A stretch of 62,641 nt of DNA, the filler included, from Choristocarpus tenellus KU-1152 (Eukaryota > Protista > Phaeophyceae): the NCBI GenBank assembly GCA_964200185.2. It is 12 parts of 12 records of this genome, joined end to end, with 100 filler letters (N's around TTAATTAATTAA, not from the genome) between each part and the next. Parts side by side here need not be neighbours in the genome. Positions count along the whole stretch, not along the records: positions 57,859 to 62,641 come from CAXNAD020013075.1; 11 more parts are not named here. One strand, written 5' to 3'. Made by a program: the position numbers and the translations under genes. This document shows, piece after piece, positions 1 to 62,641 of this stretch. The notes below the pieces were generated by a model. That model was not told where the DNA came from. It saw nothing but the letters and a program-made list of their open reading frames with translations, and did no database searches. Position 1 is the stretch's first letter, and every line of letters starts with the position of its first letter.

Positions 1-17
1 CCAAGATACTTTGACCC
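1..17. mobile_element. Family B-type TIR end
   Basis: AGATACTTTGACCC at the window start. Confidence 0.55.
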
Positions 18-890
18 CTACCACTACCAAAGGTCCAGCACATAGTTCACAACAAATAATATCCTATATCTCAGGTGTTGCTGAAGTTCAAGAATATCTT
101 GCAATATTTTTATGGGCGCTAGAGAGTAGTGAAATTGAACAACATTCTCTTGCCATCGGAATCCTCCGACACAGTCCATACCCTTGCTGATTGTGTCTAG
201 AAGCCCTTGAATATACAACCTGGCATGTAAATGTGCCGTTTTAAGGTCACCATACCTAGGGGGCACTGCATACACACCAAATAAAGAATGATCACCACTC
301 ATATTTAAAGGCAGAATAAGAAGTGAATGCATTTATCAAGTTCAGAGTGATGCCAATACTTGATACCACCATGTTTATTACCATGATTATCTAATCGAGG
401 GGGCTGAAGAGCCTCATATTATCCTAGAGGGGGGTTCAAGCGTCCATTGGAGACCTGTGTGACACTGTAGTGATTTCTTTTTTATACGAGTTAATGTGTC
501 AGAGGTAAGGGCAGTTTTCTTAATCTGAAAACACCTTTCTTTTCCATCTCCCTGCCTCGCCAAATTCGAAGGAAACTCATCTGCAAACCTGGTATCAAGC
601 TGGGGTATCTAACAACATCTCATCAAACCCTGAATGGACAACCTGACATACACATCCCACCATATAAAATACTATGGTCCAGGTGTTGCATAACTATTGC
701 ATCCTATTCGCTAAACACCACATATCAGGTATTCCAGGGGTGCACATATTGCTATCAATGTATGATGTATGGACCCTTTTCCCTTAGTGCTTGAAGGAAG
801 TACCTCTAGTTTGACACCATCCTCATGCTGCTCCTTCTGCAAGAGACTGAGGGACAGACAACATATGATATCAGAGGCCTGGCTACAATG

Positions 891-1149
891 GAGTGAAAGG
901 ATCTCAGAGGGTGCGAGTTTTGCCCTGTTTATCCGTTTGGGGCTTGACTTCCCACAGGCTTTTAATGACATTTTACCTACTCTGAAATGTTTCGGAGTAC
1001 GTAAAATGTATACGTTATGAAATGGAATGTCCGGAACAAGGATATTGACACTTCCTAACAAACACGATAGTCAAAATTACATCCAAATCGCAATATTAGA
1101 TTTTGGTCCCCAAACGGACGCTGCTCTACCCTCTAAGATATTTTGACTC
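891..1149 (+). mobile_element. MITE family A, full copy
   Basis: GAGTGAAAGGATCTCAGAGGGT...TACCCTCTAAGATATTTTGACTC; 3-bp TSD ATG. Confidence 0.9.
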
Positions 1150-1614
1150 ATGAGTGTGCAATGCTGTGCTCGTGCTACGAAGGACTCGTGGTATACTTCC
1201 CACTAATTGGAACACCAACATGCACTGGGTCTGACCGGATTTGTGCCCAGGAGACAATTATCATTACCACCCAATCTTGTGAACGAACCTTCGAAATATT
1301 AACATTGTATCATCATTGCCCATAGTTTCAACTGCTGCAAAACACCATACACCCAGCCTAAAGGTTTAGTTAAGGTTGCACAAAATTGAAAACTGAATCC
1401 CAATTTGTAGATCACCACAAGACTATTGTACGACTTCCCTCCACAAATATTTAGCCGACTAGAATTGTCACCAGTGCTCTCAGGCAACAGCACACCAGTT
1501 TACCCAAATCTCCAACGGCCCTTGTTATATGGCAATCCTGTCAAAGCTCAATCACTGAACCACCCTACTGGTACCCATTCAACACGATAACAAGCAGCTT
1601 GGCTCTATTCTCAC

Positions 1615-4600
1615 ATGAATCATACAATGTTGACACCATCCACAGTGATGCGTAATTCATGTCCCTTGCCTCCCACGCAATGGTGGCATATTCTTTTGGC
1701 ATCCATCGGACACGATGAGGATATAGTTTATTTCGCTTCACCAGCAGTACAAGCATAAATAGTACAGGAATTCCGATTGGATACACAAAAAACATTATTG
1801 CTGCCAGGGAAAGATATCTTTCATGCTTCTCTGAGTCACAGTCAATAGAATAATCTGCCCGAAGCAAGGTTCGCCCATCATCAAAATCCTGCAAGAAAGT
1901 CATTAGAACAGGGGGGAAGGAGAGAGGGGTTTCATGTCTCATGATTTGGCACACGAGCATACATTAATCAGAAACAATGTTGTGTGCATTCCTGGTCAAT
2001 CTGGGATAACCTAGGACTGGTACACTTTTCAAGAAAAAGCGTGCTAACTATTACGCTTCGAAGTGTGTAATTGCGTGGAAAGCACTGCAGTGCAAAAGCT
2101 TGTTCGCATTTTCAATCTTGTTCTAGGCAGCTCACCTCGCAGAAGAACGCCTGGAAAATGACACGGGAAGTTGGACCCAGCACTAGGTAGGCCAAGTTAA
2201 GAGAGAACGAGAAGCACCTGTTGCCAAGAAGCTTTTTTGTTTGCAAGGATAGTGCCTTTTTGTGGAGAGCCGCGAAGTATGGATACCAAACTAACGCCAG
2301 GATCACAAGAGGAATAGCTGTCTTAAAGACTAATTCGTCGTGGAAATCCCCCAATATTATACATGTGATGCCCATCACCTGGATATTGAGAAAGAATTGG
2401 AAAAACATAGAGACATTTATTGTGACGTGCAGCTGGGCACTGATTGCACATCGTTTTTGCATCAATGTAGTTTATCTCAACTTCCACTTGGATGTTAGCA
2501 CGCAGAATGAACACGAGTGCAGTTGGCAAAATTAGCTTCTGTAGTCAGGTCTGCACCCTCTCCAATGCAACCGTACACTCTCCATCACACTCCTGCATGC
2601 TTTAGAGGGATTCTAGAGCACCCTCTGCTGTTGTTCACACCCCTCTAGTAGAAACGTCCTGCCTTCTTTCCCAGCCTCAATGAACTAACCCCAGCCCTGG
2701 GCACCCTCCAACTTTCTGCCTTTTGTCTCTTAACTAAACCTCCTCGGTAACATGTCCACCATGCTGTGACATCATTTTGTTAAGGACTATAGCCACTCAA
2801 GGCTAATGTAAATATGCCCCTTGTGCATCTGATATGAAATATTGAAGGGGGTCTGAACTTGCAAGGCCACTCCACTGATAATAAATCTAAAATTGCCATT
2901 CCATTCCACCATTACAAGATGAAAATACTTTCACATTCTCTAATAAAAAGAAATAATATCATGTTGTCCCTGTTATGTTAAAGCCATAACAGCCCCAAGC
3001 AAATCTTCTCCACAGCTTGGGAGAATAGTAGAAGGGAGAACAAGATATCATCGGTTTGAGTCTATTGTCCCAGCACCCAAGATTGATATATGAAGATTTG
3101 AAATTTTTCATGGAGGTACAAGGCGCAATTGTTGGCGGGGTGTTTGTCAAATTTGTATTGAATACTTTGATCATCTTGGGAAACTGGGAAGGAAGGGAAG
3201 AGAGGGGTTCATCAGTAATTGAGGTGCAAGTTAAGAGACAGGGCATATGGAAGAACTCTTAAGTAGAATTTTTTTAGTGTGAAATAGTCAAAAACCCTCT
3301 CCCACTATATGGAGTAGTATAGATCTTCCACTAATGTTAATCCTAGGCCAACCCAACTCGTGGATAAAGCAGATTGTCAGTAGAATAATGACTTTTAAGT
3401 TCCATGCGTCTTTGTGGAAGTGGGATACTCAACACAAGGAAATAGTATGAAAAAATGAGAGGGCATTTCTGGTAGGATCCCTACTCTAGAACATGTTTAG
3501 ATTCTCAAAACAGTCTCACCTTGGCTAACGACAAGTTGAAAATGTCGAGGAGTCCAAGCAAGAAATCATAATTTTCTGGGTATCCTAGCACCGGGATTCT
3601 TGGCAAGAAAGCCACAATTTGAATAAATGTGATGACTATCTTGGCCACACCTCCAGGGCCATTCCCAGGAAAGTGTTTGAGCTCCTTGGTGGGATCGAGA
3701 TTGTTTGCTGCATTCAAAAGTCTCCTGAGAGAGTATCATGGGCCGAGAAACAAAAAAGTGTGGCTACTCTTCCATCGTTATTCCTCCAACATTTCCAGAA
3801 ATAGGTCGAGCCTTATGCTGACATAAGTCCCCTACTCTACAGGTGGAGGGAAAGTTGTGTAATGGCAATAAGCCAGCAGAAACGTGTTGGCTGCTGGTAG
3901 TTTGCCTCTTGCTTTGCATATTTATCTACCTCAGCTCTTTGACGAGTAATGGTGCATCATCCGCAGCTCCCAATCCGAGCTCAGTAAGGGCTTCAGATAG
4001 TTGACTAAGCTGCTCACGGAGACGAGCGGATTCTGACAACATCACGTTGATATTGATCATTTGTGATTGTGCTCTGAACATTGTCCTATTAAGCCTACGA
4101 GTGAATAGCTCCGTGGCCGTAAGCGTGTCCTGAACTTCACGCAAATGCTCAGGTGGCACAATATCTTCTAGGTAGCCTCTCATCTGTATCACCAACTCTC
4201 TGAGGCGACACAGCTCCCACCTCGCTGCAGTAAGATGACTGTCCCTTATGCGAGCCCTCTTTCTTGGCTTTGATATTTTTTTACCCTGCATACTGTCCTC
4301 TTCCTCCTGACTACGAATCGAGCCTGGCCACAGGGGAATTCCTATCAATACGATGGCAACAGCAAGAAAAATAACTTTCACCAAGATGCTATTTATCACA
4401 CTCGGAGAGGTGCACGACCTACACTTGTCACTGGTGGATGCGACATAGTTCTTTCCGCACAAAAGGCAGTACGGGCCAATATTGTATCCCAAACAGAGTT
4501 TGTCTCCACCACCTTGCCCACCTTCACAAAGATCGGGGACTGGACAACTACGGATATCACGAGAGGTTTTAGCGGTTCGCCAAAATCCTTCGTCAACATA

Positions 4601-5287
4601 AACTGGGATGCGTTGAGGACGTATTGCAAGGATCGGTGTCGGGGAAGGAACTGAGTCCTGAGCTAGAACAACTGTTGGGGAAGGAACTAAGTCCTGAGCT
4701 AGAACATCTGTTGGCAAGTTACATGAGCATAGCCGTCGCGCCAGTGGTGTTGAGCCCGAGCATGTAGCTGGATATCTATGCCGATCAAGTGCCTGGCGGT
4801 AATAGTTATCTGTCGCAGAAGTGTCGTCAAGAGTTGTTGTAGGCCACGAAGGAGCATCAGAGCTATAGCCATTTTGATCAGTTGAATCAACTGCAGAGCT
4901 AGTAATGCACCCAAACTCGGCAGGAGCAGTCGGTACTACCAGGAGATTCTCATCAAAGACCATCGTCATTGATGATGGCTCATCAATGTCGTGAAAACTG
5001 CCATCAGATGCCCTAGGACTAACAGCCAGGGGTTTAAAGCCCCCCACGCTATCAAGCAAGTCGTAACATGTAGTTAAATCTATATCCAGGCCATCTTCAT
5101 AGCAAGTGCCACCAGCAGCAGTGCAAACAGTGTTGCAGTCAGTAGCTTCATCGCCGATCACATAGCAAGCTCCACCAGACCTAACCCCGCCAGCGTCCAA
5201 GCTACAATCAAGTGCCACGACGCGCTCTCCAAGTGGTAGGATGAGAGGTAGTCGTGGTAATAATGCTATGTTCCAATACCTATTCAT
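1615..5287 (-). CDS. Cys-rich ectodomain, multi-pass (GPCR-like) surface membrane protein of the expanded protist family; 3'-incomplete
   Basis: Phase-consistent exons 5287-3930 (AG|GTAGAT), 3724-3520 (AAG|GTGAGA), 2378-2136 (GAG|GTGAGC) and 1888-1615 (T|GTGAGA). Motifs: GFWR..C....C.GG......C..G..GP.C..C, KIVITFIQIV, LLRADYSIDC, VYPIGIP. Later exons were not found. The ATG at 5287 follows a CAG, so an upstream exon is possible. Confidence 0.8.
4637..4710 (-). repeat. 36-bp coding tandem duplication (VLAQD.VPSPT x2)
   Basis: Two adjacent near-identical 36-mers inside the receptor-like exon. Confidence 0.85.
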
Positions 5288-5579
5288 CTGGTGAAGTGTG
5301 TAAAGGAGGTGGACGAATAACAACAACCATTTCCCCAATCCACCATCGTGTAGAAAACAGGAAAACGGGATCAAGGGCATATTTTGTTGTGAAGTAATTG
5401 TATTTAAGTTTCTGTCCAAAGTGAGTATTGTACATATACAACAAAGTTCAATAATTTGATGGGTTAAACTATACTTGATTTAAGTGTTGAGGTGGGATGT
5501 TTATGTATTGTGCGCTGATTGGTTATGGATGAAGTTGTAGCCTACACTAGAGTTAGAATGGACAACGGGCAAATCCACT

Positions 5580-6735
5580 GGGCTTTGTCACTGGAACCAG
5601 CACCCCAGATCCCTAGACTCACTGCAGCAGATCTCTAGGGAGGGAGGAGGCCGTATCCAACAGGTTCCCAGTGCCTGCGTGCAGGAGGCATAATGTGACA
5701 CCTGACACGCTCATACCTCCCCTAGGGCAGGGGGACAGTTACGCCAGCACATGACGATAGTTTCACTAATATTAAGGATCAACCAGCTGCAGAGCTACTC
5801 TCTCATTATAAACGTTTATGGCAGGTTGAAACTTTCCGTATATCAAAAACAGATCTAAAGATACGCCCAATTTATCATTATTCTGAGCAAAGAATAAAAG
5901 CTCATATTGCTACATGTTTTATGGCTCTTGCATAAGTGTCTAGGTCAACTCTGGAAGGGAATGGGCATCCCTCGTACTATGATGGAGGATGGTTGCCCAT
6001 TTATAGTGGATAGGAATTTCCACATGGATGCGGTGGTCTTCCATGGTGGAGCACTTACTTGCAGACGCTGGATCAGTCCTCTACCAGGACAAAGGTCTCC
6101 TCCTGGGTCTTCCGTTTCCAGAAGTGCAAGCAGCATCCCACCTGCTCCACTCATCCAACTGCAATGATTTTGTAGCTGCTGCTGCAGTTGAGGCGCGAAA
6201 GTGCACGCACTACCTGGGTTCTTTTGACCCTCTTAATTTTAACCTCAACCTCAACACCTTGACGGTGGAAATTGTTTTGCGACTCGGTAAGCAAGCAGAA
6301 CGTTTTCTGGATTAGTTGGCTACACACGCAGTAGGGGGGAGAGGGACGGGAGGTTACACCAGGAAAGGGGCTGACAAATCCCGATTACGACAAATAGTCT
6401 CTGTCACTACACAAGTGGGTCTCTCTAGACGTGTTGCGCGTTTTAAGCTGGAGACCAGGGAGATGGGCAAGGAGGGGCCTGTCAGATTCTGGGGATGCTT
6501 CACTACCTCCTCGCTCAGTTGTGTAAGGCTAAGCTAAGTTGGAGGTATACCAGTAGTGTACGCATAACAAAGTATTTTTGACCTTTCAGGGAGTATTTGT
6601 AGCATATCTGGAAGTCAAATAATAAATAGTTTTAGGAGAGATACTTTTTACATTCATCACAACAGTTTCACAGCCTCCTTGTGATACTGGTTTGACTTTT
6701 TCCCTGACACATCTGGGGGATAATAATATGAGTTG
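5580..6735 (+). mobile_element. 5'-truncated CRE-clade (RLE) non-LTR retrotransposon relic
   Basis: Decayed knuckle (HAHTSPRAG) and RLE-type domain: DRNFHMDAVV...YQDKGLLL...AAAVEARKCTHY...RLGKQAERFLD*LA...RLRQIVSVTTQVGLSRRV; 3' UTR with TAA tail. Confidence 0.75.
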
Positions 6736-7072
6736 TAGCGTATAGTAGTAATCAACTAAAAAAATTCCTAAATTGTGGGAAGACAACAGTAAAGTACAAT
6801 ATCGTACTATTTTTCCAGTATATATTATTATAGATATTTTTATGTACATCGTTCACTCTTACACAAATTGTCCTGTAGGAAAAACAATAATATGAAGGGG
6901 AAGATCAAAAAACATATCTAAAGAATACAGAGAATGGAGAACAAGAAAACCTACATAAAAAGTACAACATAACCACAGAAAGGAGTCTATATATTAAATA
7001 CATTAACTTGTGAATCGTGTGATTCTGTGGCGGCGTGATTCACTCAGGCAAGGGTGGTGAAGAGAATCACCG

Positions 7073-7172
7073 NNNNNNNNNNNNNNNNNNNNNNNNNNNN
7101 NNNNNNNNNNNNNNNNTTAATTAATTAANNNNNNNNNNNNNNNNNNNNNNNNNNNNNNNNNNNNNNNNNNNN
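7073..7172. other. Artificial contig spacer N44-TTAATTAATTAA-N44 (first of 11)
   Basis: Identical 100-bp spacers also at 9697, 14322, 17095, 23182, 26628, 36349, 43028, 48774, 54097 and 57759. The 12-mer has stops in all six frames. Confidence 0.97.
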
Positions 7173-7411
7173 GTAGAGCCGCGTCCATTTGGGGGCCAAA
7201 ATCCAATGTTGCGATTTCGATGTAATTTTGACAATTGTATTTGTTAGGAAGTGTCAATATTCTTGTTCTGGACACACCTTTTCATAACGTACACATTTTA
7301 CCAACTCCAAAATCTTTTGGAGTAGGTAAAACATCATAAATACCTCGAGAGAAGCCAAGTCCAAAATGGACAAACAGGGCAAAACTCGTGCCCTCTGAGA
7401 TACTTTCACTC
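7173..7411 (-). mobile_element. MITE family A, one end cut by spacer
   Basis: Family A interior ending GATACTTTCACTC. Confidence 0.9.
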
Positions 7412-8854
7412 TCTTGCCAACATCACAGTCTTGTACTAACTAGAATATGATATGCCTGGTAGTAAGACACTGACCCTTGTGGAGGTTTTGACGGGTACAA
7501 GTCCAATTACTGGAATGGTCAGTGCTGGAAGGCTTTGCCATGTAAGCAATTCTCCTAGTTTTCTTGCATATTATCATCCTCGAGAAACAACACACTGTTT
7601 CCTTCCTGCTCCTCCTTTACACATCGCCACTCCTGTTGTTGCTCTTCACTTGATGGGCATGGACAGCGAGCAATGCAGTAAACATCATTCATGCTACCCT
7701 ACAAATGATTAACAACACCATTCATAATAATAGTGATGTTTAAACTCGCTCGCTAAAACAATCCTCATAGAACCAGAGTAGGGGATGGTCACAACACCTT
7801 GTGAAGAGGAGACCCTGTTGGATATATCAATTTCAGCAATCAGTAAAGCACAACCCCAGCACTGGTCAAGAAGCAGAAGCTTTCCATACGATAGTTGATA
7901 GGCGAACAGGACATACTAGTGTTGCCTGGGTTCGGACCCTGGTTGCAGCGTCATATTTTCTTCACAGGAATCTGGACTTTGATGGAACACAGTGCAAGTG
8001 ATTGCGGTGCATCCTTTCTATCTTGCATTAAACTATACAAAGGGATGCGTGAAAGATCTGGATCCATGGTGGCGATGACTCTTTGCGGAGGAGGGAGTAC
8101 ACATCACACACACACCACATTCAAGGGAGGATGAGGTGGGACAAGCGGTGGGATGGATGAACCCAACGCACGACATAAAACCATGGCACACATGGGGCAG
8201 TGCAATTAGTTGTGCAAATCAGGTAATTCGTCGAGAAGAATAAATATAGTACAGTGTGCAACTGCCATTTACCACGGGTCAAGGGACTAGGTAGGGTGGA
8301 GGTAGTGGAGAAGTACTTCAGGCTAAAGTGAGCAAATGTTAATATCAACAACTATTACGGAAGGAACTAATAGGTAGGAATGAAACTCGGTTTCTAGGAG
8401 ACTTTGTTTGAGACAAAATCATTTTGAGATGTTGGTATTTTTTGCATCACTGGTGAAGCCCTCACAATCTATCGATCCTGGGTGGTGCATTGGAAAGATT
8501 GGGATCCTGGTGGTCCACAGGTATACATTTCGTCTCAAGTGGAGTCCTACAAACGGCTCCACAGTAGTACCAGATGGAAGTTGGGTCTTGTTTTAGGGTT
8601 GTCAAACCGGGCATGCTAAAATAGTCTCGACATGATCGCATCCAATGAAGCGAAAGATTCTTGTTTTTTTCATGTGTTACGTAGGAAGCTCAAAATCCGG
8701 GCTACAAGGGGATTTTCCAGTATTCACGGGCGTTCACAAGGTGCACGTGTATGTTTTTTATTTTATTTTTATGATCCAGTAATGTTGGAGGTGTTGGAAG
8801 TGATACACGACTTGAGAAATACAGAAATCTGCGATCGGGGTTAACAGTAAAGTG

Positions 8855-8990
8855 TTTAGCTTGCAGCGCATGAAAAGCAAAAGAGAATTAGATATTTGGT
8901 GCATTATGCTCATCGCAGACTAGTTTCCAGACCTGTTTGTTCATGGGTGTTGAGGTTGGTTAAGAATTAAAAGCATTGATCGAGCAAGTG
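8855..8990 (-). mobile_element. Possible MULE transposase relic
   Basis: HEQTGLETSL...ILFC(frameshift)FHALQA resembles the MULE D.E.GL..A...C.FH..QA motif; heavily decayed. Confidence 0.3.
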
Positions 8991-9412
8991 TTTAACCTCA
9001 TGCAGGTCCTTATTTCTTCAAACCTCTACACAACATGCACCTCTTCGTCCACATCCTCTTGCTCTTTACCACTCTCTTCTTCTACACACTCCTCCTCAAT
9101 CTCCAATATTTACCCGATGTCATACAGAGTTCGCTCTCTCTTCATCCTCAACTTCAACCTCATATAAATGATACAGAGATGCATATCAAGAATTATAGAA
9201 AGAGAAAGTTGAGTATTATAGTTTGTTTTTTCGCGGATAGGTCCACAAAATGTGTAAGAGTGTAAGAGTATAAATGAATTTTAGGTCCATGTGTGACGTC
9301 TACCTCAACGCATACATACCTACATCCTATTAGTTCTATGAATACCACCCATATCCAAAATACATGAACGAATATGACATCATGTGTTACCGCACAATTT
9401 TTGTACTGAGTG

Positions 9413-9696
9413 CGTATGTATTTTATTTTTATGCCCTCTGACATTATGCAGATGTGTTAGGGGGGAAACCAATTAAAACTATACATATGTCGTTATTTGC
9501 CCTAAAGAAATAAAATATCCTAAACATAAGAACACTATAAAACATTGTAAGTGTGGAAACCACATATCAGTTACTTTACTACTATCTAATATTGTACTAC
9601 TGTCTTCCTTTGCTTCCCATCTACCTACTCCTGTTCCCCGGGGGGGGGAGCTAGGGGGGTATCCCAAGAATCCAACAGACCCCTCCGTGCCCATCT
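9413..9696 (-). mobile_element. CRE LINE 3' UTR copy
   Basis: Reverse complement closely matches 48207-48490. Confidence 0.8.
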
Positions 9697-9796
9697 NNNN
9701 NNNNNNNNNNNNNNNNNNNNNNNNNNNNNNNNNNNNNNNNTTAATTAATTAANNNNNNNNNNNNNNNNNNNNNNNNNNNNNNNNNNNNNNNNNNNN

Positions 9797-9860
9797 GGGA
9801 GGGGAGTCTACACCAGGGTGTCCATTTGGACCAAAATCAGGAAAAGTGAATTTATATTAT
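9797..9860 (-). mobile_element. MITE family B fragment
   Basis: GTCTACACCAGGGTGTCCATTTGGACCAAAATCAGGAAAAGTG is the reverse complement of 26515-26560. Confidence 0.75.
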
Positions 9861-10852
9861 GCAAATAAATTGATAGTCTTGTTATTATTATCTATTTCTG
9901 CTCCAAAAAGAATGTGCCTGTAAAAAGCAGTAACGCTGTTTTTGAAAATAAAATGAATACTAGAGTCAAAAATAAAGCAATAAAGCCTAAGCCTTACACT
10001 ACTCAAATTGATAAAGATATAGTGGACTGAAAAATCAAGACAAAATTTTGTAGATTTTGTTTCTCATTGTTATGCTGCATTTTTAAATGCATTTAGATAA
10101 ACATCCACGACTTGGTGGAACAATTGGTGTCAGGCATAGCACAGGACCTACTTCGGTTGAAGTATCCAAGAGGGGTGGAGCTTGGCCTAATAATTTTTTA
10201 AAGGGCATGAGAAAATGTGGCCCCTAGAACCCCATATTTATGTGCGGTGTTCAGGTGACTCCCCTGTAAGGATTCTGTAGAACGAAGAAGAAAAGCGCCT
10301 GTGGATAAATATTTTGCCATAGGGTTGGATGGTGCAGGGAAGAAAAGAGATGCAAGAAGAGCACCCAGCAGTACAGAGTATGTCATCAGTGATGTATTAT
10401 ACTCCATTTTATGTATCTGTATGAGGACAAAAAGTGGATGGAAATAGATTAGACTGGCAAATGCACATGAGGTAAGATGTGTATGACTTTCAAAATATAC
10501 TGTTGACAAGAACTACGAACTACGTGTTGTAATTACCTCTAAACCAGAATATCTAAAGAGGTGTGAAGTCATGCAGCATCAATGAATTCTAAGAATAGCA
10601 CCTCCAACAGTCAACGTTCCTTCCGCTCTTTTTCTGTCTCCACGAGCATTCCGCTTTACTTTCTTCTCCATCCGACGTGGTCCATTCTAGGTCCAATGAC
10701 GCCATTTGCGTAACACGCACATCGCTCAAACCCACAGAATCATCATTACATTGGTACATACGCACAAAATACTTCCCTTCTGAAAAACCTTCCTAAACCG
10801 AGGTAATATCCCTTCGCAAGAATGACAAGATCAGGAGTGCTCTCCACCTTCG

Positions 10853-10853
10853 A

Positions 10854-10885
<32 letters not shown>
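10853..10885. repeat. (CA)n microsatellite
   Basis: Direct reading. Confidence 0.9.
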
Positions 10886-12897
10886 TTTCGTGCCTGTTCT
10901 GTCTCTCACTGGTTTGGGGTCCAAACGAAACTTCAAATCCAGTTCCATGCCAAAATATGACTACCACTTCAACACCTGGCTTGATTCTTTTTTGTTGGAT
11001 GAACTACACACAAAATCCACACAGCAAACTCGTAACAACCATAATACACCCCTTTCCGCTATAGTGGTGCTGCTCCCTCCCTCTCCCTGTGCCAAACTGC
11101 ATACATATGTATGTCTCCCTACACACGAGTAAATGTGCTGCTCCTCCTTTATGATGATTCTTTGGGGTTGATTAAGATTGTTCCTCGATTTGTGTTCATG
11201 TTTATTCATCGTACTACATAATACACAATGTAGAGAAGCTACTACTCAAGAGGCCCTTCTTCTGCATTCCTTGCAATGCCATGACAGGTTCGTGCCTAAG
11301 TTGTTTATCATTATTCACCATCTCCTGCCAAAATAGCTGTCCCTATGCCATAATGTTTTGAACCCCAGAAGAACAAAGGAAAGCGTCAAACAAACTCTTC
11401 CATCACAAGCTCTTATGGTATGCACCATCTTTTTCTTTTTGATATTCATAATTGAAGCCCTTGTCTGACTGAATATTCTGGTACCCACCTTTAAAAGTCT
11501 ATGTTTACCTCCCACGCTCCAGGACCTTGAGTAACAACACAAAACCCCAGTAGCGCTCATTTGTAGAAATCACATGCAAGTGAGTTCCCCAGCACAGCTA
11601 GGAGATCTATGTCTAACCAAGCCTTAGGAAGCAGCTAGCTCCGCATAAACAACAATAGTCAAATCAGCACTACCACATGTACACCAAACACAACAAAGGT
11701 CTTCAGATATTGGTGTGCACTGCCACTTTGTTCTCCCCAGCAACGCGAACTCCACTGCTCCTGGAGGGGTAGCCTGGGGTTGCCAACCGCCTCAAAACTA
11801 AATATTGAAAATGCGATGATGCACACATCGCTCGAGTGGAGCGACCAAAAATCAAGACGCTTCTTGTCAATCTATCAGCACCTGGAAAAAATAAAAATGT
11901 TCTGACGCGCTGTTTGTCCTCGCATGATCCTGTCAGGGGCAAAGTTTCCAATTATTGACGGAAGAGGTCACACATCAGGCAGGGTTGGGGCAGTGGTGGA
12001 GCAAACAAGGAATGAGCTGGTGTGAGGACGACAGCATGTTGAACCCTTGCACTGATGTGATGACCATGACAGTGATGCTGCTACACTACCAAGCAAATAG
12101 GATCGGCTATGCCCTGCAACAGCAAGTCAAAGCAAAGGAGAGGTACCCAGAGTTGCATTGTAAGGATGCTGACAAACATGTGCAGACGAGCAGGATAATT
12201 TCTGAATTGTGCTGGAGGAGTTTCAAACAACAGAGATTTAAACGCTCTAAAGTCAAACCCAGCACCTCATCCATAGAAGTATGGGTGAATTCAATTAAGA
12301 TTGCGAAACAGACTTGAAATGCAAAACGGTAAAAACCTGGGTACCTCTCGTTGCTTTGGCTCATTCCCTAATCCTAACCACCAAAATATTATTAGCATTA
12401 TGATTCTAATCTCGAAACCGCTCCAGTACAGAGTACAGAGGGGAAGCAGGAAGACTAAATGAATATCATTTCAAGATTGACGGGAAAGACCCAACGTGTC
12501 ACAAAGAAAAACATTTCCGACGACAAATACCCCAAGGGAAGTTAATATGTAGCCGATTTATTGGCGGCCTACCGATTTTTGGAGACAGTAAAGAGAGTGC
12601 CAATGAAAGCATACTGGGGGCCTCAGTGGGTTCGTGTGAGAGTCAAAGCACCCCAATTGGAGTGCACTTAGACCATTTTTTTCGTAAGAGGGCCTACAAA
12701 TGTTGTCCATGACATTCCATTCATTTCCAAAGCCGAAATGCAAAGAACCCCCCCGATCAGAGGGAATTTACCAATGTAAAAGGCGTGTCCAGATAAAAAA
12801 ATCACCTCTTTGGTTTTTTTTCTTTTCCAAAACACACTATCTCTAACACATGACACCAAAATCCACAAGGTAGACACAGCTTGACACTATTCCCTCC

Positions 12898-13147
12898 GAG
12901 TCAAAGTATCTTAGAGGGTACGTACGGTTTTTGCCCTGTTTGTCCATTTTGGGACTTGGCTTCCCATGTTCTTTTTTATCGATATTTTCCTATTACTCCA
13001 AAATGTGTATGTTCTGAAATCGGCGTGTCCGGAACAAGGATATTGACACTTCCTAACAAACACGATACCCAAAATTACATCCAAATCGCAACATCAGATT
13101 TTGATCCCCAAATGGACGCAGCCCTACCCTCTAAGATACTTCGGCTC
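12898..13147 (+). mobile_element. MITE family A, full copy
   Basis: GAGTCAAAGTATCTTAGAGGGTA...TACCCTCTAAGATACTTCGGCTC; flanks TCC/TCT. Confidence 0.9.
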
Positions 13148-14674
13148 TCTGATGCAACACACAGAACCGTCACAACCAGAGCCCGCAAAGCCTTCCGTCT
13201 CCTCTTCCTTACGACAACAAGCTCTGACGCAGACCCACTCGAAAAGAGACCATTTTTTTTTCAATATAAATATATATTTTCAGTGTGGCGTACGGACCAT
13301 CACTCAGCAGCGTGTCCGTCCATCTCAATCTCGGCATCGCCAATGGGGCTCTCGCAAGGTCAAACATTCGCCAGGGCAATCTCGGTGTAGAATGAAACGA
13401 GGCATCAAGAGGCTCACCGATTCCCTCCCAACACAGCACATTTCGTAGTATACTTCATCCCAACCTTCACCTCTTCACCTCTTCTCGAAAACCATGCAGC
13501 TCCCTCCCTCAAACTCCTTCGGAATAAATACATACATACAGAAGAGGACCAGACCCACCCAAGCTCTTGTCTGAATATTATACACAATGATAAGACATAA
13601 AATATAGAAGGTATGCTACTGATAGTAGTACCTGTCACTACACATGAAGCAGTGGGTGTCTCTGAACATAATCATACCACCCACCCCCCCTCCCCACCCC
13701 TGCCGCGTTCTCGCGTCTTATAAGAACTCAACAAAACAAACAAACAAACAAACACACACGTATTCTATTTTTCGAAATTGCTCTATACTCAGACAGCGAA
13801 TACATCGCGCGCTTCATCATTGTGCGATTGAGGGCGCGGAAATAACACTCTCCACCTACCTACCTACCTACCAACCAACCTAGATTAGATAGATTTCGTT
13901 TGGGGGCCCATATAATCGGCCCATCCATGAAGGGACTGTCTGTGCCACTGCGAGGCTGGCTTCGTGGCCACGTTAAGCTCCACATTCAACCGGAGGTCCA
14001 ATAGATACGGACTAAGGACAACGCCCGCCAATTTTTGCCAACACTCAACAGTTGTGTTGATGGCAATGTCTGCGTGTGCTTCATGCCTCCAAAATCATGA
14101 GAAGACTCCAAATAACGAAAGGACCAATCTAGCTCTACGAAAGGACTTCTTGAGGTACGGACGGCCATCCCTCAACTTTGCACTTTTTTTGTTTTTATCT
14201 ATACTATACTTTCAAGATAATGGGGGGGGGGGGGGGGGGGGGGGGGAGGGGGAGAAAAAAAAACACACCCAAAAACAAAAAAAAAAAGACAGCCCTCCCC
14301 TTTTCATAAAAAAAAAAAAAANNNNNNNNNNNNNNNNNNNNNNNNNNNNNNNNNNNNNNNNNNNNTTAATTAATTAANNNNNNNNNNNNNNNNNNNNNNN
14401 NNNNNNNNNNNNNNNNNNNNNCTTTGTGTGTGCGCGCGGATGTGTATTTGGACTAAGATCAGCTCCCGAAGGGACCTGTCCGTCACATTGGTAGTAAAAT
14501 ATAGTAAATAGGTGTAGTGTTGTCTATCAAAAAGCACGCAGGACCATAGCTTTCGCGCGTATAATATATTTTAGCGACGCCTCTTTCAGACTAGAAACCG
14601 TTTAGAGGATGCCATGGACTTCTTTTGTTGTGGAGTATGCAACTTAACCAACATTGACCCCGTTGGCAAGCCTA

Positions 14675-16933
14675 ATGGTTCGTAGAGTCGTGTCCGCTTC
14701 GGCACTTTTCCTCTGGTATCAGCCTCGTGACGTGGCTGGGTTTGCTGTACCCGTTCCCTTGACAAACATACCGGAAGCTAACATGTTGCTTACTGCTCGA
14801 AAGGGAATCCACTCAAGCCGGCTCCATGTCTGTGGTCGCCTCTCGTGCGTTGCTACGTCGGCGACCAATGAGTCTGGAATCCAAGAGAAGGGAAGAGGTG
14901 TGGAATCTACCTAATAGATCAAACATATCTAGGCTCCATATCGACACGATCACAATTGACCTATTAATGGCTGACGCCCGTCCTCGTCTCCTCGTTGAAC
15001 TTGCATCAGAGTCGCCAGGTAGATCGAATCAACGAAGGACGCGAAAGCGATTGACATCAACGGGAGGGCTAAAGTCACTCCCAATTGTGACGCCCTCAGT
15101 GGAACTTATATCTCACGCGAATCGTCGATCGAAGAAAATTGGGCAGGACATGAAGATCAAGAACGCACGGAATAGAGCGCGGAAGTGGACCGCTGAGAGG
15201 ATGGATATGCTTGGCAAGGCTACCTCGAATCCCCTGCGTGATATTATCCGCCAGTACAAATACCAACTCCCCATCCTTCACCCTTTTGAAGCCACGTTGG
15301 CAGACCTCACCGTAAGAGCAAGAGTGAAGGCTGGCGCGCGAACACTCAAGGCAAGGTCTAGCGGCGGTATGGATGGGTTATCGGTCCGTAGAGACTTTTC
15401 CTGGCCCTTTGATTGTCCCCTCTCTCTACTCTGCTGGTGATAATTCGCTTATGGCATACCGTCGAGGCCTTAGCCCTTAATCAAGTCATTTCACACCCAA
15501 GTTCATCTCACTCTTGACCTCAACTTCCACTTGAACCGATAGGCTGTCCTCAATGATGTCAACGAATTTCGTAAGGAAGCCCTCGAGATTAGCAAGGTGG
15601 CTGCACAGGCAGGCAAGGCTGGGGAGAGGAGGACAGACATTCTGGGGATCATGGATGATGGGTACGCCAAGATGGAGGCCCACTTCAGCAGTAAGGGTCA
15701 TGTTGTGGAGGACCTGACAGAGGTCCAGAAATCTCTCAGGGGCCTTCCCATCGTGCAGCTTCAAATACCCACTATTGTGCTGGTAAGATGAGCAAGATAT
15801 AAAGAAGGGGAGTCATCAGCAGGAGAATGAAAGGATTGACAAGCAGATAGGAGGGGGTAGGGGAGGGGTAAGGTTAGGAGGTCAAAAGAGTGGGGTGAAT
15901 GGGGGATAGATACCAACCAGGCAGTCAGCTTGCTCTGTGAAAGTAGTATTTAGGTTATCCTCAGAAAAGGAGAGTGGTCAAGAAGATTGCTGCACCATAT
16001 TACACCCTCTTCCCACTTATTGAAATTTCTGATACAATATAGTCTCGGGTTTCGTCTAGTCCTCATCCTGCTGGAGGTGGTGCTGGGAGGCAGATATTTT
16101 GATGTAAGGACAACTATGTGTTCTGTTGGGGTCGGCGCAACCCCTTGAAGTAAAGAACCCTTCTAATTTCTCCCCCACCCCCCATTCCTTCCTCCTTGGC
16201 ACCTTTCTATTTATATCCTCTTTGTCCAAGAGGATATGTGTGTGATATGTTGGAAGTCATGCACATACTGCTAGTTTGTAAGTGATACATCTTCTTGTCT
16301 TTCAGGGGAAGTATATATACTTGAAACAGATTTACTCCTCCCTGCCCATTCTTTTCCCATTGGGTTTGATCTAGCACCTCTTGGCCGTTGGGGTGATCCC
16401 TCAGGTCAAGTACCAGACGGTGAAGATTAGCAAGAAGAGATATTTGAGGTCAGATACACTTTGAATATTCTTCTCCCACCCCCTGAAGTTGCTCACCGAT
16501 ATACTTGGCTGTCCATTATCTCAACAACACCTTCCAACCTTACCCTGTGGCAGAGGTATTGATGCCCACTTCGCCCCTGCCCACATCTTCGCTCCTCTCC
16601 TCCTCTTACTTTCTCTGCCAAAGCATGCTCAGCTGTATTGGCAAATCCTGTCATGGTCAGGACATTCGTACCAATTGGATACGCAACCCATGTACGTCTC
16701 CTACTCCATTTCCCTCCACCTTGCAATCTTTAATGTGTTTTGCTGTGTAATTCACCATGTGTTTTGCTTGATTACTTCCTCTGAGAGGACAGGTGGGTGC
16801 ACCCAATGTAGGCAAGAGTTCCATAATCCGAGCCATATCCACAGGCACACCTGAGGTCAACAACTACCCCTTTACCACCCGAGGGATGTCGCTGGGCCAC
16901 CTGTTCCACCCCAAGACTGGGCAGAAGTATCAG
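14675..16933 (+). CDS. NOG1-like (Obg/TRAFAC) GTP-binding protein, probably plastid-targeted; truncated by segment end
   Basis: Exons 14675-14897, 15010 (or 15019)-15350, 15543-15782 and 16793-16933, all phase-compatible. NOG1-type LHPFE..LADL and LP.V....PTIVL|VGAPNVGKSS (G1), plus PEVNNYPFTT (G2). The N-terminus is hydrophobic and followed by VAG-FAVP. Confidence 0.85.
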
Positions 16934-17212
16934 GCAAGAGGAGGGTATGCAATGACAACAGTTGTGACAAATTGTGGATGGGGGAGGGGAGTGGGGGCGG
17001 TAGGTAGGTAGGTATGTAGGTAGGTATGCAGCGTGTGAGAGGGCCGGGGGGGCGGGGGGGGGGAAGCACTGCTAGAGCGTGACTGGGCAAGGGGNNNNNN
17101 NNNNNNNNNNNNNNNNNNNNNNNNNNNNNNNNNNNNNNTTAATTAATTAANNNNNNNNNNNNNNNNNNNNNNNNNNNNNNNNNNNNNNNNNNNNAAAAGA
17201 AAAAAAAAAAAG

Positions 17213-17276
17213 AGTTTTTTGACCGAAACGGACCCCCCCCCCCAAACCCCCCCCCCCCCCCCAGATACTTTGACCC
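17213..17276. mobile_element. MITE family B terminal fragment
   Basis: Poly-C followed by AGATACTTTGACCC. Confidence 0.7.
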
Positions 17277-17761
17277 TCCATCTTCTGATATCCAACCCCT
17301 GTAGTGTGATCAAACTCTCCAACTACAAATATCGCAACCGCACTCCCTTTCAAACATGCCAACCACGGACCCCTTCAAAATACCACCACTCCTCACTCAC
17401 TGTGCACCAATATGCTATACACAGGGACATGATAGCCTACATTTATATATATATATATATACATCTGTTATCCTCCAGGGGAATATTTTTTCCTATCAAA
17501 ACCGCACCTGATGGGATGCATGTGTATTCTGAGCTGTTTCCAGGCGACCCCATCAGAAGTCCTGAAGTGGTGCAGTGCTTTCTCTATCGTTTTGAGACCA
17601 CGCATCTTGTTGAAGAAGACTGCAATTGATTCCCCTACCATACCGTAACAATCACAACACTGCCAACACATGAGAAGGTGCAGAAGGCTACTCATTCAAG
17701 CTTTGTAGACTACCTTGCCAAATATATCGCTATGATGAAGACTGCTGGAAGGGGTACAAAC

Positions 17762-18021
17762 GAGTCAGAGTATTTAAGAGGGTAAGGCCGCATCCGTTTT
17801 GGGGTCATAAATCCAACGTTGTGATTTGGTAGATTTTGGCTATCGTGTTTGTTCGCAACTGTCAATATCCTTACTCTGGACACACCTTTCAAAACCCCAT
17901 ACATTGTTGGCAACTGTATTTACACAGAAAACAGAAAAAAGGGTTTATGAAACTATGGGAAGCTAAGCCCTGAACGGATAAACTGGGCGAAACCCCTACC
18001 CCCTCTTAAATGCTTTGGGTC
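17762..18021 (-). mobile_element. MITE family A, diverged copy
   Basis: GAGTCAGAGTATTTAAGAGGGTA...CCCTCTTAAATGCTTTGGGTC; interior alignable to family A; no TSD. Confidence 0.8.
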
Positions 18022-19586
18022 GCTATTTGCTGTGAAAATAGCTGTATATAGGTCGTACATATTTGTTCAGTCCCTTTATATAGCACAATCAAAACAATGA
18101 AGTGAAGAATCAAATTGAGGTGTATCGTGCACATTAAGCTCAAAAGTCAATGGGCTGGTGGGTGAGGTGGGGCAAGACTGACTCTTTGGATTCCTCTCAT
18201 ATTTCTCGACTGCCGTCATAGCCACAACCTTGGCAGTAGGTCCATCTGAACATTTTATCGTACGTTTCCTTGCTTTCAGGTATATTGCCACAAGTGCAAT
18301 ATTGTTTGGAATGTGTCTGTTTCTTGTTTTTGAACATACTACACCAATATTGTTGGCGTATGTAAAGGCCCCTCATTGCAAGCAATACGAGACCCTGTTG
18401 TTATGTTCGTTGTGTTCCCTGACATGTACTACCTCACCCCCTCCATGACACACCATCTGCAAAGTAGTAGTGAGGATCAAAATAGCTCTAGTTCTCCGGA
18501 GTATACAATACATTGTTGCTGTATGCACTAAATACTACCGAAGAGCCAAACTAATGAGATGTAAGACGGTTTGGGGATTTTTGCATTCCAAGCCATATTT
18601 CTACTCTATGCAATACGATTTTATTGCTTTATGTCCACAAAAGGCATGCGCAAAACTGACACTCCCTCTTTCCACACTCAAAGTGGGACACCACATTCAG
18701 CAAAGGCCCTTTGTGCAATTGTATAAAATTGCATATTTCTGCCCCTTCTCGGGATCCTTAAAATGAAACCCTGCCTGCCTCTCAGTTGGTTTGATTCCAA
18801 AGTCATATCAATTTAGGGTTAGGGCAATGGTTTCGGATAGCATATGTGACTACAAATATGGATTACTGTTTGCCACCAGATACCAGGGCAGCTGTTACAC
18901 TCGGTAGATTTTTTCCCGATACTTCATGGGCTATATATAGTTGAGCCATGTCAACTCCACACCAGCAGGCTTTGCTCAATACCTCATGCTTGAACAGTGG
19001 CAGGACAGGGAAGCACCTGCCCTATCTATCACACAAGGAGAGTCAGGTGTGGTGGAGAAGGTTTGAACAGTGGTAATTGTTAGATATGGCACCACAACAT
19101 CTTACCATCTTTGAAAGGACAAGGGTCAACTTGCATGTCAGCTTGTTTTTTTGGAGCATGGATCAGGGTTAGCTGAATACAACGGAATATGATCCCACAC
19201 TTTGTCTTGACCCCATCTTCCTCTCTACAGGCAAATGCAGTTTCTGGGGTAGGGTTTGGCATAGCAGGTCAAGGGGATCAACTGACTGTGATGCTCACAA
19301 GGCACTGGAGGTCGGATATGTTCACGTACTTCTTGCTGGAACAAAACCTGTACCTTCAGATTGTATTGTTTGCTGAACGAAGTAGTGCCCTCCTCCAACA
19401 GCACCTTCTACTATCCTCAGGGTGGGTATTGCTTCACAAGGATGCGGGTCTAGACTTATTTTGCGTATATTTCTACAACACCACGAACCGCAAGGATTTA
19501 TTGTCGAGGCAGGAGTTTACTGTGGGATGCTTTTGTTTGGTAGGTCTACTGCATGTACTGTTCTCTAGTACAATTCTCCCAATACA

Positions 19587-19843
19587 GAGTGAAAGTATCT
19601 TAGAGGGTAAGAGTTTTCCCCTGATTGTCCCTTTGGGGCTTGGCTTTCCCATTTTTTTTACGACATTTTACCTATTCCGAAACGTTTTGGAATAGGCAAA
19701 ATGTATATTTTATGAAAAGGTGTGTCCAGATCAAGGATATTGACACTTCCTAACGAACGCAACAGCCAAATTATATCCAAATTTCAACATTAGATTTTGG
19801 CCCCCAAACGGACGTGTCTCTACCCTCTAAGATACTTTGACTT
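19587..19843 (+). mobile_element. MITE family A, full copy
   Basis: Both TIRs present; TSD ACA (or TACA if the last C is lost). Confidence 0.9.
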
Positions 19844-21092
19844 ACAGGCCTGGACTACTCAAGACCCTCTGAAGAACTGGCTGCTGAGAAGTGTGTATTC
19901 AAAGTTCAAACTACGCATCTACAAAAGTCAGAAGCGATTAACCAAGAGTTCTCCCCCGAGTAAGCACAGAAAGGTGAATGATGCAGGCGTTGTTTTCCCC
20001 CCCAATTAGTTGTTTGAATGGGCATGCTTGTTCTACTTCACCAAAATTGAGGTTTTGAGGGATGTCGCTGTAGCGAAAAACGATATCATGAATGAGAGGT
20101 CAATATAATTATTTCCCGCAAATCCTTGTGTAAGTGTGAGCGCAAATGCACTATCGCAAAACCATTTGCCGTGTCCTGGTGGGAAATGCAGCAATGGCAA
20201 AAAACAAGCAAGCATCATGACGAACATTTAATCAAACAGAGTAAACACTTAGAGAGGGAGAAGGGCAAAGAAGCAACAGTTCTGGGGCGTGTCACCTGTA
20301 TGTACAGGTGTACGCTTCTGTTATTTTTTCTGCCCTTGACCATGTGGATGCGAGTAGAGGTTTCAAGCAAGCCCTGGAGTACGTATCCCCTCGATGCACA
20401 CATAGTCAGTATCTCACGAAAAGCAATATTTTTTGCGGGGATACATTGTAATATTATGTACTCCCATACTTGCATTAGTGTTGTATTAAGTACTTCGAGT
20501 ATATTTATACTATTAACAGGAAGGTTGCAAACAATGATAAATACACACACAAATACACACACTAGGATCTGTGTGCAATATCCTGCCTCATCATGACTCA
20601 GCAGACCGGGTCGTTTTCCTTCCTCTCACTTGTACTGATCATACACAGTTTGCATGGACTCCACCTTCATATTGATCCTATTCACTTGGCTGTTTGAAGA
20701 ACTAGCCCTCAATCAAGTGCCTACAAAACAATCTCCTCCAAAGCATTCCGCCCTGTGCTATGCATATGTATCGCACAGGACACAATGACTGCAAAGGTAC
20801 ACAAACATGTTGCTGGCACAAGCACAATACCCTCAGAATATGTACTATTTAGCTGGACAAAATCCCTCCTTCAACACTATCTTCTCCTACCTCCACACTC
20901 AACACTAATGATTTCTGTAATCTTCAAATATGCAGCTTCGGTCAGAAATCGATACCTACCTGTATCGACATCTTGCAATTCCTTGGGTGCAGTACATCTA
21001 TTTTCTTTACCCTCTTTACTACAATAAATATTTCAAGTACTTCGAGAACTGGGGGCTCTTTTCCCATCCTCAATGCCCAGTCGACTTTACAT

Positions 21093-22775
21093 TTATGGGT
21101 TTGAAAATTCATCACCTATACCACCAGCAAACTCTCCTTGACCAGCAGCCGATGGCGGATTGAGTGGGGAAGAGTTCCCCAGGCCAAACCACCCCTTGCT
21201 TTTGGCAACAAGACCAACGACGACTCCTACTGTTGCCACTCCCAAAGCAGCAAATGCAAGTGTCACCATCTTCTCTCCCCACCGTCCCTCACCATCGCCT
21301 ACATCGTTACTTGACCCTGCCTCTCCTTCAGAATTTGATCCAATTACTTCACTCTGATCGTCACTCGAGGTGTTGGATCCAAAGTCTCCTTCTGTGGCCG
21401 GCGAGGGGGTCACGTCCCACTTATCGATCATGAGACAGACCCCATCTAAAATGTTGACATAAACATATTCGCTTAGAATGCCTTGACTCCCACAGAAGAA
21501 CCAGTTAGATTCGTAGGGGGTTCCCCCGTCATATCTAGGGGAAAGGAAGTCAGTGCTGAAAAGGTACTGGCCATCTGCCAGACAGAGAGGTACAGTTCGG
21601 TTCTTACCTCCAAGGAGCGAGTTCAGGTAAACGCTTTCAATTATTTCACCCCCCGCCACCTTGGCATCGAGTGAAAAGTGATCGTAACGTCCCAGAGCAC
21701 CAGAATTCCAGCCATCTCCCACTTCATCCGTAAGAACTGTCTCAAAGAGGGCTTCCCCTGCAGTACATTTCCGGTGACAGTTCTCCTGAAGGGGACAGGT
21801 AACTATTGGGGAAAGAGATTCCTCGACGTCCATGTAATTGAAGTACAGCTTCACCACTACCTCTACTTCCTCCGTGAGGCCCTCAAAGGCGAGCTGGTAG
21901 GTTATGTCCTGGAGGTTTGGGTCTGTGCTTGCATCAAGGCACACGGTCGCCTTGCACTCGCCAGCCGTCTCCAGGACAACCCCGTCTGCATCCTTGCAAT
22001 AGTACGCAAGCTCAAATAAATTCTCCGTTGGAGCTGCAAGATAGCGGTTAGGTTCAACGGATCTATGGTGGGTTGAATGGACAGGGTCGAAATGGACAGG
22101 GCGTTGAAGTTTTTCGTGAACCTGAGAGCTGACCACTACATTGACCAATACTGTTTAGTATTAAATATACCAGATGATAAAGAAAGCGGCGAAGAAGCAT
22201 TTCGAGAAGGTGAGAGCTTGCACCTATTGAGGGATATGATGTATAGACGATGCGAAAAATTGGATAAGTTAGAACAGAGGTTTTGCGGTATAGATGTCGA
22301 CGAGAGACGAAGGGTTGCTGTTACGGCTCATCTACCGAGACCTGCCGAGAAAAGCTTCGATGGTGGCCTTGTAGGTCTTTTTGCTCTCCATGCTAGTCTG
22401 GACAGCCCTGGGTTACATCCAACGGTATTCCAAGTCTCTTGCGGTCGCGAGAGTAGATCGTATCCGACTTCGAGGTAATCGTGCGACCTTCGAACTGCCT
22501 AACAAGAACCTTCCCACAGTCGGAAAATGGGGCTCACCTCCGATGCCAGCTCCGTACTGGATTCGTTTGGTGCACTCGTATTTGCCCAATCCGAATACCT
22601 CTCCCCCTCCAATCAGCTCCTTACGACATACACCTCCCGCACATGACGATGGAGATACGGTGAAACTCTTGTCTAGGATGAGCTGAACGTGTGCAACGCC
22701 ACGACAAAACAACAATGGCAAGAGACAGCCCACCCTACAAAATGCAGTTGTCTTCATCATTATTGACGCTACCAT
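21093..22775 (-). CDS. Type I single-pass membrane protein with Cys-rich ectodomain and DxxGDGWN module
   Basis: Exon 22775-22538 (signal-peptide-like; G|GTGAGC, phase 1) joins exon 22150-21093 (CTAAACAG| acceptor, phase 1). Contains VLTDEVGDGWN...LCLADGQYLF, an acidic S/G linker, the TM segment MVTLAFAALGVATVGVVVGLVA and a short tail. Confidence 0.75.
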
Positions 22776-23281
22776 CAAGAAGGTCGGTTAGCCCAATTAG
22801 TACGGTTGTATTCCTGGTGATGAAAAGTGTCACTGTCCTTGAGGTAAGCGATAGAGAAGGACAAGACTAGGCTAGGAAAAATATCACTTTGTTCATGGGT
22901 CGTCTGAATGTGGTGTATCCAAATAATATTATTATAATATGCAAAATGTAAGAAGGTTTAATAGAATATATAATATATCCAAAATAATATTATTTTTTGT
23001 TATTATGGCTTCTAAAATGTGTGAAGAGAAAAGCAACGAAAAGTCAATTCAATATATTTACTACAAAAAAAAATAGAATAATTCTTCTTGATTTTGGAAT
23101 AGATACCACTATTATTGTGGAAAGCATGTTTGTCTGTTATTATAACGTTATTGCCGTGTATGCCATATACCGTTATACCGTNNNNNNNNNNNNNNNNNNN
23201 NNNNNNNNNNNNNNNNNNNNNNNNNTTAATTAATTAANNNNNNNNNNNNNNNNNNNNNNNNNNNNNNNNNNNNNNNNNNNN

Positions 23282-23323
23282 CCCCAAATGGACGCAGCTC
23301 TACCCTCTAAGATACTTTAGCTC
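23282..23323 (+). mobile_element. MITE family A, terminal fragment at segment start
   Basis: CCCCAAATGGACGCAGCTCTACCCTCTAAGATACTTTAGCTC. Confidence 0.85.
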
Positions 23324-24358
23324 TTAATCTACTCCTGTTGCAGCTGTATGGGGACCAATTACAGTCATCGGGTCAATATTGCACCATCAACTGCACCAAT
23401 CATATGTAAGGAATCTGTTTTTGCTAAGATCCCCACAACAAAAAGGTAGTATCTGATATACAACATGTTGTGTGCAAGTCACCAATTGGCCCACGAACGA
23501 AGGTGTTGTGCGTGTTTCTTGATGATAATATGTCCAGCACACTATCCCCGCCAACATGTTGCCGAAGACGTGTTAGGGAAGGGAAAAGACAAAGATCAAC
23601 AATACAACTAACAATATAACATTTTTATTGATTCACTTTTTTTGGCACATTAATAGTTCCATGAAGGATGATGAGAAACCAATCGATGGAAATAATGGTC
23701 GAAAGCATTGCGCAGATGTCATTAAAAAGAAGGAACCAACATGCCACCGTCAGACTGATGATCAAAATAACGCAAAAATGAGAGCGGGAAAAAAAGGAGT
23801 TACATATACCTGGGAAAAGTGAGGAAATACGACCAAGAAAGATAGATATTCTACGAAGTAGAGAAATAATGGAAAAGGCAAAGAAAAACGCAGAAAAGGA
23901 GTAGAAAAGTATGGTAGTAAAAGCTTCGAACAAAAAAAAATCAAATTCAGCAATTAGAGGAAGTCCAGGAACTGGTTGTACTAGTAATCGTTTCCCAGCA
24001 TGTATCACCACCGATACCAAGGTCCATGCTGCCCTTCAGTCACTCAGAAAACAGCAAGACAAAGAGGAAGAAAAGAACGTAGCCTTTGTCAATGTGCTCC
24101 TGAGTTTGCTTGCTCTCTCTACTTATCATCAGTGACCCGCTTTTTGGCTACCAAATTGCTCAGTGGAGTCCTTTGGGATGCGCTGGACATCGCATCATGT
24201 TTGTTGAGCAACACCCCCTCTCTCCTTCCGGAATCGCTTCCAACAAATGGATTATATGCAAATTGTCTCATAGCTAGATCAATATCTATATCGGACATGG
24301 TGGTTCAATCTGAAGGTCAGGGTAGGATGTACAGCAACGTTTCGAGCAAGGTGTTAGT

Positions 24359-24616
24359 GAGTCAAATTATCTTAGAGGGTAGAGCCGCGTCCAATTGGGG
24401 GCCAAAATCCAATGTTGCGATTTTGATGTAATTTGGCTTTCGTATTTGTTAGGAAGTGTCCATATCTTTGTTTCGGACACACCTTTCATAACGTATACAT
24501 TTTACCTACTCCTAAACATTTTGGAGTAGGAAAATATAATTAAAAAAACTCACGGGAAGTCAAGCCCCAAATGGACAAACAGGGCAAAACTCGTATCCTC
24601 TGAGATACTTTCACTC
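24359..24616 (-). mobile_element. MITE family A, full copy
   Basis: Both TIRs present; 3-bp TSD AGT. Confidence 0.9.
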
Positions 24617-25901
24617 AGTCGTACCGATGAGTGAGGGTGAAGTTGATGTGACACTATGTGCCCCCTTTGGGATCCTCGTAGGTGTGAGACTCTTTCTTTC
24701 CCTTTGGTGAGACCCTTGACTAGTGCAAACTTCCTCATCATCTCTGCAAATCTCACCACGCACACACCACTAGTATTCGGCCTATCACAGAGGTAGGGCC
24801 CAAGTACTCAACGACCCCTTTCCCCTCCCCCTTTCCTCACCTTCCCTAGTGGGCATTTGCATACCTAGGTATGAACAGTTTGTCCTTTCTAGAGGGAGTC
24901 TACTCCACAGTTTGATGCAAGGCTGCCCAATAATTATCCTTCCCTTTTTTCTTCTCTGTGTTTTCTGTGCAATATAGGCTAAGTAGTCTATATGGTTCAT
25001 ATGTATTTAGTGACCGATACTGCACAACAGAAATGTTGACTGAGTGGAGTAAGGGTCAATGACTTATTTCCGTGTGTTTAGAGTAATAGATTCGAATTTC
25101 GGTCAATTGATTTCTTACTACTTAATGTAAATGGCTGACTGAGGATAAATGAAGTATTGTTACTGACCTAATCACATTTTGATATGTCTGCTGACGTGCG
25201 CAGTTGATAATGAGGCAGTGCACCCCCCTATCTCACCCCCCTATCTCGAGGGATGTGCTCACTCCGCTAATAAATACATCCATATCACATAAAGCAAAAG
25301 ACTATTAGAATAGCCCTCTTTTGCATATTTTCTTCTCCACCTTCACCCCCTCAATAGGCTCAGCTAGAGCATGCAAGTCTTTCCATCTGAGGGAGGGGTG
25401 CTGTTGATCATTCGGGGTCCTTGTGGCTGCCTTCAAGTATATTTTCTCCTAGCACTCTCTAAACGTCAATTTCGCGCTTATGAGGATTAACAGTTGTTTT
25501 CTGATTTCTAGCAACAGTTTCGCAAGGGGGGTTTGTAGCATCTCAGGGGTAGGAATGGGGTATCACGCAGAAGGAAAAAAAAATAAAAGCACCCAAACAT
25601 ATCTCCCTCCAAGAAAGAGTGGATCGGTCAATACAAATGTGACTACATTGGATGGGCCTTTCATGAGGGTCTGAATCCTCACCAGCCAGTTGTGGTTAAT
25701 GTAATCTGTTGTCAGGTTTCCTCCAGGGCAATCGAGTTCTTCTCCACTAGTGTAATACCACGCAAGCCTCCTTGTATTGTCCTCGTTCTGAGTATATCGT
25801 GTCCTTGGCACAGCTATATTGGACAATATAGGTGTGCACAATCCGTAGTGCTTGTCATGTGAACTTCAGATAATCAGAAACAAATTTCCCCCCCAAATGC
25901 C

Positions 25902-25977
25902 TGTCCTTAAGGGGTTCGAACCCACGAAATTGATGCGAAGAGAATCATCCATTAACCATATATTGAGCGACAAAGAC
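25902..25977 (-). mobile_element. tRNA-like Pol III head (SINE or tRNA pseudogene)
   Basis: GTCTTTG-TCGCTCAATATATGG (A-box-like)...GTGGGTTCGAACCCC (B box)...TAAGGACA; the ends pair but the anticodon arm is irregular. Confidence 0.55.
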
Positions 25978-26106
25978 GCTCAGATATACATCTTATCCCC
26001 CCTTGCCAACAACAAAAAGTAAAATTCCCTCAGGAATCACCCCGTTCCGTGCTCTGTGCTAGGCGTTGGTGCATTTGATAGTTTTTCAGGGAGCAGTGCT
26101 GCTTGA

Positions 26107-26605
26107 GAGTTGAAGTATCTTAACTAGGGTAGAGCCGTGTCCATTTGGGGGCAAAAATCCAATGTTACGATTTTGATGTAATTTTGGCTATTATTTTTGT
26201 TTGGAAGTATCAAAACCCTTGTTCCAGTCATATACATGATACCTACCTCAAAATGTACACATTTTACCTACTCCAAAACATTTCGGAAGAGGAAAATGTA
26301 ATAATAAAGACGTGGGAAGCCAAGCCCCAAACGGACAAAATGGGAAAAACTCATACCCTCTAGGGTCAAAGTACCTGGGGAGGGGTGCCGGCGTCCATTT
26401 TTGACCCTGGCTCGAAGTATCTAGGGGGGGTGGCGGCTGTCCGTTTGGGGTCAATTTTTTCAAGTCGCGATTTTTGGGTGATTTGGTTCCATACGTTGGA
26501 TGAATAATGAATGTGCACTTTTCTTGGTTTTGGACCAAATGGACACTCTGGTGTAGACCCCCCCCCCCCCCCCAGATACTTTGGGTCTCTAAGATACTCT
26601 CACTC
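26107..26605 (-). mobile_element. MITE family A interrupted in its TIR by a family B copy
   Basis: Family A runs to TACCCTCTA (26362) and resumes TCTAAGATACTCTCACTC (26588-26605). Confidence 0.85.
26363..26587 (+). mobile_element. MITE family B, full copy (225 bp)
   Basis: GGGTCAAAGTACCTGGGG...CCCCAGATACTTTGGGTC; 4-bp TSD TCTA. Confidence 0.9.
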
Positions 26606-27084
26606 TCTTGATTCAACTTCCTTGCATNNNNNNNNNNNNNNNNNNNNNNNNNNNNNNNNNNNNNNNNNNNNTTAATTAATTAANNNNNNNNNNNNNNNNN
26701 NNNNNNNNNNNNNNNNNNNNNNNNNNNATGGGGGAGTGTGCAAAATAGGACAATAGTGAAGTGTACCTTATTTTGTGTATATGAGATTGTTGTGTTGAAT
26801 TGAGTCCATGTGATGTAACTAATAAAACATTACATCCAGATTATGTATGGAATTATGTATTTGTATTTATTCTGCATTCAACTAACTTTGACATGACCGT
26901 TGACTCAGATAGGAAGCACAAATAAATAATAAATAAGCAATTAGAAGAGACCACACAGAGGGCACTCTTCCAATTACAACAATGTAATCACGTTCAGCAA
27001 AGGGGGTCGTGTGAGGTTTCACACTCTCTTATCTTCACTACTGAGAAATAGCATTACCTCCCAAGGTAATTTGCACAATGTGTA

Positions 27085-27265
27085 CCCCTAGAGTGCATCT
27101 GGCAGAGCCTCTTCGCAGTGTACATTGAAGTGCTGGGGTGTAAGGGTGACAATATCTTTAAAATTCCCAATCTCAGCAAGGGAAAGGCCGAGAAGGTGGG
27201 CAGGCTCCTCCCGAATGCCCTGTTGGATGTGGCGAAATACTATGCTGGAATTGAGTTTTTTAAGG
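27085..27265 (+). mobile_element. Tc1/mariner (DD37-39D type) transposase C-terminal relic
   Basis: TLECIWQSLFAVYIEVLGCKGDNIFKIPNLSKGKAEKVGRLL resembles the GGNxYKIPH.K..L...G.LP end motif. Confidence 0.7.
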
Positions 27266-28847
27266 GTTTCAGGGGTGGAATCATAGATAGGTGTAGGCTG
27301 CACCATTTTGCCTGAGATTTTGGTGGGCGAACTTCTAGTGTCTGCACAATATAACGATAAAATATGAACATGTGAAAAAATCTTGCTTCATCATGGCTGC
27401 AAGAGTGATATTATGTTTAACCCCGAGCAGAGGAAGTCTCTACTTCTTTAGTATTTCCTCTTCCTTGTCGATGCCTCCTTAATACCAATGTGATTATGTC
27501 AGAGTCGTAACAGCACTCACGATAAAGAGGTCTCCTGTGCTAACTCTCTGGTCCACATAATCAGGCAATCGAGAAGAGGCTTGATGAGCTCAGACTTGTG
27601 CCGTCTAAGGGAAATAACCGGATCTTGCCAGTACTAATTTAATTCAAGTAGATGCCATTCTGAACCTTTCGTGTGGCGAGTAAGTATCCATGGAGACCAA
27701 TAGTAAGAGGGACGCTTGAGGCATTGACTAAGTGTTGAAGCAACTGGTTGTGAAAAAATATTTGTGTAAGAAAGTAGATATTCATGTGACCTCTTTGCAT
27801 AACCTCATCACTTGAAACATCATACAACTATGGCCTATATCAACATGTATTGGTAGGTACGCTTCTGTTTGTGATTTCCCTTGTTGTTTCACTAATTGAG
27901 GACTGTTAGTGTCATAGTGTTTTATAGATAGTTATTCTCATCACAACAGCGTCTTTTCCCTCCTCCATTTTCTCTAAAAAATATCCAATGTTACAGACCA
28001 CACTTGGAGAAATGGGAGTGGGATATCAAGGACTTGCAGGCAAGTTGAAGTAGGTATTTCATTTTTCACCACCTGTAGGCACTGACGAAAACCCAGTACA
28101 CAATTGTGACCCTTATGATCCCTACAGAAGGGGCACATTCACTCCCTGTTGCTTTTGAAATGTGCATATGTACATTTTCAGCTTGCCTGAGGCAATGCTT
28201 TGCCATTCTCTCATTTTTTTGCCTACAGGGTCACATGCAACAAAAGCGTGCAATTCATCCCACCCACTCCCTCCAATGTGCCTTCCACAAAAAAAGCAAA
28301 TACTCTATACGCACTCCAATGGTATGACATGAAACTTAAGAAAACTCTACACATCACTTAACACTGAAGAAACGGTATCACAAGAGACTTACTGAACGAA
28401 AGTGACATCCCAAGCACCAGCCTGAGAATAGTATCTACTTTCAATTGTCTCTGCCCAAAGCGTCCAGGTCTAAACAAGGCTTCATGCACCATTCAGTAGG
28501 CCATTCTAGACTAAGTTCACAAAAGAAAAATGCAAGGGTAAAACTTCAGTAGGTTATTGCATCTCATTCACTCCGCACAAAATGCTGCCAGTATTGTACC
28601 TGATTCCTCCCCCCTCTCCCTGCCCAGTGCATATTTGAAACCACAAATGAATCCATGACTAACACTGTACCAATCCAACATAACCAAACTTGGTCCCAAA
28701 TCCCTTGCTTCAGTCCTCCCACCCTTCTCTTGGCTCTCTTGGGTGCATGGTCCACAGCCTCTTCTCACTATTGCCCCATTGTGCTACTTGTGACAGAATT
28801 AAATCTATACAGACCCCAAAATTTGCGTTTCTTTTCACATTATCCTC

Positions 28848-31800
28848 CTAGATTTTTGTGTCAGTCTGACAAACAGTATCTGATTTCTCTTCAAATAAGG
28901 GAGCATCATTATCATTTCCACTGTTAACACTGCCACCAATGGAGGGCCTGATGGGTGAGATCATATTGCGTGAATGAGAGCCAGCATCTGCTTCTCCTAC
29001 TCCTGGAGATCCTTCAGATGATTTCCTTTCATCGTCATCCTTACCATCATCATGCACACTAATGATACTGTTGCCTATTGTTGTGGAGAGACAGTTGCTC
29101 GAGCGCATCGAGTTGATCTCCAAATGCTGTGGCAGCACTCTCTTCTTTGGCTCCAGAGATCTGCCAAACATGCGATAGGAGCATTCCAATATTTTACTAG
29201 TTATTTTGATTCAATACGAAGTTAGCACTTAGCTACAATGCCACAGTAAGTCTTCTAATTATTATACTACGACTCCACATGTAAAACTGACAATTTAATA
29301 TCATGAATGGCGGATAGCAATTTCTATGAACCAGTCTGTCAAAGACATATGGCGAAGGATAAGTTGATCATCACACTATGTCATTAGTTCATACGATTTA
29401 CAGGAGAAAGGCAAGTTAGAATCAGGTATAAAATGCACATTACTAATGTAGTTAGATCATTTGTTAATAAAAAAAGCCCGCCACTCACTCTCGAAATTTG
29501 ACAGAAAAGAGGAAGGGTTGGAATATATAATGCTACAAAAACCAAGAGACATATTCTAAGCAGAAAGTATAGTAAGATTGTCACATTTCATTTGAAAATA
29601 ATTGCCACTTCCAAGAGTTTTTTTTCCTCCTCGCTATTATTCTCAACACTCAACCACAATACCATTCTCTCCTCAATGATCCATCAAGTTATGGAAGGTA
29701 ATTTTAAAAACAAACTCCTTGGGGATAAAGGAAATGCAAATAGAAAATTTTTAATAATTATACAGTCTTAAAATATTATTATTACAGTTTTGACCAAAAA
29801 GTAATTCTCAAAATTAAACAAAGATAATTATTTTCTAGACCATCTATATACAGTTGGAGGATAGTATGGCCCCTTTCTACCAATTCCCTAACCCTAGGAG
29901 AAATATACCCGTGCCTTCTTTACATATGTAAAGGTTTCATTGGTTTTCCCCCTGACATATCTGCAAAATGTCAGAGGGCATAATAATAATAATAAATAAT
30001 GATTGAAATGAGCAATTTTGAAACAGGCATTATACGCGTAGCACCATAATTCCATGAAGATGATCAAAATATCTGTCAAAAAGAAGGAATTGAATTGGTA
30101 TGTCCAGTTGATAGTGGAGGAAAACTCACTGATAGGATGGAGGATATTGTTGGACCACAGTTGCTTTTGATAACTAATAATTTGTCATTATAAAATAGCG
30201 CCTACTATGATAAAATATGTAAAGTCTCTTCTTCTACACGAAGTATTACTTGGGATGTTTCTAACCTTAAAGTATTTATCTAAGCCAAACAAAGGTGACA
30301 CTGAAATATCCTTACAAAAAAAGCCCAGAAAATGAAATGCAAACAATAACAATGGTCTTGCGACTGTTGCTGCTTAATTTGCAGTTATCTACGGGGTCTG
30401 GAACTTACCTGGCAACAGAAAAATCCTATTGATAAAAATAACTTACAATTGAATTTGATTTCAGTACCTTGTAAATAAAGAGATGCTTGACATGGTTAAA
30501 AAAAAATCTAATACTCAAAATAGCGGATTGAATGTCAATCAATATTTTTGTATTTCATTGACGATTTGTTTATATATTAAAACCGTCAGCTGAAGTACTT
30601 GTGCATTCTTCAATAGATGTAGATATACCTGATATTAAACCAGGTCAAACTATTTCTTCCTGTCACACAAACAAGCCTTGCCATCTTACCAGCCATACTG
30701 AGCTGTGCTAATAAAACCTAACATTACAACTAATGATTATTTAGGAATAGTGTGCAATAAAAATATATTGTGGGAGTGTGATAGGAGATGTTACATTGGG
30801 AACAGATTGCATCCTATTGACACAAGCCAAAAAATAGAATTGGTGTCTTATTGAATGATAACTTAAATTAGACACTCCTGCTTATTATTATTGCAAACCC
30901 TTCACCTTGAGGTTTTGATCTTCAGACCAGCTTGAACATGACCACGTCTAGCAAATCGATAAAGTAGTAAGGAAATCACAGCCACACCAAGGTGGAGGAT
31001 GAAAATGCCTCCTACGGAATTGAGGCTGACTGCACCCTCAAACTCGCTGGTGCTGGAGGTGGCAGTGCAGGTAGCAGTGGAGAGAGAGGCCAACATATCT
31101 GTCCAGTGCTCCATGATCACCTCTTCCTCATACAGCTGCAAGGAGCGAGAGAGCACCAGATATAGATTTGTGTGTGTAGGGAGAGGGCAAGGTGGAACCA
31201 ACAATCCATTTGTCTCAAGTGCTCTAATCAAAATAGACCAATTATAGGCCAACCCTTACTCACTGCTACTACTGGAGCGAGTCTGTGGGGTGTACTCATG
31301 AACAGGTTACATTATAATGACCATATTGCTGGTGAAGGTACATATCCGTCATCCTGTAGGACTGCAAAACTGAAAAATAAGGGTGAGAATCAAAAGCCCC
31401 TTGTACACCAAAACCGTGAATTTCATCCTCTAGAAGGAGTGGCAGTGCCATTGAGCTTGATGTTGAAGCTGAAAAGAAAGCACCTGACCCTTTTCACCCT
31501 TTTCACCTCAGTCATGAGAACCGAAAGTGTATGTGAGACCAGACTGCCGCAAAGCTGTTGAGTATCCTGCACAGTTCAGAGTGCATCATTGGGGTCAGGT
31601 GGAGCGACAGTCCATCAGTGTGAGCAACACATAGAGGAGGACTCTCTGCTTCCATTATGTTGAGATATTTTATAGATTGAATGACACACATGTACAAGAA
31701 CAAAGTTATCAAGTGTTGGCTGGCACCTTCACACCACGTGTCCTGGCCAACGGCATTGCAAGCAGGGAAAACTAAGGCAGGGGAGCAAGCAAAGCTGTAC

Positions 31801-34800
31801 ACTGAAAAAGTAGAAGTAAAAGACCAAGAAAGTTCAAAATTCCCACTGCCCCCCCACTCATTTCATACTTTCTGTATTAATTTGTACAAGCTACCATAGC
31901 TCGCAGATGATTGAATGCTACTAATCGAACATTTCAAATCTTGCTACATATGCGGATCCATAAACCTTCAACATGTGGTTCAGACTTCTGCTCTTTCTAC
32001 ACCGCCCTATCACCAACAGTCCAACTTAGCTCCAACACTGACAACATACTCAGCTCAAAAAACCAAGGGCAGCATGACAATATGGGTCCACTATAAAAGA
32101 TACTGAGGTCATGTCAGTATGGAGATGTTAAAGCCAATCAGGCACACGTGAGTGCACGTGTGTGTGTTTAGGAGTCCAGACCTGACCCACAACGTAGGAT
32201 CCTCCCCAAGAAGTGAATGTACTCCCCACCACCTCTACATCGCAGTCCGGGTTTAGATCCTGTTTTTAATGTCAAAAGGATGCAAGACAGTGTTCAGAGG
32301 GTCTTGTTTTGGATATACAGCACCAAGTGTATTTTGCATAGCAATTTCACACACAGCCAACATGAATGCAAATCAATATATAGCTGAAAACAACAAGCAG
32401 ATGCACGGCTAGATCCAAAGTCTGTAGAGCAGTTAATGGAAGGTATCCAAACATATTCCTATCGTATTACTTTATCGCATCTGCACATATCTGTATTACA
32501 CCAGTCCAGTTGCCTAGATCCAAAAATGCTGAGCATAATCAGATCCATAGCCGAACCCTCACCCCACCCCCTCTTGTCAATCATTCAAAATCTCGCAGGA
32601 ACCAACCTCAGAGATGACCCACAGTTCAAACTCTCCCCTTCCTGCGACCAGTACCAAGCACTCCCCATTGCGGAGCATGGGAAACATGTCGTCTTCATTT
32701 ATCTCCAATATATTAGCTTTTGGATATCGGAACTTCAACATATCAACAGCGGCAGCTCCTCTGTGACATGTCAGTGTATTTGAAAAACAGCATGCATTAC
32801 GTAGGCAAGGGTTACCTATATGTCAAACCAGTGACGGTCAATAGCTTCCCTTTACCCTGTGTTGGTTATGCCTTGAAATGGGGGCACAATAAATTTCTCT
32901 ACCATTCATTTACCCTACCATGAGAGGTGTCTGTACATATATACAGACACCACAAACACAAAATGCTTGCCACCCTGATCTACTGTTGGATAAAGTACAT
33001 CATTGCTCTCCCATAATTCACCAACATGGTCATATTTCTTCACCACTTTTCCCACTTGCCCTGTCCTACAACCCTACATCCCCCCTCAAGATAATCCACC
33101 ACATCTTACCTTCGTGCACAGATAACTCCCTCCTGGGTCACGGCGTCCATAATGCCTTTCACACTTGATGTTGTTTCTGTCTCCTTTGCGAGATATGATG
33201 TCAACTCAGCTGTGTAGGTGGTGAAGACAACAAGAACTACCATTGACCATGAAAACACAACAAGGCGACCCACTGGGGAAACTGGTTCCCAATTTCCAGA
33301 CTGTAGATCAAAGTGTTAGGGTCATGATGCGAGAGATATGGTCAACAGTGAAATTTGGGGGGAATTCTTCTAGTCCTGATCATTATCTCACAACGCACAA
33401 GAAACAGCAATGCCACAATACACATATGTAGCTGAGGACATAACACTACACCAATATGGAAGTACACCAATGAGCTCAATCACATCTTTCAGTTCAAGTC
33501 AAGGGAGATTTGGTAGCAAAATTACCATGTGTCGACCACAGGTGATCAATGACCTTGCATTTTGTCTTTAAATGTGATGTGAGGAGTTGGGTACGTGGGC
33601 ATACTTGCCTGCGAGAAGAGGCTGCCCCCGGAATAGAGCGATCTTCCAACACCCTCCAAAATGTTGTGTGAGGAGTGACCGGGGAACATATCTTCGTTTT
33701 TTTTCCGCTCCAAAACCCACACCAGAATGGCAGTGAACAATGTTCCTGCCATGAGCATAATCCAGACCTACAAACCAGATACTCTCCAATCAGAAAGAGA
33801 GCGTATAACTTCAATCCAGCAGGCGTGAGGATGCTCCTTTCATGCTGTGATACAATAGTCCAGCAATGTGCATTTGTTATTCTTAATGTGCACGACAAAT
33901 GACGATTCATTACTCGATATCATTATGACATAGAAAGCACCATTAATGACAGCTTGGAAATTTCCGTTGCTCAAATATCTTGGAGCGCTCATGGTGTCTC
34001 ATGCAATGCTGTTTCCAAGTGCTTTTGTCAAAACGATACACAAGGTGACTGGATCGGTCTGGACCACTACCTTAGGAGTGTAGCAACTGAAGAGCAGAGA
34101 AATTACCGTAGTTAGAAGGAAGACCATTACATTGCTTTGTCTCATCTCCACAGCAAGAGGTGCCACAATCACATTGAGGGCATCAAATACTTTACTGCAA
34201 GCACTACTGTTATCATGGGTTTATTCAGTTCTCACATTCGCCGTGAATGGTTTCAGGAACAGGAACAACTGCTGCTCGAAGTGTTCAGATGCAGGCTGGA
34301 AATGAGCTGCTGTTTGAAGACTCGTGTCTACAACTGCAAGGGTTGGCATGGTCACAGCAGTGGTGTATTTAAATCGTCAAGAAGTTATTAATTGAAATAG
34401 TCAAATGCAGTTGATCTATTGAAGTAGAAGTTGACACGGCATATAGTAGGCAATCTTGAAAATACATCCAACCAGGTTGGCAGCCTGTGTCAAAGTAACC
34501 CATCAACCCTACATAGCAGTTAAAAGTGCGATCAAACAAAATCTTTGGTTTACACCACCCCCTTTCAACCAACAACAGGTATATAGCGCGTCGCATCTCA
34601 CACTGGAAGGGGAAGAGCGCCCCAGCAGACCTGCGGGCAGCTGTGTCTACAAACCAAACCCCAACCATGTCCACCTTGGCGAAGACACGAAAAAGCCATG
34701 AACTCCAATCCTCCCCGTTTTCGAGGAGGGGATGCTCAAATGCCACAGGGAGCACATTGAATCCTCCACGCAAAGCCACATCGTGAAGCAAGTTCACCTA

Positions 34801-35220
34801 TAGATTAGGGGTAGGCATAACAGAACGCTGATGATATATTATCTCAGGAATAACCCTGTCTCTATCCACTATTCCGTCTTTGCTTGATTCCATCAAACCC
34901 ACCTGGAATCCACCGATAAATTCCTTGTGACCTTCGTCATAGTTCATCCAATTCACATCGAAACCTTTGTCCATCGCAACAGAGACGTTAGTGCCGCGAA
35001 GGGCATCTCTCAGTGACTTCCGTCCCTCTGCCACGTCCAGTGCCACGGCACACCAGTCATGCTTATACGATGTCGTAGTGTCCCACTGCTCAGACAACGT
35101 CGGGTGGACTGTAGGCAAGAATGTTGTAAGTGTGAAGTCGCCATGGTCAGCGCTTCCCCTCCACCACCACAGAGCCCAGATGAGAAGGGTTCGAAGTGCT
35201 GGACAAAACCTTGGCAACAT
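28848..35220 (-). CDS. Ionotropic glutamate receptor-like (GLR/iGluR) ligand-gated channel, 598 aa, ATD-less
   Basis: Ten phase-consistent exons: 35220-34903, 34797-34602, 34333-34236, 33767-33609, 33300-33110, 32760-32607, 32259-32182, 31566-31507, 31135-30906 and 29160-28848 (1797 nt). Signal peptide, S1 (WFVDTAARR), pre-M1 FLKPF, M1 (VWVLER), M2, M3 (GRLVVFSWSMVVLVVFTTYTAELTSYL), S2 (NPDCDVEVVG), M4 (VSLNSVGGIFILH). Confidence 0.9.
29932..30000 (+). mobile_element. CRE LINE extreme 3' tail inside GLR intron 9
   Basis: TTTCATTGGTTTTCCCCTGACATATCTGCAAAATGTCAGAGGGCA(TAA)n. Degenerate copies also at ~45100-45150, ~45645-45710 and ~62470-62522. Confidence 0.75.
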
Positions 35221-35597
35221 TGTGTCACGACGTCAATTAAAGGAATATCCAGTAGCTTTACATAACCTCACCTGGTTACAACGTAGTTTGTGGTTGCATA
35301 TTTATAGTCAGTTGAAGATGTTCTTTCTGACGAAGAGTGAGCTCTTAAATTGTTAATGTTTGTTGGTGGGAGGAAATGGCTTCGAACTGGTCAAAATACC
35401 ACCACATCATTATGTATCAAAACTTCTACTCGTATAAGAATTATGTTGGTGAATTAGAACAGTATGTAGTTTGAAGTTTGAAGTATAACTATGAACTATT
35501 ATGATATTGGATTACCTTTTCTCTTGATATTCCTACAAAATATGAGAAAAGGATAGGGGCGAAAACGGGGGGTCAAAATAATCTTAAGAACAACGCC

Positions 35598-35760
35598 AGT
35601 GGCACTGTCAAGACGTCATTTTAAGCTTGAGACACCAGGGAGATGGGCACAGAGGGGTTTGTTGGATTTTTAGGATGCCTCCCTACCTCCTCATTCTGCG
35701 GTGCAGAAATAGGTAGATAGGAGGCATAGGAAGGTAGTGGTACAATATAGATAGTGAAAT
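35598..35760 (+). mobile_element. CRE LINE 3' fragment
   Basis: GTGGCACTGTCAAGACGT...AGGGAGATGGGCAC... aligns to 48159-48320. Confidence 0.7.
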
Positions 35761-36204
35761 AACAAATAAGACCCATCTTCCGCAGAAGGTATACCCTGAA
35801 GATAACCTATCTTGAAGATTCCGATGTTCGTATAACATTTGTTTTTCCATATTCAAGGTAACATCTGCTTGAAGTAAGATCGGGTGGTTTGGAGTGACCT
35901 TGCCAACCCCCCCCCTCATTCAGTTACCACTGGAACACTCGTTTCCCGAGTGATCTTCTGAGGAAGGGGTTGCTCTCCCTCTTGACTTGTCTCTCTCTTT
36001 GACCTTGCCTCCTGTGCGTGTTCCCTCTCCCCTTCATTACAAAGAACCTATGGGCTTGTTTCCATCTGTTTCACATTCTCACATTGATGTATTTTATTTC
36101 TTTAGGGTTTATACTAACATGTGAATAGTTTGCAATACAGTACCTACCCCTATTTTGGGCCAAATATTATGAACCAAATCGAAAAATATGCAATGTTGTA
36201 CAGC

Positions 36205-36348
36205 TTTGTTTTGCTCACGAATTCTGGATTGTTATTATTCTTTTATTTTCTATTTTTGCATTCCTCCCTAATCCTCTCCTCTCCCTATTCTAACCCCCCT
36301 TGTGACCAACCAGGGCAAAACCCCTTTGCCACTGATTTCCAGCCACCC
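36205..36348 (-). repeat. Inverted copy of 36725-36868
   Basis: ~144-bp near-identical reverse complement across the spacer. Confidence 0.9.
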
Positions 36349-36454
36349 NNNNNNNNNNNNNNNNNNNNNNNNNNNNNNNNNNNNNNNNNNNNTTAATTAA
36401 TTAANNNNNNNNNNNNNNNNNNNNNNNNNNNNNNNNNNNNNNNNNNNNGTAGAG

Positions 36455-36770
36455 ACCGGGAATCAGTGGCGAAGGGGTCGCACTGGCTGGTCATCGGATG
36501 GGGGGGGTGACGAGAAATCAGTGGCAAAAGGGGTTTGCCCTGGTTGGTCATCAGAGTTGGGGTGGCTGGAAATAAGTGGCAAAAGGGGTTTGCCCTAGTT
36601 GGTCATCAGAAGTGAGGTGGCTGGAAATCAGGGGCAAAGGGGTTTGCCCTGGTTGGTCGTCAGAGTTGGGGTGGCTGGAAATCAGTGGCAAAAAGGGGTT
36701 TGTCCTGGTTGGTCATTAGAGTTGGGGTGGCTGGAAATCAGTGGCAAAGGGGTTTTGCCCTGGTTGATCA
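36455..36770 (+). repeat. ~55-bp minisatellite, ~5.5 units
   Basis: Unit TGGTTGGTCATCAGAGTTGGGGTGGCTGGAAATCAGTGGCAAAAGGGGTTTGCCC at 36541, 36596, 36650 and 36706. Confidence 0.9.
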
Positions 36771-37414
36771 CAAGGGGGGTTAGAATAGGGAGAGGAGAGG
36801 ATTAGGGAGGAATGCAAAAGTAGAAAATAAAAGAATAATAATAATCCAGAATTCGTGAGCAAAGCAAACCCACTGATTCCGATGAGGAGACGAAGTTGGC
36901 AGAGAAGCGAGAGGTTTCTATGACTCGGTTATCCTTTGGTGGAGACTGGTCTTTTGCGATGACCCGTATCCCGTTTCGGCGTGTGATAACTCTGCCAGCG
37001 AGTCTGAGGAACTTTGTCTCTCCCATCTCACCTGTCCTTATCAACCACTTATAATCCCTTAGCCTATTATATATACTTTGCGTACATACGCGGGCTGACC
37101 CATCAACACAATGGTTCGTTCTATTTTATTTTTGTTCTATCATATCATCACCCTCACTCTGCCTGGCTTAGATGGTGACTTGCTAACACCATATCGGTCA
37201 GATCGATATGATGTATGGCGTCGTTGAGACTCTTTTCAAAAGTTCAGGCTTTTTGGAGGAACAGACAATACACGAGGGCAATCTTCATTCAACCTGCGCA
37301 TATTGTATTCTTAGCACAACCGTACATACGACACGAGAGGGCAACACACTATGTTTTATTGGCTGGTCTCACAGTGGGCAAGGTGCTACATCGGGTTGGC
37401 AAGGAGCAGAGGGA

Positions 37415-37563
37415 GGGTTAAAGTATCTGGGGGGGAGGTGGTTAGTGAGGGGACGTCCGTTTTGTCTCGGACTAGTTGCTCAAAAACAATAGCAATTGCT
37501 GTCTTCAGTCGTGGACGAGTGACGCCCCCACACGTAACACCACCCCCCCAGATACTTTGATGC
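37415..37563. mobile_element. B-type TIR pair with a different interior (family C, ~149 bp)
   Basis: GGGTTAAAGTATCTGGGGGGG...CCCCCCCAGATACTTTGATGC, with a GTCCGTTT box. Confidence 0.7.
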
Positions 37564-38156
37564 AATCACCGTCCTTTTTGATATATTTTGGAATAAAATG
37601 CCTTCAGGACTTACGTTTGGCACTTGAGTGGGTGAAGACTATGTTATTGTGGCTCAGGGAAGTTGTTGTTGGGTTCGAAGTTTGGAGCTGCGATGGTTGC
37701 CACTATTTGGATTGGGTGTGGAAGAGGGGTCATCTGTTGTGAAAATCTCGACTTTTGCTGAAGATGGTGGTACGGAGTACGAGACTCTTCTGTGTCAACG
37801 TAGGTTTAGCAAGGTTTCTGTCAATTGCTCTGCGGTCCGATCAACGCCAAGAGGGGAGGAAAAAGGATTGGGGCATGTCAACAAGAGGGTTGGTGGATAG
37901 TGGCAGAACACACTAATCGAGATGAATTCCACATTGCCATCGTGCCAATGGAAGCATGTGTATGAGGACACATAGGCACAACTTCATCAGGAAGATATTA
38001 AGGATTAATGTACCAAATTTGTAAGTCCGTTGATTTAGAGAACGTCCGACCTATCCAGTACAATATGTCTGTCAAGGCATGTGTCTGATTGACGACGTAG
38101 AGGGTGACTCACTATCAGAAATTGGCCTAGGTTTCTCCTCAAAGTCGTGTCTCTCG

Positions 38157-40040
38157 TCAGTATGGGGGCAGAGTGGGACTTGTCCCGAACCAGGCACGTG
38201 CAGGAGCGTCTTGGTCTATAGTGTATCGTTCGACAAGAAGCTGGATATTTCGCAATTCGCCATTCTCCCATTTAACCTCGTAAGGGTAGCTGACTCGCTC
38301 ATCTCCAACTTTCACCGTGTAGTGGGGATGGTACTTGGTCACGGTCCCTCGCATCCACTGATCATCCCAGCTGAAGTATAGTCCTCTGCCCTTGGCACCT
38401 GCATTGAGTGTTTCTCCCTCATCTAAATCCGGCACAGCCCTCAGTGTCGGTTCAAGGAGTATATATTTCTCCGTATCCTTCTCAATGTCAATACGCTTCC
38501 GCTGGCAGTCAAGCATTGACCAGCGGCGTTATCTGACACGCTGGGCTGCAGCCTCCACACTGTCCCTCTCGTTCTTCTCCGGAAGTTGGTCGACATCCTC
38601 CTCTATCTCGTCCTCTGTCATGTACGATCTCAGGTGAGGATGCAAGGATTTTTCGCCATCATGCGGAAGGTAGGACACTGAGTAAATGTACGCCCCTCAA
38701 CCGTCCACGTGAACATCGCTGGCCTTCCCCTGTACGATAGACCCCCCACTCGCGCATAGGATGAAGCTGGTTCCTTGACCGAACCTGGCGTCGGATGTGT
38801 CCCCAAGTCTGAGTTACCTTGAGAAGCGAGCAGGTATCGTACCGAGGGATTGCCCGTTGGATTCTGTGGCGAACCTCTGGTATTGACTACGCAGGATCGT
38901 GAATGTGTTGTCCAGGTGGTTGTGGTGGATGTCTGTGAAGTCTGGGATGATAATAGCCTGAAGGGGCACGACGCGTGGACCCGGTTGTGCCTTCTGCATC
39001 AACACCAAGATGTTCGTTTTTTCAGGAGGGCTGTGTTGGTGTGTTGGACTATTGGCATGTGTTTGCATGGGATGACCTTGTTTGGTTGTATAGCGGTCTT
39101 GCTTGTTTTGGTTTTGAGGAATGGAGAGTTTTATGTAGGATAGAGGATACACTTAGACAGCGAAATGAAGGATTGGGATACGCTTATTTGCCCTACTGAA
39201 CTTGTAAAATATTCTGTGAAAGTCGACGTTCGCGGTTGTAGCGTAGGAGAAAAAAATGACACTGGTTTGGATGTCAGGGTTGGACATTATGGGAGGATTT
39301 TATTTGGGTATGAGGGGATATCAGGGGATATGTAACATCTGTATATGGACAGCGTGGAATCATTCGTGTGGAGCATTGTTCTCTTAGTAACAATAAGAAG
39401 CGTTTCTCACCTTGTCCGTCCGTGACATGCGAATAGTTGGCAATCCATTAACAAAGCTAGCACTCAGCACCTCGAAGTCTTCAGTGAGAAAGACGGCCTC
39501 ATCTCTAGGACTGAACATCCTTCCGTAGCTGGAGTGGTGCCTGGTGTTCCACTGAATTGTGTCCTTGCAGTGGACAGTGAACGGCACGAACTCTATACCA
39601 TTGTACTCCGATGGCTGCATCCGCACAATGCATATATTCCCCTCAGCGAGCTGTCTCTTCTTCCTCGACAGATGGCTTGTCAGATACATATCACTCGTTC
39701 CTGTTTCCATGGAAAATCCGAGGTCTATCTCCTTAAGCGGGGGCACATGGGTTAGTTGCCACCTGCATTGGGCCAGGTTGCAGATGGAATAGTTCGTGCA
39801 GTAGCACGACAGTTCAGTGTATATCAATGACGGGACTCTCCGGTGGTGAGCCGACAAGTGAAGAACCTGTGCATGGACTTGATGCCGCCGAGGTTTGGGA
39901 CACGAGGGTCGTGTCGTCCCGCGCGGTCGATCTTGTAAGCCTGGAGGTGGACTATCTCTTGTGTTCGAAACGTGTCGATGTATAGAAGTTTCGTAGACGT
40001 GTTGCTGTGCTGTCTCCGTCCCTGTCCGTCCATTCCTAAG
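38157..40040 (-). pseudogene. Decayed DNA transposase C-terminus, Sola2-like, with Cys cluster and Tudor/SH3-like tail
   Basis: RLRNFY (39999-39981), KIDR...NLGGIKSMHRFF and YTELSCYCTNYSICNLAQC across frameshifts; donor AAG|GTGAGA at ~39410. A single frame 39152-38157 has three in-frame stops and contains WDDQWMRGTVTKY...YEVKW. Superfamily assigned by motif recall, not by search. Confidence 0.5.
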
Positions 40041-40049
40041 GGTTGTGGT

Positions 40050-40885
40050 GATTGCGCGTATAAGGGGAGGGGTGGTACGTGTTGGAGTCAGTGTTGGTAC
40101 TGTGGCGGCGTCCTGTGACCGATTCGATGTGGTGGCTTTTTCTTTGTGGAGTGATCTATGCTACCTATTCCTGGAACAAGTGTTTGATAAATGACAGATG
40201 TCAATATGTGATGAAAACGAAAGCTTGGAGTCTTGGGTTAGTTTGACGCTTCGCAGACTTCCGGAAAATAGAAAGCGAGATGATTGTAAGTGTGCAAGGA
40301 CGGTGAGAGGTCAATTAAGAAGTGCGCATGTGCGATTATCATGTCGCGCGTGGTGTTGACGTGAAGGGAAGGCACGGATGTGACGTAGTGGGTCAATGGT
40401 ATCTATTGCGTGTTTAGTGTATGGGTTGGCAAGGGGCGGGAGGGGTGAGTCTGTCGCCAGTGGCAAACAGGGATTGGTTATTGTGAGCGGGGGGAATCAC
40501 ATCTGTAGTGCATGTGCTATGTATTCCTGCAACAAGCGATGGGTACATGGCCGACGTTGATACACGAAAGAAAACAAAACTTGGAGTTTTTCGCGAGTTC
40601 ACCGATTGGTAGACTTATTCAGAATAGAGGGCGATGATTGCAAGTGTGCACGGACGGTGTGCGGTCGATTGAGAAGTGTGATATGCGATTAGCACGTCGC
40701 ACGTGGTTTCAACGAGAAGGGTAGGCATGGATTTGACGTAATAGTTCAACGACCTTTATTGTGTGATTAGTGTATGGGTTGGCAAGAGGCGGGAGGGGTG
40801 AGTCTGTCGCCAGTGGGAAATAGAGGCCGATTATTGTGGGTGGGGGGGACCGTGCATGTGTCATACATGTGCTACCTGTTCTCGT
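40050..40885. repeat. Diverged ~353-bp tandem repeat, ~2.3 units
   Basis: TTAGTGTATGGGTTGGCAAG.GGCGGGAGGGGTGAGTCTGTCGCCAGTGG at 40414 and 40767; 40268-40414 aligns to 40624-40767. Confidence 0.85.
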
Positions 40886-42539
40886 CCGAAACCTCCCCGG
40901 TTAGAATATCCTGAAAAGGTGTGACTCAAGTATGCGGGCACTCGCGAGCGACATCAAAAAGGTTATGAATACATCCCATGAAGCACGTAGGATGAAGTGA
41001 ATTGAGGTAGTCTGTCGTACGGTAGAGCGTGTGCCTTAATCTGAATTTTCGGAAACAATGACAAATGCTTGGTGTGTATCACACCCAAAAATATTGGTGT
41101 ATGTACTACAATTGACATGTTCTGTCGTATGGTAAAATATTGTATAGGATGGGTTTTGTGGTGGAAGGGATGCTCAACGTTTCATGTGGTGTAGGTCTAT
41201 ACATATCCCCAGATTCACTTACCATTTTGGGGGCCTCCTTCCCTACAGGGGATATGAGATTGTGCTTGAGTTGTTGGAGAATCTAGGATGGTGGATTGGA
41301 GGAGCGTGCCTTCAAATAAGTTGTTATGTGGACCGCCTCAACTTTTGCCATGGTTTTTGTCGTACGGTAAAGTATGGAAAAATGGCATGGGGCGAGTGGA
41401 TGAAGGAAGAGCGAAACATGTGTTGGCATAATTTCGGGATTGTGAGTGTTAGGGATGGTGTTGGGGTTGAGGCACAGGGTTAGGGTTGGGATTGGAAACA
41501 GAAACAGAAAGGAACATCGTTAATTTCCGAAACGGATAGGAAACGACATATCGGAGGACACGAACTTTGTCGTTAGGTTTCGTCCTGCTCTTGATGGGAG
41601 GACGTGTGCGCCACCAGTTCCGAGCTACGGTGTAACTGGTGAACACCATGTGTCTCTGATTTCGATGCAAATGTGTGATTTCGGAAGGATATGGTGACCA
41701 TATCCTTCGCTATGACTAGTCTTCAATCGCTAATCCCTCGTTTAGGTAATTACAGAACGCACAGGCTACAGTGGAGTGTGTTTAGCTGCGATGGAGGCCT
41801 GGCCTTACCCTTGGGATGTCCTGGGGCTACCTTCCGGAGTCCACGAGTTCATTCCCTATGCTAGCCAGATCCCCTAGTGGCTGATGGGTGGCCATCCTAC
41901 ATCTGCAGCGCGATGGATATGGTCCTCTCCAAGAACTGCGACAACGATTCCTACATATTGTCCAGGCCCATTGGTTTGTTGTTGAGTGAGTGAGCGAGTG
42001 AGGGGTTTGTCGCATATGTGGTTTGGCGAAAGTTTTTTTGTTATGCACTATAATATAATTCTTCAAATGTGGAAATATATGAAAAAAAGATGCAAACTCA
42101 ACGTTTTGACCCTGTCACACTAATGAAGTAATAAAAGATGAAGAGTTGTAAATATATATATATATATATACATTTGTAAGTCTCCAATTGTTTTACTTCA
42201 ACGCCGTCGCATATATACATAGAAATTTCAGTATCTATGTGAAGAGAGAAAAATTCCCCTTTTAAAATCTCCTATTTGATTCCCGAGGAAAAGGAACTCT
42301 AGAACTAGCCTGTTTAGAACCCCAATATATATATATATACTATCTTGTAGGGGTACAACATTCGGTAAAAGGCGACTGTTCTTTCGTTGATTAGGGCTAG
42401 ATTGTCATACAAACGACAAGAAAAAAGAGGTGGAAAAGGCCACAATTCCTTATCAAGGGAGACTACGTGCGTATTCCTTCCATGAGGATCGGGCTTGTCT
42501 GTCGCTACCCCTGTGCGCTGTACGTAACGCCAAACACCG

Positions 42540-42797
42540 GAGTGAAAGTATCTTAGAGGGTACGAGTTTTGCCCTGTTTGCCTATTTGGGGCTTGGCTTC
42601 CCTCAGGGTATTTTATGACATTTCCTACTCCGAAAATTTTCGGAATAGGTAAAGTGTGTACGTTATAAAACGGTGCGTCCAGAACAAGGATATTGACATT
42701 TCCTAACAAACACGATAGCAAAAATTTCAATAAAATAGCAACAATGGATTTTGGCCCCCACATGGACGCGGCTCTACCCTCTAAGATACTTTGGCTC
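42540..42797 (+). mobile_element. MITE family A, full copy
   Basis: Both TIRs present; 4-bp TSD ACCG. Confidence 0.92.
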
Positions 42798-42959
42798 ACC
42801 GGGTGTGTTGGAAGGGAAAAAGACAACAGGACTTCCTCTTCGTGCAAGGTGATCAGGTGTGTACGGCTCGAGGATGGTGTAACCCGATACAGACATTCCA
42901 TCCTCTCTGGACCTGACTCGATGCGCAAAACATTTTCCCTCTCTCCTTTTGTTGGTTTC

Positions 42960-43027
42960 TAGTGAAAGTATCTTAGAGGGTACGAGTTTTGCCCTGTTTG
43001 TCCATTTGGGGCTTGGCTTCCCATGGG
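42960..43027 (+). mobile_element. MITE family A, cut by spacer
   Basis: AGTGAAAGTATCTTAGAGGGTACGAGTTTTGCCCTG... Confidence 0.85.
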
Positions 43028-45513
43028 NNNNNNNNNNNNNNNNNNNNNNNNNNNNNNNNNNNNNNNNNNNNTTAATTAATTAANNNNNNNNNNNNNNNNN
43101 NNNNNNNNNNNNNNNNNNNNNNNNNNNGGGGGGGTGGGGACAGAGTAAAAGGGAAAAATTGTGAAACTGTTCAGCATTTGGTCTCACAATTCACTGGTGG
43201 GGAAGGTGTGCAGGAATCAGTGGACCATTTGACAGGTATGAGAAGACACACTTTTAAGAAGACACACTTTTCTTACATGTACTTTGCCCTCGACCAACAT
43301 GTTCTGAGGCTGTATCTGCAATCCAGTGGGACGATAACGAAATATTCGCAAATTGAGTTTCCCAAGCACCAAACCACTTAGCATGATGTCACCTCTTCTC
43401 ACACTTGAGAAGGAAAAAAAATGACTTCGATTTCACTGATGTCGTCACATCATGTTTCTACACCCTGGGAAACGAGTTCAGTCTTGACTAGAACTGGGTA
43501 TAAGAAGGAATTAGTAATACCTGAGAAAAATCTCACAAGCACACACAAACAAACTGCTGTGTCCCCAATCACAGACTGATCTATCGAGGATAAAAAAAAG
43601 TCAACACACTAAAATCTGCCACTGTTTGTGTCGCCTGTTACGACCGTTCCAAGAGATCTATAGTTCGCAAATCTTATATGCCATGTAACTTGCCTCGGCC
43701 TTGGTTACCTTGGTGGCTTCCAGCTTGTCTATAGTCTCCTCGTCCTCAGTAGCCTTCTTATTATCATAAAACGTGTCATTTCCAGAATCTTCCGGCGAAC
43801 ACATCCAAAGGCAACTCCCCGCCCCAGGTATCGCCCACCTTTGACCCTGGCATCGGACCAACCCCTTGTTAAGACCTGCTAACTTGGAGGTCGACGATAT
43901 CTGCGGGTTGAATCCCGAGAAGCTGCGATGACATTTCGAATTCAAGGATTCGACCATTCGAGTATGGCGGAATGGGGACAATAACATATTACGCCATTAA
44001 TGACGTGTTAGCGACGTGCCAGGGGTTTGAGATCGGGGTAGGTCTACCTTTTATTACTTTAAATTTAAGGCATATATAATCCTCGACAGAAAAACTGCGC
44101 AGGAAGAAAACACTCTGTGACAAAAGTAGGAGACTAAGAAATTCTTGGAAGTAGATTTCTGTTGGGATAAATATCAACAGAAGTAGGCCACGCCTTCGCT
44201 CATACTTGCAATATCTGCATTAGATTTAGCATGTCAGTAACATGCGATATGAAACACCGAATTCCGTGGCACTACCTCTCCATACATTAATGAACTCACG
44301 ACATTGAAGTGCTGAAAGAGCATCTGTTGTTCAACTACTGTTGTGCTGTGTGGTGGAAGGCATGAGTAATCAAGGACAACACTGAATTTCCCAAAATAGG
44401 TACATTGGCTCCTCACGTCGAAAGGATAACAGTTTACACCAAACAATCCTGACCCTTCCTTGTATACCCTTGTTCTCAGATTCACCTCATGTTGGGTGGA
44501 CCCAACCCTCCAGTTGATCCACCTGCAAGCCAAGCCCTTGGAGAGACAAACCCTGACCAATAGGGCTTCATGACGAAGGCCATACTTGCAGAGATGAAAC
44601 CGAACCCCATGCTCAACGCCAATGCCACAGCACATTCTGTCTGACCTTTCATAATTCGTAGGAACGCCAAATCCTCACGAGGAAGACCTTTGATGCGTCA
44701 ATCAATTAGTTTTCACGTTTGGGGGTAAGCGTCCACCCCACTTATCACAACCAGAAAATATCACGTGTCTATCAATATCTTGCAGTAAACCCTGAGGATG
44801 GCTAATGCAGCTTCAAGGGCCAAAGCCCAACATGTGTCAAGTGACCTATTGAACCACTCAACAAGGTGTGTCTCCTCCAAACACGGTATAGAAGAAGTTC
44901 AAGACCAACCTATAACGGTAAAATATCTTCAAAATTTCATAAGAACCAACAACCATACATACACATACAATGCAAAAAAAATACAATATTCAATAGGACT
45001 TTTTCCTTCAAACATCTACAAAATGTGATGGGTATACTGTAATAATGTATTTGGATATAGTATACAATATGTTTCTTTTATAGGGGTTATGATTTTAAAT
45101 TGGCTTTTCTCCTAACACATCTGGAAAATGTCAGAGAAAAAATAGTAATATGTTCAACGACCTGGTTCTATAAGATGGAGGAGAGGTTCAGAAAGGAAGT
45201 GAGAGGTGAGACTAAGGCATGCTGAGTGCCATATATATATATGGATCAATCTTCACTGTGATTGGTTGTGACCAGTCAGACAACACAATCTTGACCTTTG
45301 CTGGTTTGAACCCACCGTTCATGCCGGGGTCACCGCGAGCCGGTCGTGCATCTGACCCACACCACATCACTTCGACTGAATTCAATTGGAAAAGGTACCG
45401 CGCGCAAATATATATGACCGCGCGTATGATCCTCGTCACTGTGGGATATCATAAAAAAGGAGATATGTTTCAAAAATATATATGAAATACAATATGGATC
45501 GTTGTTCTGGTTT

Positions 45514-45560
45514 GTTGTTACTGTTACTGTTACTGTTACTGTTGCTGTTGCTGTTGTTGT
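45514..45560. repeat. (CTGTTR)n microsatellite
   Basis: Direct reading. Confidence 0.85.
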
Positions 45561-47924
45561 TCCTGGTATTTTTGTTCTTCAATAATAAAAAAATTGGAAA
45601 TGTGATATACCTTAACTCTTACTTTAAGGGTTTTGACATAGAATGGTTTTTCATTGGTTTTTCCACTGACACATCTCCAAAAAACAATAGAGGACAAAAT
45701 AATAAAAATACAAACACATCCATTTCGTTTGACAACATTTCAATCAAGGTTTCGGAAAAATTGTAGTTTGGAATCAGATATGGAAATGAGGTTGATCCTC
45801 CTATAGGACAACCCCAAAAAGGTTACCCACTCAATAGTTTCAATCTCGCCACCTTCTCAATGGAAAGTTTCGTCGTGATAGCAACCAAATAGAGAGTTTT
45901 CTACATGTTGAGTTAAGCCACCTGTACGACAAGGAGGAAGGGGATGGCGGTTGTTGTTAGAAAGGAGCTGTCAAATCTCGTTTGAGACAGTATCCAAGCT
46001 GCAGACATCAGACAAGTGAGCAAGAAGGGGTCTGACAGACTCTTGGAATGGCATCTTAGATCTTCGCCCACCTTTGTAGGGTTGGGTTGAAAGCACAAAG
46101 TGAACATTGATTAGTAGAGAACAATGAGACACTGTTTTAACACTTGTCTGATAACGTTATTTTGATTTGATTGGTTGACCTCAAAAGTGTACCAAGACAA
46201 TGCTTTATTTCAGTTACCAGTATTTAAAAAATACGGTACCCTCCAGGATGGGCTAGACCCCTCAGGGGTTGTGTGTGTACGACAGAGGGAGGGAACAGGG
46301 GACAGGTGTGAATGTGGAACAACTCCTTGTGTATGTACACATGAAGAAGCATATTGTGTTGAAGTCACGGACTGTTGCATTCAAATCTGACCTACATTCA
46401 AACTATATCTGTTACTTCCACTACGGACAGGGACAAGAGTGTGTACTGGAAAAGACAGTACACTGACAAGATAGATGAACGAATGGACAAATGCACGAAC
46501 AGGAAATGCTTGGTTTTGCATGTTACTTACATGAGAGAGGGTCTAATACTGGATGAGATAGAAATTAGAACTCAAACTGCAGACAACTCGGCAAAGAAAA
46601 AACAGGTATACAGCCGTTTCTGGCACGCACAGATGCAAACAGGCAGACAAGGAGACAGACAGATGGACGGGCAGCACTTACTTCTTGCTACACAATACGT
46701 ACATTAGAGGAAAGAAGCGGTATATAGAGCGGGTGCTGGCAAGGTTATATAATATCAGACTTTTTGATCTTTGGAATGCATAGGCTTGGCAGGGCAGGAA
46801 TGACTTCATCTTATAGAGTACATACGTGAGAGGTATCCAAAGAACGGATGCTGACAAGGTTATACTTTTCAGGTATATATTTTGATGGCTTTCACCCGTC
46901 CCATACATTATTTTTAATTCTTTAGAAATTTGAAGCTTAGGATGCAATATTGAAGAAGAATGGTGACATAGAAATAGGAGGGATGGCCTTGTTGTGGTTA
47001 GCCCAAATGAGCAAAAAAGAATACCTAACCAACCATAGATAAAATGCTCTAACATGGTCGAGTCTATGGCCATCGCTTGCTCAACATGATCGGGGCAACC
47101 ACCAGCCATGTATAACCAAGTGTAAGCATGACCGAGTCCATGGCCATTGAACGTTTCAACATGGCCGAGTCACAGACCAGACCCCGACTACATGGCCATG
47201 AGTAGACATGGTAAACACCCTGACTGACGAAAAGTCATGAATATTTTGAGAGCAACTATGCATGAGAACGCAGGCGATACTACATGAGAGGACGAGAACT
47301 GATAGCGGTCGAGTACAGACAGAAGGATGGGTAGAACAGAATTACTTGGTTTAACACCGTGCACTAGTGTAGAAAGGAATCGCAAGAGATGTGTTAAAGC
47401 GCGCCCCTGAACTCACCTCCACAGGATCTGTAACTCAAATCCAACGACATTAAAAACGACGCTACGGAGGGGTTCACAGATGATGACCACGTATGGTGTC
47501 AGTTGATGCTTAGCTCAGTCAATGTCTCGCTTTTCGCTTTATCAAAAGAGGTTAAGAATAAAAAAGGACTAAGTTGTGTGGTCAACAACACAGCCTTTTT
47601 TTAACATCATTCACCGTTTTTCTACAGTCAAAGAGTTAAAGTCTGCAAACTGCTGTGTAAATACTCCACTCATAAATCTATATTCTGCAACTTTCAGGAA
47701 TTGACATCTATTCTGTAAGATTATGTATGCATTTCGAATCTTACTCTGCATCTTCTATCAATTCAAAGTTTTTCGTATATGAATTCTTCCGTATGTATAC
47801 TGTTTGCGCATTTTGGCACGCAGAAAGAAATGCTCGCGATATTCGCCTGTAACAGATGAACTCAAAGATGGCGAGATAAAATACCTAATGAAATATTACC
47901 AACTCATCCATCAGCAATGGTGCA

Positions 47925-48490
47925 GCAGCTGCTACAGCTGAGGCGCGAAAGCGCACCCACTACGAGGGCTTCTTTGATCCTCGTAGATATAACCTCAATA
48001 CCTTTGCGGTGGAAAGTCTTGGGCGCCTTGGCAAGCAAGCGGAATACTTCTTGGATGAGCTTGCTACTCACATGGTAGGAGGGAGAGGAGCGGGAGGATA
48101 AGACCGGAAAGGAGTAGATAAATCCAGGCTGCACCAATTTTTTTCGGTGACTACGCAAGTGGCATTGTCTCGACGTGTCATGTGCTTCAAACTAGAGTCA
48201 CGAGGGAGATGGGCATGGAGGGGTCTGTTGGACTCTTGGGGTGCCTCCCTAGCTCCCCCCCCGGGGTACAGGAGTAGGTAGATGGGAAGCAAAGGACGAC
48301 AGAAGTAGTACAATATTATATATTGGTAAAGTAACTGACAGATTATTGGTTTCCACACTTAAAATGTTTTATAGTGTTCTTATGTTTATGATATTTATTT
48401 CTTTAGGGCTAACAACGACATACGTATAGTTTTCATTGGTTTCCCCAATGAAACATCTGCAAAATGTCAGAGGGCATAATAATAATAATA
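47925..48490 (+). mobile_element. CRE-clade LINE 3' end
   Basis: AEARKRTHY..FDP...TFAVESLGRLGKQAEYFLDELA, then 3' UTR ending GTCAGAGGGCA(TAA)n. Confidence 0.8.
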
Positions 48491-48596
48491 TTGGCATTCA
48501 AGCAAACGCTAGCGCCAACATCAAGGGCCACAAACCTCTGTTACAGGCGATATGTCTTGATGGCTGTTTCATAAACACCATTATAACATTGAAGTT

Positions 48597-48770
48597 GGCT
48601 CAAAGTATCTGGGGGGGGTGGCGGCTGTCCATTTGGTGCCAATTTTTTCATGTCTTGATTTTTGAGTAAATAGGTTCCATACGCTGGAAGGACAATGAAA
48701 GTGCACTTTTCCTGGTTTTGGTCCAAATGGACACTCTGGTGTAGACCCCCCCCCCTCCCCCCCCCCCCCC
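48597..48770 (+). mobile_element. MITE family B, inner module only
   Basis: Starts at the internal TIR GGCTCAAAGTATCTGGGG and matches 26410-26570. Confidence 0.85.
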
Positions 48771-51700
48771 AACNNNNNNNNNNNNNNNNNNNNNNNNNNN
48801 NNNNNNNNNNNNNNNNNTTAATTAATTAANNNNNNNNNNNNNNNNNNNNNNNNNNNNNNNNNNNNNNNNNNNNGTTGCTATCATATTGTGCCTTCTCTGC
48901 CTACTACACAAGGGATTGAGGACAGGTTGGGAAGGGGGGGGGCATGGGAGTGAGTGGCGATAGTGTGGAGTTGGTTGGCAAGTGGGGGGAGAAGGGTAAA
49001 GGGATGAAGACAGGTTGTAGATGAATCCGGGGACAATTCTTTCTTTGAGTTTATCTTCTGGTTGGTGCTGTGAACTGGTACAAGGGGCATGGGCAGTAGT
49101 AGTAAGTTACCAACGATATTTGGGACGCTGATTGGGGAAGGGATGGATAATGGTCAAGATCTTCAAGCTGATTTTGTGTGTGTGGAAGGTCTATTATTTC
49201 TTGCAAACGCTTTTGTTTGCCATCACATGAAGAGGAGAGGATAAAATTTGCAGGGAGGTATCACTAATTGAACAGCAACTTTTCCTCTCAGGTTGGCTTC
49301 AAGAGGGGCATATATATACCCCTCCCAGGTTGGGAGTATCGAGTACACTGAAGCACAGTGGGTTCAGTGTGGGCAAGATGAAGGCGGATTGTTAGTGTGA
49401 AAAGTTGTGTGCTCTCATGCGACGTGATTCATGCGCTGCATTCATTGGCGAGATGAATGTTCAAGGGTGGAAAGCTTGGTGTGGCAATATGCCTAGATTT
49501 TCCAAATACTACAGTACTTGGGAAGACTTGTGTGTACTAGTATTGCGCATTACCACACCCTCAATGGCATTAGAGGCCTATCAAGCCAGATTGTGGTAGG
49601 AGGCAGTCGGTGCTCTTTATTGTTTTTCCATCATCCTCCAATCCAGCCATCATCCACCACCAGCCCCCTCTTAATTCTAGTTCATCCTCCAAGTTCCTGA
49701 TCCAAGTTTTGCCCGCTGGAATACCTCCGTTTTTCATTTTTGAGATGTTTAACGTAATTTGAGTTTGATCGCTTGTCAGTGGGGTGAATGATGGTGGACC
49801 ATTTTACATGATGCACTGCCCTAATTAAGAGACAACAACAGAAGGGACAGTTATTTTACGACAAGGAGTTTTTGCTTGTTGTCTGTGTGCCTTAGTTTTG
49901 GTTTATTTCCCAAGGCCTACGGTTCTTGTTTTGAGGTTCAAAAATTGCCAATTCTAAAGAAACAATAAAAATCTACGAAGTAATGAAGACAACCACAAAT
50001 AGAACAAAATTCATTGGATGATTGATTGGTGACGTAACAAGACGTGAACAACTAGTTTCACAAAAAAAATTATCAAAATATCTTAAAACAAATGTTTAGG
50101 ACATGTTTTTAATACTAGTTGAGGAATTACCTACAATCAAGCATGAAATCGAAATTGTTCACAATAGGGGGGCATCATGTATTGGCGACAATAGTTTACA
50201 AGAGTGTTCTTGGAAGTGAAAGAATTCTGCATCAAACGAACGAAACAGGGATATTTTACACTTTTTTTTCAGGTGGAGACCATTATGTGTTCCTTGTCTT
50301 CATGGACCATTTGCATCCCCAAAGAGACCCTAAATGATAACCTCACATCGTTTTCGAGTGGTAGGACCTAAGTTGCAAAAATGGTTTCAACTGGAATGAT
50401 GGCCCACAAATCTCACTTTCCGGCAAATCAAGAGAGGGTTCATCACACTGGGAATAGTAGGGAGGGCAAGCAGAGAGAGGGGCAAACATTTTCAGAATGT
50501 TAATGAACAGTCTGTCGGTTGGTCGATAGGGGTAGTAATTGCCCCTCACTTCATACCTATATTACGCGCTTATCCCTCATTGTATGTTGATATTCGTATC
50601 TGATTTTGTGACAGATTAGAGACCATAGACCCATTTTTATTATTTGTGTAAAATACCCAATTCTCTTTTGCCAACAACCCTCTCAAATCGTCGCGCGAAT
50701 ATCACGCGCGACGCGCTATATGAAATACACACGAAGAATAACGACAAAAACAAAACAACCAAAAGACCAGCATACTTGACGAGGGAGGAGGAGGGAAGAG
50801 CTGAGGTGAATATCTGCAAGACTTCTTGGAACTTGATCGACTCATTACGGATTTATTTGGTGCCATATTGAAGACAGATGGGGGATCTGGCGGGAAACAC
50901 AGAGGCGCGGGTGAGAGACAGATACCTCCCTTCCAACTCATCACCATCGAAACCATACAATACCTCGCGATACTAGATTGGCTCTTCAAGCCTCTAGCCC
51001 CCACCCTCTAGTTCCATTGAAGATAAGTGTGAGTCGATTGAGTGACTATAAACATCCCCATATGGATTTATCCTCTATCTGTACCTTGGTATGGCGTTAT
51101 TGTGAGTCCATCTCAACGCCTCATTATGGTTCCCGTGCTATTCCGTGGTCCAGCGTAAGATCGGTATGGCCAGGAGGTGTTCTCTACAAGCCAGAATTAT
51201 GGAACATGTGTGTTCATTTAGCAGTAATTTGGGAGTTCAAGGACACCCTCCTATCACATGTTTTGTCTCTGCAAGTCCAATGCCCTCTTCTAGCAAACAA
51301 TAATTAAAACGATCCACGAGGAAGAGTCAGCTGAGATACTTCTTACAACGAACGCACCCCAAAAAAATTACCCACCCTCATTTCTAGGCTGATCTCCGAT
51401 TTTCTCTCATACGAAAATTTGTTCGTCATTCTAAATTGAGGACCGATCAATGACGGACATCCCGATACCTCTCATGGGTCTTGTGAATCTTTGCGCATGA
51501 CGTGTGTGGAAACTACTGACTCCTCGAGATACGCAGAGCATATTCTCAGCCGATCTCTCTACCGGACACACACAAAGCTCAACTAGAAGGGGAAAATATC
51601 AGCTCTTTGAGTCCTACTCTTCATTTTGCAGTAGTAAACAATAATGATCTATATCCGAATCCCAATACATCGGATCCTAGACTCTACTATTGTGGCTTGA

Positions 51701-52105
51701 ACCCAAGGTCAAGTTCAATCCCATAGAGACCTTGACCTGACCTTACTTTGCATCCAGATCCAGATACTGCTAAAAGCATAGATACATGATTAAACCTATA
51801 GCTTGAACCCTGGTATAGAGCCAAATCAATTGAGAGGTAGGCAGGGTTGCGGTTTAAGGATCCCGAGAAAGGTCAAAAAGACACAATTTTGTACCATTGT
51901 AGAAATAGCCTTTGCTGAATTGTGGGGTCACCTTGTGACGTGTGAAAAGGGAGAATGCATCAATTTTGTGCACACAATTGTGCATACAAAGCAATGCAAT
52001 AGAGTGTATTGCACAGGGTATGAAGTTGGCCTCGAATGCCAAAGGTTCCAAAACTGCCTACGTTTCAATTGGTTTTGCTATATACATATACATATATATT
52101 TTTGT

Positions 52106-52142
<37 letters not shown>

Positions 52143-52143
52143 G
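52106..52143. repeat. (GA)n microsatellite
   Basis: Direct reading. Confidence 0.9.
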
Positions 52144-52451
52144 TCTCCAGAGTATACATATACACATGTGTGCTTGTATGTACTAAGTACAAAGGTACAA
52201 GTAGTGAAAAGATGTTCACGCAGAAAATATTCCTTAGTCATGTTCTCCACACACTTGGGGATTAGGGTTAGCCCTAACCATAACCAAGAATGCCGGTGAG
52301 CCTGAGTAAATGACACATATTGGCATAGAGGTCCCTTGCTCATGCCCTGTCTAATATTTCACGGCGTTGACAAAGATTTGAGAATTTGAAAGAGCAGATG
52401 CCGGTGTCCTTTCGCATTCCATCTTGAGCTTGACTGATCTCAGACCAACCA

Positions 52452-52706
52452 GAGTCAAAGTATCTTAGAGGGTGGAGTCGCATCCATTTGGGGACCAAAA
52501 TCCAATGTTGCNNNNNNNNNNTATCATGGTTCTTAGGAGATGTCAATATCCTTGTTCTGGACACATCTTTTCATAACGTAGGCATTTTACCTACTCCGAA
52601 ATATTTTGGAGTAGGTAACTGTCATTAAAAACCCGTGGGAAACCAAGGCCCAAATGGACATTAGACAAACAGGGAAAAACTCGTACCCTCTAAGATACTT
52701 TCACTC
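52452..52706 (-). mobile_element. MITE family A, full copy containing a 10-N gap
   Basis: Both TIRs present; 4-bp TSD ACCA. Confidence 0.92.
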
Positions 52707-54339
52707 ACCACGCTCCTGCTCTCGGTGATAGAAAGGGTCAGGGTTAATAGAGAGTGGCCATAGTATAGTCCCTCTATCTACAATTCGATCGAAGAGGAAT
52801 AAAGACCTCAGAGAATGATCCTTGTCGAGCTGCTGCCGACCAGTCCAAGGGCTCTTTACCCGAGACGAACGATTGAGTGTTTACTCACCTCATAATGTTA
52901 ATGTGGCACCCAACAGGACTCGCACATTGGAGGGAGATGAGATTCGAATGACACATAGAATCCCAGAGAGAGGGATTCAGCGTCCATTGGGGGCCTGTGT
53001 GACCCTGTAGTGATTTCCATCCCATCTGAGTGAATATGTCAGGTGGAAGGGAGATTTTCTTCGTCTGAGCACACCTTCCTTTTCGATCCACCTACCGGCC
53101 TGAACCAAATATGAAGGAAAGTCAACCAAATTTGAAGGAAAGTCACCCCCAAAACAAGCATCGAGTTGAGGCATCTTACAACACCTCATCAAGCGCCAAA
53201 TGGACAACCTGGACTCCACGTCCCCCCCTCCGGAACACCATGTCCCAATACATGTCAAAGCATGTATTCTCAGCATAAACCTCTACTCCGTAGGTTGAGA
53301 GTTCTTCATATGGAGGAATGCTCGACAGTGGGTCTACTTTAGATACACTCTGGACTTGAGAGTCCACTATACATCAGCCTTGAGCTGGGCACACGTGTCC
53401 TCATTCCAGCCTGTAGCCACTGTAAAAAATCCTTATCCTTAGCCCACACCAACATACAATGCAGGCAGAGCTAACAATATATCTTTTTTTTTATGTGATC
53501 GAGATACTTTTTTTTTATTAGTTGAAGCAACCGAGACAGCAGGGGCATCCAGGTTTTTGGCCGTCCAGTTTTTTCGGTCTTATTTTTTATTCACACATAT
53601 TTATTATTATTATTTCTACGGATGAAGCACTATTTCGACTCGAGAGCATTTATTTGTCTATCGTTTTGAAAAGAAAATTCCGACAGAATCCAGAAAAAAA
53701 GTTCTATACGCATGAAAAAATAAATGTGTAAAAAAAAAGAAGATAATTTCTGTTGTACACTTGTCAGCATCCACAAAAAAAGAAAGAAGAGACACTCCAG
53801 CAGGGTACCCTCTCTGTTAAGAATATGCTTTTTATTCATGCGTAAAAATATTATTCTGTAAGAGAAACAATCAGTTGTTGGACTATTATTCCATAACGGG
53901 AGAATTGATAGGAACGTTTCTGTTGAGTGACCATGAGAATAAATATCCAGGTTATTATAGTACAACAAGAAGAATCCTAGAGGTAGAAGGTTGTAGCAAG
54001 TAACACAGAATGAGTGACGAGTTATTAGAACGTGGATGATAAGGTGACAAGGGTCCCACCCCCCCCCCACCCACCTTTGTGTCCGGGCTGTTAGATNNNN
54101 NNNNNNNNNNNNNNNNNNNNNNNNNNNNNNNNNNNNNNNNTTAATTAATTAANNNNNNNNNNNNNNNNNNNNNNNNNNNNNNNNNNNNNNNNNNNNATGG
54201 TCACAGTAGCAGCAATAGAGCTGGAGGTAGCGGTGGTTCAGCACTTTGCGGCATACTTAGATGGGGTGGTGTGAAGGACACTGTCATTGCAGAGAGTTTG
54301 CAGATGGAGACAAAATGGTGAAGCAAGCTGTGTTATCAT

Positions 54340-54900
54340 TACTGCAGGGACTGGCAAACCTCTTACCACCAGAGTCAACAACCATCAAACAGGTGTAAGC
54401 TTCACGTGAATGGCACTTCTGGAAAGGAGAAAAAGATGTAGAGATGAACGGCATGATTGACAATGGGGTGTGGGATCAAGTACTGGGCCCTAAAGACGAG
54501 CTCATGATGGGGAGCAAGATATTGTACAACAGAAAAATTGGAGAAGCCGGAGAAGTCCAATAGCCCAAGCGCAGACTGGTGGACCAGGAATTTCGACATG
54601 TGAAGGGATTACACTTTCAAGGAACATTTTAACCTATAACTTGTTCGCATAAGGAGATACTTTGAAGTATCTGACATTTGGTGAACCAAGGATCATGGTA
54701 GCTGCTCAGAGGAAATGCAAGGAGATTAATTGGTATTGATTAATGGTTGAACATTACTGCTATTGAGGTGCTATTTTAAAAAAAACTTTTGTTTTGGTAA
54801 TGGTACACATCAATGGGGAGGAGTGAATGAAGGTTTGGAGAGAAAGCTGTTGAAGAGCAAGTGAGAATGTTCATATTTGGTGCTCTACAGACGTTTAGGA
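54340..54900 (+). mobile_element. Ty1/Copia reverse transcriptase (RVT_2) relic
   Basis: PESTTIKQV*ASREWHFW...EMNGMIDNGVWDQVLGPKDELMMGSKILYNRKIGEAGEVQ*PKRRLVDQEFRHVKGLHFQGTF*P matches the Copia RT N-terminus, with stops. Confidence 0.8.
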
Positions 54901-55264
54901 TTAGAAACAGTATTGAACAAATGGATTTGCTCTACAGAAGACAATGGAAGCACCAGATACGTGGTGAATAAAGTAGGAGTTTCACATGAAACCCACAGGA
55001 AGGATTGAGATGTTCGGGACTTCTGGAAGTAGGGTTGTTCTATGAGTATGATTTTGTGGGATGTATCCTCACTTAACGGCCTCAGTTGGACCTCCTTCCT
55101 AATCACTTTATCTCTCAGGTTCCTTCTTCACCTGCTGAATCCCTGAAGGTGCACAGCCAGCCAAATCACCCACCCAAACCATAGAACTCTCAGTTTGCTG
55201 CATGACAAACCCAAGGGAGGTCGTGTCTCCTGAACCTGAAGGTGGTTTCAATGCTGTTACCTCT

Positions 55265-55415
55265 AACAGCCGATTTCAAAAATTGAGGATGGAGCTTTTC
55301 ATTGAGGATGGGCTTGACCCAAAATTGACTGGGATAAAGTGTCGATATGTATTTTATTTTATATATTTTCATCCTCAATGAAAAGCTCCATCCTCAATTT
55401 TTGAAATCGGCTGTT
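55265..55415. mobile_element. Unrelated MITE with perfect 46-bp TIRs
   Basis: 55265-55310 is the exact reverse complement of 55370-55415; 4-bp TSD CTCT. Confidence 0.85.
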
Positions 55416-55662
55416 CTCTGTAGAGAGCCTGGTTGTGTGATGACAGAGTAGTTGTAATAAGTGAGTCATCAACAATAGACACTGTGGACAATGCTCTAGG
55501 TTACTCGTCCACTGATGTGAGAGACAGTGTGGTTGGGTGACATTGAAACATCTCCGAACCACCCAGTTGTGAAATTGCTCCAATGAGTTCATTTTGTGGA
55601 GTGTCTCCATACATGTTGTAACAACAGACGATGAAGTCGTGAGAACATAACAAAGGTTCCAC

Positions 55663-55797
55663 GGGCTCGAAGTATCTGAGTATGGGGGGGGGATCTACAC
55701 CAGGGTGTCCATTTAGACCCTGACCAGGAGAAAGTGCACCTAAATTATCCATCCGTTACAAGGTACCGAATCTCCTAAAAATCGCGAGATGAAGAAA
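55663..55797 (-). mobile_element. MITE family B, diverged and truncated
   Basis: GGGCTCGAAGTATCTG...GATCTACACCAGGGTGTCCATTT...AAAATCGCGA. Confidence 0.75.
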
Positions 55798-56315
55798 TGT
55801 TTTCGTCCTTTCTTCTATTTCTTCGCCTCTTTCTCTTCTGGATATAGTACTGCCTAACGTACTTGTCTTACTTGGAACCATTTCTTAAGGGAGTGTGTGT
55901 ATTGGATTCTACTGTTTCAAACCATTTCCGAAACGGATTCGGCGTCTCTCCAACTAGAGATGAAGAATAATATAATAGAATATATATATTAAGTGGGGCG
56001 TTGTATGGACAAGAGACGTTATGGAGAAAGCAAGTAGTGTTGGTATGAGGTTGGGATGAATTGACAAAATACACAGAACATCTCTAAGAAAAGAGTCAGG
56101 CGTTACGTTGTTACTGATAATGGGAATACAACCGAACGTGGTAGGGTAATGGTAACGTTGGGGATTAATTTAGAGTATCTAAGGTAGAATAATAGTTGAT
56201 TATAAAAAAATATAGTTGTGATAGGAGTCCAAATTTGAAGTTTTCAATTTGGACGTGATATGGAGAACCACCCCATTAACTTACAACATTAGTAGCAGAG
56301 GTTTCTCTATGCCAG

Positions 56316-56831
56316 ATGAATGTGGCTCTAGTGCGAAGGGCTTCGGTGCCGAGCGTCCTCCGGGAACAGGGTGTGCTTGTTACCGATCCCACAGAGATCA
56401 ATTTGAAAGGTGTGGACAGAACCCGGTCCTTTGGTTCGTTGGGAGTTGAAGGACGGCAAAGTTGGGTGAAGGATACTGTCAAATGGTGGAAACTAGGCGA
56501 CTTCCATAGGAAGTTTAGGACAAGACGGTGGAGGGCGGTGGCTATGGTAGTAGGGGCGGGGTTGGTGTGGTTCATATGCATCGTATCTCTAGTGGGATCG
56601 CCATCTGATCAACCAGGTCGGAAATCCAACACGGTATCGACTGCAGTTGCCGTAGGTATACCGTCCAGCTCGTGGTCGGTGGACGGTGTAGACGTGCTGG
56701 GTTTGTCGCTGGCTGGCGAAGAGACTTGGCATGGAGGCGTGAATACCGTAACAACGGGACCACTTGCACCGGTAAACAGCACGCTTGTTCACGCGGATAT
56801 GCTTCTGGTCATCTTCTCGGGTAACTCCGAG
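56316..56831 (+). CDS. Exon 1 of a type II membrane protein, glycosyltransferase-like (possibly GT31)
   Basis: ATG-initiated 172 codons: cytosolic N-tail, basic patch, TM segment AVAMVVGAGLVWFICIVSLVG, S/T/P stem, then MLLVIFSGNSE and a GAG|GTGAGC donor. The GT31 call is inferred only from the LLV.I.S strand. Confidence 0.6.
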
Positions 56832-57496
56832 GTGAGCAATCATGAAAAAGGCGACCTGAGGGGGTGATGGTCTTAGAAATGTTTTTGGTCTGGAAGGGGT
56901 CATATGTGTACACTACATTCTGAAAGTTTAATGTCTGTGAGCTCTCGGCATGGATTAGGGTTCACTGTATCCCAGCAATAAATCTGGAGGGTAAGCATCT
57001 ACTGCTGCCTCGAAGAGGCATTTGTGAAGTCTCTATTCTGTTTTTTTTATGGCATTGTAGCGTGGCTGAGAAAACGAAAGCAGTTTCTTACTCAACTGCT
57101 ACACACCATCGTGATATCGGGATCATTTCGCGGACACTCTTGATGCCGACCCGTCAGAAAATCGAACAAACGCATTCAACTATCGGTCGGGATTATGTGC
57201 TCTCATCACGAGTTACCCAACTCATGTGTGAAGTCTCAACTCGTTCGGGTTGAGAGTTGTAGGGATTTTCACTTGTCCACCACAGGCAGGGTCCCAAAAG
57301 TAGAGTAAGATAGGAGGTCAGGGTTGGCTCGGCTATTGTAACTGTTGCTCACGCAGATTTCCGACCTGCCCCGGACCAGACAGTGTTGTGGACTGGGATC
57401 TGAACCCAGGGCCAACCTCATCCCTACATTGGACCAGTCACCATGTACTGAGAGGCACCGCAATCCCTAATCCTAACACTACTATGTTCTTTGCAT

Positions 57497-57758
57497 GAGT
57501 CAAAGTATCTTAGAGGGTAGAGTCGCGTCCATTTGGGGGCCAAAATCCAATGTTTCGATTTCGATGTAAACTTGGCCATCGTGTTTGTTAGGAAGTGTCA
57601 ATATCCTTGTTCCGATCACACCATTTCATAACGAATACGGAGTACATTTAACCTACTCCGAGATATTTTGGAGTAGAAAAATGTAATAAAACCACCGAAA
57701 GAAACCAAGCCCCAAATGGACAAACAGGGAAAAACTCGTACCCTCTAAGATACTTCAC
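57497..57758 (-). mobile_element. MITE family A, nearly full, ends at spacer
   Basis: GAGTCAAAGTATCTTAGAGGGTAG...TACCCTCTAAGATACTTCAC. Confidence 0.9.
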
Positions 57759-57858
57759 NNNNNNNNNNNNNNNNNNNNNNNNNNNNNNNNNNNNNNNNNN
57801 NNTTAATTAATTAANNNNNNNNNNNNNNNNNNNNNNNNNNNNNNNNNNNNNNNNNNNN

Positions 57859-58076
57859 GGTGGGGGGGGTGGGGGGGGGGTCTTCACCAAGCGTCCATTT
57901 GGACCAACACCAGGAAAAGTGCACTTTCATGATCCATCCGACATATGCAACCAAATCACCCAAAAATCGCGACATGAAAAATTTAGCTCCAAATGGACAG
58001 CCACCACCCCCCCAGGTACTTTGAGTCAGGGTCAAAAACGGACGCCGGCACCCCCCCCCCCCAGATACTTTGACCC
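57859..58076 (-). mobile_element. MITE family B, nearly full
   Basis: Reverse complement of 26363-26570, including both modules. Confidence 0.9.
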
Positions 58077-59255
58077 GGTTGGAAGTATAGGTTGCCGGTG
58101 ATGTGTTCTTTTGCGCTGGAATCCTGTACTAGATAGTATCCCCCATAGATTAATTAGAGGGTTATGGATCTGAATGTATTCTCCAAAAGGAGTATGCATT
58201 TACTAGAAGAGTCCTTGTTTCCCTGTCCAGGACATTGATAAGGCTGAGGAAGATGTCATAGAGATCACCAAGCTGCTTTTGACCTCCTAGGGCAGAAGCT
58301 CTCAATCTGGAGAGAGTGGTCAAGGAAAAGGATACATTACTGGATGTATACAAAACGGATTTGCAGGTGTGTTGCTCAAGTCACATGATGACTCATCAGC
58401 TATGTCTTGCGTTGTCTATTGCCCCCCTTCTTTAGAAACTCAATATGAGGATAGCAGAAGACAATACGCCTACGGCATGTGGTATACTTTATGGAGCTGA
58501 TGCCCAACCTTTGGTTCGTCATAGTTCTACAATTGAATAAAATATATTATCTCCATGCTGAAGAAAGCCACATGGTGGTACTGTTTGTGCCCTCAACTTA
58601 GCGTCCACACCTATGTGCTACTGATAATCATCTGAACTTTCTCCCCGTTGGATTGGCAGCGAGCAATTAAAGCATTTGAGGACATCAAACTTGTCTTCAG
58701 AAAGGAGTATGATGCTATCAAGGACCGCTGCACAGAGTTGAAAGCAATGCACACTGAAAAGGCAAAGGAGCTTCAGAGGGCTGAGCAATGCAAGATGGAA
58801 CTGATGGTGAGCTTGGTGGCATATCATTTAATCTTCAATTATCTAGATTATATTAGACATCCCCAGCTGACATTCTGCACTATTCTACAACATAACAACA
58901 TCCAGGACATTCGTTTGAGTAATGTGTTTCTATCGAGACAACAAGCGGAATAAAGTATGTGTCCTCTTGTTTCGTCTTGTACCAAACCACATACTACTGA
59001 AGTGTATGGTATAGGTACAACAATGTACTCTGAATGCCTTCTTTGCTTCTCTGCTTCTAGTAACAAGTGTATCCCTTCCCATCTCCACTCTTGTGGTGCT
59101 TTTAAGCTGAGGAGGCATACAAGACAATCATCTCATGTAAATGAACGACACAACACATTTGCAAACTCATCCAGTGACTCTTCCACTCCCCTCATCCCTC
59201 TCCATCTCCTACCTTCTTCTCTATCCTGTTTCCAGGAAGCGTTGGAAGATCGAAT

Positions 59256-59514
59256 GAGTCAAAGTATCTTAGAGGGTAGAGCCGCGTCCATTTGGGAACC
59301 AAAATCCAATGTTGCAATTTTGGTGTTATTTGGACTATCATGTTTGTCAGGAGATGTTAATATCCTTGTTCTGGACACTCCTTTTCATAACTTACACATT
59401 TTGCCCACTCCGAAACATTCTGGAGTAGATAAAATGTTGTTAAAAATCCGTGAGAAGTCAAGCCCCAAATGGACAAACAGGGTAAAACCCGTACCCTCTA
59501 AGATACTTTCACTC
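59256..59514 (-). mobile_element. MITE family A inside a putative exon
   Basis: Both TIRs present; flanks AAT/ATT (imperfect 3-bp TSD). Confidence 0.92.
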
Positions 59515-59910
59515 ATTCCCAGAGGTCTGTGGTCCCGAACTCCCCAGGTGAGTGTTGCCCCAAGGTCAATATCATCTCATAGATTGTACTTTGTCTGGTG
59601 CTGGGTTTTCTAGACCACTAAAATATCACTGTAAGCCCTAACATCATCTTGTTCCCCTGCCCACTGCCGTGTCGCACGTGCTTCCTGTTCCGTCTTTCCC
59701 CATGCTCATTATTGTCCGCCCTTTCAGGTCAAACGGTCTATACAACCTCTACCCACCAGGTTACAAGTCAAAGACACCACCCACCACTAACCGTAATAAT
59801 GGCGAGACCTTCACGGAGGGTGTGATTGCATGCCAAAACGCACCATTTTTCACAGGCAATACCGCCACAGCATCTGGGTTCATGTTCACTGCTGGGTCAT
59901 CTACACAGTC

Positions 59911-60170
59911 AAGCCAAAGTATCTTAGAGGGTAGAGCCGCATCCATTTGGGGGTCAAAATCCAATGTTGTAATTTCGATGTAATTTTGGCTATCATGTTT
60001 GTTAGGGAGTGTCAATATCCTTGTTCCGGACACACCTTTTCATGACGTATGCATTTTACCTACTCCGAAAATATTTTGGAGTGGGAAAATGTCATAAAAA
60101 ACCCCGAGGGAAGCCAAGCCCCAAATGGACAAACAGGACAAAACTCGTACCCTCTAAGATACTTTCACTC
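59911..60170 (-). mobile_element. MITE family A inside a putative terminal exon
   Basis: AAGCCAAAGTATCTTAGAGGG...GATACTTTCACTC; 4-bp TSD AGTC. Confidence 0.92.
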
Positions 60171-61635
60171 AGTCCACCTTTCCCACAACAAGGTCCAACA
60201 TGGCATCTTCCGACTACAATTTTGATTTTGGGGTTTCCGAATCCAAAAACTCAGAATTAATTCTCCACAGCCAAGGCTACTGAGTCCGTTTTCACCTTCA
60301 ATTTTGAGGTGCCCAATTCCACCATGAAGAACCCCTTCCTCAATGTGGGCAAGGCTCCTTCCGCGTTTGATTTGGACTGAAGTGTCAGTGAGCACAAAGC
60401 AGAGGACCACCCCCTTTATGATGAATAAGCCAGCTGCAGCTGAATTGGTTTAGGTGTTGTACAGGAATGAGTGCTGGGTGTCTCTCAGCCTGCCCCTCCA
60501 GCTTGTAATGATTGATTCTGGTTTCCTACACTTCCACACCACATGGAACCTGCCTACACTACTACCAATACTTTGCCGTTGAATTCCATACGTATATATT
60601 TGATGGAATGAGTTGTTTGTGTTGGTAGCCTATGAGATTAGGGCGTGTTGAAGGGGTCGTTCTTGCAAGGAAAAAGTAGTGAAGAGAGTTCTACAGGTGG
60701 TTTGGGTTTGGAGATTGTGCGTCATTTCCTCTTGGGGTGGTGTTTGGAGTCAGAGCACGTACCAAGACTTGTGAATGGAAAAGATATATGCATGTCGATG
60801 TGTATCTGGGGCAAGAGTTGTACAGCAAAAGTACACCACAATGTTTTGGCGTCAAATTGAAGTATGTTAACAAGTATGTACGTTACTTACTCTATGTTAG
60901 GATATGAATGGTTATTGCTCAGTTGGTGGCAATTGGGAGAAAGAAGGGAATGTATTGCACCAGCGGGCTCTGTTTGCAATGGTCTCTTGTTTGTGAACAA
61001 GGACTGTTTGTTCTCTTTGATATTATTGGTTGGCAGTAACCTGTGGGTTTGACTGGGTGAGGTGAATGGTGTGTTTCTGTTGTTGTATAAAAGTGGTGGG
61101 TGCAACTGCTGTATGTACTTCTAAATGATTTATCCTTTGTCTCATGGGTAGCACAAGGTCCTCATGGAGGAATATCGTCATTCTTGGTGGAGGATATTTC
61201 ATTCTGCTCTATGATGCGAAAGGTGCTTGTGATGTCACAGAAGTGAGCTGGATGACTGTTACCACAAATCACATAGCTAGGCTTGGTAGGAGCTTAAATC
61301 GTCTCATATGACTCTTGAATACTGTTGACAGTACTTGAATTGAATTGTGTCATTGTTGGTAAATGTCTTGTGTGTCGTGCTTGAGTCAGGCAAACGGAGT
61401 GTGATTTGGCTGCAGCCTACTTGACTGTTTGATGCGTGCTGCTGCCTGTGCACAACACACTGCTGGCCTACATCACAACTCTACCTATTTGCGTCATCAT
61501 CGGCACAGCAATGGACTATCCGTTGACATCGGTTAAGGTAGAATTTGAAGCAATGGCCCATTTGTCATATTGGTCTTGTTGTTGAGTCAGTCTCGTGGGT
61601 GACCTGAAGATATTCTGGCTTGAAGGTACACACTC

Positions 61636-61687
61636 ACCCCTGGTCAAAAACGGACGCCGGCACCCCCCCCCCCAGATATTTTGAGCC
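61636..61687 (-). mobile_element. Solo outer module of family B (~50 bp)
   Basis: GGTCAAAAACGGACGCCGGCACCCCCCCCCCCAGATATTTTGAGCC; candidate TSD ACTC (61632-35 and 61688-91). Confidence 0.75.
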
Positions 61688-62527
61688 ACTCATTGAGTAT
61701 GTCCTTAGGGAGTGGAACTACTTTCACAGTTGAACTGAGCGTGTTGAAGTGTGTCTCCATGTTTGGGTTCATTGCCAAAGAGAGGCATTGTGTACTCACA
61801 CGGGTTTTGTTAGCAGCAGCATCTGCTCTCCTCACGGAGTTTTGTTTTGATTTATTGTTGTTGTTTGGTTGTGTGCTCCGCCATGTATGTTGTGCACCCC
61901 ATCACCGCTGTAGACTAAATATATATTTATGTGAGGATTAGTATCGTATAGCTGCTCCTCTGCCTAGAATTAGATGGAACAGGCAGTGTGCATTGTCCAT
62001 CTATTGCCGTGCATGCTCCCTTTGGGTAATACTCGTACCTATATGAGCAGAACGGCCTCAAAACTACATAGAACTTCGATATTCTGACTTTTAACATAAT
62101 CCTTGTGATAATATACAAAGTATATCTTGCATACTCGAAGGAGAAAATATGGTACACATCGTCGTGTTCAGATCGAATATCCTCTATACACCATTAAATT
62201 TTTCGTCTTTAGCACATGGATTGGCGACTGGATTGATCTCAGCGTTTGGTCATTGTTATACTATTAGCAGACATCAACCACGCTGTACCAGGGCTGGTCA
62301 CGGTACTATTAATTATTACTGCGGCACTCATGAGTATCGGTATTTGTTCGATTTTTTTCTGTCGTGTGATATACCGCAGGAGGTTATCCACTGTAATCAC
62401 TAACGTACAGTAGACAAAGATATTTCATATTTATGACAAGTGTTACTTTTACAGTAGTTCTTGTGACATTGAATTGGCTTCACCCTGACAAATGTACAAA
62501 ATGTCAGACAGAATAATAATATACGTA

Positions 62528-62596
62528 GACCCAAAGTATCTGGGGGTGGGGGGGGGTCTTCACCAAAGCGTCCATTTGGACCAACACCAGGAAAAG
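62528..62596 (-). mobile_element. MITE family B end
   Basis: GACCCAAAGTATCTGGGGG...GCGTCCATTTGGACCAACACCAGGAAAA. Confidence 0.85.
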
Positions 62597-62641
62597 GAGC
62601 CAGAGTATCTTAGAGGGTAGAGCCGCGTCCATTTGGGGGTC
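62597..62641 (-). mobile_element. MITE family A end, apparently inserted in a family B copy
   Basis: GAGCCAGAGTATCTTAGAGGGTAGAGCCGCG directly after family B sequence CCAGGAAAAG. Confidence 0.8.

Follow-up and report, generated by a model that had tools for sequence, protein, structure and literature searches.

Two MITE copies in the exons of a Choristocarpus tenellus orphan gene are, on balance, more likely insertions into a decaying gene than new introns

Two copies of a short inverted-repeat element, MITE-A, lie in the coding exons of a gene of the brown alga Choristocarpus tenellus KU-1152 (assembly GCA_964200185.2). Do they act as introns, or are they plain insertions? The window, that is the whole stretch of DNA analysed, is 62,641 nucleotides long and consists of twelve parts joined end to end. 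The locus lies in the last of these, a piece of 4.8 kb (CAXNAD020013075.1). The initial annotation had proposed that MITE-A is an introner, whose ends carry splice signals in a frame-preserving register. On balance we lean towards ordinary MITE insertions in a decaying orphan gene, rather than new introns, because the frame design holds for one copy only and the gene carries a separate frameshift. The features of the piece are collected in Table 1.

Table 1. Elements and exons of the piece, with positions counted along the whole window.
Feature	Position	Strand	Description
MITE-B copy	57859..58027		left end lost at piece edge, starts in poly-G run; right end ...CAGGTACTTTGAGTC
49-bp mini element	58028..58076		right end of MITE-B type; 32 nt identical to 61642-61673
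Exon E1 (…AEALNLERVVKEKDTLLDVYKTDLQ)	58291..58366	+	acceptor TAG 58288-90; alternative start 58231 with frameshift near 58288
Exon E2	58660..58806	+	coiled coil, 49 codons; starts and ends in phase 0; donor ATG/GTGAGC
Exon E3, left part (EALEDR-)	59236..59255	+	follows strongest acceptor of the piece, 18/20 pyrimidines
MITE-A copy 1	59256-59514	+	259 bp; inverted ends 22/23; flanks GAAT / ATTC
Exon E3, right part (-FPEVCGPELPR)	59515..59547	+	ends in phase 2; donor CAG/GTGAGT at 59548
Exon E4 before MITE-A copy 2	59728..59910	+	last 4 nt AGTC (59907-10)
MITE-A copy 2	59911-60170	+	260 bp; inverted ends 20/23; 4-bp duplication AGTC
Exon E4 after MITE-A copy 2 (STFPTTRSNMASSDYNFDFGVSES…GY)	60171..60283	+	first 4 nt second AGTC; stop TGA 60281-83
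Relic coding sequence, +1 frame (…ATESVFTFNFEVPNS…SAFDLD)	60284..60380	+	stop 60378-80; second copy of duplicated 30-nt unit
Second mini element	61640..61687		right end of MITE-B type
MITE-B copy, left end GACCCAAAGTATCTGGGGG…	62530..62596		interrupted by MITE-A copy 3
MITE-A copy 3, left 45 nt	62597-62641	+	cut by piece edge; nested in MITE-B

MITE-A has inverted ends of 23 nt (matches were counted in both full copies). Its left end was set by empty-site comparison with a second family, MITE-B: the uninterrupted MITE-B sequence at 57865-57925 is the empty site for copy 3 and fixes the first base of the element at GAG. The element is small (259-260 bp), lacks a transposase gene and is present in three copies within 4.8 kb. 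Copies 1 and 2 are identical in 221 of 262 aligned columns (84%), with five gap events, and the element folds into one long hairpin. In size, inverted ends, hairpin and lack of coding capacity it resembles Stowaway-like, Tourist-like and other MITEs. It is also like ordinary MITEs in its clustering, in the nesting of one element within another and in the common ends of the two families. The invariant 18-nt core of MITE-A gave 14 chance matches in metagenome contigs, none with flanking similarity, no matches in viral contigs and three chance matches in prokaryote genomes; a literature search for the core string gave no match.

A 4-bp target duplication had been assumed for the family. Copy 2 bears this out, with AGTC at 59907-10 and 60171-74, and the element plus one duplication amounts to 264 nt, a multiple of three. 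Copy 1 does not: none was found at the several boundaries tried, and the flanks have no 3-mer in common and no direct repeat beyond AT. The sequence EDRFPEVCGPELPR, earlier inferred as ancestral to the insertion, was not borne out: it requires the removal of 3 nt and not 4. A natural empty site for copy 1, GATCGAATTCCC, was also considered and rejected; it would make an exon of 51 nt, out of frame with E4. Dating of the insertions from the 16% divergence between the copies was dropped. The ends are much better conserved than the interior, so much of this divergence may predate insertion. For the dating question, open host frames give little information on constraint.

The exons predict a protein in which a coiled coil precedes a low-complexity tail bearing FxF motifs. 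The frame of E2 would be open by chance with P ~0.04. Homology searches were run with the exons one by one, and joined exons were translated for frame checks only. Six exon pieces gave sub-threshold noise only in Pfam, and an exhaustive phmmer search of 1.84 billion representatives with E2 returned nothing at E <= 0.001. Among ESM Atlas look-alikes, E2 matched generic coiled coils only and E4 had none. A frameshift near 58288 had been noted as a possible sign of decay. It is possible, but both candidate E1 acceptors have 14/20 pyrimidines and the frameshift vanishes if the exon starts at 58291, so it is optional.

Both full MITE-A copies interrupt exon sequence, as first claimed. Without the elements, E3 is 53 nt long and E4 is one continuous open frame, of 97 codons once copy 2 and one AGTC are removed (P ~0.01 by shuffling). 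No older intron therefore fits, and neither copy is a secondary insertion into one. The acceptor at 59235 and the GTGAGT donor at 59548, between which copy 1 had been placed, were confirmed. Orientation and codon phase are the same for both copies, a match with a chance of 1 in 6.

A wrong exon model, or a collapsed or chimeric repeat assembly, might mimic this arrangement. Both contig ends break within repeats and the gene has no detected relatives; moreover, an alternative acceptor at 59524 would make copy 1 intronic and still be in frame with E4. However, that acceptor is a GAG that comes just after a better CAG, whilst no other acceptor in the piece is as strong as the one at 59235, and the EALEDR that follows the latter continues the coiled coil. 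Nor would an assembly artefact account for the long frame restored by exact excision of copy 2. We regard an artefact of either kind as distinctly improbable.

The case for splicing starts from the positions of GT and AG in the element ends. The consensus MITE-A end has GT at 3, 9 and 21, all in one phase as originally described, and a single AG 12 nt from the far end. With a 4-bp duplication these would leave scars of 18, 24 or 36 nt, all in frame. This arithmetic is right, and shuffling seldom yields three GTs in one phase: of shuffled ends with at least one GT and at least one CT, 0.7% showed at least three pairs all in frame, in a test that was post hoc. Copy 2 obeys the rule. As predicted, joining GT 59919 to AG 60158 restores the frame to the TGA at 60281-83; GT 59931 with the same AG also obeys it, and GC 59913 is in register too.

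Copy 1, by contrast, breaks the rule, so that the claim of an always in-frame scar was correct for the arithmetic and for copy 2 only. None of its three element GTs is in frame with the element AG (59502), and an in-frame junction needs the flank AG at 59522, 8 nt outside the element. GT 59258 joined to this AG does yield EALEDRMKVCGPELP in the phase required by the next exon (start 59728), again as predicted. The counterpart of this flank AG at copy 2 (60172) is, however, out of frame. A rule that uses the element AG rescues copy 2 only, and a rule that uses the first flank AG rescues copy 1 only, which is as expected by chance. Among nearby GT-AG pairs, 17/49 and 14/48 are in frame, the third expected by chance. 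No consistent relation between element end and splice site, leaving an unchanged or in-frame mRNA, was found for the two copies.

The element sites are also weak compared with those of the host gene. Against MAG/GTRAGT, the element donors match at 3, 6 and 5 of 9 positions and the native donors at 8, 7 and 9 of 9; all element donors lack the +5 G that all three native donors have. The element acceptor is AAG with 11/20 pyrimidines upstream, as against 14-18/20 for native acceptors. The proposed sites lie inside the 18- to 26-bp stem of the hairpin. GT-3 is present in three of the five MITE-A ends, the left ends of copies 2 and 3 reading GC. The AG does stand 12 nt from the end, but the pyrimidine tract ascribed to it comes after it, on the side of the would-be exon, and not before. 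The in-frame scar had been claimed for both orientations. Read in reverse, however, the end gives GAG TGA, and after GT-21 one frame retains a TAG; the scar is therefore free of stops in some phases only.

These results bear directly on whether MITE-A is an introner family, adapted to be spliced wherever it is inserted in a coding exon. Its devices would be the in-phase GTs of the left end, an AG or a branch point with a pyrimidine run in the right end, and a scar of 18-36 nt in either orientation. Introners are known in Micromonas, Aureococcus, Symbiodiniaceae and Polarella (PMC9860276, PMC12130899, bioRxiv 10.1101/2020.10.14.339549), with 1,093 families catalogued in 201 species (PMC12130899). 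Introners with inverted ends, with 4-bp duplications and with a few added codons exist (PMC9860276; bioRxiv 10.1101/2020.10.14.339549). Like them, MITE-A is a short non-autonomous element with inverted ends; one copy has a 4-bp duplication, and the element sits within coding exons and carries GT and AG close to its termini. Its possible in-frame scar recalls an Aureococcus family that adds 12 nt. The exonic position of both copies, with no room for an older intron, their shared orientation and codon phase and the open remaining frame all argue in the same direction.

Known introners nevertheless have their splice site at the very end or in the duplication, whereas the candidates in MITE-A lie 2-20 and 12 nt inside. 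One genic copy lacks a duplication and goes against the frame rule. An introner family is defined by similar introns in at least four unrelated genes, with similarity extending to the exon-intron boundaries (PMC12130899), as against the single gene observed in this 4.8-kb piece. MITE-A has two genic copies in that gene, for which splicing is a candidate only, and a third copy nested in another MITE, outside any gene. The host also carries an independent frameshift. We consider an introner family quite unlikely. The same holds for its fuller form, in which MITE-A, and perhaps MITE-B, would combine a symmetric end bearing several one-phase donors with an acceptor or branch site, so that insertions of both orientations would become introns with an in-frame scar of 6-12 codons. 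On this view copy 1 would be an older insertion, with a flank that has altered in the meantime. If MITE-A were spliced it would be one more introner family, unusual in having its sites inside a symmetric end and in leaving a multi-codon scar. This would be of moderate interest, and of more if the host lineage has no known introners.

Splicing could also occur with no adaptation of the family, if the gene is still used and these two copies are wholly or partly removed via cryptic sites. The candidate pairs are 59258, 59264 or 59276 with 59522, and 59919 or 59931 with 60158, and in-frame, stop-free GT-AG pairs are present for both copies. The right end contributes a run rich in pyrimidines, together with a CTAAG that precedes the flank CAG (59522) by ~20 nt, and the frames elsewhere are open. 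The weak donors, the location of the sites in a stem, the different acceptor logic for each copy and the independent frameshift all count against such removal, which we judge unlikely.

Wessler and colleagues reportedly found that Ds, dSpm and Mu insertions in maize exons can be spliced out via sites that happen to lie in the element ends, often leaving extra codons. MITE-A is comparable in being a DNA transposon in an exon with candidate donor and acceptor sites in its ends. The maize cases are mutant alleles of recent origin that retain leaky function and use several alternative junctions, and not fixed introns. The present locus calls for caution: given GT and AG in a transposon end and a free choice among several sites, an in-frame junction will be obtained for most insertions. 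Once both copies are judged by one rule, the register argument fails.

Copy 1 might alternatively stay in the mRNA and be translated, so that the protein would gain a new C-terminal part. All 259 nt of it are stop-free in the host frame (P ~0.003 for this frame alone, ~0.01 if any forward frame counts). Read-through would, however, put E3 in phase 0 and E4 out of frame, with a stop after 20 codons and loss of the whole FxF tail. In copy 2 the corresponding frame of the element is closed by three stops. A word search of the protein collection found nothing with translated MITE-A and no candidate with the 104-aa read-through of E3 and MITE-A. Retention of copy 1 in the protein is thus very improbable.

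The host gene carries a frameshift independent of the MITEs. Two 30-nt units, at 60215-44 and 60291-320, are identical at 20/30 positions (2/300 shuffles were as good) and are offset by 76 nt (1 mod 3). Since this spacing is not a multiple of three, the second unit, beyond the TGA at 60281-83, is out of frame. A frameshift between the duplicated coding units is therefore well supported. It lies near the C-terminus, where a tolerated change or an assembly error is possible.

We thus favour, on balance, MITE insertions in a decaying gene. MITE-A would be an ordinary non-autonomous cut-and-paste DNA transposon of ~260 bp, with 23-nt inverted ends, a single long hairpin and, where visible, a 4-bp target duplication. 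Two copies have inserted into exons of an orphan gene that has most probably escaped full constraint, whether as a disabled allele or as a copy that is dying. The GT and AG in the ends of the element would be incidental and not a splice device. The crowding of repeats, a frame rule valid for one copy, weak element sites, the frameshift and the lack of detectable relatives of the gene all point this way. The sequence itself shows the elements with their ends, their exonic position and the frameshift between the duplicated units; from this we infer that the gene has lost its function and that the copies are not cleanly spliced. Most MITEs sit in introns, untranslated regions or flanking DNA. To find two in the exons of one gene is uncommon, except where that gene is dead or the copies are spliced out. 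Against decay, every exon frame is open outside the two elements and the single-base shift near 60245-60290. Together with the exact restoration of the frame by removal of copy 2, this fits a gene that is still used or was recently disabled.

MITE-A had also been described as Sola2-like. The 4-bp duplication of one copy agrees with Sola2, and the GAG…CTC form of the ends resembles it. The duplication was, however, seen only once, and 4-bp duplications also occur in other superfamilies. Membership would call for an autonomous partner with a Sola2-type DDE transposase; no autonomous copy was found in the piece or in the collections searched, and the literature searched gave no diagnostic ends for Sola2. 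It seems best to assign MITE-A to no superfamily.

Scans of the piece for Rfam families, tRNAs and tandem repeats turned up nothing of relevance. Six further places in the 4.8 kb hold MITE pieces, one of them nested in another MITE. The terminus CAAAGTATCT and the subterminal motif GTCCATTTGG are common to MITE-A and MITE-B and, because both are shared, a single unseen transposase probably moves the two families.

The piece of the window at 57859-62641 is 4.8 kb of eukaryotic DNA (~44% G+C) with no resemblance to human sequence, in which an Rfam scan and a tRNA scan found no known RNA gene and no tRNA. Its + strand carries a gene fragment, a series of open frames bounded by canonical splice signals (exons E1-E4), with a predicted product comprising a coiled coil and then a low-complexity tail bearing FxF motifs. 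Database searches were run exon by exon, exon joins being translated for frame checks only. The Pfam search with this host gene returned only sub-threshold noise and the Atlas search only generic coiled-coil look-alikes, and E2 had no match among 1.84 billion representatives when searched exhaustively with HMMER.

Host-gene exons and copies of the inverted-repeat element MITE-A, in window positions
Feature	Position	Strand or orientation	Description
E1	58291-66 (alternative start 58231 with frameshift)	+	open frame and splice signals
E2	58660-806	+	open frame and splice signals
E3	59236-547	+	open frame and splice signals
E4	59728 onward	+	open frame and splice signals
MITE-A copy 1	59256-59514	same as copy 2	full copy
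MITE-A copy 2	59911-60170	same as copy 1	full copy
MITE-A copy 3	62597-62641		left end only, nested in MITE-B copy

Both full copies of MITE-A interrupt exon sequence. Without copy 1, E3 is 53 nt long, and removal of copy 2 with one AGTC (264 nt) leaves E4 as a single frame of 97 codons (P about 0.01, shuffling). The usual false positive, a transposon that landed in an older intron, is ruled out by the E3 length and the continuous E4 frame, and in this respect both genic copies resemble introners. The most likely account, which we hold with some reserve, is that these are ordinary MITE insertions in the exons of a decaying or disabled orphan gene. Each copy begins at a third codon position in the host frame and the two share an orientation, a coincidence with a chance of about 1 in 6.

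The 4-bp target duplication assumed in the initial annotation was found at copy 2 (AGTC), but the flanks of copy 1, GAAT and ATTC, have no 3-mer in common. The simplest empty site of copy 1, GATCGAATTCCC, gives an E3 of 51 nt, out of frame with E4; the history of this copy is therefore not simple cut-and-paste with a 4-bp duplication. Its flanks lengthen the inverted repeat to 27 nt and, joined, read as a split GAATTC (59249-59521). Because the sole basis for the Sola2 label is one 4-bp duplication, the superfamily should be left open.

Well-documented introners include some derived from inverted-repeat elements with 4-bp duplications and some families adding a few codons (PMC9860276; bioRxiv 10.1101/2020.10.14.339549). 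The introner catalogue holds 1,093 families from 201 species, and a family must be represented by similar introns in four or more unrelated genes (PMC12130899). In known families a splice site coincides with the end of the element or falls within the duplication. The relation of MITE-A ends to splice sites is not constant between copies; location outside an older intron is the one defining introner feature seen in MITE-A.

The coordinates, both proposed junctions and the scar arithmetic (2/8/20 + 12 + 4 = 18/24/36) were correct on re-checking, and in a post hoc test only 0.7% of shuffled ends with at least one GT and at least one CT showed at least three GT-CT pairs all in frame. The constant, in-frame relation of the ends to splice sites nevertheless failed when tested. 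In copy 1 none of the three element GTs is in frame with the element AG (59502), and the proposed junction relies on a CAG at 59522, 8 nt beyond the element. In copy 2 no element donor is in frame with the first flank AG (60172, within the duplication). Each acceptor rule thus rescues exactly one copy. In-frame GT-AG pairs near the element ends numbered 17/49 and 14/48, the third expected by chance. Copies 2 and 3 carry GC in place of the GT at position 3 of their left ends. Against MAG|GTRAGT, the element donors match at 3, 6 and 5 of 9 positions, all without the +5 G, and the three native donors at 8, 7 and 9, all with it. The element AG reads AAG with 11/20 pyrimidines upstream (native acceptors, 14-18/20), and the pyrimidine run described earlier sits downstream of it. 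Element donors and acceptor are also paired with each other in a predicted hairpin stem. Nor is the scar without stops in all phases and orientations, the reverse end reading GAG TGA and the GT at position 21 leaving TAG in one frame. A true introner family is unlikely. Maize Ds and dSpm insertions are known to undergo cryptic splicing, and an ad hoc case of it in copies 1 and 2 is a little less unlikely.

Exonisation of copy 1 would accord with a host frame that stays open over the full 259 nt of the element (P about 0.003; any forward frame 0.01; shuffling), but read-through leaves E3 in the wrong phase and leads into the wrong E4 frame, and we regard this reading as very improbable. In copy 2 the element frame that is stop-free in copy 1 contains three stops.

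In the host gene, a 30-nt unit encoding YNFDFGVSES (60215-44) is repeated as FTFNFEVPNS (60291-320), with 20/30 identical positions (reached in 2/300 shuffles) and an offset of 76 nt, or 1 mod 3; the second unit is read in the +1 frame, which stays open as far as 60378-80. Because the units are out of phase by one base, they appear to mark a frameshift between 60245 and 60290, a lesion unconnected with the MITEs. The relic frame runs to ...NPFLNVGKAPSAFDLD and its stop at 60378-80. The proposed copy 2 junction restores the frame to TGA 60281-83, but this stop is itself probably a frameshift product. The frameshift suggested at 58288 need not be invoked: with a reasonable TAG acceptor at 58288-90, the exon can start at 58291. 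An artefact of the gene model or assembly is doubtful, slightly more so than a true introner family. The remaining host frames are all open, a weak sign of constraint. MITE-A ends are far better conserved than interiors; much of the 16% divergence separating copies 1 and 2 may therefore be older than the insertions themselves, which may be young.

Copies 1 and 2 are 84% identical with five gap events. Their 23-nt ends pair at 22/23 and 20/23 positions, and each folds into a long single hairpin (-96 and -97 kcal/mol, z about -7.5). An 18-nt invariant core had only chance matches in metagenome and prokaryote contigs and none in viral contigs, and the string was absent from the literature searched. 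The copy at 57865-57925 of MITE-B, a second family, is uninterrupted; it provides the empty site for copy 3 and shows that MITE-A begins at GAG. Terminal CAAAGTATCT and subterminal GTCCATTTGG are common to both families as inverted pairs, suggesting that one transposase probably serves both. MITE-B (57859-58027, 62530-62596) has long poly-G/poly-C runs just interior to its ends. The contig starts within MITE-B (57859) and ends within MITE-A nested in MITE-B (62641); such breaks at both edges suggest that both families are probably high-copy in the genome. Two mini elements of 47 to 49 bp (58028-58076 and 61640-61687) with an identical 32-nt core look like internally deleted elements or solo right ends.
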